Under the pieces are notes generated by a model. The model ran no database searches. It was given only the letters and a program-made list of their open reading frames with translations, and had not been told where the DNA came from. Source: Podarcis melisellensis (lineage: Eukaryota). Taken from it: a stretch of DNA of 64,000 nt. The stretch lies in assembly GCA_964234715.1 (NCBI GenBank), contig OZ174283.1. One strand, written 5' to 3'. How positions within the stretch are numbered: the stretch's first letter is position 1; each line of letters opens with the position of its first letter. Both the position numbers and the translations under genes were made by a program. Of the stretch, positions 1-64,000 are shown piece after piece.

Positions 1-1143
1 CACATGACCTGCACATAGAGATAAGTGTGTTGTGGTGTCGGGAATATGCATTCTTTAAGCAATTTGTTCTAATACATCCAATGGTCCAACAGAAAGGAAC
101 ACTGTCAAAAGGAGCAGTAATAAGGCCCACTTTACTTTATGACTGAGCGGTTAATCTGAAATAATTTTAAAATGCAGCACATGAATCACACACGATGTCC
201 ACAATGCATGTTGTTTAGCACAAACAGGCTGGCATGGACTGGCAATCCCAGTGCTCCAAGGGTATATTCAGTCTCACACTATTTTGTAGGGGGATTCAAA
301 TGCATGCCAAAAATTTAGGTTTGCACAGTTAAAGTGGATTGAAGCTCTCTGTCACCCTAGCACCACAAACCCACTGCAAACCAGACTTTTTGTAGTAAAG
401 TGAAATGTACTTAGAAGTGTTGGGTGAATTAGTTATTAACAGGAAGATGTCCTAACACACAAACAGAGCAAAAAAACACAATAAAGACTGGATATAGTTT
501 AAGCTCCGCGTAAGTTTTGTGCAAGCAAATCAGGATGAATGCTCAATAAGGAGGTTGTCAGGTAGCGTCCCAAATAGTCCTTCAGACACTGAGCATCTAG
601 GGTGCTCTTTTTTCTTTCCTTTTTGTTACCAGGGTGATGGATGTGACCTGAGAAAAGCAAGCAAATGGCTTTGCAAAATGTTCATCCCCCCCCCCCCGGC
701 TGAAAGGAAAGGTGCATGAGAGCAGAGCGACTCGTGTTCGTTGCCAGGGCTGAGCTAAAGAGACACAGTGCAATCTCATTATTTTTATTTTTTGGGTACA
801 TAGCTACCTTAATATCATTTGGACAACAAATTGACCTAACTCAATTACCCTTAATGGGCTCCTGGTGACTCAAAGTCAGAGTAACTAGGGAAAATATTAG
901 GTGGTTCTCTATAAGAGTTAATTACGTATTTCCCTCTTCCAGCTGCTCCATCACCATCTCTTCCCTGCTCTCAACTTGCCATTCCTGTCCAAAACAGCTG
1001 TTCTGCAGGGAGGCAGAAGGAGGAAACAGAGGCTTGAGAGGTCATAATCTGACAGGGAACAGTCATGTGGCCTTGCAGGGGGGAGTCATTTACGTCTCCC
1101 ATCATTTTAGACTCTTTCAGTTCAACACCAAACCACTTCATTC

Positions 1144-1540
1144 TGCAGCTATTTTGACCACGTTGTGGATTTCAGACAGTTTCACGATTTCACAAATGGA
1201 AGGTGGTTACTTAAGATCTCTTGCAGCTCTACAATTCTATTGTACTATTGTATTATATTGACTCCTTTCTGCAATACAATTCCTGTAGAAAATGTGATAC
1301 CTGTAGATACGTTTATGTTTTACTTCTGAAACGAAGTTCACATAATGGAGGACAGGGGAAAAGTAACCACCTTCCATTTGTGAAATCATGAAACTGTCTG
1401 AAATCCACAACGTGGTCAAAATATCTGCAAAAACATAAACGTATCTACAGGTATCACATTTTCTACAGGAATTGTATTGCAGAAAGGAGTCGATATAATA
1501 CAATAGTGCAATAGAATTGTAGAGCTGGAAGAGATCCTAA
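1144..1540. repeat. Interleaved inverted duplication A-B-spacer-A'-B'
   Basis: 1144-1212 is the reverse complement of 1361-1429 (2 mismatches in 69). 1211-1321 is the reverse complement of 1430-1540 (4 mismatches in 111). Confidence 0.95.
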
Positions 1541-1629
1541 GAGCCATCTACTCCAACCATTGCAGGAATCTCAATTAAAGCATCCATGACAGAGAAATGC
1601 TTGGTGCCTAAATATATATATAATAAGGT

Positions 1630-2289
1630 GAGCCTCCCTAGGGAGAGCATTCCACAAGCAGGGAGCCATCACAGAAAAGGCCCATTCTCGTGTTGCCCAC
1701 CTTTGAACCTTTCATGGAAGAGGTGCACAAGAAGGGTCTCAGGTGATGATTGCAGGGTCCAGGTTGGGTCATATGGGGAGAGATGGCCCTTGAGGTATTG
1801 CAGTCATGAACCATTTCAGGTTTCATAGGTCAGAACTAGCACTTTGAATTGGGTCCAGAAACTAAATGGCTAACTAAATTTTCAATTTCGTTGTTCTGTA
1901 TGGGACAATGACAATAAAGATTATCGTATTGTATCGTAAACCAGCTAAAGTTTCTAAGGCAGCCTCACATATAAGGCACTGCAGTAATCTAACCTAGAGT
2001 TTACCAGAATGTAGATGAGAAAAGTCAGACTATCCCTGTCTAGATAGGGCTGCAGCTGGGCCAAAGCAGTGGCACTCTGTGCCACTGAAGCCTCGAGTGA
2101 CAGCAAGTTGTACCCCCAAGCTGTTCTTCAGAGGGAATATAACCCCATCAAGAGCAGGCAACAACCCATCCATCCAGTCTAGGGGACAACACACTAACTT
2201 CTTCTCTTCTTCTGCCCACTAACAGTCTTATCTGGATTGAGGTCCAGTTTATTGGCTCTCATCCAGTCCATTGCCAAGTCAAGACAACA
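1630..2289 (-). mobile_element. L2 LINE ORF2 C-terminal fragment, degenerate
   Basis: Minus strand reads LVNSRLDYCSALYVRLP, the L2 SRLDYCN motif. It is homologous to the plus-strand L2 at 20170-20650. Confidence 0.8.
1878..1938 (+). mobile_element. Rex1/Babar-like LINE extreme 3' end inside the L2
   Basis: caatttcgttg...caatgacaataaag followed by a short (tatcg/tattg) tail; similar to 23650-23720. Confidence 0.5.
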
Positions 2290-2297
2290 GTCTAGCA

Positions 2298-2547
2298 CAG
2301 GGGTAGGCAACCTAAGGCCCGGGGGCCGGATTCAGCCCAATCACCTTCTCAATCCAGCCCATGGATGGTCCAGGAATCAGTGTGTTTTTACATGAGTAGA
2401 ATGTGTCCTTTTATTTAAAATGCATCTCTGGGTTATTTGTGGGGCATAGGAATTCGTTCATTTCCCCCCAAAAAATATAGTCCAGCCCACCACATGATCT
2501 GAGGGACAGTGGACCGGCCCCCTGCTGAAAGAAGTTGCTGACTCCTG
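2298..2547 (+). mobile_element. Non-autonomous hAT (Charlie group, OposCharlie1/OC1-like) MITE
   Basis: Termini caggggtaggcaac / gttgctgactcctg. Perfect 8-bp TSD gtctagca (2290-2297 and 2548-2555). The subterminal tatagtcc...tctgagggacagtg...ggccccctg resembles OC1. Confidence 0.85.
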
Positions 2548-2689
2548 GTCTAGCATGTCTCTCCTCTTACCCTGTTGGCCACCTTTATGGCTAACTAAAA
2601 CTAAAAGGGTATTTCTGTGTCACCTGCTTTGGGCAAAAAACAGACAATAACAGTTTGAAAGCTCAATGTAGCATCCTGGACCAACTTAT

Positions 2690-3110
2690 AACAATAATAA
2701 TAAATAATAATTTTTTATTTATACCCCACCTTTCCTGGTTTAAAAACCGGGCTCAGGGCTGCTAACAGCAAATATAAAACATTGATTAAAATGCAACGTA
2801 AAAACAGCATAAAATACAACATAAAATGCAGCATCAATATCAATAAAATTCAAAAATTCAGGGGTCATTTTGGGCAGGAAGAAAAAAAACCCAGTCAGTA
2901 GGCATAGAATGATCACCAGGGCTAACTGGCTAAGTTGGTCCTACTAGGGCCACCAAGGAGACCAGGGAAGAATTTAAATTTGGGGTCCCAGAAAGGGTTT
3001 CTTCATAGAAGAGGAAAGGGGGAAAGGGAATAGACGATCAGGCTAATTCAAACTGAGGACCAGGCAGACTAGCTGTGTTTTACAGACCCTGCGGAAGGAG
3101 ATCAACTTGA
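2690..3110 (-). mobile_element. L2-type 3' UTR/tail fragment
   Basis: (aat)n ttttatttataccccacc...gctcagggctgctaac is the typical reverse complement of squamate L2 3' ends. Confidence 0.55.
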
Positions 3111-3244
3111 CCTTTCACCTTTCACCTATAATGTTGCAGCACACATCCATCTTTACCCTTTAAACAGCACTGGTTGTTACAAGCTGAGATGACATCCTAA
3201 TCTACACAGTCACAACTCAGGATGAGTTGAGGTAAGTGGCTAGT

Positions 3245-3683
3245 GAAGAGTTTCTTTCTCTCATGATACCCAGGGTCATTTGATGATACTAAATGGCAGG
3301 ACAGATTCAGGGCAGACAAATGGAGGGACTTTTCACACAAGTGTGGAATTCATTGCCACAAGAGGTGTGGTGGCCATTTTCTTAAAGTGCTTTATAAAAG
3401 ATTAAGCAACTATCAATGGCTACTCATCATGATGGCTATATGCAGCCTCCAGATTTCAGAAGCACTGTGCCTCTTGGTACCAGCTGCTAGGATTGGACAC
3501 TGAACCTTTGGTGTGCAGTGCATGTGCTGCACCACTGAACGAACTACTGTCCGTCCTTCCCCAACTACTCTTGTGTCCAACTGATGAGCTTCCCAGAGGC
3601 ATCTGTATGCTCACTCTGCAGAAGATGCTACACTACATGGACTGCTGGTCTGATCCAGCAGCACTCTTATTGTGTTCTTATGT
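3245..3683 (+). mobile_element. CR1 3' fragment with an internal tRNA-SINE piece
   Basis: gattcagggcagacaaa...ttcacacaa...tggaattcattgccacaaga, ending in ggtctgatccagca...gttcttatgt (CR1 tail). Confidence 0.7.
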
Positions 3684-6469
3684 AACAGCAAAATTGTTTG
3701 TGTTCAGTGACTGTGTGTTTGACAAGAATATGTTTCTGGAAGAAAAATGCTGAGGGATAATACACCAGGCCGCGGATGACTGACTCCATTTTTCTTCCTA
3801 GTGGCTTTAGTCTCAAGTTTCTAATCTGAGGGCTGGAAACTGATGCCCTCATCAGTGGCCAGCAGTTTTGGGAGGTGTCCTTTGGAACTGCTAAGGTGGA
3901 AGTTAGGGAGACCCAAGAGTAGGTGGAGCCAGAGCCAATGGCAAGCACAGACAGCTAACTCTCGTCTTGTCCTCATCCTCCTCCCTGCTGAGTTTTACAA
4001 GGGCAACATCGAGGCTAAAGAAGGGGAAGCTGGCCAGCAGCAACAGCCACCATCTTGTTGTAAGCAGAAAGGCTAGAAGGCTGGATGGCAACAGAGTGAG
4101 GTTGGTTAAGCAGTGAGGCCCCATTTGGTGGTCAGCTTCCATAATACAGCTGTTTTTATGAAAAAGATTTTTATGAAAAGTTAATGGTGCACATGTGCTC
4201 AAGTGCAATATTGCAGGTGCCCATTTAATCATCCCACACAAGAAAGAGAGATGTAGCTTTTAAGTTGAGAACATCCCGCCCCCCAGCTTGAAAATATGTG
4301 TCCTACACATCTGGGACTCCTGATATTATCATCACAGCCCAGGAAGGAGCTGAAATGAAGATTTTCCCAGCATGAAAGGAGCCTATGAAAGGGGCCTTGA
4401 ATTTAAACAGGTTTTCTCCCGCTGAATCATTGCATATAGACTGAAGACCTTTGGTTTTGTTTTTATAAAGACACTGAAGTATGCAATTTAGCTGATGCCC
4501 ATTCACTTACAAAAGAGGTGTGTGTGTTTCTACATGTTTATGGCACTAAAGGTCTAATCAAACTCTGTGCAAATCCATTGCCTGGCCACCAGTAACATCA
4601 ATAAGTTTTGGATTAGGCCCTTCCTGCTGTGACTGGCAAGGCTCTTGATAGCAGTGAGAACTCTCCATTGTAGGGCTATGTTTGTCTCCAAGGCTTTAAA
4701 TAGCTTTGGTATCCAAGTCTAATTAAATCAGTAGCAACTAGGGAGCAGAAAAGTTCAAACTGAAGTTCAGCCAAACCACAAAGCCAGCCAAGTAGAAAAC
4801 TCTATTTAGACAGTATGACTTAGATACCCTTCAAACCAACACCATTGATCTATGTGATCAATGAAGGCAAGGCAAGAACAGGAATCTGCTTGTGAGGTCT
4901 AACTAGGGCAAAACAGAGGCTGCTTTTACCATTGCATTGCTGTGCTTGCTTCTAATCAAGTGTGCTCTTTGGGTTTTGGTGGTGGCGGTGTTTTTAGAAA
5001 CTTGGCACACCTTTAGCTCCCGCTTACTAGCTTGGAAAAGCTTGGAAAAGGAAGCATAAAAGCCATTTTTGTTCCTGTTCACACAACTATCATGTGTATG
5101 GTGGCTGCTGTTTAAAAATATCTACTTTGCATGCCATTGTGAAATTTGTATTCAGCATTAGCATTCCTGGGAAAAGTTTAGACAAGGTTTGGCAGGTTCA
5201 CACAATCACTTCCCACATTCATTTCCTATCCATTGGCTAATTTGTTTTTCCCTGGCTCAGGGGGAACATACCAGATGTTGTGGTAGCATGCTTTATCTAC
5301 ATCTGGGTCTAATATTAAGCCCATTTTGTCACAAATGTGACTGGCACAAACACACCCACCATGCCAGGAATTAAAAATTGAGTCCAAACTATGATTTTGT
5401 GTGTTGACCCTAAATGCAGCCCAGAATACTGTCTTCTTCACGTGTTACAAGTGAGTCATTTTCTTCCAGATCTTCTTAAGGCATCTTTCTGAAAAAGATG
5501 AAATGGACTGAAAGGCAAGCAATTTGGTGCAATTAATACCAGGGCTGTCAGAAGAGCATAGATCGTAATAATGTGAGCAGACAGCCATGTTTAAGGGCTA
5601 AATGTAAAGCATCAACTGTAAGCGATGAAATGACATTTACACCAAGTTTAATTTATGTCTGATTGACAATCTTCATTTATGAAAGAGGGATTTGTTTTGT
5701 TTTTGATTTTTTTCCCCCCAACCCAAGCAGGCGAACTGAAACTGCAGAAGAAGCCGACTTATAACTTCATAATGCATAGCCAAGGTAACATCAGGGAAAT
5801 CAGAAAGCTGATAGCAAACAAGGACCAGCTGTTTTTTTATGCTAGCATTGGTTTATTAATACATGCAGACATATTAACCTGCCTTATTAATTCTTCTGCT
5901 GGTAATATCACACCAAAAAATGGAATTGCCCCAGGGATTCCTAATGGGATAAAAATGTCACCATTCATATTCAAGTGGTAGAGAAGTAGTCACCAGATGT
6001 TTGAAGCGTGTTAGCCATCTGATGGCAATATGATGTTCCCTGTAGAATGGATTTTGTGGGGCTGGGGTGGCAAGTCCTATTTTTTTAAAAGAACATATCA
6101 TAGTCTGGGGTGTCTAGCTCTCTCATGCTGCTGATTTGCACAGCGATGACACTGCAGAGTAGCCAGTTTTGACAGCAGAAATAGAGAGCAATTCAGGGGA
6201 TTGTGGGCTAAGAGAGAGCCATGGGCCTTCAATTGAGGTCACCAGCTGACCACAGCAACCAACTATGGATGCTCCTGTGCCTTTAAATAATGACCAAATC
6301 TGCAAAACCTACAACAACAACAATCAGTTGAACCTATTCACAGTGAGGAGATAAGTGCTTTGACCTTCAAGCATCTTCCCAAGAAAGCGCTGTTTCATCG
6401 TTCAAACCTCCATGCATTTATCAGAAATGTTTATGGACTGCCTTTCAACAAAACAAATACAGCAGTGTC

Positions 6470-6822
6470 ATCACTGAGTGGGGTGACATTCGGCATGCAG
6501 CCCATCCGCGACTCCCAAGCCTACCCCAAACCATCGGGGAAAAGGGCGGAGCTGTGCAGCCTTGCTGGTGGCCTTCCCCCTTTCCCCCTTCGTTTTGACA
6601 GCTATGGGGAGGTTTGGGAGTCACGGGCGGGCAGTGTGCCATTACCCCCCACTCCCAGGCTGCTTCCTTCCCCCCCCCCCGGAAGCCACCAGCCATGGAC
6701 ATCTTGCTCCACCCTCCATGGGCATCTCGCCCCCAGGACGCTCGCCCCACCCCCATGGCCCCACCCCCGGGTGCACAGCATGTACGCCACTCCTGGTGCC
6801 AGAGCAGCTAGCTCCGCCTCTG
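6470..6822. mobile_element. GC-rich non-autonomous hAT-like element, partial
   Basis: GC-rich body ending in gctccgcctctg, the same terminus type as 7616-7811 and 8990-9233. Confidence 0.6.
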
Positions 6823-7092
6823 CCTCATTCAGACACCAAGGCCCTTCCATATGTATGGTATGGTGCTTGAAGTTGTCCTCACAAGAGGGAAAATGAGAAT
6901 AGGTGAGGCTAAAAGAAAGAGACGGCTTCACAGCCACACAACCATGTGCCTTAATGGACCAGCTTCCACTGGGAAAGAGTCAGGAAACATCATAACTGTT
7001 ATTACAAATTATTCCGAACATTTTTGCTACTCTCGGTAGAAGGCAAAGATTGAGAAAGTGGGGTGGGAGAACTGGGGGGAAGGGGGACACCA

Positions 7093-7532
7093 CAACCAAA
7101 TGGACTCCTTTGGTTTCATGTAGTACATGGGTAGACAAGTCTAAAAAGCCTGGGGCACAAATTTTAACAGCCGTCTAGCCGCTATGGTGGCTCATTTAGC
7201 ATTAACTCTGGAAGTGTATACTTGATGCTAACCAAACTAAGCCCCCTGATATATATTTTGCTACAATATATTACTTCTGGTAAATGAGCCACCATAGCTA
7301 CCAGAGCAGTGGGTCTCAACCTGTGGGTCCCCAGATGTTGTTGGACTACAACTCCCATCTTTCCTGAGCTCTGGCCTTGCTAGCTAGGGGTGATGGGAGT
7401 TGTAGTCTAACAACATCTGGGGACCCACAGGTTGAGAAAGGCTGTGCTACAGGGTCATGAAAATTTCTGCCCCTTGCTTTCTAGACTCATCTACCCATGT
7501 ACTATCTGAAACCAAAGGGGGCGCATTGGTTG
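7093..7532. repeat. Long palindromic (foldback) element interrupted by a MITE
   Basis: Left arm 7093-7198 pairs with 7281-7306 plus 7445-7532. 7181-7198 and 7281-7298 are a perfect 18-bp inverted pair. Confidence 0.85.
7307..7444. mobile_element. Palindromic hAT MITE with SPIN-like termini
   Basis: cagtgggtctcaacctgtgggtccccagatgttg...caacatctggggacccacaggttgagaaaggctg forms a near-perfect hairpin. Confidence 0.8.
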
Positions 7533-7615
7533 CCAAATGTGAAATATATTGCCATTATTTTCAGCTCTCCTACCCCACTAGGAATGATAGGTTGTTATCT
7601 TACTCATACTGGGAG

Positions 7616-7811
7616 CACTGGCAGAGGAAGAAGGGAGTTGGGGGAGCTCACTGCCCCTGGCAGTGCAATCCTGGTGGGGTGCCATCATGGCTGCCCCCTC
7701 ATCTGCACTAGGCGCCACACCCCCGGGACACATGCCATGCCCCCAGGACATGCGCCAGCCACTGCCTGCTCTCTCCCCCCCCCAGTGCTTGAACATGAAG
7801 CTCCGCCTCTG
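7616..7811. mobile_element. GC-rich non-autonomous hAT element
   Basis: Termini cactggcagag / ctccgcctctg; 8-bp TSD actgggag/actaggag; homologous to 8990-9233. Confidence 0.85.
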
Positions 7812-8508
7812 ACTAGGAGATATTTGAATGGGGTCCCTATTGGTTCTATAGTTGATGTGCCTCTCTGACATGCCTTTTTGAGACCGAATGATAAAATGTG
7901 CATAAAATAGCAGGAGGCCATGCTTCTGTAGCCTCCACACCTTCTGACTGGGGTGTAAATTAAAACAAATAGATAGATAGATAATTTCCTATGAAGGTAT
8001 CAAGGCCCTGCTGGGTGATCTTTTTCAAGGGTCTGGCATGAGTACAGAGGTGAGGAAGATATGGCAAGGGCTCGAAAGCAGTGTTAACTATGCTGCAGAT
8101 ACAAACATCCTTACAACTACCGTACAAAGACATTCTTCAAAACAGGATGTTTCTGCCTGACATTGAGCTGTATTGTGTGCCTTGGGGGCTGCTGGGGAAA
8201 TCTGTTTCTGATGGTCTGGGGAGGCATCCATGACTCCTAGATATATTTTTCTCCAGTATCTCCTTCTCTGATAACGTTTGAAGGTTATTTGTACCCTATA
8301 GCTCTGTTTGCAATGAATCACTCTATGATAGGTATTTATTACATAGCTTTAGTCACTTTTCCACCACCACCCCAGGGGAGCAAGGATGATTTTTGCTTTA
8401 TTGTAGCGTCCAATTTTATCATTGGCTCCGACTGAAAATAGTCATAGCTAACCATAACTAGAGATTGGTAATGCTGACTCTCAAGTTATTATGTTTCCAG
8501 CATAGAAA

Positions 8509-8694
8509 CAGGGGCGCCAACTTGAATAAAATATTCTGGGGGCCTAAGTAAGCCCTGCCCTGCATAATCGATGATGTCATACACATGCACCATTTGAATG
8601 GCAGTGCTCATAAACTTTGGGGGCCCTGCCCTGCCCCCCCAAACATTTTTTTAGGGGGTGAATCCCCCATGGCCCATAGGAGTTGGCTCCTATG
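8509..8694. mobile_element. Non-autonomous DNA transposon (hAT-like)
   Basis: Imperfect TIR caggggcgccaact / agttggctcctatg; no clean TSD. Confidence 0.55.
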
Positions 8695-8989
8695 GAAATA
8701 AATGCATATAAACACCAGAATAACCCTACTGGATTGAACAATACCAACAAAGCATCTAGTTGACTTCAGTATTCTTTTTGAACAGTTATGCAATATTCCA
8801 AAACACAAAGTGAATATCCACCCACCCCCCGCTATTTTTTGTCTGCTTCTGCTGATATATTGAGGTGTGCTCATCTGAATATGAATGTTTCATTCAGCCA
8901 ACTGGCTTACAACTGTTGATGGATCAATCCTCTATGACGGAGTGGGGAACCTTCAACATGCACCATCCCTTGGCCGTACTAGCTGGAGC

Positions 8990-9233
8990 CACTGGCGGAG
9001 GAAGAGGAGTGTGGGGGGAGTGCATAGCCCCCAACAGCACGATCCCAGTGGGGTGCCATCGTGGCTGCCCCCCCTGCCTGCACTGGGCACCATGCCCTGC
9101 AGGTGGCATGCTACGCGCCCCAGGACACACGCCACACTCCTGCGGGTGGCACGCCATGCCTTCAGGATGCACGCCAGCCTCACTCCCGCCTGCTCTCCAC
9201 CCCCCGGTGCTGGAGCATGAAGCTCCACCACTG
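8990..9233. mobile_element. GC-rich non-autonomous hAT element nested in a palindromic MITE
   Basis: Termini cactggcggag / ctccaccactg; 8-bp TSD gctggagc/gctggggc. The flanks continue a ccatccct...gatggaagttggagt MITE. Confidence 0.85.
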
Positions 9234-9601
9234 GCTGGGGCTGATGGAAGTTGGAGTTCACAGGTTCACCATCCCTGTTCACCCATCCCCTTATGCCTTT
9301 TGCTCAGCCTTTGACACCTCCAGCTCACCCATCCCCTGTAGGTGGTAATGCCCTATTCAGCCCCCAGTGATACTCGCTATTCCACAGGAGCAGTGAAGGG
9401 AGGAAAGTCTACATCCTGCACCTCCAGTTCTCACAATCCCCTCTTCTTCTTTCTCCACATCCTTCTCAGCCAATCCACGCCCAGTCTTGACAGAGCTTGC
9501 AAATCCATGCCCAGTCCTGACAGAGCCATATGGCTCATGACACGGCTAGATGAATCCATGAAGGATAAGACTATCAATGAATAAGACTTACAATGTCTAT
9601 A

Positions 9602-9831
9602 CAGTGGTACCTCAAGTTACAAAAACCTCGGGTTACAAAACTTTGGGTTACAGACTCCGCTAACCCAGAATTAGTACCTTGGGTTAAGAACTTTACTTCA
9701 GGATGAGAACAGAAATCAGGCATTGGCAGCAGGAAGCCCCATTAGCTAAAATGGTACCTCAGGTTAAGAATGGTTTCAGGTCAAGAACGGACCTCCAGAA
9801 CGAATTAAGTACATAACCAGAGGTACCACTG
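9602..9831. mobile_element. Tc1/mariner-pogo (Tigger-like) MITE
   Basis: TIR cagtggtacctc / gaggtaccactg flanked by TA; same family as 25239, 35820 and 42924. Confidence 0.9.
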
Positions 9832-11909
9832 TACACACCTGTCATAAATGGAGGCAGAATGCCTTTGAAAACCATTTGCTGCTGGTGAGGGGCAGCAGGA
9901 GAGCATTCCTTTCTTTAAGCCCTGTTTGTGGGCTTCCTGTAATCGGCTGGTTGGTCATGCTTGGAAACAAGATGCTGGAATCTTCTTATGTTCAAAGAAA
10001 TTGCTGCCACTGTAAACTCAAGGTTGTCAGCAGGGCTGCCTAAACAAGCATAGAACTCTAGTATGCTTTAGCCACACCTCTTTGCAGAGTCACTCTTGGG
10101 CCATTGTTTTCAATGGAACTGTGAACTCCACACACGGTAGGCAACCCACTCATTATAGTAGTAGGAAAACAAGCCTGAAGTTGAAGTGAATTACTGGGTT
10201 GCTTTCATCGGATAACTGACTATGTTAACAGACCCTCATTATCTCAGTACCACACTATTTCTGTGAGTGCTCACATCATGCAGCGATGGAGCACTCCCAT
10301 TTATCTAAACATTTGATTAGGTGCATTTTTAATATTCTATGTGATTAATAAATAACAGAAACTGGAAAAGAAGCTGTTGCCAGTGCAAATAAATAGGGCC
10401 TGTATAGAAATAGGAGAAAGGCTCTTTGTTCCAAAACAGCACAAAGAGGAGTACTGTGGACAAACTGAGTAAATCAACAACAAAAATAGCATTTCTGCAG
10501 GTGTGTGGTGCTTTTGGAGCAACACTGGGAAGCTAATCTGGGTGGAAGAGCATCTGCTTGGCATGCAAAAAGTCTCAGGTCCAATCCCCAGCATCTCCAA
10601 GTAGAACAAAAAATATATCCGTTACATTTCTAGGATGCCATTACATCTTTGCTACATTTCCCTAAATAATCCTTCTGACGCCTCTCAGTATTTTCCCCAC
10701 TATAGCTTCAAATCTTTCAATCACTTAAAGTGAGCAGAGAAAGTTGCTCCAATCAATCACTTTTATATACCATTACCTTGCTGTTTCCTCAACTCCTAGC
10801 TTTGCTTGATCTGGATCTTAACTTCCCACCATCTGTTCTAAAAATCATTCTCCAGCATCAATTTGGTTTCCAGTTGATGTGAGCATAGGAAGTTGCCTTA
10901 TAATAGCACCATTAGTTCATTTAGTTCAGTATTTTCTACACCAACGACAGCAGCTCTTCAGGATCTCAGACAGAAGTCTTTCCTCAATCCTACCTGGATA
11001 TACGAGAGATTGAACCTGAGACCTTCTGCATGCAAAGACACCCCTCTCACTATTTCCCCCCATTCTCTTTGCACAAATGTTTCTGCTGCACTCTTCTGCT
11101 TAAGCAGTTCTAAACTCTGATGGGGAACAAAATGCAGCTCACACTTCCCACTGCCATGTGTCCACAGTTACTTTAGAAGCCAATGAAACATTCTGGTGAA
11201 GCAGACTCCCCTAGCTGCAGATTCCCATCCAGGCATGAAATTTCACTCTGATAAGCATCCTTTTATTTCATCGACATAAATGAGAGTGCCTTGTGTTAGT
11301 CTTGGGACAGTAAAACAATGTCAGATACATTTGAGAGAGATGAAAAATATATGTAATACAAGAAGTGTGTGAGGAACAATTCACAGTCTATCAACATGAA
11401 GTAGAGAAGAAAAGAGTGTGTGTTTTGCTTCCTGGATGCTAGAAAACACAGAGGTGGGTTTTTCTGTGTGTTTTTGCTTGACTTTCCACTAAAAGTACCC
11501 ATTGACTGTGATGTAATCAAAGATTGATACGAAAGGTTAAAAATTAGACATGCTGAGAATATTCATGGTTTTCAACACCCAAAAGCAGAAGGCTACTTCA
11601 TGTACATGTCCCAAAAAAGCAGCAGGCTTTCTAACACTTTCCAACACTAGTAGAAAGTGTTGTGCATTGCTCAGGAATTCTAAGAAACCAAAATGATTGG
11701 CACAGTTTTGAAATCAGTGGTTAAAATCAGTGCAGATTTGAAAGGTTCAGTCTGCCACTTGATTCAAAACAGCATCCAACTGTATCCAAACACAGAGGGG
11801 AAAAAATTCTCCTTGATCTCAGGAATCATCATGCAAAATTTTGGTACAATATCAGAAGGGGCCGAAATGCACAGAAAATAGACAAAGAGAAAAATAACTT
11901 TTCAAAATA

Positions 11910-11968
11910 TGTTGTTGTTGATGATGATGATGTTGATGATGGTGGTGGTGATGATGATGATGATGATT
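11910..11968. repeat. Compound (GTT/GAT/GGT)n microsatellite
   Basis: Directly visible. Confidence 0.9.
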
Positions 11969-13381
11969 TACAATACCTATATCCTGTTTTATAACCCTAA
12001 GAGACTCTTACAGCAGCATACAATCAAATTCTGCTATGGTTAACAGAAATAACATGGTGTCCTTATGGTGGCAGGATTATCTAGGTTGCATTTCCTGCCT
12101 TCATCCTTGATTCTCTTCACTGGTGGTTCCCTTTAGTCTTCAGCTATTAGGCAGCTCTTACTGCTATCCTGCGCTGGAAAGGAGTGGAGTCAAGCAGCTG
12201 GAACTCACAGTCCATAATGGAGAAGACATGTCTTTCTTGCCTCCTAGTTGCCAGGCAACAGCTCCCACCGATGCCCTCTGAGGAAATGGGGCTGAACAGC
12301 ACATTTTAATTACAATACAACATTGCAACACTGCAAAATTATTGTTATGAGTTTGTTGAGGGGGGTGCCAGACCCCTCTAATCCCTGGATCCAGCAAGTG
12401 TAAGGAATCTAATCAAGCCTTCTAATTCCAGGAAATAGCCAAACTAGTTTGTTGGTGAGGTGACTGGGGATTAAAGGACTTGGTGAATTGGGGCAGGGGG
12501 GGTGGGGATTCCCTAAACAGAAAAGGGCAGAATTGGTAGCAGAGGTGACAGTGATGTGGCCTAGAAGGAAAAGCAGCAAGTTGGAGATTTGAAACTCGCA
12601 AGATGTTATGACCACTTCAAGGGGTTTATTATTTCTTCCATTTTAGGATGTGATTTTTGGATCAGTACTCCAAGGACAGCGTACATCAACATATTTCTTC
12701 ATATTGTCAAGAAACAACAGATGGGAGAACTGTCCAGGATGCTTAGCCTACCATGGGTACCATATCACCACCTATTTATAGTCCAAACTATTGCCCCCTG
12801 GTGATGTTGCCATGGTGATAGAGGTCCAGATGGAAATGCATTTTACTGGGTCCCCTAAAAGAAACCGGTTTCAGTTGCCTGGCAACCAGAGGACATACTC
12901 TCCATCCTAAAGGTATTAGATTGGATGAAGGGCACAGGAACTGTGTGCTGATATTCTCAGGAATTAAATTTCTCAGAAAACAATGTTTCTTTGCTAGAAA
13001 TCAGCTGGAGCTAACTACAGCATTTAGTCAGTTGGTTCTGGAAAATTCCTCTCTCCGTTTATAGTGATTCCCTCTCTCCTTATGCTTATTCCTTTACACT
13101 GCATTCCCTTGTCCTCACTATCACATCCTATCAGTAAGTCTAGTCAAATTAGCGTCACACATTATGTTGAGGAGCTCTTTGCACATTTATCCATACTTTT
13201 ATAGAGACTCTGCCCAAGCTGACTGACTCCATGGATGGCTGCTGCAGAGGATGGCATTGGGGCAGGAGGTTGGCAGCAAGAGATAGGACTAACCAGCAAA
13301 ACCCTCAACTCTTGTTTCATCAAAAGCTATTGACTATGTGTCATTGGGATGTTGGGAGATATCATTCCTATGGCTAATCCA

Positions 13382-13448
13382 GAAGGAAGGAAGGAAGGAA
13401 GGAAGGAAGGAAGGAAGGAAGGAAGGAAGGAAGGAAGGAAGGAAGGAA
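13382..13448. repeat. (GGAA)n microsatellite
   Basis: About 16-17 perfect units. Confidence 0.95.
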
Positions 13449-13584
13449 AAGCAGCCACAGGGAAATGACACTAAAGCAGGCTAGAGAAACTATGTACAGG
13501 ACATTAAAAGTCTGCACAACTGGCACTTTTACAAGTGCCACATAACGTATATTCTACATTTTCAAGGAATCAATCCTCTAGGGT

Positions 13585-13860
13585 GGCAGCACCTATTCTT
13601 CTGGCACTCCCTGCCTAATTCTATTAGGTCTTCACTGTAAGGTTTTCAACACCTACTAAAAACTTATTTCTTTAGGCAAGCCTACCAGGACATGTAATTT
13701 TATTATGTGTGTTACAGTTGATTTTTATCAATATTCAACAGATTTTATTACGCCTACTTGTCTGTAAAGTTTGCTTGCATCATTTTCTTATGAATGGTTT
13801 ATATTGTTTTATGTAAGCTCCTTAGATGTTTCTCTGATTAGAAACCTTGCTAAATAAAGT
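13585..13860 (+). mobile_element. Old L2 3' fragment
   Basis: tggcactccctgcc...ctaaaaacttatttctttaggcaagcc followed by an AT-rich tail ending in aataaa. Confidence 0.5.
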
Positions 13861-14590
13861 GAAATGAAGAGGAGAATATCTGCACATTCTACGTGTTTTG
13901 GGGAAACATTTCTCCCTCCCACTCCCCTGAAAAGCCTGCTACTTTTCAGCAATTAACTGATCAGTTTCTTTCCAGAACTCTTGGCATGCAGTTTCTATAC
14001 TTGCACCAACTTATAGCAAAAATAAAAATAAAACCCTTTATAGGAAAAATAAGATGTACGAATGGCTCCTTTAGTTTCCTGTGCTGAGAGGCTATATTTT
14101 CCCAGTGTTCCTCTAACACTTGGACAGATCCCCAGAGCAAGTCACACTTTCTTATTAGACAAAAAGCATTTCAGACTGACTGGCGAGTTTTATGCCTTAT
14201 CCTGCTTGGGTTTTTTTTATTATTATTATTCCTGCTTTGTCCTTCTGACCCCAGCTTTGTTTGACATGCCCTTCAATTGCATCTCATCAACATAAAGCAT
14301 CCTTGCATTGCTGCTAGACACCCGCACATTGCAATAAGCCCTCCTAACTACAGATTGGCCAAATGTGTCACACAACAGCCTGTACCTACTCCTGCGTGCA
14401 ATGCAAGGCATGATTGCTCCCTGCTGGAATCGCCCCTCCTGCAATCATTTTGCTTTAGGTAAGAAGACAAAGTAGAAGAACGAGGTGGGGAGAAAGACGA
14501 AATCACACTCTAGTTATTTTGGGAACTCTGGAGATGGTAGCGATGTTGAACTTTGATTTATTAAAACAATTCTTTTATTCTTCTCCACAG

Positions 14591-14753
14591 AGACACATCT
14601 GGTGAGAGGGAAAAGGTTTTCCATGAACCATCGAAATGTGTCCAAAAGACATTACTGGGATGAATTGGGGACATTGAAAAGATTTTCTGTACCTTTTGCT
14701 ATTGACCACTTCCCTGAAAAAGGGTTTATTAGTGTTCCTAGGCTGTAAGAATG
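14591..14753 (+). other. Candidate 5'-UTR exon ending in ATG; an upstream candidate exon ends at 14458
   Basis: Acceptor ttcttttattcttctccacag ends at 14590; donor ATG|gtaaga at 14754; upstream donor ag|gtaaga at 14459. Confidence 0.35.
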
Positions 14754-15126
14754 GTAAGAACAACAAAATCTTCGGTAGTGGAAAAAGCTGAAATACTCCA
14801 GGCAAGCACACTGCAGAAGAAATAAAATGATTTGAGCCGTTCTGAAAGAAACAGATGAAAAATGACCCTCATGCAAGCGGCAAATTAGTCAGCAAAACGT
14901 CATCCCATTCAATGTCTCCTTGTGGTCAATAATCATTTATTTTATTGCTTTATTTTATTGCAAGCTGTTTCCAAGATGCTCAGCCACCCACCAGGAGTGG
15001 GTTGTTGGATCCTGAAATGCAGAGAAAACGTTGCTTCCACTGTATAGTAATTGAAACACACTAACCCTAAATCAATGGAGTTTGATCCTAAAGTCTCCAG
15101 CTCAGCTTGGACTCAGACTCAGAACC

Positions 15127-15294
15127 GAGGAACATAAGAGGGTTGAATTATACCAAATCAGACCACTGGTCCATCTACCTCAGCAATGTCTTCTCTGATT
15201 GGCAGTGGCTGTCTAGGGCATCAGACAGCCCTATCTAAAGATGATGATGATTGAGTCAGAGACCTTTTGCATGCATGACATGCACTCCACCACT
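15127..15294 (-). mobile_element. tRNA-derived SINE with CR1-type tail, degenerate
   Basis: Reverse complement of the family seen at 33290-33480. Confidence 0.6.
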
Positions 15295-15527
15295 CTAGTC
15301 GGTACAGTAATTTTGTGATGAGGCACTCATGAGGAGGCCTAGCTATCAACAAATCCAGGCCTTTCTCTGGACAACAGTCAATTCCTGATCCTCATTGCAT
15401 GGCTCTTAGTCACTCTCGGCAAGGGATGGGAGAATCTGCCCATTTGAATTTCTCTTCATTTCTCTTTTTTTCCAATCTAAAGTTTGGTTCTCCATATTGA
15501 CACATCAGTTTGCCTTCTTCATGTGCT

Positions 15528-15822
15528 TCCTCCATGTGAGGTCTGGAGGGTGGCAACATGAGAACAGGTCTTCTTTGTAGTGGTTTCCCATCTGTGAAAT
15601 GTTCTTCCCAGGGAGGTTCCTCTGGCGCCTTCACTATATATTTTTAAGTGCCAGGCAAAAACTTTCCTCTTCAACCAGCCCTTTGGCTGATAAATATACT
15701 ACAGCCTTTTAAATGTGTCTGTGGGAAGGGAGGATTGTATATTGTATTTTATTCTGTGAACCACCCTGAGATCTTATGATGAAGAGTGGTATAACAATTT
15801 AATAAATAATAAATAATAATAA
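15528..15822 (+). mobile_element. L2 3' end
   Basis: gaggtctggagggtggcaacatgaga...ccaggcaaaaactttcctcttcaaccag...gtgaaccaccctgag followed by (aat)n tail. Confidence 0.75.
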
Positions 15823-17204
15823 TTCTTTTTAATCTTTAATTTGAATTTTACCTAACATACTTTGTATGCAGTTTTCCCTGATTTACACATTTTTTTCAAA
15901 GCAATTTCCCCAACAAATTTCAACCTTCCATATACTTGGCATTCTATGGCCTGGACTTGATATGATGCTGCTGTAATGTAAGCCACAAATTGTAACCATT
16001 GATAGAAACACAGTGTGCTGATGGTGACCAACAAATGGCTCAGTCAATATATGGATGAACAATGGCCAGAATAAAAGTCTTTCTGGATCTTCCTCTATAA
16101 TCATAACAGAGTACCATCCATGCTCTATTGCCAGCAGAACACCTTCCACATTTAATGGTAACAAGGATTCTTTCTAGACGAATAAATTTGGACCCACCCA
16201 AACATTTTCAGAGTGGAATTCAGAAACTCTCTCCATCTCTTGTTTCTTTGAAGAGAACTTGTTAGTTTCAGGTTCAGTTTTAGCCAAGCTCCTAATAGAT
16301 GTAATCCCTTAGCTCTGCGCTAAAAGGGCAACATTAAGGGCAAGACTGTGTTGTGTATATTTTCTGTGTAAGACCTTTAGCCCTCCAGATGTTGCTGGAC
16401 TCCAACTCCCTGCAGCTCTAACCATCACGGCCAATGGACTGGAATGATGCAAGTTGCAGTCCAACAACTTCTTGAGGACAGCAGGTTATCCCTAATCTAA
16501 GGGGTCTGTCTGTAGCTGATAAACTCACACTCTAAAAAGCACAAGGTTGTTTTTATTGGACTAAAGACCAAAGAAGAAATAGCAAAATAGCCTGGCATCA
16601 CACATGGCTGAACAATTCTAATATGGCTAATGACACTGATTAAATATTCATTTTTATGAAAGGCATTCATTATGTCCTTCGTCTAATAAGCTGTTCACAC
16701 TTAGCACTCATTGCAGAGTTCCATCACTTACAGTGCATTGGAAGACTCATAAAATATTTAAGTGCTGTCATCATATTTTGGGCACCCTCTGCTGACAATG
16801 TATGACAAGCATCATTTCTGAGCAAAATAATCCGGTTTGAGCCACCAGGCAAGGGCTGTAGGCAGTAATGCTACAGAAGATGATGAAAGGCAAGAAATAG
16901 CATTGTCTTCAGTGAAAATAGCTTGGCTTCTCCCCCACCCCAGCCCTCAACTCACGCCAGCCATTTATTTAAAACTTTGGCAAGCAAGAATTGGGTGAAA
17001 CTACAGAGAACACTGCCATATAACACAAGCCTAATGTAACTGGATCCTAGTACATTGGCTTATTTGTTTCCTCTAGATCCCCTTTTTGTTTTTTTCAGCT
17101 TTTTATTTGTTGGTTGTCAATGACTTCTGTTTCAGAAGCCTTCTAAACAACTAGCCCTTTTCATGCCTTTAATGTCTAGGTATCTGAGACTTTGAAGATG
17201 GTGC

Positions 17205-17435
17205 AGCAACCTTCCCCATTCTCATATATTTTGGACAGCTCTAGTCATCCCTGATCATTGGCCATTCTGTCTGGGGTGATGGAATTTATACTCTAAAACT
17301 TCTGGAGGACAAGGCTTCCCCACCTTGGTGTCCTTCAGATATTCAGGACTCCCATCAGCCCCAGCCAGCACGGCCAATTGTCGGGGATAATCGTAGTCCA
17401 GAACATCTGGAAGTCACCAGAGTGAGGAAAGCTGG
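17205..17435. mobile_element. Two adjacent degenerate palindromic hAT MITEs
   Basis: Two consecutive cttcccca...ctgga...gg cores carrying the actcccatcagcccc...gtagtcca motif. Confidence 0.55.
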
Positions 17436-18449
17436 TCTAGCTGTGCCTTCACCTCAGTTCAACTTGTATATCTGTAAATAAATGTGGATACCACAAAATG
17501 CCAATAAGCCTCCAGGTACCTCCTGTTGAAGTCAAACTAAGTACGTTTTAATAGTTTTATTTTATGGATGTAAGTCACGTCAGTAGGGCTTACTCTCTAT
17601 TAAGCATGTCTAAGATTGCAGACTGGGGACGGGACGGGACTTCTGGTGACTTTATGTGATGTCAAAAGCAAATATGACAACCCAGCCTAACAAATCAGGC
17701 ACAGAAGCCCAGTTTGGGAGACCATGAAAGTCTGGACAGCTGTGAAAACTGTGTGAGCAACTCACTTTAAATCTTATATGTCTACTTTCTGGAATGCTTC
17801 CTCCCTTCCAGTGCCAAATGGCCTTTTGGATTTCCTCAAGTGTTTCCATGATGTCTCACTCACTGGAACGTCAGTCTATAATAAGGGTCTGCAGATCTGA
17901 CTACCAAATACAAACATTAAATTATATATTATTGTCTGGTCTCTGGCTAAGTTCTTGTTAGCCCCAGCAACCAGGAAATGTTGCTTAAATCACAGGTCAA
18001 CAGGCTGAGGAAAGGAAAACTCCTTCCTTTTTGTGCACTATGACAAACACTTTCTATTTTCTGAGCAAGAATACATTCAGTTGTGCAGTAAGGCAACAAT
18101 CCCTTGTGGTTGAATGATTTGTTGAAGTGGAAAATTTTATTTAGCTGCATTTGGGTATGAGTCTCCTGAGTTTCCACACAGCAATTAAAGCAATACCAAA
18201 AAAAGAAAGAAAAAAGAATCATCTTTATCCATGGGGCAAATTTCCAACACCTTTTCTGCACCTTGGGGGCACTTGAGGACTAAACTACAGCAGCCAAATG
18301 GATATTTTCAGATTTGTTTTACCTTCATAGAGTTGAACAGATGCAGGCATAATGGTGCAACTGTGTGCTCAAGAAAGGATGATCAGCAATGGTTTTCCTG
18401 AGCTTCAGAACTGACCACCAATCTCACAAAATTGCATCTTGGGTTGGCA

Positions 18450-18925
18450 ATAGTGTTGGGGGAGAAAGTTGATTCAGCTCACACTTAAAATAACACCTAA
18501 TCTGCATTTTCTGAAACAATATGTAGACTAAAACACAGTCTTTCTTTGAAATTCACATTTAAATGAAATTTGCAACCAGTCCTCCTGCCAAGTAATATGC
18601 ATGAAAATGCATATATAGTAGGGTAAAATGTGCCTAAAAATGCATATATCTGTGAAAATACAAAATGCAATATATTAGAAGGAACTGCTTTGCAAAATTG
18701 TGTCTGTCAGGCAAAATTGTATACAAATATATTGGGATAAATTCTTGCTAAAATGCTGATGAGGTTTGTTTTGTTTTGTTGGGGGGGGAGAATCACAAAC
18801 TGATGTGTAAATGCGAAGCACTGGACTTAATACGGGAGAAATGAGAACCCGAGAGAACCCGAGACATGAAAAATGAGAAACCGGGAGTGACATCAGAAAC
18901 AGAGACAGTGATGCAACCCCATGAC
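18450..18925 (+). mobile_element. AT-rich non-autonomous DNA element (tagggatg-terminus family)
   Basis: Homologous, in reverse orientation, to 45838-46306; internal aaaatgcatata repeats. Confidence 0.6.
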
Positions 18926-19408
18926 CCTTTGACCATGTGGAGATATTTCATACAGAATAGCATGTGAAGAGGGCTGTAATTCTATGCAAAAGTGATCACA
19001 ACAAGTGACGTGAGGTCACAGCTCAGTAAGGAGAACACAGTTTGCGGGCAAAAGTTCCCTGATTCAACCCCAGGCATCACCAGGCTTGTAAGTTTACACC
19101 AACCATTGTAGACAATACTTTACTTAGCTAGTTGGGTGGACAGTAGCAGATGTTGGACTTGGGAGAAGGTGTTTACCTAACCTCCAGACAGGTGAGTCAC
19201 TGTTTGTTCTGGACAGGAGGAGACGAAGGGGAGGCTGTGTGTAGGGCAGTGCAGTGCAGTGCAAAGACACTGGCAGGAGCACCAGGTTGGTTTCACTGGT
19301 TCATTTGCACCACACTGACCTATCTGCCACCTCCCCTATCCCACCCGGAAAGCAGCAGCATCTCATCTGCCAGGAGATCTGGTAAGAGTTTGAAAGAGAG
19401 CCTGAATG

Positions 19409-20084
19409 GGTATTTAAATATACCTTTCTGAAGAAACCAGAAGCCTTTCTCCTGGGCATAGTCGGCCAATTGGTGCCAAAGAGGGATAGAGCTTTCTTCA
19501 TGTATGCAACAAGAGCAGCAAGAATACTTATTGCAAAGTATTGGAAGACACAAGATCCACCCACCCTGGAAGAGTGGCAGATGAAGGTGATGGACTATAT
19601 GGAATTGGCGGAAATGACTGGCAGAATCCGAGACCTGGGAGAAGAGTTGGTGGAAGAAGATTGGAAGAAATTTAAAGACTATCTGCAGAAACACTGTAAA
19701 ATTAATGAATGTTAAAATGATGTTGGATTGAAAATAAGTGGCATTAGCAACAAAGTTAATAAGAATATGCAAAAATGAATTGATAATGGATGAAAATATA
19801 GTTATAATATGTTAAGATAAAGAGTTAAGATAAATGAAAGAGGGTAAGGATTTGCTGATTTGATTATGTAAATGGGAACACAAAAAGGGGAGGTGTGAGG
19901 AGGTCAAGGAAACAAGCTAATGAGTTTAAAGTTATAAAAAATTGATCATTAATTTTTTTCTTTTTTTTCTTATTTTTCTTATTTTTCCGTTTTTTGTATT
20001 TTTATTTTTATTTTTAATTTTTTATGGATTTTTGTATTTATGTCTTTGTAAAATCTTAATAAATATTCTATAAAAAAGAGAGAG
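19409..20084 (+). mobile_element. 5'-truncated L1 (ORF2 C-terminus, 3' UTR and tail)
   Basis: Open frame VFKYTFLKKPEAFLLG...AARILIAKYWK...EEWQMK to a stop at 19715; aataaa and A-tail; 14-bp TSD agagagcctgaatg (19395-19408 and 20085-20098). Confidence 0.92.
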
Positions 20085-20675
20085 AGAGAGCCTGAATGCT
20101 GGTGGGAGACAGCTTAGAGAGTCAGTTGGAGTGTGAGTTGGGAGTCGAGTGGTAGTTGGAAATTCACGTGATCTAGGTTAGATTACTGTGACACATTAGA
20201 TGTGGAGCTGTCACTGAAGGTGGTTTTTTAAAGTTCAGCTGGTTCAAAATTCACTGACCAGGTTGCTCACTGGGGCAAGACGGTTTGAGCATATAACACC
20301 AATCCTGGTCCGACTGCACTGGCTGCCAGCTAGTTTCCAGGTCCAATTCAAAGTGTTGGTTTTGACCTATAAACAGCTCAGGACTGCAATACCTGAAGGG
20401 CAACCTCTCCCCATATGAAACAACCCAGAGCCTGCAACAATCACCTGAAGCCCTTCTTCAAGAGGTCTGGAGGGTACCAACATGAGAATGAACCTTTTCT
20501 GCAGTGGCTCCCCACTTGTGGAATGCTCTCCTCTAGGAGCCTTATCTATCTGGTGCCTTCATTACATAGCTTTGGACCCCAGGCAAAACATTTATGTTCT
20601 CCCAGGCCTTTGGCTAATTAAACAATGTAAGGCTTTTAAAACTGTCGGAGGGGGGATTATTGCTTTTGTTTATTA

Positions 20676-20745
20676 TATGTGTTATGTTATGTGTTATGTT
20701 ATGTTTTATGTTATGTTATGTTATGCTATGCTATGTTATGTTATG
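20676..20745. repeat. (TTATG)n microsatellite at the BovB 5' junction
   Basis: Directly visible. Confidence 0.9.
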
Positions 20746-21103
20746 GTGCTGGAGGAGACTCTTGAGAGTCCCATGGACTGCAAGAAGATCAAACCTCTCC
20801 ATTCTGAAGGAAATCAGCCCTGAGTGCTCACTGGAAGGACAGATGCTGAAGCTGAGGTTCCAATACTTTGGCCACCTCATGAGAAGAGAAGACTCCCTGG
20901 AAAAGACCCTGATGTTGGGAAAGATGGGGGGCACAAGGAGAAGGGGACGACAGAGGATGAGATGGTTGGACAGTGTTCTTCAAGCTACTAATATGAATTT
21001 GACCAACCTGTGGGAGGCAGTGGAACACAAGAGTGCCTGGCAGTGCTCTGGTCCATGGGTCACGAAGAGTCGGACATGACTAAACAATTAAACAACAACA
21101 ACA
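20741..21103 (+). mobile_element. BovB (RTE) LINE, 5'-truncated
   Basis: LWCWRRLLRVPWTARRSN...YFGHLMRREDSLEKTLMLGK...RWLD; (caa)n tail. Confidence 0.95.
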
Positions 21104-23109
21104 ATGTTATACATTTTTGTGTTTTTATATTGTGTAATTCACCCCATGATCCCCAGATGAAATGCAATATCGAAATTCAACAAACAAACAAACAAATGTG
21201 GACAGGGAGTATTTTGATAACAGCAGTGTTGACGTAACACATTAGAGTCAGCAGTGTTATAAGTGATTATTCAATTATCCAGTAAGAACCAGTATCCAAT
21301 ACGAAAATATAAAACTGAAGCCATATGCTTCTTTATAGTAAGTGATCATAAAACCTTTCATTATTTCTGTTTCAATAAATTATTGCATCATACACATATG
21401 CCTATTGAGTGATTAAGCTAGAAGTGGCTGATGGTCAGGCACTTGGTATCTGTGGTGGCAGCAGAAACAATGGGAGTTTTAAAATACCCATCAGAAATTC
21501 AGCTCATGGTTGTACAGCTCACAGAGAGTGTGGTATTGGGGAGCTGAGGTGAATCTCTGGATAGTACCAGAAATGACATAGCTGAGCGAGTTACGGCACA
21601 GCAGTTGCATTTGGCCAATGTTGAGATACTACCCCCTGCTTTCAAGTCTTGCTGTGAAGTCCTGCCCAAAGCCCACCCAAATCTCTCTCCCCTGTCCCTT
21701 AATGAAATCTGATAAACCCCCACACCACCCCCAGAATCTTATGAAAGCACCTTCAGCCTTCCCTTGGACCTCTGCAAGAAAACCAGCAGGGTTCCTGTTT
21801 GTGGCAGTTTTATCAGATTTCATTCATTTCAGCTTTCTAATCTCCCCCCCCCACCAGCCTAAACTACCACATCATTTGGAGCATTATTTCTTGGGAATAG
21901 GTTCCCCCCGCTCCACAGTTTTGGTCTCTTGCTGGCAAATCTGCCACAGAAGCAGCAGCGAGCATTATATCAGGCTCTGTGAACCTGAGATTTTCAAGAT
22001 ATGGCAATGCAGAAGACCTACAATTGCTTGTTATTATAGAAAGATCAAAGCCCCCTCTGTTATACATAAACGCAGCAGGGTTACGTGCGCAAGATGGAGG
22101 CGAATTACAATTTCTTTGAGTTCCTTCTGGATCTGACTGTGCATAAGTCACTTTGTGAGTCAGAGGAGTCACATAAATATAACTGGGAGAGGAACAGAAG
22201 ACAGAGGGGACTCAGCTTCATTAATTAAAAACGTTAAGGTCTCTTTGCAGCGTATTATTAACATCTCCTCTGGAGCAGCTAGTGCAAAAGCAGAGATGTG
22301 ATTTGCAAGATGACTCCAGTGCTAACATTTATTATATCTAAATAGAGATCCCATGTCTGGCTCAGATATTTATGGGGCTCCAGCAGCCATGGTCAGTGAT
22401 CGTCTCATACTTGCAAATGAGTTATTCTCACAACAACCCTGTGGAGCAGAGAAACAGTATCCTTGTTTGGACAGGTGAGAAACTCCCTGTCCAGTCAAAG
22501 GTCATACAAGTTGCCAGTGACACAGAAGGCAAATGACTACAAATCTTCCTATAGCAAGCCTACATCATGCTTGCTCCATCTGTCCTTACCCATATCACTC
22601 AGAAAATTGCTACTCCTGCCCTGATGGATGTAGGTGGGTGTTCTTCTGCAGCCTTTTATAGACTGGAGGTCAGTTTCTTCCCCCTGCTGATTCCAGGTCA
22701 GCCCTGCCAGTTGGTGTGCTCAAAGAGAAAAAAGATTTTGTATTCTGTTCAGCTCTCGTCCTCCCCACCAGTTATCGCCTGGTGAGAAGAAGTTACCCCG
22801 TCTTGCTACCAAACATATGCTCATGCCCTGGAGAAGAACATAATAGTAATAATTGTGGAGACTTCTGCTGAAGTTCAGGCTAGAATTCCCATGATTGACA
22901 ACCTTTCAAGGTTTAAACTGCTACGCTGTCCTCCCATTCACCCCTGAAAGAGGCATGACAGTTGTCAAAAACACTATAAAAAAGCACAGCTGCCATTCCA
23001 AATATCCTGCCTCCAGGCCTGCAAACTTACCTCGGACAGGCAGCAGGAACATTTGCAGCAGGGATTAGATCTACAGGTGCTTGAAGAACTCAAATAACCC
23101 CTGTTTAAA

Positions 23110-23460
23110 AACAGCTGCAGTGGTTACCAGCTCATTTCTGGGCCCAATCATTAGCGTTTAAAACTCTAACCAACTGTCTCAAGCTCTACCAAACTTCTCA
23201 GGTGTTGAGATCTACAGAGGGCTGTTTCCTAGTAGTTCTGTCACCCTCAGAAGTGTGAGGAATAGGGGCCTGGGAGAAAGTTTTCTCTGTGGTGGCTCCT
23301 AGATAGTGGAACTCCTACCAGACAGAGGTGCGCCTAACATCTTCATGGAACAGCCGGTGTGATATGCTGAAGACACACCTCTTTACATTGGCCTTTGAGA
23401 GTCAAGGTCAATTATGTGTTTTATAATTGCAATGATCTTGTTTTTATAATGGTACATTCT
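23110..23460 (+). mobile_element. Degenerate L2 fragment
   Basis: cagtggttaccagctcatttctgggccca...tctgtggtggctcctagatagtggaactc...aagacacacctcttt. Confidence 0.6.
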
Positions 23461-23461
23461 A

Positions 23462-23542
23462 TGTTCAGTTGGTTAGAGCATGGTGCTTATAACACCAAGG
23501 TTGCAGGTTGAATCCCTATAAGGGACAGCTGCATATTTCCTG
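23462..23542 (+). mobile_element. tRNA(Ile)-derived SINE head
   Basis: cagttggttagagcatggtgcttataacaccaaggttgcaggttgaatccc continues into the SINE body gggacagctgcatatt. Confidence 0.7.
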
Positions 23543-23589
23543 AACGGAAAATACGGTAATATAGTGCAGCTGACTTTCAGGGTTGGTGT

Positions 23590-23690
23590 TTTGTGCAACA
23601 AGCACACAGAGTGTAATGAGATTGAGTGTTTGTGGGGGGAGGGAGGCTCGGTTAATTTCATTGTACACAGGTTGTACATTGACAATAAAT

Positions 23691-23720
<30 letters not shown>
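23590..23720 (+). mobile_element. Rex1/Babar-like 3' end with (ATT)n tail
   Basis: aatttcattgtacac...tgacaataaa followed by (tat)n. Confidence 0.55.
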
Positions 23721-23723
<3 letters not shown>

Positions 23724-25124
23724 CCTCAGGGTCCCGATCCTATTGTTGCAACCTTATGGTAATGGCTGGGTAAGAACTCTTATAAATAAGTAAGGCCCAG
23801 AATGCCCATCAAGGGAGCAAAATTCAAGGTCCAATTCCACCAGGTACTCTGGGACTTGTAATTCCAGTTTCAGTGGGGGAAAATGTTACAACAATTGCCC
23901 ACTGCTGCCACCTGCCACCAGGCATGGTGTTTCTGGCAAGGAAGATGGCAGAGGAGAAGCAGCAATCTATGCCAATCTCAATGCTACTTGCTAAAATCCA
24001 AATGCTGTCGTATGCAAGCAAGCCCTGTTTGAATTAGGAACACCTAATGCAGTTCTATCTTCCAGTCATTGATTCTCCTGACAGAGGCAGGGGGAATGAG
24101 TGCTTGACCCACAACAGCTTGTGATTCAAGCCATGCTGCACCCAACTCAAAGTTATGTATTAGAGGCAAATCAAAATGTCCTTGTAGATCAATCCTGAAG
24201 AATGGCCAACCATGCAGCAGATTTGACAAAAGCGCCATTGGCTTCATTTTCCGAAGCAATGGGGGCGCTGCCAAGTCATATGCAGCATCCTTGCCAGGAA
24301 GCTTGCAAGTTTTCATGCCGAAAAATTACAACACTCCCAAACATTTTCCTCCTGCTCTTTTGGCAGGTGGTTGGTGGCCCTTTCCCAGCCATTCCAAGTG
24401 ACTTCCTCGGTCTTAGAAAAGATTATTGCTTGAAAACCACCTCAGTGTATTTGCAAGTCTTTCACCAAATCACTTTCATTATGTGAATAAGATGCTAATA
24501 TGGAAATGTGCAAGGAAAACATATTTTGACACATTAGCACATTTGGAAGCCAACACAGTCCACATTTATCATCATGTTGCTGTACAACCCCTGAGGAAAG
24601 TATGAGTGAAATCATGAGTGATGGAGAAGTGAGAGAAGAAAACAAAATATTAAGCTACAACCTCTTTCATATGCTACGGGTGTCTGTTAAGTGTCGGTAG
24701 CAGTGTAGTGGTTTCTGAGGTCACCAGGCTAATTCTGGAGAGATGCATTGTATTTCTTATTTAGATTATAGCAATTATGTCTAAATTTGCATCTAAGCAT
24801 ATAAATGATGTGAATTTTATGCAAATCTGTGCCCATTTTAGTCCTCTCTCTTTTTTGGTGACGTTGCATTTCCTTTTCTAATTTTAGAGATGCATAAGTA
24901 GCCACCCTAACAAGCAGAATGGAAGAAAACAGCAAACACTTCTACACGGCAGCAGATATGCTGTCTGCATCAAATCCTCAGAGAAAGATCTGCAGCTTCA
25001 ACAAACATTCAAATTACTATCTCTCTCAACCTCTTCCTCCCTCAAACAGCAGAACTGCAATTTGGATGTGAATGCACACACATACACTTGCCCCTTCTCG
25101 ATAGCTGGGGTGGAGTCCTCTATC

Positions 25125-25760
25125 TTTCCCAAGCTCTTGTCCCAGTTTCTGGGATTTTATCCCAGAATGTCCCGCTTTTACTTAGGATGTTCCTATTTTC
25201 ACCAGAGAAATGTTGGAAAGCATAGTAAGACGTCACTACAGTGGTACCTCGTGTTATGTACTTAATCCATTCTGGAGGTCCATTTATAACCCAAAACCAC
25301 TCATAATGTGAGGCATGCTTTCCCTAATGGCACCTCCCGCTGCCACCACGCTACTGGAGCGCGACTTCCTCTCACATCCCGGGATAAAGGTCGCAACAAG
25401 GGGCATCTACTTCTGGGTTAGCGGATTGCGTAACCCACAGCATTCATAAGGGGACGGTACGTAACATGAGGTATCACTGTATTTTCATTGGAAATAGTGT
25501 TGGAGGGTATGGAGTTATGTGACCCCTGAGCCAAGGAGATAAGTAACTATACAATCTTTAGAAGACATCTGAAGGCAGCTCTGTATAGAGAAGGTTTTTT
25601 AATGTTTAATGTTTAATGGTTTATTAATGTTTTAATGTTTTATTAAATGTTTTTATATATGTTGGAAGCGCTCAGAGTGGATGGAGCAACCCAGTCAGAT
25701 GTATAAATAATAAAATTACTACTACTTCTACTATGGAATAGGATGTCCCTGCATGGAATA
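25125..25760. mobile_element. Composite non-autonomous repeat containing an L2-tail segment, interrupted by a Tc1 MITE
   Basis: Repeated ctattttca...atgttgga(g/a)(g/a)g units plus agaagacatctgaaggcagc...aataaa L2-like tail. Confidence 0.5.
25239..25479. mobile_element. Tc1/pogo MITE, diverged subfamily, opposite orientation
   Basis: TA-cagtggtacctc...gaggtatcactg-TA; contains ttctgggttagcgga, the reverse of tccgctaacccagaa. Confidence 0.85.
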
Positions 25761-27325
25761 GGATGGCTATCTTCCTCAAAACATTTAAAACAATTCTCGG
25801 GGTATTAGCAAGCTATCTCATAACAATCAGCTTCCATAAGACTACCATTCTGGACTACAAACAAAGTAATTTATCCTAAAATAATGTCACCTCAGTCACC
25901 TCAGTGACATTGGAGTCACTTCCCTATGACCATCCCATGATGCCTTGCAATATTTGGAAGCTTGAACTTCAGGGCTATAGCCACTTACCCAAGTCCTTCC
26001 CATCTATTATTGCCCTTCCTCCTGTCAATGGAATGACTTAGTAGGAAGTAAACATGCAACAAGTCCTACCGATGTTGGTCCATCATTTGTAAGGTATTTT
26101 AAAGTCAGTCTTTTAGACACCCAAATAATTTTGGAAATTATCTAATTTTCCCATTGATTGAAGAATAGGACTCTTCTCCCCTGGACTGTTTATGAACTGC
26201 GTGCAAGTGCATACCTACCTTGCCCATTGCTGAACTTTCTTGTGTGTTTGGGGAATAATAAGGTTAATTCGTGTACCCTGAAAGGAAGTGCCTGTGATGT
26301 AAAAGGGGCAGGTAAACAAAGGCTATATCGACAGGTAGCCAGACTGGAAGTGTTAGATCTCATCATAATAATGAAAGGCTTTCAGGAGAGAAAGGAGCTT
26401 GCATAAGATTCTCTCTTTAGGGAATGTGCTTCAATATAGTGTCAAAGGATTGCGTTTAATCCTTGTTTTGCGGCATGGGGCAGGGATATACTAGTTTCCT
26501 GTGACTTTTACATGCAATTTATTTTTCTTAAAATTCCACTCACCCACCTCATTCCAGCAAATTTTTCAATCGTTTCATAAACCTTTGTGGTCTCAGCTTT
26601 TTTTGAACACCCTCCCACTTGGAAGCCATTAACTATGCTACCTTGAGATGCTGCAAGGAAGCCCCAGGGAAACACTTAGACTGATTGATAGAGGGCAGCC
26701 TAGCAGGCATAAATCCCCCCTGTATCTGGTGGCAGGAACTCCTTTAAAGGGGAAGAGAGGGCTGTGTCAGTGGCAGACGTTGGGCTCTCAAATTTTAGTG
26801 GCATCATGTACAATGCTAAAACTCCCTCCTGCCTCCTGTGCTCCATTCTAAAGCTGTCTTGTGCAGAGCAGCACCCAGTGTAACTTCACTGGTCATGCCA
26901 CCCTAAAACCACCACTGGCTGAGGAGAGGGGTGCACCCTGCGTTAGTCACCAACTCCCTTCCCTCAGATGGCACAGGGACTCAGAGGGTGGCTGAGGAGA
27001 TATTCATTATCTAAATAGATGTTCAGAAGATGTCAGCCTTATTCATTCAGCCTTTCCACTGCCATTATGCAAATGAAACAGCAGGTGTGAGGCAGTTGTT
27101 GTCTCCCAAGTATTTGAAATATGGTTCCTGAAGAATTAATTTGTCTTCTGAAATATATTTCGACTTTCCCCATTTCCCCCCTCTGCTTCCTTTGATTCCT
27201 CCTTTGATATTTTTTTTTGTCCCCGCCCAACTTAGAACCCTGAGCTTACAGGCCCCCTAATCATGCCAAGATCCTATTTGAGTCAAGCAAGCTCCCTGTT
27301 CCAGGCATTCAGTACATAAGATCCT

Positions 27326-27832
27326 AGCAGGAAGGGGGTGAGGGGCACGGGTCACCCCAGGTGCCATCTCTGAGGAGGGGTGACAAGAAGGCACCCCGCG
27401 GAGGGTTCGCCCCACCGTCCCCAGGCACAGCAGCACAAGTCGCCACCATCACACCGCCGCAGCCGCATGTGGAGGATCCTCTGCTCATGATCCTCTGTCA
27501 TTCATACAGCACTCGAGCAGCGCCATCAGCAAACCACCCAGTGGCACATGCACAGCACCGCTCAAGCGCTGTACGGCATACCCTAACCCTCCACCACCAC
27601 TGCAGCCACGAGCAGAGGATCCCTTTGATGCCACTGCAGCCGCGAGCAAAGGATCCCTCCAACGCTGCTGCAGCCATGAGAATGCATGTGCTGTACGTAG
27701 CTGTGCACTCGTATGTGCGATACATAGCGGTGAACGGGCATGCGCAGTATGTAGTGGTGCACACGTCGGCAGGCGGTTTGCCCCGCTCCCCGCACCCCGC
27801 CCCGGGTGCCAGTTCTCCTTCCTTCGCCACTG
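27326..27832. mobile_element. GC-rich hAT-like element with internal repeats, inserted in a CR1 tail
   Basis: Ends in cttcgccactg; three gcagcc...ggatcc units; right flank gctggatcaggccaaaggcccatctagtccag is a reversed CR1 tail. Confidence 0.65.
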
Positions 27833-29501
27833 GCTGGATCAGGCCAAAGGCCCATCTAGTCCAGAGTTTTGTTCCCACTGCAGTCAGACACATTCAGCAC
27901 TCAGCATATATGGAGCTGCCAAAGTAGTTAGAGGGTTGGGGAGGGGGAAGTTAATAGGCCCTACTAACCCACCCGCATGTGATAGCGATCTTGGGTGGGG
28001 TGAATATACAGAGCTGGTTCTCCCAAATTTAAAATTTAGGATAATAAATTTTAAAGAAGATAAACCAGAAATTTTCTCTTGAAAAACTTCGGGGTGGGGG
28101 TTCATTTAAAAGGTATGAATCTGATAGTTCAATCAAAACAAAATAGGCCAATACAAAACTGAACTCACTTCCAGTAATGAAAATCAAAGGTCGTCTTAGA
28201 TTTCCCTTTCTTGAAAATCAGTCAACACCAGCATATAAAGAAAATAAAATTAAAAATTATTTCTTAGGCAACACTTCCCCCACTTATTCTTCCTCTGTAA
28301 TTGTCTGCCAAGTATTCGTGAAGATGAAAAATGCCATATATTGTTATGTATTTTCATGGCAATGCATTAATACAATTCCCAGGGAAATAAGCACTATTGA
28401 AGCAAACTTGAATGAAATTTGCATAAACTATTATGTGCTTCAGTTGTGGGGAAGGAGCTTGAAGTGTTCCCTTTTATATCTGTTCAGGGGGGAAAAGACT
28501 TATTGGTTCCAAAACATCACCACAGTTGATGCTGCAGGTAACCTACTACCTAAAATGAGGAACTAAAATGCATTTTAGATACCAGTGTGGAACTAGGAAA
28601 GAAGGTGAAATGGGAAACTATTAAATAGTTGTGCTCTCAATGATTTTGTGAACTTCTGGAATTATGAAGCAACTTTAATATGTCTTTTTCGCTGTCCACC
28701 ACAACCTGCCCTTGTGGAAATCCTTATCATCTACTTGAAGGGCTGTGTGTCAGTTCTCTCATATTAAATATAATTAATCATTTTCTACTGTCACCGAAAA
28801 GGCCTTGTGGGATGGAAGCCATTGGGGCTTCAGCCTATTCTATTTCAGATGGAATGCTACACTTCCTTATTTCCATGTTACGACATTCCTTGGGTTTTAA
28901 TGTATTGCCATGTAATTGCCTAAGATATAAAAACAGAATGGAATTTGGTCTCCAAACAGATCACAGAGGAGCCTTAACCAGCATGAGACATCTTGTTTAA
29001 TCACTTCTCTGAATTCTTATGGCTCCTGGAGGAAAACTAGAGGAAGAATTTCCTGAAAGTTAAACCACAGAGACTGCCACAATCACCCAGGCCTGCCAAG
29101 CTAAGGGGGGGAAATTGCAATATTTGTCTCTGTGTTTACTACAGTGATAGTTCCCTACAATTGCTGAAAGGTGGGCTGTAATAGGGTTGGTGTATATGTG
29201 AGTGTATTTAATCACAAACACCTGCCACCTACATTTTTCCACTAGCAGCTTTCACTGGTGGTTCTGCTCAGATCAGTTGTGCATCAGCTTTGTGACAATG
29301 CACAGTTGAAACAGGGCTGGACTAGGCCATGGGTGCCTGTATCTGAATTTAAACTTAAGAGGATTTGCGCTGGATGCTTGGAGCTTGAAATTCAAGAAAC
29401 TTTCATACGTCATGCAACTCAGATAGGTACACCTCTATTACCTTTGGTGCCTCAAGCAAGGGAGACTTGAACATGGGAATAGGGGTGGGGTCAGTCTGGA
29501 A

Positions 29502-29638
29502 CAGGCATAGGCAAACTCAGCCCTCCAGATGTTTTGGGACTACAACTCCCATCATCCCTAGCTAACAGGACCAGTGGTCTGGGATGATGGGAGTTGTAGT
29601 CCCAAAACATCTGGAGGGCCAAGTTTGCTGTGTATCTG
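29502..29638. mobile_element. Palindromic hAT MITE (caggcataggcaaact termini)
   Basis: Near-perfect hairpin; same family as 50429-50558. Confidence 0.85.
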
Positions 29639-29639
29639 T

Positions 29640-30178
29640 ATCTGAGTGGTTAGAATCCATAAGTGGAAACCTGCTGAATCAGTCAAATTAGTTTCTTTAT
29701 AAGATAATGGCCTTAGCTGGCCAGTTAGGTACTGCCATTTATAAGTCCAAAGAGTGAGCTCTGTTGCCATGGAGACAAATAGGTGGGCTGTTCCCTACCT
29801 CACCAGCCTGGATGCCACATCATCCTAGAATGGAGAACTACAGGGTGGCTGTGTTGTGGTGAGTTTTGGCTGGTGCTGGAAGCTGAAGACACAGAAGCTG
29901 GCCTTGGTCTGTGCTGGACTCAAAGCTGTGGCTTGGGTATTTCCCATGGAACCTAATGGAGAGGCAATACCTGAGAAGTGTTAGTGCTGTGAGCCCCCCA
30001 CTATCACCCTGCATCCTATGCTCAGGTTATTTATGTGTGTGGAAATAAAACTATATATCCCAAATACACCGCAGTTTCCATTGACCTTAATTCCAAGGAA
30101 ATTGGAATTAAGTCTGGGATGTGTGCAACTATGTACAGTCCATGAGCCTATGTACAGCCCTGGATGACATTACCACAT
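29640..30178 (+). mobile_element. Possible old solo LTR
   Basis: LTR-like composition, aataaa near 30044, ends in ...accaca; TSD not resolved. Confidence 0.3.
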
Positions 30179-31039
30179 GTGTACACAATTTTAAATGGGT
30201 CTTTAGGACAGGAAAGGTCACTGTGTACTATTCAATTGCACACAATTACTGTTGTGTACAAAATAAATACAAAAAGCACCCCAAAAAAAGAGTGCAAAAG
30301 AGTTCACATGGAAAACATAAATTTAATTTACTGAATTATTATATTCAATACTTGAAGTTAGCTTTACACATTATTTAAGCTCCCGCAAGCGCTTGAGTTT
30401 TGCTATACTCTCATCATTCTATTTCAGCAATTTTCTATCTCTTGCAAAAGCATGGATTTTATTCCTTGTCCTGTAAAAAGGATATCTGAAAGTATAAAAA
30501 ATAAACCTACCAGAAGAATGTAGACTGATTGCTGCTATAGCACTGGAAAACACTACCTGAATTAATGAGCATGCTGTGGAGGTGTGGATTTTGGCAAGGT
30601 TGGAAGTTCATTTCTAGCCTGCTTTTGCTTTAATAGAACATGCCAATTTGTGGCTAAACTTCCCTGATTTTGTTGGGCTGTTTTTCCTGTCCCCAATCTC
30701 AGTAAACTGTTTCTAAAACACATTGGCACGGGGGGGGGGGGTATTGTAAAGCACATTGTGCATGATATCGCAGCACAAATAATATTAAATTGTATCTCTG
30801 TGTCCAATGATTGATGCATTATTGGAACCGACTGATTGGCATTTAATGAACTTCCATTATATATCTGGGAAACATTTGTGTTCTAATTAAATGTGGATGC
30901 CTCTTCCTACACCAGTGGAACTGGCTGTGGCCAGAGGGCCAGACTGAAATCTTCCCCACTCTCCATGGGCCAAGTTTGACATCAGGTGACCCATTTTTGC
31001 AAACCATGCAGACTAAAGCATAGTCCATATGCAGCAGTA

Positions 31040-31290
31040 TGGAAGGGGCTTCACAATGCATAAGCCTTCTGCAATCCTGTCAATCAGCTGACTGCCACAA
31101 GCCTGTCCAGAAAACAAGATCCTCATCCGAGGCTCATTGGAGGTTCCCTGCCATCTGATGTGAGGCAGGAAGTCATCTGTGACAGGACCTTTTCTGCTGT
31201 GGCACCACTTTTGGAATTCTCTCTGCAGGGCAGATTACCTTGGTGCCAATTCTTCCAGGCTGTTGGAAACTTTCCTGCTCTGCCAAGCTT
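31040..31290 (+). mobile_element. Degenerate L2 fragment
   Basis: agatcctcatccgaggc...ggaccttttctgctgtggcacc...tggaattctct. Confidence 0.55.
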
Positions 31291-31387
31291 TTGCCTTCCT
31301 GGGGAGATAATAGGTTTGATCCAAACAGCATGAACTAAATTCAGTTCCTACTGAAATGAATGTCAAGGCAAAGTTAGTCATTTACAC

Positions 31388-31577
31388 CCTTTCTAAACAG
31401 TGTGTCGTGACACGTTAGTGTGTCAGCCGCAGTGTGTGGGTGCTCGCCATGATCCTCCTGGGGCTGGAAACGGGTTAGTTTAATGTCCAGTTTGCTAGTA
31501 AAACTGAATTACCGTGTCGCAAAATGATGCATGTCTTTAAAAGTGTGTCACCAACATGAAAAGTTTGGAAAGCTCTG
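31388..31577. mobile_element. Non-autonomous hAT element at the centre of a palindromic repeat
   Basis: Ends in aaagtttggaaagctctg; TSD atttacac/acttacac; tgtgtcg subterminal motifs; flanks 31313-31387 and 31578-31641 are mutually inverted. Confidence 0.75.
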
Positions 31578-33054
31578 ACTTACACAGAGTCCTATTGATT
31601 TCAATGGGAACCAAGTTCAGCTAACAGTCTGGATCCAATCCAATGTTTTGTATATGAACCCTGTTAGGGCTTTTTCCTGCTTAGTATGTTTCCAGCTTGC
31701 ATGGCTTTGTGTTTATGCTGTTGTTTTATCATGAAATTGCAATATTTTAACTGTTGAGAGCTGAGTAATGGGATACTAAACCCTTATCTGAGTAAATCAA
31801 TCAATCCATAAGCCAGGGCATTTGGTTTTGTATGATAGAAGTAGTGCAGGATATAATGGCACCACTTGGAGACACAAGGAAATCCAGACAGATTTTCCTA
31901 CAGGCCAAGGCCCAATTTCAAGGAATTTGAGAATGAATAAATATTGTTTTTCTCACAGGCAATATCATAATTACAAGGTTGCCCATAGCAGATGGATGGT
32001 CGCCACAACAGCCCCTTTAGGAATTCCCCAAATTCTGCTGACATCCAAATAAAATAAGCACTTCTATTCTTTGAGACTTAGGGTAACTGATCTCAGAGAT
32101 GAGGTGAAAAGCTTGGGAGCACTGTACATGGTAAATTACATTCTGCTGTTACATAGTGTTATGCCTTTACAACAAATCCCCCGCAGTTTGCACAACTCCT
32201 TGGGAATCTCTGGTTGCCTGAATGCCTAGATGCACTGAGGGAGGCTTTGCTCAGATCTAGCCTGGCTTTGAAAACCCTTTTGTTAACCAGGACTTTTAAG
32301 TCTTTCAACCAGTCCCTGCAAAACAGCTGGGGAGCCACAAAGAGGTTTAAGGGCTTTGGACTTAAAACTGGACACTCTGCCCCAGTGGACTTTGGGAACT
32401 GCAAATATGGAGCTTATCCAGCCCTTCAGAGTTTTAATTTGGCACCACCTCTAAAGGCTTGAAGCTCCAGGCATTCTCTTATCTCTCTTCCAAGCCTAAC
32501 AAAGCGCCAGGTTTATTGGTGAAAGTGGATCTCTTGCATTGGTGTGGACTTGAAATGTAATTTCCAGCCCCTTGGACACCCTTTGTAGAACTGATAAGCC
32601 TCCCCAAAATTTCAGACCAAAGCTATGCGATCCTGCTGTTGCCGGTAACTGAATTGGCTGCAGGAGGGAAGGGCTGTTGTTTTGCAAAGGTACAAAACAC
32701 AAAACCTTTCTTTAAAGGGCTGTGAAGTTTGAGTCTTCTGAACACTGAAAAGGTATTAGATTTCTATTGTTGAAGATTATTTCTTTTACACCAGATAAAT
32801 TTCTCATGATTGAAATAGACTGTCGTTTTTTTAAAAAAAGACGTAACTATGGGGATACTGGAAAAGCAGAATGTCTATAGAATGTTTTGTTCAACAGACC
32901 ACCAGCTCTCACAATGAATAGGGATATTCATTTTGTGCTTTGTACAATATAGCATCTTATGTTACTATGCCAATAACCACCAAAAGCTACCTATAGCATG
33001 TGTGTTATCTGTTCTTTTTAAGGTAATTTAATTGGAATCCATAAGGCAACTTCC

Positions 33055-33170
33055 TCAACTTGATGTCCTCCAGATACTTTGGACTATATTGCAGATAAAC
33101 CATGTCTATTGAGCATGCTGAATGGAGTTGTAGTCTTAAACATCTGCAGGCCACCAAGTGGGGAAGGCTC
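33055..33170. mobile_element. Degenerate palindromic hAT MITE
   Basis: cctccagatactttggacta...gagttgtagtcttaaacatctg...gggaaggct. Confidence 0.6.
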
Positions 33171-33289
33171 AATGGGGTGATGAACAAGCGGAAGCATTGC
33201 AAGAAAGGTCTCCTGGTCAGTGGTCTTAGCCTCTGAAGTTTCACTGCATCTCTGTTGTCAATGGAAATTGCCCTGTTCATTTCTCATAT

Positions 33290-33480
33290 GGGGAAGGGCC
33301 ACACGTTGGTGGTAGAGCATCTCCTTTGCATGCAGAAGGTCCTAGGTTCACTCCCCAACATCACCAGGTAGGGCTCATGAAGACCCCTGCCTGCAACCCT
33401 GCAGAGCCACTACCAATCCATGTAGAAAATACTGAATCAATGGTCTGACCTAGTATAAGGTGGCTTCATATGTTTCTATG
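33290..33480 (+). mobile_element. tRNA-derived squamate SINE with CR1-type tail
   Basis: gggaagggcc...ggtagagcatctcctttgcatgcagaaggtcctaggttca (A/B boxes); tail gtataagg...atgtttctatg. Fragments also near 10530, 10960, 19020 and 61400. Confidence 0.8.
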
Positions 33481-33672
33481 CTCTAGACATTACTGGTATA
33501 AAAGGCAATACCATGTTCACCAGGGAGCAATGCTGTGCTTTTAGCTCCATGCCATGTAAGGATTAATGCGAGAATACATGCACACCTCCCATCTCTAGTT
33601 TAGGAGGTTAGGCTCAAGCTGGAAACAGAGATAGAAGGGAAGGGAATGTGAATGTGAATGTATGACTGGGTT

Positions 33673-34176
33673 TGTTGTTGTTTAGTCGTTTAGTCGTGTC
33701 CGACTCTTCGTGATCCCATGGACCAGAGCACGCCAGGCACTCCTGTCTTCCACTGCCTCCCGCAGTTTGGTCAGACTCATGTTCGTAGCTTCGAGAACAC
33801 TATCCAACCATCTCGTCCTCTGTCGTCCCCTTCTCCTTGTGCCCTAAATCTTTCCCAACATCAGGGTCTTTTCCAGGGAGTCTTCTCTTCTCATGAGGTG
33901 GCCAAAGTATTGGAGTCTCAGCTTCAGGATCTGTCCTTCCAGTGAGCACTCAGGGCTGATTTCCTTAAGAATGGATACGTTTGATCTTCTTGCAGTCCAT
34001 GGGACTCTCAAGAGTCTCCTCCAGCACCATAATTCAAAAGCATCAATTCTTCGGCGATCAGCCTTCTTTATGGTCCAGCTCTCACTTCCATACATCACTA
34101 CTGGGAAAACCATGGCTTTAACTATACGGACCTTTGTTGGTAAGGTAATGTCTCTGCTTTTTAAGATGCTGTCTAG
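33673..34176 (-). mobile_element. BovB LINE, 5'-truncated
   Basis: MVFPVVMYGSESWTIKKADRRRIDAFELWCWRR...; (ttg)n tail; TSD atgactgggtt/atggctgggtt. Confidence 0.95.
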
Positions 34177-35819
34177 ATGGCTGGGTTAGAGGTTCCTATT
34201 TTTGCTATAGTGACAGTTGCCCTGTAGTCTAGTCTTGGGCCTCTTCTCCTCCAACTCCTTTGCAGAACCTGAAATGAGGTTGCCTTAAGACAAGCTGGCT
34301 TTTGCATACTAGTGGCTTTTGCATACTAGTGCAAATTCTGTGAAACAGCCAAATTCTTACCAAACTCCAGCAGTTCAGAAATCCCACCTGAAACCACTGA
34401 ATTCCACTTAGACTGGGTTCCTCCATTTGCATCAGTGCAAACAAGGCAGCAGGTATGTGTGACTGTGTGAGAGAGACAGAGATTGAGTGGTGCTCATTGT
34501 TAGTAAGAGATCTCTTAACGCCCTTAAAATCTGGGAGGAAAAGAAATGCTACTTGCCCTCAAAAAAGTAAACAGTTCCCAGCTAATGAAAAGTGTGACAG
34601 AGTCATTACCACCACAGGGGTTCTGATTACGTCTGTTGACACAAGAATGGTTTTTGTTGGCCTACAGTCAACAGCCATCTCTACCGAACAGCCCACAGAC
34701 CATTCAGCCCATCAGGGGGCTGTTTTAGAGCCACTGACCTTGGCGGAAATGTTTGGTTTACTGTTTTCTTCCGAAAGCTCCCAGACATTTTGGTGCCTGC
34801 CTAAGTACCAAGCTAGCCAAAGGCAGTCAACGTGAGTCATAAAATACTGTAACTAGAGGACTTGATTTCAACAGTGACGCTCTCCCAGCTTCAGGGTGGC
34901 TGAGTCTGAAGAACTGTACTTAATCGTGTTTATGATTCAGAAGATATTTTGAGCCCGTACAGTAGCTGCAGCTTTTATCTCTTCAGCTTTGATCTCCCTG
35001 ATATTCTCTTAAATGTAATTAAACCTGTCACAATTTCTCCAGTCAATTCTCCCCCGCCCTTCTCTCCCATTCTCTTGGAAACTAAATATTCATGCACATA
35101 TTAGGAAGATTAAACAAAGAAAGTTCCAAGGAATGATAAGAAATCTATTTGCAGCCACTTGAGCTCCAGTTCAGTCATCGTTCTCTTGCAAACACACCAT
35201 TCTCCAAGCAACCCATCTTCCCTTCTTCAGTTGTATCATTTGGTCTCCTTAGCACAGTGGATGTCATTTGGATTTCTTTTAATTTCCACTATAACATAAG
35301 CCCGAGCTGACTTGGTGAATGTTAATATTTTTCTCAGGCTTGTTACAATCATGAATTATTCCAAAACTCGTTGGGCTCTTAATAACAGGAAAGTGCATTT
35401 GGGTGGCTACTCAAGTTCAAATACATGCACGCTACATCAGCTTGTGAAAGGCACATGTGCATGTAACTTGCACACCACCCTGGGACCTCAGGGTGGAGGA
35501 CGGGTAATAAATTGTAATAGTATTAACAATAATAATAGTAATGTAAGTGGTTGCACTCCCCTTTGCAAGAGGAAAGCACCCTGCTGTGGGATATTAAATG
35601 CAGTCAAACCAACAATTCATATTTTGATAGACAGGCACATAATAGCAGCTGAAGCTCACAGAGTTTTCCTTTAAGTTTGCTAGAGAGGACTCTGTGAGGG
35701 ACACTCCCATTGTGCCCTGACAGAGAAAGGGTGTAGCTATATATCCTGCCTGTCTGGGCACATTCTCTTACTCTTACTCTGCCTCTTTCCGCTCTGCCAG
35801 AAATGTGAGAACATATGTA

Positions 35820-36051
35820 CAGTGGTACCTCAGGTTACATATGCTTCAGGTTACATATGCTTCAGGTTACAGACTCCGCTAACCCAGAAATAGTGCTTCA
35901 GGTTAAGAACTTTGCTTCAGGTTGATAACAGAAATCGTGCTCCGGGGGTGTGGCAGCAGCAGCAGGCCCCATTAGCTAAAGTGCTGCTTCAGATTAAGAA
36001 CAGTTTCAGGACCTCCGGAACGAATTAAGTACTTAACCCGAGGTACCACTG
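35820..36051. mobile_element. Tc1/pogo MITE
   Basis: TA-cagtggtacctc...gaggtaccactg-TA. Confidence 0.92.
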
Positions 36052-36759
36052 TATGTCTGAGCTCCAAGCTCAGACACCAGTTTAAACTAGACTTAAGTAT
36101 GTCTTTGTAAGTGAAATACCATTTTAAGCCTGCCTGAACAAAGCTGCTGTATCTGTTACTCTTCAACAAGTATTACGAGTGAGTGAATGCTATTTTTTAT
36201 CTTTTACAAGACTGTTTGCATGATTATTGTTTTAGGGAGAAATAGCAGAAAAATCCAGTCTGCCTTAAAGCGTCCTGGATTACTAGCCTATGTAAACTTC
36301 CCTTTTAAGCTGCAAAGGGATGACACTCTGCTGAACTCACCTACGTGAGGAAGGAAGGATAATATCTAATAAATATATCCTCTCCTAGCATCTACTCACA
36401 TCCCAACACTTGCAAGCAGAGATTTTGCTGAAATGGCTCTTCCCACCTCCAAAGGTTACCACCACAAATTGGGGAGGAGAGTTTCATTTCAGCAATTTTC
36501 AAACATAGAGGCAACAACATTCTTGACTATGGCACTACCTAGCATTCCAATAGTCAGTAGCTCCCCCACCCAAGCAGGTAGAACAGGGGTGGAGGATGCT
36601 GTGGCTCTCAAAATGTTGCTAGCCTACTGGTGCCATTATCACTGACCAGTGGCAGTGCTGGCTGGGGGTGATGGGAGTTGGGGTCCAATGATATTTGCAT
36701 GGTCTCACCTCTGCCTATCTCAGGATGACATCAAAGCATCATGTAGTGTTATCCATGTC

Positions 36760-38616
36760 TTCTTTTTTTTTATAAAATTTTTATTGGGTTTTCACATTTT
36801 TTATAAACAAACACACACACAAATACAAAACAAAACATATCTAATTTCATCCCTTACTTTCTTTACCTTCTTTCCTTGACTTCCCCGCACCCCCCCTTCC
36901 CACATCCCAATTTCATTAATTAACTCAGCAAGTTATTGCCTCTCCTCTCTAATATATTATTATTATTATCTGTTCTTAAAATTTAACACTTTTTATTAGG
37001 CCCAATTTTACTTATCCAATTTTTACACGTTAGCTCCTTTCCCTAAGGTCGACCTAAATTCTCTCCCACGAATTCCTCCCTTTTTATGTTAAACAAAAAC
37101 ATATCCAAATTCATAAATCATAAATCATAAATTTTTACTATTCTACTCTCCCCCTCCCTCCCTGACCCGGTTTCTGTCCCTTCCCAACCCAATGTCCTAA
37201 AAAGACAGTTTTAGCCTGGATTTCTCACGTCTGAGGCTCTTAGGCCCCAGTTAGTCTCTCTCCGTCGGTTTTGTTGGTAGTCTTTCTTGTTGGCCTTCAA
37301 TTCTCGAAGGAGTTGTGTCACAGGCCCCCCATACTTTCCTCCCTCCAAATCAGTCAGAAGCAATTGCAGCCAAGGATCAGCCAGTCTCCCATACTCAAAC
37401 TTGAAGAAGCAGTCCCAGTCATGCTTATTTGTTCTTTTGTATTCCAATATTTCGGATATTCCAGGGGCTTCTTCCTTTGTCTTTCTCTCCTTTTGCAGTT
37501 TTATAATCCACTGGTCGTCTTCTTTATTTCCTTTGTTTCCTGAAGCTGCAGGCTTTTGGTTAATACTTTCCATCTGAACTTCCTCTCCTTCTTCTTCTTC
37601 TTTTCCCCCCATTTCCAAGGCTGTCTCTTCTGTTTCAGCTGCCAGGTTTTTTTCCACCCACTTTATGTCATCAGCAGAGTTACTCAATTTAAGGTTCAAG
37701 GTCGTAAGCTGTTTGTTCATATCCGCACTCTGCTCTTGTAAGATTCCCACGAGAAAGAACATCCTTTCTATCTCTGCCAGTAATTTTCCTTCTGCAGCCA
37801 TTGCAATATCTTTAGTTCCCTCCAGGGGGATTACCAATCCAATAGTTCTTTTCCAACAATCCGTTACTTTGTTATTCAAAATTACTTTGTTTCCAATCAG
37901 TTCAGTTTTAATGTAACACCTTTAATCCAAAAAGATATTAAGTATCACAGTTCCAGACTTTGACCGCCCGTTTGACAGCTCTTTTGACAGCTGTCAAACC
38001 TTTTGCTCTTTTTCCTCGGGCTCACACGCAGGGCGCTCCCGGGTCCAAAAAAAGGGGGGGGATTACACAAAAGCTTCTAAAATTCCTCTCTTCCTCTCCA
38101 GCACAATAACTTTTTAATCCAATTCGTGCAAGTTATCTGTCTAAACGCAAAAGTCTTTCCACCTTAGTGCTCCTCTCCTTGCTTTAAATCCTTTTGTGGG
38201 GGGGGGGGGGAGTGTGGACTTCCTTTTAACACATCCCCCGATCGTACTCCAATCAAGAATAAAACTTTAGTGCCGAAATTTCATTTTACTCACGGGTTCT
38301 TTGTTTCAGTCCAAATTTCAAGAAGAAAGACAGCGCTCTCCTGCCATGGCTCGCGGCTTCGCTCCGCTGAGGTAGCGATCTACTCTCAGCACCACGCCAC
38401 TCTCCGGTCCTCTCCGTAGCCTTTAAAAAGGCTCTTCGGGGGTCGGGGAGGGCGCTTGAGGTGCCCACCGAGTCACCAGGTCCGCAGGCTTCCGCGCCTG
38501 CGGTTTCTGAGGGTCCCCGTGTCGCCGGCACGGCAAGACCCGTCCTCAGCAGAGCCGATTCCCTCCGGAGCTCGGAGGGAATCCGCCATTAGCCGTTCGT
38601 GCTATCCCGGAAGTCC
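36760..38616 (-). mobile_element. Full-length non-autonomous L1-dependent retroposon (HAL1-like) with a single ORF
   Basis: Perfect 16-bp TSD tagtgttatccatgtc (36744-36759 and 38617-38632); 5' end ggacttccgg with a CpG-rich 5' UTR; aataaa and A-tail; no endonuclease or RT. Confidence 0.85.
37211..37801 (-). CDS. 196-aa coiled-coil/acidic protein encoded by the retroposon
   Basis: First ATG at 37801 in a strong Kozak context (gcaATGG); open to TAA at 37211; heptad-rich N-terminus and an acidic EEEEGEE tract. The ORF-track start at 37879 is TTG. Confidence 0.6.
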   Translation of the reverse strand: MAAEGKLLAEIERMFFLVGILQEQSADMNKQLTTLNLKLSNSADDIKWVEKNLAAETEETALEMGGKEEEEGEEVQMESINQKPAASGNKGNKEDDQWIIKLQKERKTKEEAPGISEILEYKRTNKHDWDCFFKFEYGRLADPWLQLLLTDLEGGKYGGPVTQLLRELKANKKDYQQNRRRETNWGLRASDVRNPG

Positions 38617-38776
38617 TAGTGTTATCCATGTCGAGTGGCTTCATTGCCTCTCTATAAACAAACTGAATGTTCTACACTACATAGCAACAGAGTTCAGTGT
38701 GACCCATTTTGTGAGTGGGAAAGCTTAATATCAGAGCCTGCTCAGCTTGGGTATGTAACTCACGTTGCCATGTACC

Positions 38777-39256
38777 TGTCAGTGACTGGGCAGAGGAGGA
38801 ATGGTGGAGACCTCCTCCTCATCCTGACCCTTTCAGGAAAGAGGAAGATGAAGACATTATAGCTTTGCAACAGGGGTTCAAGGGAGGTTGCAGCTCAGAG
38901 GCAGACGAGGGGGAAAGCTAGGAAATCATGGAAGAGCTAGAAAAACACCCAGGTGACACATTGTCATTAGAAAGCATTCCAGACCCTCCATCTCCCAGAA
39001 CCCAGTGAGCCTTAAAAGTAGGAGAGCAAAGAGCTCAAAGACAGAGGACATGTAGCAGTCCCCATAGAAGAGCTGATGAGAATGATGAATGAGGAAGTGG
39101 GAGAGACAGGGGGTGGAGATTCACTCGGGACAACACCATTATCCAAGAGGCTAGGTTCTATTGCCTCTCTCTGTAAAGATTGAAATAAAAAAGGACTGTA
39201 AGAAACCTTTCCTTGCCATTATGCTTTCCTGGGCAACCAGCCTGGAGCTGCTGACA
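38777..39256 (+). mobile_element. Solo LTR (Gypsy-like)
   Basis: tgtcag...ctgaca termini; 5-bp TSD gtacc/gtatc; aataaa near 39184. Confidence 0.8.
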
Positions 39257-39996
39257 GTATCATGACAGTACCACAGTTGGAAGGTGGCTGGGAGGATAGG
39301 AGAAAAACAAAAGAGTCAAGGAGCATCACATCTTTTCTCATACCAATAATACCAACTGAGGCTCTGGGAACGGGGCACATCAGAAGTCATCTATCACATG
39401 TTAATCTATGTCTTGAACCCCACAAAGTTATTTCCTCCTCCAAAGTGCTCCAGGGAGCCTGTCCCAAAGTTTTACACATATAATAGCCTAAACAAGAGTT
39501 TTAGATTTCCAGCATAAACTCAAGTTTATATTCAGGCATTCTTTTCTCCCCAGGCTTCTTGAATTTAAATATGTTCACCTGCTTTGCTGTCAGCCCCTCA
39601 GATGTACTTGCAGAATGCAATCATATCATTTCTCGCATTCACTGTTTAACACTAAACATGTCAATCACAGCTTTGGTCAACACATTAACTCCCTGAGCTA
39701 TTTTTGAGACATAAGCTGAAGACAAATGGGTGGGCTTGTAAGATACATTTGGGGGGAGAGAGGGAAGTGTGCCTGCTTTCATAAAAGTATGTTTTGACAT
39801 ATAACGGCATGCATTGGATTAAGATGACCTTTGTCATGTTGTGGTGCAATAATGGTTTAAAATAATGCACTGGTAGCTCCTCTCCCAAAACTATACAAAA
39901 GGTATGGATGTAAGAAGGCTTCCCATTATGCCCTTTATTCATCACATGTAGTATTGTTTCAGTTCCACTACAGCTTCTCTTCTGCCCAAAGAAGTC

Positions 39997-40068
39997 AGAA
40001 TTTGGATTCAAGATGACCTAAACAAATTGGAGGACTGGGCCAAAACTAATGAAATGAATGTCAATAGG
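39997..40068 (+). mobile_element. Short CR1 RT fragment
   Basis: Translates RIWIQDDLNKLEDWAKTNEMNVNR, matching the CR1 IQ.DL..LE.WA..N.M.FN motif. Confidence 0.7.
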
Positions 40069-42396
40069 TTGGCTATTAAAATGTACACAGATATCTCTCT
40101 GAGGTGCTGCAATTCTAAGCCTGTTCACTTGAAAGTAAGTTTCTCTGAAATCAACAGAATTTTCAAGTAGACACAGCTAGGATTGGACTGTAAAGCTTAT
40201 CATGAAGGAAGGGTCAAGAATTTGAATCTCAGAAATCCAGACCTTGTAGATGTGCTTGTTCATATTGGGTGTTCACTGCTATACTATAAACTCTGGCTCA
40301 ATTACTGTAAAACAGGCAATGCTTTTTCCTTTTGTGAGGTATTAGAGAGAGGTTCTGCTCCATGGGTAATAATCACAGCAGCTAATGCACAGTACATTAA
40401 CATTCAGAGGAAGTCCTAGAAAGGATTAGACCCATTGTCCTTTTTTTCTGAGAGGAGCATCCTACCCAAGGAGGAATTAAAAATAGCTGTGCCAGCTCCT
40501 TAATTACATCCAGTTGCCTTTCCTCATGGGGCTTGAGAAACAAGAACACATATTGTTCTTCTTCAAAAGCCCAACATTGCTGGAAAGTCAGGTCTGTGAT
40601 TTTGACAAGATATTCCTTCTCCAGTGATAACTGAGATGATCACTTTTACTGAGTAAGGTCACAGGTTTGGCACAATGAAGAGGACATCAGACCTCCTGCA
40701 CTATGAAGAGAAGCAGGAGAGAGACAAGATGGCAGGACTTATCCAGATTTCCTTTTGGGAGCTCTCTGTTTCACTGACAGGCCTTCCCAAGGACAGATCT
40801 TTCATTTCCTGACAGCTCTGAAGCCACTGCTCACATTCCCCCTAAATCAACATAAAGAGATTATTTGGAAGCGCAAAACATTGGCATTCTTTGCCATTCA
40901 TTTGCTGAGTATCACCCACAAATGTTGTAAGGTCTGACTGAAGAGGCTAGTGTTGCCAAATGATATCCAAGCATCCTTCATGTGATTTTAATAGCAGCTT
41001 GATCTGCAGAAACCAGCCAGTGAAGCTTTTCGCAGTGTGGGGATAAATGCAGTCTAATGCTATCATCTTCAGACAAGCAGCTGCAAAAGCATGACGAATA
41101 ACTGCACTCTGTTCATTTACAAATAGTCCAGTCTCTAGATTGTTCTCTCCCTCTTTTCCCTTAGACTAGAAGAAACTTTGCTGTAGAGTAGTTATTCATG
41201 GTCCTTGAATGCAGCATAGAATCTATGTATTACTTTAGTGGGACATCTTGATTCTGTGGAGCCTAACACAGATTTTATGGATCACACTAGCCGACATTCC
41301 AGTCATGTGGAGCCCTTGCACGCTAGCAAGTACTTGTGGCTTGTAATTTCTCTGCAGTCAACCATGCACAACTATGCATCAGAAAATATCATTTTTGCAT
41401 ATTTATAGGCACTGAGTGTTGAGTGTCTTCAATAAACAGTGTTTCTTGTATGACTGTAACTCAGAAAAATTGACATGTCCCTACAGAATATAGAGCAGAT
41501 CAGACACTATATATCTAAGTGGGCCATAAGCCAAGTCAGTGGATCAGTCCAGTAGGGAATGTCTAACCAAGGAGCAAATTAAAACCCAAAAGCAGAGTCA
41601 GAAAGAAGGCAAAATCCTGGAGCAACAATTTTGGATGAACACATCGAGGAAGTCAGGAATGCAGCATAATTAACCAGCCTGCATACAGTTGCCTCCTACA
41701 GTCGTTTGGCTTCTTGGGTATGATTTCCACAACTGCCAAAATACAGGTGGAACAAGCAGGGTTTGGACTGATCGGCTCTTGCAGATAGGATCAGAGCCTG
41801 AATTCTTAAACTATGAGATGCACCTTCCTAGAAGGTACACAGACTCCTCTAAACCTTCCCAGTGAGTGGTTACCAGGTCAGGATACAAAGTTGTAACTAG
41901 TACTTCAGTACAAGATGGGGGGTAATGTCCCAATCGTGTAGCACAACACTCATTCAGGATGTCAATACATCAACTATCTTTCCTTTATTGGTAAGGCAAT
42001 TTCCCTATCAAGGAAGATGAGCCAACATGAAGCATGGTGATTTTCTAAGATGACAGACAAATAGACAGATAGATTTTTTTTTGTCATATAATTTGTAGCC
42101 CATCATACTAGCAATGTCCTAATCAATAAATGGCAGCAGTGGCTTCTAAAGTTTGCTTTGCATAATTACATTTAAACTACCCATTATCCTATTGTGGTGG
42201 GCGGAGGGACACATCAATCTTTTCAGGGAGCAAAGTGGTGCATACAAAGCATCAAAGACCCAAAGGAGCAAAGACACTCACTAAAATTACATGCCTTTTT
42301 TATAAATAAAAAAAAAGCATACTGGAAAGCAGAGACAAGTATGACTGGTGGGCTTGATCAGAATTAAATACCTACTCTAGCTGGGTATTACTACAG

Positions 42397-42521
42397 CATC
42401 GTTCCACAACTTGGTGCCCTCCAGGTATTTTGAACTCCCAGCAGCCTCAGCTAGAATGGCGAATGGGATGATGGGGGCTGTAGTTCAAAACATATTGAGG
42501 GCACCAGGTTGGGGAAGGCTG
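42397..42521. mobile_element. Palindromic hAT MITE (cagccttccccaac-type terminus)
   Basis: ggtgccctccagg...gagggcaccaggttggggaaggctg; similar copy at 52093-52240. Confidence 0.7.
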
Positions 42522-42923
42522 CCCTAGAGGATGGAAGCACTAGAAAGATAGCACAGGATCCATTGAACACAATAATTCCTAAAGTGCATGCTGGGGCTTA
42601 CTCACACACCCCCCCCCATGCTTTCTAATAATCAGGAGAGAATGAGGTATTCATTTAGTCGGCTTTTCACCGAAGAGCAACCCAAACTTGTGTTCTCAAA
42701 GTTGCTTGTGGATGAGAAGACAACGCCAAATCAGAATATTCACTTTTATGTATTTTGCAATGCAGTTTTGGTGTGGAAAAAAATTGCTCACAAAATATAT
42801 ATTTTATATTTTTAAAAGCGTACAAACTGCATATTTTTAAGGGGAAAGGCAATGAAAAACGTTGAAATGTATGGGGGGAATCACATTTAATGTAAAAAGT
42901 TCATACCAAATGGATTGCAAATA

Positions 42924-43149
42924 CAGTGGTACCTTGGGTTACATACACTTCAGGTTACAGACTCCGCTAACCCAGAAATAGTGCTTCAGGTTAAGAACTT
43001 TGCTTCAGGATGAGAACAGAAATCATGCTCCAGTGGTGAGGCAGCAACGGGAGGCCCCATTAGCTAAAGTGGTGCTTCAGGTTAAGCACAGTTTCAGGTT
43101 AAGAACAGACCTCCGGAACAAATTAAGTACTTAACCCGAGGTACCACTG
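42924..43149. mobile_element. Tc1/pogo MITE nested in an AT-rich DNA element (about 42633-43290)
   Basis: TA-cagtggtacctt...gaggtaccactg-TA. Confidence 0.92.
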
Positions 43150-45224
43150 TACTATAAATGTGGACTTTTCATGCACTGTTGTTTTTGTTTTTTTTTTAAG
43201 AAAACTGACCAAAATGGGATGGAAAGGACCTACAATTCAGTACCAGCAGAACTTCAATGGAATGGGATTAGGCTAAACTATCTGCCCTACTAATCATGTG
43301 GGAGGTTTTATTATCTGAAAAATGACTTATACTTCCAATTGTAAACCAGAAATTAAAAAACTCTCAAAAGTGGGGGAAACACTGATGACCTACGAACATG
43401 CAAGAGAGCAGCCTAACACAGCAAAGTCCATTGAGCTACACTGATCCCCACCAGTGGGGACAAAATGAAAACCAGAGAGACATGTGACCTTTGCCAGCTA
43501 CAGCCAGCAGGTCTTTTGCACAGCAACCTTTGAGCAATGGAAGTTTCATGATGCACATTTCCTACAAAAGGAGGATCTGAGCAGTGAAAGGGATTTCAAC
43601 AATTTAAGGGTGTGCAAAAATCGATAGCTTGCCCCCACAGTTGGTTCACCTAGCTACAGGGCGAAGTAAAAACCTACTCTGGGGCATTGTAATGATGAGT
43701 TACTGCCATGCATCAAACTTTATCACCCCTCTGCAGCTCCCAATCATCCGAATGCACCCACAGAGAGGCACTTTCAGCAGATTGTGTAATTCCCTCTCCC
43801 TTGAGACTTATCAAAGCCCAAGCCAGAACATCCATTTGATGCCATATAAGGCATTATTACTTAGACTTAAGCTGTGGGGGTCTGGTGTTTCAAGGCACCA
43901 CAATTGGTTTAATTGTCAAACTTCCCTTAATTGATTCTAATTTTGTGGGTATGTCTCTGTCTCTCTGTGTGTGATATTTATAATGGGTGCGGGATCTGTA
44001 GGAAATTTGAATTTAAAAAACCTTGGATCATGCTCAAAAGATTTCACCCTTGTCTCTGAAATGGAGTATTAAAAGCTTTTCTTGCTCCTTTGGAGGGCTC
44101 TGGGTTCTCACCCACTCACTAAAAGTTCATGACACAGGGTGTGCACAGTTTATGGTGTGGCCAAGGGTGCTCCCAGAGCTCCATTTAATTCCTGGTGTTC
44201 CCCAGCCCTTTGATGCCCCCCATTAGAGTCCAGCGTAAAGCAAGGTTGCAAGGTGCAAATTTTCCAATATTTTTTCAGAAAGCAGTATAAGTACGGTACA
44301 TTTTCAGATTTAAGCCACAGAGTGAGAGCTTCTTAGAGCCCTTGAAAATAATATTTTTAAAAAACCATTTGTTCCTTTTATACCTACTTAGTAAGAAGTG
44401 CTATTTTTAGATCAAAGAAGGAAGGAAGGAAGCAAGATGGGAGGTTGGATTGCTGAAGGGGCAGAGTTAAGGCAATCTAACAACCCTAAGAGTGAATTTC
44501 AAATGTCTGGGATTATTGTATGCTTAGACTTCACTCTGAATTTCCATGGTGGTTCACAGTCGATGTGCTTTTTCAAAGCATTTCCTTTCTTACCTTTAGG
44601 TTCAGGCACAGTATATGTTCTCTGGCTTCATTCCAGCATTGGAAGCCACTTGACAGAACCCTGTGATCAAGCTTCACTGCCTTCTGCTCTGTGAACCCCA
44701 CCCAGAATGCACTGCACAATTTGAGACACTCAGAGAGGAATCTGAAAGTGGCAGAGACTAAACTGGAAAGTTCTGGGACTGGTATCTTTGCCGGGCTATT
44801 TCCCTGTGCTGGAAAAGAAGGTCTTTGCAAGATCTTTTCATACAAGCAGAGCATACAAAGGCAGCAGGTAGACTTCTAAAGCAGGCAGTGTAACCTCTAG
44901 TCCCTGCACCTGATTCCAGAAGATCCACAGCTGCAACAGCCTATGTAGCTAATTCTAGCTAAACTCCCAGCTCTGAATTTAAATATTCCTTTCTCTCTCT
45001 GACCCAATTCAAACTGCTGCTTCTTTATTTTCTGCCATGCCCAAACACAGAAATACCACTGCTGGCAGAGTGCCCATTCAGGAAAGCACTATTTAATTTT
45101 TGAGGGATCTTCCTTTACCATTCCTGAGCAATGCCACCCTTTGCAGCTTTGGCCAAGACATATGAAGATATATGAAGCAATGTTATCAGGGCTGTCACCC
45201 AATTAAAGGGATCTGGCTAGATTA

Positions 45225-45592
45225 AGGTAAAGGTAAAGGGACCTTTGACTGTTAAGTCCAGTCGCAGACGACTCTGGGGTTACGGCACTCATCTTGCTTT
45301 ACTAGCCGAGGGAGCTGGTGTTTTGTCCGCAGACAGCTTTCCGGGTCATGTGGCCAGCATGACTAAGCCGCTTCTGGTGAACCAGAGCAGCACACAGAAA
45401 CGCCGTTTATCTTCCCCTCCGGAGCAGTACCTATTTATCTACTTGCACTTTGACGTGCTTTCGAACTGCTAGGTTGGCAGGAGCTGGGACCAAGCAATGG
45501 GAGCTCACCCCGTTGCGGGGATTCGAACTGCCGACCTTCTGATCGGCAAGCCTTAGGCTCTGTGGTTTAGACCACAGCACCATCCACGTCCC
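45225..45592 (-). mobile_element. Full-length Sauria SINE
   Basis: (aaggta)n tail, tRNA-derived head with B box (reverse of ggattcgaac), body gggtcatgtggccagcatgact; TSD ctagatta. Confidence 0.93.
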
Positions 45593-45837
45593 AACTAGAT
45601 TACCTGCCTTAAATTGTTTAAGACTCAGTCTGTTATTATCTGTTGCTGAAGCAACATTTGAGCCTGGAGTCTATGATTCTTTAGCGCATCCGGAGCTGTC
45701 CATGGTACTATCTGAATTCTTAACTCCTACCCTGCCTTTCTCTGCAGATCTTCCTATACATTACTGGAACCCAGAGCTTGTTTTATCTTGACTTTCTTGA
45801 TCCTGCTATGCCTTGCTAAAATGAAGTAAATCCAGGA

Positions 45838-46306
45838 TAGGGATGGGCAAATCTGTCAATTCTGGTTTCTTGTTTTCTCCTTTTTCCTGCCTTAGTTCCA
45901 GTTCTCCACATTTCCATATCACTTTGCAACTTTCAGCATTTTAGGGTGAAGCTTTTCTGATATACATATTTTTGCAAACAACTTTCCCTAAAATAATGCA
46001 TTCGTGCATGTAATGTTCACTAATATATGCTCCTTAATGCACATTTCCCCCCAAAGGATGCATTTGTTTACAGGTAGGTAGCCATGTTGGTCTGCCGTAG
46101 TCGAAACAAAACAAAACAAATCCTTCCAGTAGCACCTTAGAGATCAACTAAGTTTGTTATTGGCATGGAGAACTTCATTGCAAAATTCAAAGAAGTATGA
46201 ATTTCAAACGATATCTTCATTTGGGTTCCTATATTGTTTCAGGACTCGCAAATCGAAGAGTTTTGCATTAAAATGCTAATGAAAGGAAATTTCTCCTTCA
46301 TCCCTA
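45838..46306 (-). mobile_element. AT-rich hAT-like element with a nested Penelope fragment
   Basis: tagggatg / catcccta termini; imperfect 8-bp TSD atccagga/acccagaa. Confidence 0.7.
46071..46167. mobile_element. Penelope-like element terminal fragment
   Basis: caggtaggtagccatgttggtctgccgtagtcgaaac...ccagtagcaccttagagatcaactaagtttg resembles the reptile Penelope pseudo-LTR. Confidence 0.7.
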
Positions 46307-48367
46307 ACCCAGAATGATGGCAATGCTCTCTGGTTATGTTAAACCTCCTAACAAAATGTGTGCTAGACTTTCAGCATCACCCAAATCTTGATGAAGAGAG
46401 ATCAGCAACATTTGTAACATCCTGAGTAACTCCTCCCCTCTCACCTTAAAGCCCCACTGAGCCAGAAGAAAACCTCTTTTGTTGCTGCCAACTCTTTGCC
46501 ATTGAAAATTTGTAAGGTGTCACCTTGTCCCAGTGAAATCAGAAAACTACTCTGAAAAGAATTTAATCAAACTGATGGAAGCCTGCTAGAATCTACCCCG
46601 CCAACCTAGAAATACATTCATTCTGTCAAAGGCCCATCTCAAACATTTTGTTTATGCTGACTTTGAAAATGCTGGAAGCCTATCTCTTTACAGATGCAGC
46701 ACAATTAAATTTAGAATCATGGGGAAAGGAAGGCAAAACAAAAAACAAACAGACACTAATGCTACCATACAATGGTGAATTTGCAAACCCAGATAAGATT
46801 TACTAGCAGCAAAGGGAGCCTGGTTCTGTCAGCAGGCATAAAGGAATTATATAGTCAATTCCTATTGAAATTAAATAACATTTTTGGGTGTCTTGAGTTG
46901 CTCTCAATAGCTTTGTTGTTATTTAGTGACAGGTTTTGCATACACAACATTTATCATGTGGAGAAGTTGGTATGAAATTAGGCAGTGAATTATTATACCA
47001 ACAAGCAATTGTCTTTAACATGAAAAATGACATCATAACTATTGATATGAAATAAACACTAGCAGAGGCTTGAAAATATTTCAGATACATTTTTAAAAGG
47101 GGGGGGGGAGTTTGCTGTAAAAAAAAAAATGGATCCACATTACAATTAGGCAAAGGTAAGTTAGAGGTTATTTTGGTTCTGTTATCCACTCAAAAAGGGA
47201 GCCTGGAATTGATTGTATAAAATCAATTGATTGATCATTATGTATTTATTGTTTATTTTTAAGGGTTCTGTTTACCCCAACTGATAATACTAGGTTATGC
47301 TGTCGTTAAGAGTGCTACTTGATAGCCGGATTCTGAAATCCCTTTCAGAATCACTCGGGGTGTCCCACATTTTAATGTTACATGGTATAACATGGAGTAA
47401 ATGTGGTATCATTATTGGACTATGACGGGGGAGATCTCAATTGCCATCCAGATGCAACTGCAAAGCTCAAGAGGCTAGGTGAGGTCATTGTTTGAGGGCA
47501 GCAGCTGGGAGGAGTGGTAGGTTCAGCCTCCATAGATTGTGCCGCTTGACACCTCCTCTTTGTCTGTAACCCATGTCCCACCACCCTCTTCATCTGCCTA
47601 GTCTCCTTTCCCTCATCTGCTGCCTTCAGCATGCCACAGCTTCCCCAGGCCACCTCCCGTCTTCTCAGGTTGTGGTGGTGGTTGCAGTGGCTGCAGAGTG
47701 GATGTGGAGGAGGAGGCAGGAAGGAAGAAGAGGAGGGAGGTGCCACATTTTCAGTTCTACCTCAAGCAGCAAAACACTCTGGGCCAGGCGCTAACCTCCT
47801 TAACAGGGTTGTTATGAGGATAAAATAGAGGAAGGAAGGAGAACCATGCATGTGGCTTTCAGGTCGTTGAAATAAACGTACAGTATAATGTTAACAAGAA
47901 CAACCACAGTATTACAGCCTCTTGATCCACTTCTGCTGGATACCAATCTTCTAAGGTAGGGCTAACATGAACATTATCCACAGTGAGAGGGCAACCCTAG
48001 CAGCTGATTTGGGGTATCGTGAAAAGACAGCAAATTATTTAATTTATTATTGCTTTACTGCCACAGAGGGCGGGGGTGGGATTTTCTGCTTCAGCTGCCT
48101 GGATAGCTTAAGAACATAACAACATCAAAAGAGCCCTGCTGGATCTGATGAAAGACCCTTCTAATGCAGCATCCTGCTCACAGGAGCCAATGAGATGCCC
48201 GTGGCAAGCCCACGAGCAGAATTTGAACACAAGAGCACTCTCCTGTAACAGGTATTCAAAGGCATACTGCTTCTGACACAGGAGGTACATAGCCAATATG
48301 ACTAGAAGTTGATAGTTGTATCCACCATGAATTTGTCTGAATACATTTCAAAGCCTTCCAAGTTGGT

Positions 48368-49055
48368 TGTCAGGGTGATATGTTTATCTCCTCACTGTGA
48401 TCAACACTTCACACCTGTTGACGTTTTTATGGTCTTTATTTACAAGTATTTACAAAAGGCATCATGAGCTAATCACCATTAGTCCGAGTCCGTTGATTCA
48501 GATACCGCCAATGACTTCTGCCCCCTCCTCCAGCACCTGAAGTGGGGGAACTTTGCGACTCTTCTTTGGCCCTGCCTTTTCCCTCTCCTCCATGAGCTGA
48601 CGTAAATCTCCCTCCTGGGAGGCTGCAGGCTCACATGCCACTTCTTCCTGGTTCCCTGCATTTACAGACTCGTAACACTTCACTGCTGGGCCCTGCTCCC
48701 CCCTCCTGTGTATGGTGTAGTGGTGTAGTGGTTAAGAGCAGTAGACTCGTAATCTGGTGAACCGGGTTCACGTCTCCGCTCCTCCACATGCAGCTGCTGG
48801 GTGACCTTGGGCTAGACACACTTCTTTGAAGTCTCTCAACCCCACTCACCTCACAGAGTGTTTGTTGTGGGGGAGGAAGGGAAAGGAGAATATTAGCCAC
48901 TTTGAGGCTCCTCAGGGTAGTGATAAAGTGGGATATCATATCCAAACTCTTCTTCTTCTTCCTCTGCAGACACACATATTTCTGCTGCTTCTAGCCCTTG
49001 CCCAACGCTCTCTTCCATGTCAGGGAACTCTGAGTGTTCTGACTCTGCCCTGACA
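48368..49055 (-). mobile_element. Solo LTR (Gypsy-like) containing a SINE
   Basis: tgtcaggg / ccctgaca termini; perfect 5-bp TSD ttggt; tttatt near the left end. Confidence 0.85.
48713..48960 (+). mobile_element. Squam3-type (Ther1/MIR-derived CORE) SINE
   Basis: tggtgtagtggttaagagc A box; gctgggtgaccttgggc CORE; (ctt)n tail. Confidence 0.88.
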
Positions 49056-50428
49056 TTGGTGGCCATTGCTACATCTTGTATTATGGACCCTGACTTGGGG
49101 GAAACCATTTGCTGCTGTACCGCAGGCAGGAAAGTGTTTTGTGCAGGCAGGGCAATGAGTTTCTCAACTGCATCTTGTCCAACCATGAAGTTGTGTTACA
49201 TAGAAGGCGCAATGCTAAAGCACATTTTATCAGTGGCTGAAAGAGACACTACCTGGGCAGTTTCTTTTCAGGTGTCGCCCCCTGCCCCCAATGCACACAG
49301 CTTTTCCCACTCTTTACATGCTCTTGTGGATTTGAGCCCATACATATACATTGCTAATCTGCCCATTGAACCAATTAAGCCCTTGTTGCGCCATTGTTAT
49401 TTGTATGGAATGCACATCTGTTGCAAAATGGAATGGGTGATGCCAGAAGAATGCATAAGGCATCCACCCCACATTGGTAGCTTAACAATAAGCACTGGGA
49501 TCAATAGGCACCTTCTTCTCTCCCCTTTCTGCCTGCCCCTGTTTTCTTCAGTCCTGGCATTTAGATCGAAAAGATCACTCCCCTTGAAATTTTGCACATT
49601 AAGAGCAGTGGCTGGAGCTCAGGATGACAAATGACACCAGCCTTTGCTACCCTCTGTGCATGTATGTGTGTGGGCGCATGTACTCAGCCGCATTATGTCA
49701 TTGTACAAAATGACACGTGAAATCAATAAGCCGAGGGAAATGGCTATAAAGCTACATTTTTTAAAATCAAGGGAAAGTAAATTGCCCATGCTGCTCAGGT
49801 AGCTTTGGATTTGTTGCCTGTTTTCCTTAACAGAGATTTTCTTTCCAATAACTTAAGTCTCAAGAATTGCAGTTAGTCACTGTACACCTAAAAGTCGGAG
49901 GCATTAATCTTTATATATGTTCCCTTCCATTGCATCTTGCTTTATTTATGGAAATCATTTTGCCAAAGCAATACCATAAGCTCTACAACTTGTTTTCATG
50001 AGGAATTGAAGTTTTCAAAGAATAGCTTCCAATAAAACAAGTCATGAAACATCTTTTTTGAAAAACACCACATAAAAATTACACATATTTATCACTAGCT
50101 ATAAATATAGACTTTTCCTTTGAGTGACATTTAAACAAAAAACAAAAAACACCCGACCTCTAGTTGCTATCCAAACATTTCCTAGAACCATCTCTTAAAG
50201 AAATTAAAGAATCCATGGACCGTCCAAGCAGCTAGACAATCTACCAGTTTCAAATCAAGACTCTGTCACCTTGGGAATGAATAGTGCATTACCTTCAGCA
50301 AATGGAGCATAACTGGTTGGTCGAGGACAATTTCAAGTGCAGGAAGAGCTAAGTTCAGACTTCATGTGAGTGCATGAACTTGTGAAGGAACAAGCTGGAT
50401 TTTTCTAAAATAATCTCATGGGATAGGG

Positions 50429-50558
50429 GAGGCATAGGCAAACTCGGCCTTCCAGATGTTTTGGGACGACCATCATCCCTAGCTAACAGGACCAGTGGTC
50501 AGGGATGATGGGGATTGTAGTCTCAAAACATCTGGAGGGCCGAGTTTGCCTATGCCTG
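50429..50558. mobile_element. Palindromic hAT MITE
   Basis: TIR aggcataggcaaactcggcc; perfect 8-bp TSD ggataggg. Confidence 0.9.
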
Positions 50559-50876
50559 GGATAGGGGAATGGTCTGGAGTAGCTTTGCACATAATATAAT
50601 TTTTCTCTCCTAACAGGCCTATGCAGCTATCTAAAATGTTCTTGGAGTAGCCAAGAGTCCACTGCCAGGGCTCATCTTAATCTATTAACAGTGATCCAAG
50701 TTTGTTCTATATTCAGCTTTGTGTGTGTGCCAATATTGCCTTGCAACTGGACCCTCAACTGGACCAATTCTTCAAGAAACACCTGAAAGTCAAAAGTGAG
50801 AATGCTTTATAACAGATCAGGCCAGTAGTCCATCTAGACCGGTGTTGTTTACTCTTCTCTCCAGGGTGTCAGGCAG

Positions 50877-51118
50877 AGGTCATGTATCCATAGCAGTGAC
50901 CAGAAGAGAAGTGGCTGCTGGGAGGAATGCAGAGAGAAGAGACACCATGGTGCATCTGCAGCAGCACATCTGGATGCCTTCATCTGCCCCAGCTGCAACA
51001 AAACATGTATCTCCCACATCGGTCTGTACAGCCACAGCAGGTGCTGCAACCTTCCAATAGCTTGACTTCGCCCCCAAAGGTGCACTCCACCATTGTCTCC
51101 CAAGACAGGTGGATGCCA
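50877..51118 (+). mobile_element. RTE-clade (non-BovB) LINE 3' end with C-terminal zinc finger
   Basis: Frame reads ...AFICPSCNKTCISHIGLYSHSRCC... to a stop at 51065 (RTE CxxC...SRIGLxSHxR motif); short 3' UTR ttgtctcccaagacagg. Confidence 0.8.
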
Positions 51119-53764
51119 GCTAGCAGGTGATGACCTGCATATCACTGAGCTATGGTTGTTCCCTGTCCCCCAAGTACTAGCAATGGATAAAACTTTTGGT
51201 ACAATAGGTTCAGATTCTTCATAAAGATTTGCCTAAGGGTTGGTTCTGCACATAAGCATATGGTATAGCTACCCTGGGGCAATCCTGCTTCAGAATGCAA
51301 GTGATGGATTGCATGTTTGAATGCTCTCCCACCTTAAAATCTAGTGTTTAAACACAAAATTTTGATGTATTGGACTGGTACCTGTGATCGCAAGGGCAGT
51401 TAATTGTTAGTGATTCCTTCATCATTAGAGAGTTCCTTGTAATCTAATTAAAATAACAACCTCAGACACTAAAGTGACAGAATTGTGATTGCCAAGATGC
51501 AATACTTTAAGAAGTATCCATGGGTTCTAACTCTAGAATTCTTTGAGCGTAAAAGAATGGAGTAGAATTAAAAGAGCAGAGACACAAATCAGTGTGTAAT
51601 CAATGCAAGCTCAGTTATTTAGATAATTGTCGCCATTCGCAAATTTGCATAAAGAATTATTGGTATTTAGTTTGCGCCTTCAGTTAATTGATGGATTCAA
51701 ATTTAACTCTAACCTACTCAGTTCAGCACAAGGGAGTTATACCTAAATTTAAACTAATTAGTTTACAAAATAGTTAGTTTTAGAAGATGGTACAATATCG
51801 TATTTAATTCCAACATTCCAAAATACATCTTTAAAGCCTTAAGTAAAAAGTTTATAAATACTTCACCCTTAGTGGCTGACAACCAAATCTTGCAATTCCT
51901 TATCCACCCCATTCTTAGGATCTGGATAGATTCCAGTTTTAGAAACAAACCCACAAAATCTAGTAAAACCAAACAAAATGAGACCTTGTATTGATACATC
52001 ATATTCTCCCATGTGGCAATAGTCTTGTGCATGTTATAAACCTAACTAGACACCCTCACTTGAGACTACTCTCACAAAGTGATGCTCCAAGACAGCCTTC
52101 ACTAACCCAGTATCCTCTAGAGACACACTGAAGGTTTTTGATTACAACTCTCTCATCATTCTTCAACATTGGTTATGTTAAGGTTACCAGATTGGAGTTG
52201 TAGTCCAAAACATCTGGAGGGTACCAGGTTGGTGAAGAATGCTCAAATACATTTCTGGCTGGACTCTTACTTCTTTTCCATTGATGTGTTTAACTGTTGA
52301 GAAAGTTCCCAGCTGAAAAATTGCCTTGGTTCCAAAGTTCGTCACCTCACCTTTCTGCAGTCCTTTGCCAAAGGGGCTTATTTTCTGACACAGTTTTGTA
52401 TAAAAGCAGATGTGCAGGTTGTATTCAGTTGCTCTAAATACCCATAGTGTGATGTCTTTATAAGGACAAAAATAGGAAGTGATTTCTAATTGCAGGGGAT
52501 CAAAAAAATAACAGGTAGGAAGCAATTAGATCTCCATTTTTAAAATCAAAGATGCAAAGAGAGCTTGCAATCAAGAGTACAGCATGCGGGGATGGAAGGT
52601 TTATCCCTTTCCTACTCAGCCACAAAGATTAGGGAAAACCAGTGGGATCTTTTGCTAAATCTCATAGCTATGCAAGGGATGGATTTTCATCCTGATCAGA
52701 TCTGAAGAGGTGAAGGCTAAACCTCTTTGCACACTGCAGTCCCAATAACACTCACCCTTCGCACCTGTAATTAACCAAATTAAAAAAACAGAGATGTAGC
52801 TAACCAAGCCTGATTATGGGTCATGGATTCTCTTGCAACTGCTTTCAATGCTAGCACATGCAGCCCAAACCAATGTATGTTGACCGACTAGAAGTAATTC
52901 CCCTGAGTTCAGTGGTACTTGTTCCAACGCAAGTATGCATATGATTGCAGCCTGAGGCTGATACTACTAACTAGAAATTGTTTGCCTACCTATTTCAAAA
53001 GTCTGAAGAGGTCCCATTCCTGCTGTCCACCATCTGGTCCTAACACAGCCTTTCTAGGCTGGTAGATTTGCCAGATGTCACAAGAAAAGTAATTTTGCTC
53101 ATGGTGTCCAGGCAGTTGTGGTAGAGAGAACGGCAGAATTCCAATCTGTCTTGCTCAAACTCGAATGGCTAAGATGAGATAAGGGTCCATTCTAATTCCC
53201 TGCTCATGCCCAGTGACATGTGTGATGTGATTGGAACACAGCTAATGGTTTGCCCCCATGCCTGATATCAGTCAGCTGCACTGACGGTGGGTAGGGCTGT
53301 GGTGGAGGCACTTCAGATAAAGAAGGCCTTCTATTTCCTTGCTGCTTGCTCAGCCAATTTCAGCAGGACTTGCCAGCCTGCCGCCGATTTTCAATCTGTA
53401 GGTCCACATTTCACAGCAGGTTTTGATTGCTGCAAAACTCGAACATTCTCAATTTCCACAGCATCCCTAGAACATATTCTCTGTGCTCCTGCTGCAGCCA
53501 TGTGTGCTCAGCACTTCTTGCTGATGTACTCCCCATTGCAAATTCTAAACACAGCAAGTTACGTTGTCGCCCATGGAAGAATGTGGTAGAAATTTAACAC
53601 GCAGAAACACGCACACAAAATATATATAGCTCTGTTTATTTTCATTGAATAATTCAGAGTGCACACAAGTTTTAATTTCTGAACTGCTGGCAAATGTGGT
53701 TTTTGAAAATCACCACTTAAAAAATAGCATGCAATCAGTCACCAATACTTTGCTCATTGCCATT

Positions 53765-54110
53765 TCTATTTATGTATGTGTGTTTTACATCTTGTGCCTT
53801 CACCCAAAAATGCATTTCAGGGCAGTGTAAGACTTTACGATCTACAATACAATATTAAAACAACATAAAACATTAAACCACAGTATAATAAAACTCTGAT
53901 CAGTAAAACAATTCATCCCACTGAAAATATGAACCTCTGAATAGAAGCAGCAACTTGCATGATCTTTTAGTAGACTCCCAGCAATGAGTGATGATGCTAC
54001 TTTGGTCTGGAAGCTATAGCTAGTGCAGAGTGCAGCTGTCAGGCTGCTCACAGCAGCAAGTTACAGGCAGCAGGTTTTTCCTTTGCTGAGAAATCTGCAC
54101 TAGTTGCTGA
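53765..54110 (-). mobile_element. Old L2 3' tail
   Basis: tatttatgtatg...cagggcagtgtaa...aaaacaacataaaac, a reverse-complement tail pattern. Confidence 0.45.
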
Positions 54111-55671
54111 TTTGCTATCGGGCTGGGTTCAAGTTCCCTGTGTTAATTCACAAAGCCCTAAACCAGTGCCTCCCAAAACTTTTTCACAGAGACCACTCGA
54201 AAACTGCTCAGGGTCTTGGGAGACCACTTAATGATTGTTCTAGCAATTGTAATGCACTTTGCAAGAAGCAGTATGATTTTTAATTGACTCAGGATCAAGA
54301 TTCAAGCCTCCCATTAACTCTGCTGCTAATCCTCACCCATCACTTCTGATCTGTCCTGCTCATCTGGAAGGTGGACTGCCATGTTCTAAGAATGATGGAG
54401 CAGCCTCTGCACTTGCCATTCACAGCTGCTGCTCCTATCATTCTTCACAGACATGCTTTTCCCAGTATTCCTTTACATTTTCACAGCTCCACTGCATATG
54501 AAATCATAAAGCAAATTTGAGATAGGCTACTGTGGCTTTCCCCACCTCTCAGCATTCTTCAGCTGAGCAATTATACAAATATCCTGATTGCAACATCCCT
54601 CAAGACTTCTCAAGGACAGAGCCTCTCTTTGCCTCTTCCCAGTGCCCACCTCCAACCTAATTAATTTGAACCAAGCAATCAAGATTAACTAGGTACATTC
54701 TAGTGACAAGAGAAGTGTGACTTGCCACGATCTACATTTCTGCATACCAAAGCTGAAGACATCTGAAGGTGAGATGACCTTATTCTCTACAGGCTGAGTT
54801 ATGATTTCTCGTGGAGTGATTATGTGCAACTATAACTCTCCACTGGTGTAATAAAGAGAGTGTTGGACATCGACCAAGTAGTCCTGGGGTCAAATCTATG
54901 CTTAGCCATGGACCTCACTGAGCTCACCTTCATTCATCCTGACGCTCTCAGCCTAATGTATCTCACGGTAGGGATGGAATTTTCTGAAAATCTTGAGCTT
55001 ATCAACCCATACTTTTTATAATTCCCATCTAGCACCTTGATCTCAAAGTGAAGTTTTTTTTAAAAAAAACACCAACAAACCAGTTACATTAAAAATACAA
55101 TTATTGTATATTATATGTGTTATGACATGTAAACTATATGCATGTCATGCAGACATTCCAGATTTCCTAAAGTAACCAGCACCCAAACAAACACATACAA
55201 CCATGCATTAAACTGTATGAAAATATTTATGTTAATACTTATCAAATCATGCTGCAGTAATTTAGTACAGTTGTCTCACCACTTAGGCACCATCAGAATA
55301 CACAGTCTTACTGACCATTTTCGGGGCCCAAATGGGGCAGGACGAGAGCAGGGGTGGGGCAGTGTGTAACAAGGGAATTCCTACTCGCACATGTCAGTGG
55401 GACACACACCATGCATCTGGGAACAGAACCCCTGCGTAAGAGGTGATTCCCCTGTACTGTATGGGGCTTGACTCTTTGTGTGTGTATGTGTGTGTGTGCT
55501 TTTTGTATATAATTGGGGGGCACTGAGCAGTGGGGCTTTCCAGAGCGGCAGCGCCATTCACTGCCCTGGCAGCCCAATTCCCCTGGTAATGGCAGGGGAA
55601 CATATTCAGGATTCAATGGGTCCTAGGCTCACTCAGCCCTTCCCCACCTCAGGAAAAACCCATCTCAGAGT

Positions 55672-55990
55672 CAGCGGTGGAGGAAGCCACTTGGGCGCCT
55701 GGGGCGGCGCTCATAGGGCGAGCCGCCTATAGGGACAGGGTGCACCACAGGTCCTCTGGAGTCTGCCTGCTTCCTCCCACTCAGCTGCCCTACAGCTGGT
55801 GGATAGGCAGTGGGAGGACCGTTAAGGCAGCACAGAGCCTGCATGCACCCAAGCCACTGTTTCTCTCCCAGGTGATACTTGTGGTTTGGGAGTGCTGCAG
55901 GCCCTGCAGTGAATGCCGCCCGGCATTTTGTCACCTCCCCCCCTCCGTAGTGACACCCAGGGCAACCTGCACCCCCTTCCTCCACCCCTA
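55672..55990. mobile_element. GC-rich non-autonomous hAT element
   Basis: cagcggtggaggaag / cttcctccaccccta termini; perfect 8-bp TSD ctcagagt. Confidence 0.88.
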
Positions 55991-57021
55991 CTCAGAGTTT
56001 TCTGCCAGCAGCACTCCACCCACCTCACATGCGGCAGGCAGAAGGGGAAGCTGCAGACTGGTGGTATATGTAGCAGTATATAAAATTGCATAAATAAATA
56101 CATTCTGTTTTGCTAGGTTCCATTGGTTAAAGGCATCTCCTTACCCATATCATGACTAGAATTCTACAGACCTCTTGCATGTTGTGTCTGTCACAGGGCT
56201 GCCTTTGTTGATCTGCCTGCTGACAAAGTCCAGTCCAGTAACAGATACCTCCCATTGAGCTTCAGATTCTTTTTTTCAAGTTCCAGAAGGATAGATAAAG
56301 TGACTTAAGGGGGTCAGAAACCTGCTTGAGTACGATCCAACCAATGTCCTTGCTTCTGATCACCTCTTTCTCCATTAAGAGACTCTGTGTCTGGCTTTGC
56401 CATTGATCTACTGCTTCATAGCTGCAGTTAATCAGGGCAGTTGGCCACTTCACGCAAGTAATAAAATGTCTTATTATTTTAAGTGGTTATAGTATATGCC
56501 TACTCCAGAAGCAAAGTGCTATATAAGAACATATCAAAACCCCACTGGAGTCAAGGGGACCATTATCATTTGCAAGTCTATGATCAGGATACAAGAGTGA
56601 ATTACTTTATTACAATGTGATGAGAAAACTTTGTACATCTGCTGCTGGGATGCCAATGGTGGCTAGATGGCTAAGATCCCCAGGGAAGTAATATGGGCAG
56701 AGAAGGCAAAGGTTGGTTTCAGGGTAACCCTGAGCACCTTCGGGAGAATATCAAAGTCTAATGTTCTATTTTGTCTTTATTTGTAGGGGTTTTTAAAAGA
56801 TCCTGTGTGATATCTCTTGCCATGTAAGTGGAATTATGTTCACCCAGCTAGACTCTGCCTTTCCCCCTCTCTTCTGAAGTTCCCTGTGCCTCTCCCCAAA
56901 TCTGCTCAAAGTTCCCCCAATATTCTGTAGCATATTTGGGGTGGCTGCAGGAGGAGGAGACAAAGGGGAGTCCCACTGCATAAGTGGAACCCCATTCTAC
57001 TGCAAGACAGACACCACTGGA

Positions 57022-57084
<63 letters not shown>
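57022..57084. repeat. (CT)n(CA)n compound microsatellite
   Basis: Directly visible. Confidence 0.95.
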
Positions 57085-57169
57085 CATGGTATTTTTGCAT
57101 TTGTCTTTGATTACCTTGCTGTTGAGTGCTTTGAATTTCTGAATGACAAGCAAGAGATAAATTGTTTTA

Positions 57170-57171
<2 letters not shown>

Positions 57172-57210
<39 letters not shown>

Positions 57211-57222
57211 GCAGCAGCAGCA
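57172..57222. repeat. (ATA)n(GCA)n compound microsatellite
   Basis: Directly visible. Confidence 0.95.
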
Positions 57223-58021
57223 AAAGCAACAACTCTGCTGTAACCAGATGAAATAGACTCACACCAGGCTGCTGTAAAACCATTTGCTCTCAAATTTCTG
57301 ACACAAATTTCCTACACAACTCTACAAGAGAACTTCACCAAACTCCAACTTGTGCCCAAAAGCACTGCAAAAAAAAAGTGACATTGGTGTGCGAATATGC
57401 CTGTCTATTTCAAGAAATTCTCTGTATCATGTTTTACCAATGTGCAGGTGGAGCACTCGACAAAAAGCATCTAGATTCAGTCATACAGTAGCCTTTTTTG
57501 CAGGGTGTTTGGATCCTGTCCCACATCTGCATTTCTCTGCCAACAGCCCAACTGGAAGTAAACACAGCCAAGTTGTGGGCAGGTCAGTATGGCAATGGGC
57601 TGGAAGCAAAGGTCATACCTTCCCTCCTGGTATTCATAGGTAAAGCAGAGACACCAGGAGACAGGCAGAGGTTTAGCCAGGAGACAGACAAAGGAGCATG
57701 GAAGAAAGGAGGGAAGGGAGAACTTTTTGAATTCTGTTAATTTTCTTAGAAGAGAGAGGCAGGGAGATCCTTCTTTTGCAGTAGTCAAAGAGCAGTGAGA
57801 GGACAGATGGTAATAGGTGTGTGGGGCCCTCATTCCTAGGAGTGCAGCAACAAATTGGCCATAAGAAGACCAAGAGGTTGGTGGCTTCAGGATTACAGAA
57901 AACAACTAGGGTTCAGATACTGGGGATTAATGAATCTGGGACTGTAAAACCCATAGAACTCAGCTAGATTGGTAAAAAAAAAAAAGTGTTTTACATGCAT
58001 TGTATATGTGATATAACACTA

Positions 58022-58040
58022 TGACACCAGATGGCGCTGT
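58022..58040 (+). promoter_or_regulatory. Candidate CTCF binding site
   Basis: tgacaccagatggcgctgt matches the CCASYAGRKGGCRS core at 13/14 positions, in non-repeat DNA with the CpG retained. Confidence 0.6.
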
Positions 58041-58337
58041 GGAGTCCCATCTTTCCCTACCGGATTACCCTGTATGAGTTTACAGCGCATTCAACTGAAT
58101 CACTTCTTTGACGTCTCTAGATCCAGCCACAGTGAGTCTGAAACGAGAGTGGTGTTAAGATAAGGGCAAGCCTGGCTGATAAATCTGATGGTGAAAATGG
58201 CTCATGGCCTCTTGTAGCAAGTGACCCCCCATATATGCTCAAATGTAAGAGTATCCTGACACTCTCAGGTGAGTGGGGTTGAATAAAATCACATGAGAAT
58301 TTAACACAGAATTTTATGGGTGAGTATATTGGACTGA

Positions 58338-58791
58338 AAGCAGAGACATCACCTTACCAACAAAGGTCCGTATAGTTAAAGCCATGGTTTTCCCAGTAGT
58401 GATGTATGGAAGTGAGAGCTGGACCATAAAGAAGGCTGATCACCGAAGAATTGATGCTTTTGAATTATGGTGCTGCAAGAAGATCAAACGTATCCATTCT
58501 TAAGGAAATCAGCCCTGAGTGCTCACTGGAAGGACAGATCGTGAAGCTGAGGCTCCAATACTTTGGCCACCTCATGAAAAGAGAAGACTCCCTGGAAAAG
58601 ACCCTGATGTTGGGAAAGGTTGAGAGCATAATAAGAAAGGGACGACAGAGGACGAGATGGTTGGACAGTGTTCTTGAAGCTACAAACATGAGTCTGACCA
58701 AACTGCGGGAGGCAGTGGAAGACAGGAGTGCCTGGTGTGCTCTGGTCCATGGGGTCACAAAGAGTCGGACACGACTAAATGACTAAACAAC
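58338..58791 (+). mobile_element. BovB LINE, 5'-truncated, with a 29-bp internal deletion
   Basis: BovB RT C-terminus; TSD atattggactga/atgttggactga. Confidence 0.95.
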
Positions 58792-59890
58792 ATGTTGGAC
58801 TGATACACAGGGAAAGGGATGTAAACAATCTGGGGGGAAAGGTATAGCAAATTGTGTACAACTGAATTCTGTAATTAATCTGAGACATTTTCTTAAGGAA
58901 CCCATGAGCCGGGAAGAGTCGAACGCAGGGCAGAGTGAACCCATGCAACAATAAAGTAGAAATGCACTAATACACTAATTCAGGAAAAGTCACCAGGTGG
59001 ATGCCAGGAACAGCATTGAACAGCATTCCGTACAGCCAAATTATGACTGCTGTACAGTTAGTCCCCATGCCATCCACCCTCGCAACCCACCCCCACAGTT
59101 TTCAATCAGTGTCGTGTTTACTTTTGCTACATTTCACCTACAAGAGGCTTTTAAACCGACGGCTTTCCATGCCTCCTGCTAGGCCATCATCTCATAGTGA
59201 CCCTCTGAAATCAATGGCCTAAGTAGGGGGTGACGGAAAACATGCAGTAAACAGGCAAGCCATTTTCTGTTGGGAAATATAAGAAAGATATTTAGTCTAA
59301 ATATGCACTCATGGCCCTTAATCACTCATGCAAATGTTGCATCAAATCCAGCGGAAGTTTTGTCCAATAAACACCGGGGTCTTCGTCTCTGCGCATTTGA
59401 GTGTGTGCTGCCTGACTGGGCTGCCTCGCACTCAAGTGATTGCATGCTTGTTTGGTACTTTACCAACTTCAAGTAATCATTTCTTATTGTGTGATTCATT
59501 CTTCGTTGTGACTTCAGTGGATAATAGCACATCCTCAAGTGAATAGCCACAAATTGCTACAAAGTTGCTAAACACAAGCCTGCCACACACACACCCCACC
59601 TTCAAGTGCTTATCGTGATTAGACTAGTGCAAGTTGCTGCTGCCTAGCCCAACTCTAGCCTCCAGAGTCTTGGACAGAGGTCTTTCCAAACCTTATTGCC
59701 TAAGATCGTGAGCTGGAGATACCAACAACTGAGCTTGGGAATGATGCAGAGGATGTAGCCACCGAACTGAGCTCCTTCCCCAGAAGGAGCAACTGATTTA
59801 TTTTCTATCTGTGCCGGCACAAGTAGGACCACTAGGCTGGTGGCACTTTGACATCTACATGAGTAAAAACACATATCTTAGTGGCATCAC

Positions 59891-60850
59891 TGATGTAGCG
59901 GAGAGGAAACGCAGGGGAGCATAGATTGTGGATTCTTTCCAGAGCAGAAGTGAAGACATCGTCTACCAGAGAACCACAGCAGATATTCCTTGCTTTGGGA
60001 GTTGAATGAGGTCAGAGGCAGATTTAGGGAAGCATGACTGGTTTGGTCACACTGGGCACACTGAGCCTCAAGAGTGCCGTTAGAGACACCACAACTATTA
60101 TTTAGAATGGAGAGAGCTGGACCATAAAGAAGGCTGATCGCCGAAGAATTGATGCTTTTGAATTATGGTGCTGGAGGAGACTCTTGAGAGTGCCATGGAC
60201 TGCAAGAAGATCAAACCTCTCCATTCTTAAGGAAATCAGCCCTGAGTGCTCACTGGAAGGACAGATCGTGAAGCTGAGGCTCCAATACTTTGGCCACCTC
60301 ATGAGAAAAGAAGACTCCCTGGAAAAGACCCTGATGTTGGGAAAGAGGGAGGGCACAAGGAGAAGGGGGCGACTAAGGACGAGATGGTTGGATAGTGTTC
60401 TCAAAGCTACCAGCATGAGTTTGACCAAACTGTGGGAGGCAGTGGAAGACAGGAGTGCCTGGCATGCTCTGGTCCATGGTGTCACGAAGAGTCGGACATG
60501 ACTAAATGACTAAACAACAACAATGAAAGTGTTGGTATTTTCATTCTCCATTGCTGGATCATGTGATCCTGTGTTTACTTTTCTGTACTGTTGTGTGTGG
60601 GAACGGAAGTCAGTCTGAGATACTTCCGTTCTTTGTTCTCTTTCTCTCAGTTCTGAGGGAACTGTCTGTGTGAGAAGACGCAGTTCACCGCTCGTCATGA
60701 TGCTTTTGTTTTCTTTGCTGTAAATAAAGACTCTGGTGCTACATATCTGACACAATCTTGCTTTCACTGAACTCTGCTAATGTGTGCTCACATCTATGGA
60801 TGTGGGTCAAAGTGTTATATGGGACTGGCCCAAAGGAATGTCCCGATAGA
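59891..60850 (+). mobile_element. Probable LTR fragment interrupted by BovB
   Basis: Starts with tg; U3/R-like sequence; taaataaa at 60721; ends and TSD unresolved. Confidence 0.4.
60107..60523 (+). mobile_element. BovB LINE, 5'-truncated
   Basis: ESWTIKKADRRRIDAFELWCWRR...HGVTKSRT; (caa)n tail. Confidence 0.95.
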
Positions 60851-61961
60851 GTGGTGGGGGGGGGCACTGAATTTTGGTGTTCCAAAGCGCACGTCTGAAG
60901 TTTTAGACCCCAAGGTCTGCCACTGATATGTTGATAATGAGGCTTTCAAATTGTTTGTGATAAATTAGCAGAGAACAGGGGTAGCCAGCATTACAGATGT
61001 TGCTGCATTACAACTCACAACATCCCTGGCCATTGCCCATGCTACATGGGAGTTGGCAGAGAGGAAGTCAGAGAATGAGGAAAATAATCAAGCAAGAATG
61101 CTGACACTCCTTTGCAAGGAGTGTTTGCGTTTCTAATTGAAAGCCAAAGTTTGCATTTCAGCTAGCTGAAGATCTTTTGCTAAAGCATAATGCACTTTCC
61201 AAATAGAGTCTATGCAGTCAGGTAGGAACTTCCTTATGGGTGTGCATGCAATTTCAGTCGCATTGATCCTAATCAGCTGGGCATTATGCTCTGTACTGCT
61301 GTGTGTGCATGTGCGTATGTGCGTGCATGCATGCAAGTAATAATGATCTACCCAGCTGCCTGCATTTTGGGGTTTTCCTTGGGGGCTGTCATGAGACACT
61401 CTTGCACTCAAACCTTACCATACATCACTGGGTGTAGTGCTTTGCATGAAAAAGGTCCCAGGTTGCACCTTCAGCACACTTCCTTAAAGGATCTCAGGGA
61501 ACAGAGACAGAAAATACCCCCTCCAGAAATCTCGCCGAGCAGCTGCAGAGCAAGACAAGATGGGGATAGGTAGACCAATGGCCAACATGAACAAAATATT
61601 GCTTAGGGAAACTGCACATCCTCAATTCCAAAATACAAAACTCTTAACAAGAATTCAGGGGGAAAGGAATGGGCAAAGTGGAGGAAGAAGAAAGGAATAA
61701 AAATGGTACCCATCAGTCTTAATCTTAATTCAGTATCTCTGGCACTTACCCAGGGCGGTGATGTTCCCATGGAGTTCTGTGCAAGAAGGAGCTGCCCCCA
61801 TTCATTTTTTTCAGTGTTGAGGAATGCTATATGTCCACAGTGAAGCTTTATCTTTGCTTTGAGAAGCAAATGGGAGTGTACTGGTCCAGTAAACGCTTCC
61901 ACTGCGCAACCAGCAACAGTTCTCTTTGCAGAGTATTAATTAAGTCCTGTGCAGAGATTCT

Positions 61962-62218
61962 TGTTGCAGTACAAGCTTCAGAGTCTCAGCAGCAAAGAAA
62001 TAATGACACAGGGAAGCCTGTCTTTCCAAAGACAGGTTTATTGCAGAAAGATAACAGAAAAACCTCCGGAGCTTTCAGACATTTTTGCTTCACGCCCCGC
62101 AGGCAGAGAAAACAAACACTCTTTATATACTGAGCAACTTAACAACTTAACAAGCTTGACTACTTAAAGTCACATGACATTGCTAACTTGCCAGCGTCTT
62201 AGGTTTCACACCCTAACA
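61962..62218 (-). mobile_element. 3' LTR of a Ty1/copia element (257 bp)
   Basis: tgtt...aaca termini; minus-strand TATATAAA (about 62122-62129) and AATAAA (62037-62042); abuts the PPT gcgagaggggg (62219-62229). Confidence 0.8.
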
Positions 62219-62248
62219 CCCCCTCTCGCTGGCAATACAAAAACAAAA

Positions 62249-64000
62249 TTACTTCAGACCCATTTCTTCACAAAAGTTTTCATGCCGCTGAAACCCAAGC
62301 GGTTTTGTAAAACCATCAGCTTGATTTTCATGACTGGGACAGTAATTTAATTTAACGATTCCTGCTTTTACCGTTTGACAAACATTTTGAAAGCGGATAT
62401 CCAAATGTTTTGTACGACCTTTAAACTGCCCATTTTGTGCTAACTTAAGACACGGTTGATTATCACCCCATACAGTGATTGGAGTGATGGCCTTTTCATA
62501 CATCTCTTGTGCCAAGCATTTGTAAAATTCTAGATCTCTACATAACTCAGATAAGGCACAGAACTCAGCTTCTGTTGACGACAAAGCAATCAGGTTCTGT
62601 TTCTTGGATCTCCACCCAATCAGAGAGTTACCAAATTTTATTACACAGCCAGACACTGATTTTCTATCCTTTAAATTTGCCCAATCACTATCTGCAAAAC
62701 AAGTAATCTGTGCTTGTCCTTCAGAAGATAATTCCAGGCAAAAATCTTTGGTGTATTGTAAATATCTTAACACTCTCTGAATTCCTTTCCATGCATTTAC
62801 ACTAGGTTTTGAAGCTTCTCTGCTGAGTAAGTTAACAGCGTAAGCAATATCAGGTCTACTCCATTGAGAAAGATGAAGTAAGCTTCCCAGTGCTGACTGA
62901 AAGATTTCAGCACGCTTGAATTCAGCACTATCCTTGAACTCATTGTCTTTTACAAAACCCATTTCCATTGGTGTTCTAACACCTGCACACTCTGTCATGC
63001 CAAACTTTTTCAACATTTGCAATATCTTGCCTTTTTGATTCAGTAGAAAACTGCCATTTTTGGTCCTATCTATCTGAACACCAAGATAGACCTTCACATC
63101 ACCAAGATTCTTAACTTTGAAGTGTTTATTTAACTCTTTGGCTAGTTTTTTTACTTGTTCTTGTGTCTTTGAAGTATAAATCAGGTCATCTACATAAACA
63201 AGCAAAGATTCTTGGGCATCTCCTGAACCTCTGAAATATAAGCAATTGTCAGCCTTGCTCCTGCTAAAACCAATGCCTACCAAAACGTCATTCAAACACT
63301 CATTCCAATTATGAGCAGATTGCTTGAGTCCATAAATAGATTTATGTAGTTTCCATACCTGATTTGATTTACCAACTTTCAATCCTGGCGGTAGCTCCAT
63401 ATAGAGCTCTTCAGCCAAGTCTGAATGAAGATAAGCTGTTGAGACATCAAATTGATTCACTTTGAACCCTTTCTGAGCAGCAACTGCTAATAGTGCCCGT
63501 AGGGTTTCACTCCTTGCAGTGGGTGCATAGACTTCGGAATAATGTAACTCCTTTCTTTGCGTAAAACCTCGAGCTACAAGCCTTGCTTTGTACTCTGGTT
63601 TCCCCATCGCTGTTGTCTTTATCCTGTACACCCACCTACAACTTATTGCCTTGGCACCTTCTGGCAGTTTGGTGATGGAAAACACACCCAGTTCTTTCAT
63701 AGAATTTAACTCTTTTTGCATGGCCTCACGCCACCTACTGGCCTCCTCCTGGGGTAATTGCTCAACCTCCTCAAAACTTTCAGGTTCGCAATTTGCCAAA
63801 CCAGCCCAAACACTAATAGCTTGGTACCTTTCAGGTTTACCTTTGTTGGTACGCTTGGAACGCCTTAACGGTTCCTGTGATGTTCCTTCAGTTTCCCCCT
63901 CTGACCCAGAATCACTAGTCGTCACCTGTTTGTCACTAGTAGTTGAAGAACTTTCTGATTCTGACTTTGCACGTCTCTCTTGCTGCACAGGTGAACTTTT
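62249..64000 (-). CDS. pol: Ty1/copia pol polyprotein (integrase-RT linker, RT, RNase H); partial, continues beyond the window
   Basis: Uninterrupted frame with RRSKR linker, WREAMQKE, YKARLVARG, QFDVSTAYL, LHKSIYGLKQSAHNWN, YVDD (63185-63196), RPDI, ADSDWA, SSTEAE, DNQ, KHLDIR and ADGFTK. Confidence 0.97.
   Translation of the reverse strand, partial: KSSPVQQERRAKSESESSSTTSDKQVTTSDSGSEGETEGTSQEPLRRSKRTNKGKPERYQAISVWAGLANCEPESFEEVEQLPQEEASRWREAMQKELNSMKELGVFSITKLPEGAKAISCRWVYRIKTTAMGKPEYKARLVARGFTQRKELHYSEVYAPTARSETLRALLAVAAQKGFKVNQFDVSTAYLHSDLAEELYMELPPGLKVGKSNQVWKLHKSIYGLKQSAHNWNECLNDVLVGIGFSRSKADNCLYFRGSGDAQESLLVYVDDLIYTSKTQEQVKKLAKELNKHFKVKNLGDVKVYLGVQIDRTKNGSFLLNQKGKILQMLKKFGMTECAGVRTPMEMGFVKDNEFKDSAEFKRAEIFQSALGSLLHLSQWSRPDIAYAVNLLSREASKPSVNAWKGIQRVLRYLQYTKDFCLELSSEGQAQITCFADSDWANLKDRKSVSGCVIKFGNSLIGWRSKKQNLIALSSTEAEFCALSELCRDLEFYKCLAQEMYEKAITPITVWGDNQPCLKLAQNGQFKGRTKHLDIRFQNVCQTVKAGIVKLNYCPSHENQADGFTKPLGFQRHENFCEEMGLK

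Follow-up and report, generated by a model that had tools for sequence, protein, structure and literature searches.

A young copy of a candidate protein-coding retroposon family that probably depends on L1

Non-autonomous passengers of LINEs are thought either to be non-coding, as are SINEs and SVA, or to carry L1's own ORF1, as does HAL1. In the DNA analyzed here, a stretch of 64,000 nucleotides (hereafter, the window) whose host is probably a lacertid lizard, an inserted element carries a single intact ORF for a protein of 196 aa, which raises the question of what kind of retroposon this is and what its protein is for. The best explanation, which is given slightly better than even credence, is that the element is a young full-length copy from a high-copy, protein-coding, non-autonomous and L1-dependent poly(A) retroposon family in which selection maintains the protein.

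The insertion and the family to which it belongs

The element is a minus-strand insert of 1857 bp (36760-38616, -), which lies between two target site duplications (TSDs) of 16 bp with the sequence TAGTGTTATCCATGTC. One TSD copy is found at the A-tail (3') end of the element (36744-36759) and the other at its 5' end (38617-38632), the latter being identified both by its identity to the first copy and by contigs in which the site is empty. The 16-mer is the same at both ends (16/16 identical), as the initial annotation of this DNA had claimed in calling the duplication perfect. In single contigs of three related organisms (runs X5, X6 and X8, with a 'both' value of 16), position 36743 is joined straight to 38617 and the 16-mer occurs only once; the flanks of these contigs differ from the window by ~2-3%. 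For the organism of the window itself, one run contained the filled junction. Because the uninterrupted site lies within one contig in each of three other organisms, the TSD is not a product of chance. The 1857-bp insertion is real and recent, and the empty orthologous sites bear out the young age that had been proposed for it.

On its sense strand, the element starts with GGACTTCCGG. The 5' UTR (37802-38616, -; 815 nt) was delimited by reading of the sequence, by its composition and by the drop in word depth past 38616, and it has an ETS-like ACTTCCGG at nt 3-10. Its first 317 nt (38300-38616) have a G+C content of 62% and a CpG observed/expected ratio of 0.95, compared with 0.22 for the whole window, which is in agreement with the CpG-rich 5' UTR described initially. 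The 5' UTR also includes four upstream ATGs, one of them in a strong context, and an inverted repeat (38554-38586, -) with 14-bp arms that are 93% complementary and that would pair into a hairpin spanning transcript nt 31-63; the first 100 nt of the transcript are predicted to fold at -44.9 kcal/mol (z -2.2).

The ORF of 196 codons plus TAA (37211-37801, -) was recognized from the ORF list, from its translation and from its relatives. Its coding part occupies 37214-37801 (-) and its stop codon, TAA, 37211-37213; the start context, GCAATGG, has G at -3 and G at +4 and is thus the strong Kozak context that had been reported. The 3' UTR (36772-37210, -), defined by its composition and by the homology of its distal part to a LINE, is A-rich and C-poor (6% C), and the sense strand of the element as a whole is also A-rich (38% A). 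Direct reading places an AATAAA polyadenylation signal (36780-36785, -) 8 nt upstream of a poly(A) tail (36760-36771, -) that reads A9-G-AA on the sense strand; both had been noted before, and the tail is short. With AATAAA, an A-tail and a TSD that is inside the range of roughly 7-20 bp, the element has the features of a poly(A) retroposon.

The statement that the element has no endonuclease or RT also held: the sense strand has no second ORF of at least 100 aa, and Pfam gave no RT or endonuclease match. Moreover, no RNA family was found by Rfam over 36400-39000, so that a tRNA-, 7SL- or 5S-derived head is not present.

The proposal that this is one copy of a multi-copy, non-autonomous family is well supported by the raw sequencing runs. 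Each run yielded 2,900-4,900 contigs on this stretch at 80-100% likeness, which amounts to thousands of contigs from four organisms. Word depth on the element exceeds that of single-copy flank bins by a factor of 60 to more than 1,000, and past 38616 it falls abruptly, in every run, from more than 50,000 to the single-copy level; at its 3' boundary, the element abuts another repeat. Depth within the element is highest over the 5'-most 350 nt in all four runs, and this part may be common to other families. Among the contigs that encode relatives of the protein, none is above ~1.87 kb, which is consistent with a unit of ~1.9 kb. A tblastn search of the window with the protein family found no second copy, and a literature search, with Repbase and Dfam outside its scope, found no description of such a retroposon family.

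An order of 5' UTR, ORF, AATAAA, A-tail and TSD is also that of an mRNA, and the element could in principle have arisen from an ordinary host gene, as a processed pseudogene or retrogene. This explanation deserves hardly any credence, as it is contradicted by the thousands of related contigs in four organisms, by a 3' UTR that is common to the element and a LINE, and by the source of the protein relatives, all of which come from raw-run assemblies, while the annotated proteomes contained no relative of the 196-aa protein.

Probable dependence on an L1-like LINE

Over its distal ~330 nt, the element's 3' UTR can be aligned with that of a 5'-truncated LINE found elsewhere in the window (19386-20085), with a column identity of 67% in the alignment with 19700-20090. 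The two 3' UTRs have in common the block GGTG-G-GGA-GTCAAGGAAA as well as the ending ...AATAAA-AT-T-TATAAAAAA, which is located at ~20060-20085 in the LINE fragment. In addition, BLASTN matched 36860-36931 with 19852-19923 (72% over 72 nt, E 5e-5), confirming that the G-rich motif of the 3' UTR recurs in the 3' end of the LINE. The predicted fold of the element's 3' UTR was no better than that of shuffles (z -0.2); its LINE counterpart folded weakly better than shuffles (z -1.6).

Neither Pfam nor PDB gave any match for the LINE fragment. The only named relative, from Podarcis lilfordi, is called a 'hypothetical protein', and a protein atlas search provided a weak zf-RVT lead. Together with a peptide that resembles the C-terminus of ORF2, this weak lead suggests that the fragment is L1-like.

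The initial claim that the element was mobilized by L1 has indirect support. Dependence on L1 is probable because a poly(A) tail and a TSD mark the insertion, the 3' UTR is homologous to that of the L1-like LINE fragment, and the sense strand is A-rich. The nick site deduced for the primed strand, ...ATGTC/GAGTG, does not conform to TTTT/AA, which is the typical nick of the L1 endonuclease; this weakens the case for L1 dependence but does not overturn it, since the endonuclease preference of lizard L1s may differ.

If the explanation put forward above is correct, transcription would proceed from the element's own CpG-rich 5' region, with a candidate start at GGACTTCC, and the transcript would be polyadenylated at the element's AATAAA. 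An L1-type LINE could then supply the ORF2 protein that reverse transcribes this RNA into a staggered chromosomal break, and the partner LINE in this step would be the one that shares the element's 3' UTR.

The orphan protein

Protein searches found 10 relatives at first and then ~20 clusters, with identities of 26-67%. Nearly all of these relatives are full length (171-215 aa), and despite many in-frame indels they keep a common start and an invariant C-terminal end; two fragments only, P0014 and P0041, seem to be broken. A protein of 1336 aa (P0018) that was matched by the profile was rejected, as it is a fibronectin-type repeat protein with weak repeated matches. Comparison of this copy with other copies identified 9 synonymous and 13 non-synonymous differences, where the expected synonymous share is 0.20; this corresponds to a rough dN/dS of 0.37, calculated from the 22 variants that the tool selected for having the best support. 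Codon position 1 is enriched in G. These patterns suggest that the protein has been kept intact by selection across subfamilies that have diverged to the identities given above. The initial annotation had named three outcomes that would speak against its reading, and none of them applies here: the element occurs in many copies, no annotated host gene is its source and, by the rough dN/dS, its ORF does not evolve neutrally.

A stop-free stretch of the ORF's length is reached in ~1% of composition-matched random sequences, the runs listed with the stretch include none recorded as RNA, and ATGs precede the start codon in the 5' UTR. These observations would fit an incidental ORF, the conservation of which reflects constraint on RNA or DNA, or consensus-like assembly of contigs, rather than a working protein. 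Such an origin is nevertheless very unlikely, given that the frame is kept from the start to the invariant end through many indels at this level of divergence, that the heptad periodicity described below is conserved, and that synonymous differences are in excess, with G enriched at the first codon position.

By the homology searches performed, the protein is an orphan. Pfam searches with the ORF and with each of the 16 members of the alignment returned no meaningful match, and no Transposase_22, RRM or CTD signal even at E values up to 1. Among 1.84 billion representatives, a profile search detected neither an ORF1p nor any longer protein, a PDB profile search that included the L1 ORF1p structures returned chance-level matches only (E ~1), and a protein atlas search with the ORF gave no usable match. 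The RRM motif of L1 ORF1p, which the initial annotation could not see in the sequence, was not detected by Pfam, profile or PDB searches either.

The protein begins with a heptad helix (~residues 2-60); an acidic linker (~56-80) and a variable middle part separate this helix from a C-terminal block that is basic and conserved. The heptad N-terminus, the acidic linker and the RNPG end of the initial description are all present. Within the helix, most core a/d positions between 7 and 49 have a hydrophobic residue in 94-100% of sequences. AF2 predicted a helix at residues 2-64, with a pLDDT of 80-89 over residues 1-40; mean pLDDT in two runs was 48-50, with values below 50 at residues 56-98 and 108-170, and the model, which is of low confidence, has no beta strands. 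A complex prediction for two copies of residues 1-64, carried out without controls, had a score of 0.02 and counts neither way.

A coiled-coil N-terminus followed by a linker and a basic C-terminus resembles the layout of ORF1p. The element could be an ORF2-deleted half-LINE comparable to HAL1, in which case the protein would be a true ORF1p that is no longer recognizable, and there would still be an autonomous parent that shares the element's 5' UTR and ORF. The homology between the 3' UTR and an L1-like 3' UTR is consistent with this scenario, as is the greatest depth, in four runs, of the 5'-most 350 nt that are maybe common to other families. Against it, the 16 members have no Transposase_22, RRM or CTD signal, the 1.84 billion representatives contain no longer protein or ORF1p by profile, and PDB, even with its L1 ORF1p structures, gave no match; furthermore, the low-confidence model is devoid of beta strands, and the contigs of relatives are no longer than ~1.87 kb. 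Taking these results together, a half-LINE origin is considered rather unlikely.

Based on the conserved heptad helix and the apparent dependence on L1, the protein could also target L1 itself, if its coiled coil co-assembled with ORF1p trimers and thereby rode into, or poisoned, L1 RNPs. This possibility is quite improbable, considering that the profile search found no similarity in sequence to any ORF1p coiled coil and that a high-copy selfish element in need of L1 would defeat itself by carrying a restriction factor. In the preferred explanation, by comparison, the protein would be ORF1p-like in function, not in ancestry, and would serve the element's own RNA. It may self-associate through its N-terminal helix, its basic C-terminal part may bind the element's RNA in cis, and such an RNP would then compete for L1 ORF2p.

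At the C-terminal end of the protein, the family terminus, A-S-D-x-x-x-P-G followed by a stop, is invariant, including P195 and G196, and 90% or more of 16 sequences have R193; this copy's protein ends with R-N-P-G. An invariant ...A-S-D-x-x-x-P-G C-terminus is not known from any ORF1p. One report places 2A-like sequences in APE-type non-LTR elements (PMC3708506), and the N-P-G end of this copy and of most close relatives recalls the 2A/StopGo motif D(V/I)ExNPG/P. A 2A/StopGo function was rejected, however, as S-D-V-R-N-P-G does not have the D-x-E spacing and is followed by TAA, not by a proline codon, and as distant relatives have DPG or SPG instead. The end of the family also matches the pattern of Gly-end C-degrons (-PG or RxxG as the last residues), of which -PG is recognized by CRL2-KLHDC10 and RxxG by CRL2-APPBP2 (reviewed in PMC7458402). 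The lizard R-x-P-G-COOH fits both patterns, by pattern alone and under rules that were derived from human cells, and its role as a Gly-end C-degron can be regarded as a lead only.

This lead allows a more specific scenario, which is put forward tentatively as a possibility. The element could be an L1 parasite that has long maintained an acquired, non-ORF1p protein needed for its own mobilization, with the R-x-P-G-COOH tail maybe representing an interface with a host C-degron receptor. In that case, the family would represent a distinct class of protein-coding non-autonomous retroposon, and the tail might contribute to self-limitation, or to hijacking, through host Gly-end C-degron receptors.

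Comparison with known retroposons and significance

HAL1 is a non-autonomous L1 derivative that encodes ORF1p only and that has had several independent origins (PMC5753468). The lizard family resembles the HAL1 elements of mammals in being non-autonomous, A-tailed, probably L1-mobilized and a few kb long, with one coding ORF and without ORF2. However, the ORF of HAL1 is a recognizable L1 ORF1p, whereas the lizard protein gave no Transposase_22, RRM or CTD signal in Pfam, profile or PDB searches and is only about half the usual length of ORF1p. LINE-partnered SINEs, SVA/LAVA and tailed SINEs likewise borrow the machinery of a LINE, have a 3' end that is common to the LINE or mimics it, reach high copy numbers and are flanked by TSDs, but they are non-coding, while the lizard family has a conserved ORF and an 815-nt CpG-rich 5' UTR. 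The protein itself shares with L1 ORF1p (type II, composed of a coiled coil, an RRM and a CTD) its position as the first on the RNA, an N-terminal heptad helix, a basic C-terminal part and conservation within a retroelement family; it differs from ORF1p in its length of 196 aa and in having no detectable homology and no predicted beta-sheet domain.

If the family is, as favored here, a very abundant and still active passenger with an orphan protein of its own, cis-acting proteins other than ORF1p could serve L1-type retrotransposition. With a length of 1.9 kb, the element would also offer a compact natural system in which the minimal requirements of an ORF1-like protein could be studied. As three sister taxa lack the insertion, the family also contributes to recent structural variation among these lizards.

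Organization of the element and recency of its insertion

The element lies on the minus strand (38616 to 36760, 1857 bp), starts with GGACTTCCGG and is flanked by a target site duplication (TSD) consisting of two identical copies of TAGTGTTATCCATGTC (36744-36759 and 38617-38632). It opens directly with an 815-nt 5' UTR, the first 317 nt of which have a G+C content of 62% and a CpG observed/expected ratio of 0.95, compared to 0.22 for the whole window. This 5' UTR contains four upstream ATGs, one of which, that of a 9-codon uORF, has a strong context. A near-perfect palindrome with 14-bp arms (38554-38586, minus strand; nt 31-63 of the element) is found directly 3' of a YY1-core-like ATGGCGG, and could either fold into a hairpin in the RNA or serve, within the presumed promoter, as a palindromic site for protein binding. 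The 196-codon ORF (37801 to 37214, minus strand; start context GCAATGG; stop codon TAA at 37213-37211) is followed by a 439-nt, A-rich 3' UTR with just 6% C, in which AATAAA (36785-36780) is separated by 8 more bases from a short A-tail, A9-G-AA. No second sense-strand ORF of at least 100 aa was found in the element, and neither the ORF scan nor Pfam revealed reverse transcriptase (RT) or endonuclease (EN) coding. The initial annotation had described a TSD, a CpG-rich 5' UTR, a single 196-aa ORF, AATAAA with an A-tail and no RT or EN; this layout is accurate, with all of its parts present.

Assembled contigs from four public sequencing runs were aligned to window positions 36400-39000. In three runs from other organisms (X5, X6 and X8), one contig each, of 530-555 nt, joined 36743 straight to 38617; the 16-mer occurs once in these contigs, which thus represent the pre-insertion site, and their flanks differ from the window by approximately 2-3%. 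For the window's own organism, a contig of run X1 matched 36400-36769 with zero differences, thus running into the element and representing the filled site. Since the site is empty in three relatives, the insertion is younger than the split from them; it is both real and recent. The flanks at 36574-36747 and 38749-39000 are other high-copy repeats, whose word depth in each of the four runs ranges from thousands to hundreds of thousands; the insertion point lies in the short single-copy stretch that separates them.

A multi-copy family and its protein

In each run, 2,881 to 4,878 contigs align to 36400-39000, with a likeness of 80-100%. On the element, summed word depth exceeds that of single-copy flank bins in the same run by a factor of 60 to more than 1,000; as the tool warns, this measure is not copy number, but it shows high repetition in all four organisms. 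In X1, word depth was 3,300-99,000 on the element versus 54 on the single-copy flank. Depth drops to single-copy level right past the 5' end of the element. The element is therefore a member of a multi-copy family, with no second copy inside the 64-kb window. Literature searches directed at such a retroposon family returned no description of it. None of the sequencing runs listed as containing the stretch is recorded as RNA.

In the organism of run X8, depth was near single-copy over the middle of the ORF (37357-37704) and at least 1,000-fold higher over the N-terminal coding part (37705-37791) and the 5'-most UTR (38314-38661). The deep parts may either be far better conserved between subfamilies or be common to another family, possibly the 5' end of L1. 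The contrast between the N-terminal coding part and the ORF middle parallels the pattern seen at the protein level.

The protein has no Pfam family, no PDB relative and no Atlas neighbour. Only about 20 related protein clusters emerged in total when 5.8 billion clusters were searched by sequence and 1.84 billion representatives were searched exhaustively with a profile. All are from raw-run (Logan) assemblies, with none in annotated proteomes and none longer than 215 aa; the relatives' contigs, at 0.9-1.87 kb, fit the length of the unit. Amino-acid identity to the window's copy ranges from 67% to 26%. The start, M-A-A-x-G-K, and the C-terminal end are kept in nearly all relatives despite many mid-protein indels, which must therefore all be in frame. 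Two fragments look broken, P0014, which lacks the family's C-terminal motif, and P0041, which covers 21% of the query. Invariant residues are M1, G19, L21, Q22, A189-S190-D191 and P195-G196, and R193 is nearly so. Among ORF differences between the window's copy and other copies, 9/22 are synonymous, compared to approximately 20% expected without constraint; the corresponding dN/dS of 0.37 is rough, as it comes from a small sample, the 22 best-supported differences picked by the tool. We conclude that the ORF is a real gene, maintained by selection in propagating lineages.

Relationship to L1

A 5'-truncated LINE fragment elsewhere in the window (19386-20085, plus strand) comprises a 109-aa peptide, a 370-nt 3' UTR, AATAAA and a short A-run followed by (GA)n. 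Its peptide, which we take to resemble the C-terminal region of L1 ORF2p, had no Pfam or PDB match and a weak zf-RVT lead in the Atlas; its sole named relative, from Podarcis lilfordi, is a "hypothetical predicted protein" with 73% identity, pointing to a probable lacertid host. Over its distal ~330 nt, the element's 3' UTR can be aligned with that of this fragment at a column identity of 67%, and BLASTN of the element's 3' UTR against the fragment gave 72% identity over 72 nt (E 5e-5). Both 3' UTRs contain a T-rich stretch and two blocks, TTGCTGA-TT-ATTA and GGTG-G-GGA-GTCAAGGAAA, and they end almost alike, in AATAAA-AT-T-TATAAAAAA. The main rival explanation is that the element is a HAL1-like deletion derivative (HAL1 being ORF1-only L1 derivatives) of an L1 lineage having an unconventional first ORF. 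A less likely alternative, raised in the initial annotation, is that the protein may bind L1 ORF1p trimers.

Mobilization by an L1-type ORF2p is the most economical reading, given that the sense strand is A-rich and that the insertion has a poly(A) tail and a TSD of 16 bp. The nick site deduced from the insertion, ...ATGTC/GAGTG, is unlike TTTT/AA and counts against L1-type mobilization.

Further ORFs were seen in the window. A 579-aa ORF (62249-63988, minus strand), which extends towards the window end, strongly matches RVT_2, the Ty1/copia-type reverse transcriptase (E 8e-70). Two ATG-started ORFs on the plus strand (21618-22136, 172 aa, and 49017-49634, 205 aa) had no Pfam match; their translations are low-complexity and Cys/Ser/Pro-rich, and they look like chance ORFs.

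Protein architecture and proposed function

A continuous a/d heptad register runs through positions 7, 11, 14, 18, 21, 28, 32, 35 and 49, which are hydrophobic in 69-100% of sequences (at least 94% everywhere except position 14). AlphaFold2 predicts a single long helix at residues 2-64, with pLDDT 80-89 across residues 1-40, and beyond residue 64 helices alone, at low confidence and without beta strands. Residues 56-80 are strongly acidic, and a pI of 10.9 was calculated for the final 36 residues.

The protein ends in N-P-G followed by the stop codon, which recalls 2A/StopGo peptides; these are described in APE-type non-LTR elements (PMC3708506). This candidate was rejected, as the motif is lacking: the D-x-E register is absent, the next codon is a stop and not proline, and distant relatives end in D-P-G or S-P-G. 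The conserved feature is R-x-P-G at a free C-terminus. Human Gly-end C-degron patterns include -PG for CRL2-KLHDC10 and RxxG for CRL2-APPBP2 (PMC7458402). The family's R-x-P-G end matches both, and a possible role as a Gly-end C-degron is offered as a lead only.

Overall, the unit is present at high copy, lacks RT and EN, and has inserted with a poly(A) tail and a TSD; it has its 3' UTR in common with a LINE and carries a conserved ORF. In the mechanism proposed here, the unit would be transcribed from its CpG-rich 5' region, beginning at an ETS-like ACTTCCGG, and would be mobilized in trans by L1 ORF2p. The protein, in turn, may act in cis on the RNA that encodes it, self-associating through its helix and contacting RNA through its basic tail. 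If it does act in this way, the protein would be an analogue of ORF1p without ORF1p ancestry.

Follow-up and report, generated by a model that had tools for sequence, protein, structure and literature searches.

The window analysed here, a 64,000-nucleotide stretch of contig OZ174283.1 of the lizard Podarcis melisellensis (G000:C9:19468001-19532000), ends in the 3' portion of a Ty1/copia retrotransposon that continues into the neighbouring stretch (L001, G000:C9:19528500-19536500). The element is a real member of this superfamily. It is 4,944 bp long, with its junctions at G000:C9:19529876 and 19534819, and contains a single gag-pol frame of 1,294 codons that starts about 2.1 kb past the window (L001:5634) and encodes gag, protease, integrase, reverse transcriptase (RT), and RNase H in the order characteristic of Ty1/copia. 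A motif scan of the frame finds DSGA in the protease and HHCC and D-D-E in the integrase. The features within the window (Table 1) bear out the first-pass annotation, which was made from the bases of the window, in its open reading frame of more than 580 codons, its RT and RNase H catalytic motifs, and its polypurine tract (PPT). The integrase, protease, gag, primer binding site (PBS), and matching 5' long terminal repeat (LTR) that it proposed to seek in the adjoining sequence are likewise present, and no difference separates the LTRs across their 343 shared bases. No Rfam match is obtained in the element at gathering thresholds.

Table 1. Features of the copia element within the Podarcis melisellensis window (strand "." where none applies).
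Feature	Coordinates	Strand	Evidence
Gag-pol frame, 3' portion (end of the linker between integrase and RT, then RT and RNase H up to the stop)	62249..64000	-	ORF, 583 codons without stop
Reverse transcriptase domain, copia type, PF07727 (RVT_2)	62963..63685	-	Pfam E 8e-70; FDVSTAYL, YVDD
RNase H domain	62252..62700	-	motif scan: FADSDWA, SSTEAE, WGDNQ, NQADGFTK
PPT, adjoining the 3' LTR	62219..62233	-	sequence
3' LTR, 343 of 354 bp; TG start; U5 short by its final 11 bp, among them the terminal TA of the family; no target site duplication	61876..62218	-	
TATA-box-like site in U3; putative Pol II promoter	62122..62129	-	motif
AATAAA poly(A) signal-like site	62037..62042	-	motif
Part of U5 mistaken for host flank in the first-pass annotation; holds its predicted target site duplication	61876..61961	-	repeat comparison
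Sense-strand copy of tRNA-iMet nt 7-32; core 61893-61907 corresponds to nt 10-24	61883..61910	-	tRNA from L068
Ragged junction, three bases fitting both LTR and host flank (putative microhomology)	61876..61878	.	stop points of empty-site contigs, two runs

The LTR is longer than the 257 bp first assigned to it. That annotation closed the repeat at a TG…CA terminus and mis-cut it, since the family ends otherwise: the repeat runs on for another 86 bp to position 61876, the 86 bases that had been called flank recur past the 5' LTR, and other copies have a 354-bp LTR that ends in CTCTTA and is followed directly by the PBS or by host flank. The predicted target site duplication (TSD), attct (61957-61961), is therefore internal to the LTR. 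Beyond the 5' LTR, where attct had been expected to recur, the flank reads GTTCT on the plus strand, a 4/5 match that we take to be chance. In element orientation, the flanks of the window copy are AGAAC and TCCCA, so this copy has no TSD.

The ends of the family as a whole are well defined. A word from the middle of the LTR has 150 matches in the genome and a control word none. From 81 focal loci, of which 80 (one a re-fetch) were checked as a set, 65 insertions were obtained after 12 loci had been dropped (three duplicates, five without a partner LTR, and four complex) and eight had been joined as four pairs. An exact 5-bp TSD flanks 47 of these insertions and a TSD with one mismatch flanks six; six more have full ends without a TSD, and six, the window copy with its 11 missing bases among them, are short at U5. 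Full U5 ends finish in TA in 58 of 59 cases and in TG in one, and the terminus is thus not the canonical TG…CA. The two direct LTRs, PBS, PPT, and 5-bp TSD of Ty1/copia elements are all found in the family, and the window copy lacks the TSD. Related families in the same genome end differently. Among 20 sister loci, 12 of them resolved for ends, exact TSDs enclose TG…AA elements (L112, L120, L125), TG…GA elements (L114, L115, L116, L119), and a TG…CA element (L121); a separate comparison adds L233 to the TG…GA elements with an exact TSD. Two more sister loci have full ends and no TSD, and for three the 3' end could not be placed. Families of the clade with unlike ends are separated by about 0.02 changes per site in a quick tree.

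The TA end represents a known type of variation, because non-CA ends occur in plant copia (10.1101/137141, in its available part) and in distant half-tRNA elements. In the available portion of PMC9804982, TGTA, TGGA, and six other ends are listed, and TGAA is absent. A metagenome search for distant half-tRNA PBS sites, which demanded a final A, recovers 27 sites preceded by TA (11), GA (2), AA (1), or CA (13); of 19 distant elements examined for LTR pairs, seven are resolved, two of them with TA and an exact TSD. The TA end is accordingly rejected as a lizard-specific trait, as TA precedes 11 of the 27 distant sites, although the literature yielded no report of TG…TA-type ends in animals. It needs no special mechanism, as half-tRNA copia that lack a spacer tolerate any base ahead of the final A. 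A change in integrase was also considered. The residue three past the catalytic Glu is N in 117 of 123 fetched proteins and in the Ty1 and foamy virus integrases, and F, H, or L in most families of the clade. Such a change is rejected as a required cause of non-CA ends, since distant TG…TA elements with exact TSDs (L183, L204) keep the N; the clade row L228, with GA before its PBS and a TSD outside the comparison, also retains it.

The non-canonical end might make integration error-prone, in which case the window copy would be a one-ended integration mended by host enzymes, a reading that we consider doubtful. Insertions that are short at U5 and lack a TSD make up 6 of 65, and late U3 starts 0 of 114 LTR hits, a count that is biased because most LTRs were located through an intact U3 start. 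The putative three-base microhomology at the window junction (61876-61878) would suit such a repair, for which avian retrovirus vectors with a bad end offer a precedent of one-ended integration followed by host repair (PMC5041404, available part). One of the six short insertions (76 bp short), however, may be a later insertion, and a control family with TG…CA ends, for which 25 of 31 loci were kept (six being another family or unpaired), has one short end in 25, not significantly different from 6 of 65 (Fisher p 0.67); with all anomalies counted, 12 of 65 focal insertions compare with 1 of 25 in the control (Fisher p 0.10). An excess of ragged ends in the focal family is rejected as not significant. 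The ragged end of the window copy could reflect one-ended integration or else a later small deletion.

The insertion is young, as had been claimed, given the lack of any difference between its LTRs over their shared length and the apparent empty site in public data. Among 30 LTR pairs, 6 differ at no site, 17 at 1-2, and 7 at 3-8, the first 20 of these loci being best matches and hence biased towards youth; the window copy differs from 11 other copies by 1.2-1.8%. In each of three public runs (organisms A, B, and D), one flank contig stops matching at 61876-61878 and continues with about 490-516 bases that lie off the stretch, a pattern that suggests a site from which the insertion is absent. 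The flank contig of a fourth public run ends at 61870. The inner sequence of the family (62190-62300) occurs without differences in all four runs. No contig among those of the four runs crosses the filled junction, and the window locus may therefore be misassembled; the junction check that had been proposed thus gave an apparent empty site and no filled one.

The description of the element as intact holds for pol, which is open and has its catalytic motifs, but not for gag, which is short by 327 bp in frame. Among 28 full-length copies, gag is longer by 326-327 bp in 15, has the short form of the window copy in 12, and takes another form in one; frames of at least 1,290 codons are present in seven of the 28 (five short-gag, two long-gag). 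Relative to a Podarcis protein (P0002), about 100 residues are gone after residue 111 of gag, and the gag domain PF14223 is matched across positions 4-76 of its 172 only. The window copy thus lacks the full-length gag that, together with open pol, would mark a self-sufficient (autonomous) copy. Its gag function is presumably lost, and the short-gag form probably lacks part of the capsid and probably spread with help in trans; the window copy would likely depend on the coat protein of other copies. The suggestion that the element is possibly active is doubtful for the window copy alone because of the gag deletion.

The first-pass annotation considered copia sparse in vertebrates and the element hence surprising and possibly acquired horizontally. 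The first point fails for squamates. Copia in a lizard is ordinary, because the available text of PMC11889832 reports it in 23 of 24 Squamata, with 66% of all copies detected there; its rows for Podarcis muralis (1004) and Zootoca vivipara (304) are taken as copy counts. The same partial source describes Mtanga as the sole copia clade of terrestrial deuterostomes, and membership of the lizard element in Mtanga is likely by way of this statement on squamates. A framing in terms of rare copia and transfer matters little, as squamates are the most copia-rich group in that part of the source.

The relatives of the element also point to the lizard lineage. An RT search of the genome returns about 50 family matches at 95-100% identity and then other families at 63-66%. 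In protein searches, in each of which about 8,000 best candidates were scored and the best 120 listed, the listed matches are P0001 (99%), P0002 of Podarcis lilfordi (64%), P0121-P0123 (67%), and one fragment (59%), with the rest at or below 45%; among the matches listed, those to named animals other than squamates peak at 42-43% (Trichuris) and 41% (Araneus). Identity is no higher than 39% in the best 79 metagenome loci. In a quick RT-RNase H tree of 63 hand-chosen rows (44 of 235 fetched proteins and 19 genome rows, few with a host name), the focal family, its sister families, P0002, and P0121-P0123 form one clade (SH-aLRT 100), in which the same-genome families are 63-69% identical to the focal RT. 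The tree that the annotation had proposed as a check thus joins the element with same-genome lizard families and a Podarcis lilfordi protein and does not support transfer. A recent entry from an arthropod or another host would accord with the long stem of the clade (0.59 in the quick tree), with the missing host label of P0121-P0123, and with the available text of PMC11889832, which allows an old transfer into sarcopterygians. We nevertheless regard it as highly improbable: many diverged sister families are present in the same genome, the one clade protein with a host name belongs to Podarcis lilfordi, the family sequence occurs in the runs of organisms A, B, and D, and named animal non-squamates among the matches listed reach 43% at most and the best 79 metagenome loci 39%. 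Since the element has a same-genome clade and no named animal non-squamate match listed above 43%, there has very probably been no recent horizontal transfer. The family was likely inherited within lizards, and an older transfer of the whole clade is possible.

Copia elements that are primed by a tRNA half include the genus Hemivirus, and the PBS of the lizard family is of this type. ARAGORN predicts six tRNA-Met genes in L067-L069, and the PBS, directly after the LTR, is an exact complement (8 nt) of nt 32-39 of the genome's own tRNA-Met, in the anticodon arm of tRNA-iMet as in copia and Ty5. A pattern for tRNA nt 10-39 has 71 genome matches, and the fetched ones are mainly perfect PBSs, 30 nt long, from unrelated copia families whose RTs are 35-40% identical to the focal one; the PBS tracts of L070 and L088 extend to tRNA nt 1, which shows that a 39-nt half was copied. 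The exactly matching part of the PBS measures 8-9 nt in 15 of the 16 clade rows and 30-32 nt in same-genome outsiders. Position 9 of the PBS varies among 41 focal copies (C 28, A 10, G 3), which is what one would predict for the point where a short copied stub ends. In one of the 41 (L106), the match to the tRNA complement, broken by one mismatch, extends as far as nt 25-22, beyond which the PBS resumes family sequence. Two other candidates are rejected. Self-priming by the element RNA fails, as no stretch of the element complementary to the PBS exceeds 9 nt, the longest one lying far from the LTR, and the core of the PBS keeps to the sequence of the actual tRNA. A gypsy element with a half-tRNA PBS (L077, chromovirus frame) is set aside because its LTR begins about 680 bp downstream of the PBS, which indicates a nested insertion. 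Priming by the 5' half of the initiator tRNA is very likely. The window copy is, on balance, best described as a recently inserted member of a Ty1/copia family of lizards whose LTRs are 354 bp long and run from TG to TA, whose target duplications are 5 bp, and whose priming is likely by half a tRNA.

The U5 of the family contains a copy of the primer itself. LTR positions 312-326 correspond to tRNA-iMet nt 10-24 in the sense direction, with 15 of 15 bases identical in most family copies and 14 of 15 in the window copy, where one C is changed to T; 68 of 89 LTR hits carry the tRNA base at that site. When compared with tRNA-iMet, the only tRNA used, such a tract is present in 16 of 16 clade rows (p <=0.002 against 1,000 dinucleotide shuffles) and in none of three same-genome outsiders (p 0.86-0.98). 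It is absent from all 27 distant half-tRNA PBS sites found in 79 loci (score <=16, lowest p 0.02), which were scored with the lizard tRNA as a stand-in. Several families retain only nt 17-34, and L124 has lost the tract with a deletion of U5. A wobble-direction test gives 4 vs 3 non-CpG sites, with two rows out of register. No report of a primer-tRNA copy in the U5 of a coding copia was found in the literature, with Repbase and Dfam outside the search, and families of the clade may already be in Repbase.

The tract was probably retained by selection. It could, rather less plausibly, be a functionless relic, or one refreshed on occasion, of a switch of RT onto packaged initiator tRNA: the sense orientation is what tRNA copying during minus-strand synthesis, an established mechanism, would produce, alignments in 5 of 25 tract rows extend to tRNA nt 42-43 beyond the end of the half-primer, families retain different parts of the tract, and it is lost in L124. 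A relic would hardly be expected to hold its position across families that share just 63-69% RT identity, to keep the D-loop AAG unchanged in 9 of 9 rows, or to keep all 15 bases exact in most focal copies.

A role in replication can be proposed from pairing. On minus-strand DNA, the tract is the complement of the unpaired 5' part of the primer and lies about 28 nt from the primer junction; with RNA parameters, the duplex of primer and minus-strand U5 is predicted at -53 kcal/mol and that of primer and PBS at -31.5. As minus-strand synthesis crosses U5, the new DNA would carry the complement of the free 5' part of the primer and could fold back on it. RNase H would then cut the primer RNA/DNA hybrid, and some 8-15 nt of primer would be left as a stub. 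With this stub alone copied during plus-strand synthesis, only 8-9 nt of PBS would be renewed in each cycle while the remainder decays; same-genome families that lack a tract would keep their 30-32 nt. Such folding back and trimming is a tentative proposal drawn from sequence comparison, though the one that we favour. Two observations agree with it: L106 resumes family sequence where the exact U5 tract (nt 10-24) ends, and the ninth base of the PBS varies. Nine more tract loci have a PBS of 8-9 nt, though they were found with a tract-based pattern and are not independent. The association of tract and short PBS is a single phylogenetic contrast, which limits its support for the mechanism. Distant copia without a tract also have a short PBS of about 12-15 nt, so that the tract is not required for one; this, the loss in L124, and the partial tracts (nt 17-34) count against trimming. 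It is somewhat more speculative that the clade built a copy of its primer into U5, that trimming sets the copied length of the primer, and that this let the PBS shrink to 8-9 nt.

Two further readings concern RNA structure and transcription. Retroviruses provide a model for the first in their U5-PBS and U5-leader stems: in the RNA, the tract may pair with the PBS and leader as the upstream arm of a hairpin, and it would resemble tRNA only because the PBS is complementary to tRNA. The focal U5-PBS-leader is predicted to fold as a long hairpin, and U5 paired with its own PBS region yields z -3.1 and -1.9 against shuffles, which fits a cis hairpin and counts against the fold-back mechanism. The 13 clade rows outside the focal family, however, give z -1.6 to +0.3. 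In a swap matrix, the clade U5 arms pair better with the perfect tRNA-complement PBSs of unrelated families than with their own in every case, and their own PBS is the best partner within the clade for one of nine arms (the focal one). This preference for the perfect tRNA complement indicates that the tract follows the tRNA, and we judge the hairpin unlikely. The tract also overlaps the A-box region of the tRNA, and tRNA-derived LTR segments are described in the available part of PMC10886601, so a Pol III promoter like that proposed for Helenus TRIMs (terminal-repeat elements treated in the same source) comes to mind. It is largely refuted because the B box is missing (no B-box-like site in 19 rows scanned from -100 to +250 of the LTR end); in addition, tRNA T8 is retained in one of four rows that align there, and the element is protein-coding, 4.9 kb long, and has TATA and AATAAA sites. 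We consider such a promoter extremely improbable.

Young lizard copia families thus show three termini besides CA, namely TA, GA, and AA, and pipelines that require TG…CA will miss or mis-cut such families. To our knowledge, the limits on primer copying in half-tRNA-primed elements have been little studied. One genome that holds families with a 30-32 nt PBS and no tract beside families with an 8-9 nt PBS and a tract offers a natural comparison for primer copying, and trimming, if true, would be an undescribed cis-acting step in the replication of LTR retroelements that is readable from genomes.

The element combines traits of several known systems. Like the Mtanga-clade Copia of squamates and amphibians (PMC11889832; frogs, PMC4131045; available parts), it is a copia in a squamate with many families and copies. 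The available text of PMC11889832 classifies by RT/RNase H, contains no mention of "PBS," and does not describe the LTR ends or U5 content of Mtanga copia; the accessible parts of PMC4131045, PMC4139406, and PMC12220202 hold nothing on a primer-tRNA copy in U5. Half-tRNA (anticodon-loop) priming is described for Drosophila copia, yeast Ty5, and fungal Copia in the available part of PMC10886601, and the lizard family shares with them a PBS complementary to the tRNA-iMet anticodon arm after the LTR, a 5-bp TSD, and a single frame. It departs from them in two ways: its PBS is exact over just 8-9 nt, and its U5 contains the primer half in sense orientation, a feature absent from 27 of 27 distant half-tRNA sites. 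Plant non-TGCA Copia (Tos17 with TG…GA; TGTA elements; 10.1101/137141 and PMC9804982, each in part) are alike in their TG…TA and TG…GA ends, short LTRs, and close relatives with different ends, but the host here is an animal, and the lizard TG…AA (three copies with exact TSDs) is not among the eight lotus copia ends given there. Helenus TRIMs, as presented in the available text of PMC10886601, resemble the lizard element in bearing tRNA-derived sequence within the LTR, and fungal Helenus prime at the anticodon loop; that text also notes a resemblance to part of a tRNA in "not a few" of the LTRs in Repbase, its analysis covering TRIMs alone. Helenus and TRIMp3 elements are short (below about 1.3 kb) and non-coding, keep boxes A and B in the LTR, and carry a tRNA part that is not complementary to their own PBS, whereas the lizard element codes for protein in a frame of 1,294 codons within its 4,944 bp, shows no B-box-like site in any of 19 rows, and carries as its tract the primer tRNA itself.

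Rearranged copia ends at two loci (L070 and L088) bear the complement of the entire 39-nt 5′ half of tRNA-iMet, a trace left directly by half-tRNA priming. At L085, a locus not called copia in this analysis, a full tRNA-iMet copy on the reverse strand is followed ~400 bp further by a copy of the 39-nt half. A second copia family, also young, was observed among L075-L105 (e.g., L083), with LTRs of 331 bp ending in TG…CA, exact target duplications in 23 of 25 elements, and a perfect 30-nt primer binding site (PBS) that ends at tRNA nt 10, adjoining a position that carries a methylated G.

Copia is heavily concentrated on one 38.8-Mb contig, G000:C19. This contig holds 29 of the 53 genome matches to the pattern of a sense tRNA-half tract plus PBS, and the RT search of the genome returned identical copia matches by the dozen at 21-37 Mb, a clustering that resembles amplified blocks. 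Our guess is that the contig represents the W chromosome or other heterochromatin. On G000:C21, one insertion with identical flanks is present twice, 436 kb apart (L002 and L003), either because the segment is duplicated in the genome or because the assembly contains it twice.

Other features are collected in the table. At the linker repeats, the window's copia element and other copies differ by 54-108 bp. The gypsy element is nested downstream of a PBS belonging to another element. The four LINE 3′ ends, presumably Bov-B/RTE-like, are 86-97% similar; numerous short hairpin repeats of SINE/MITE type also occur in the window.

Coordinates of repeats, tRNA genes and copia-derived features
Feature	Location	Details
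Copia end, rearranged	L070:170-460	
Integrase-RT linker repeats	L001, residues 680-735 of the protein (window 63880-64000 in part)	three units with KSES
Chromovirus-type gypsy	L077:1455-6801	1,359-codon frame, chromodomain
LINE 3′ ends	window 20741-21101, 33672-34160, 58337-58796, 60112-60523	
tRNA-Met genes	L067 (G000:C316:8150-9800)	four, alternating orientation; tandem unit ~860 bp

In the distant half-tRNA-primed copia of metagenomes (L147-L225), TA, GA or AA precedes the PBS at 14 of 27 sites, and relaxed U5 ends may therefore be general for this type of priming.
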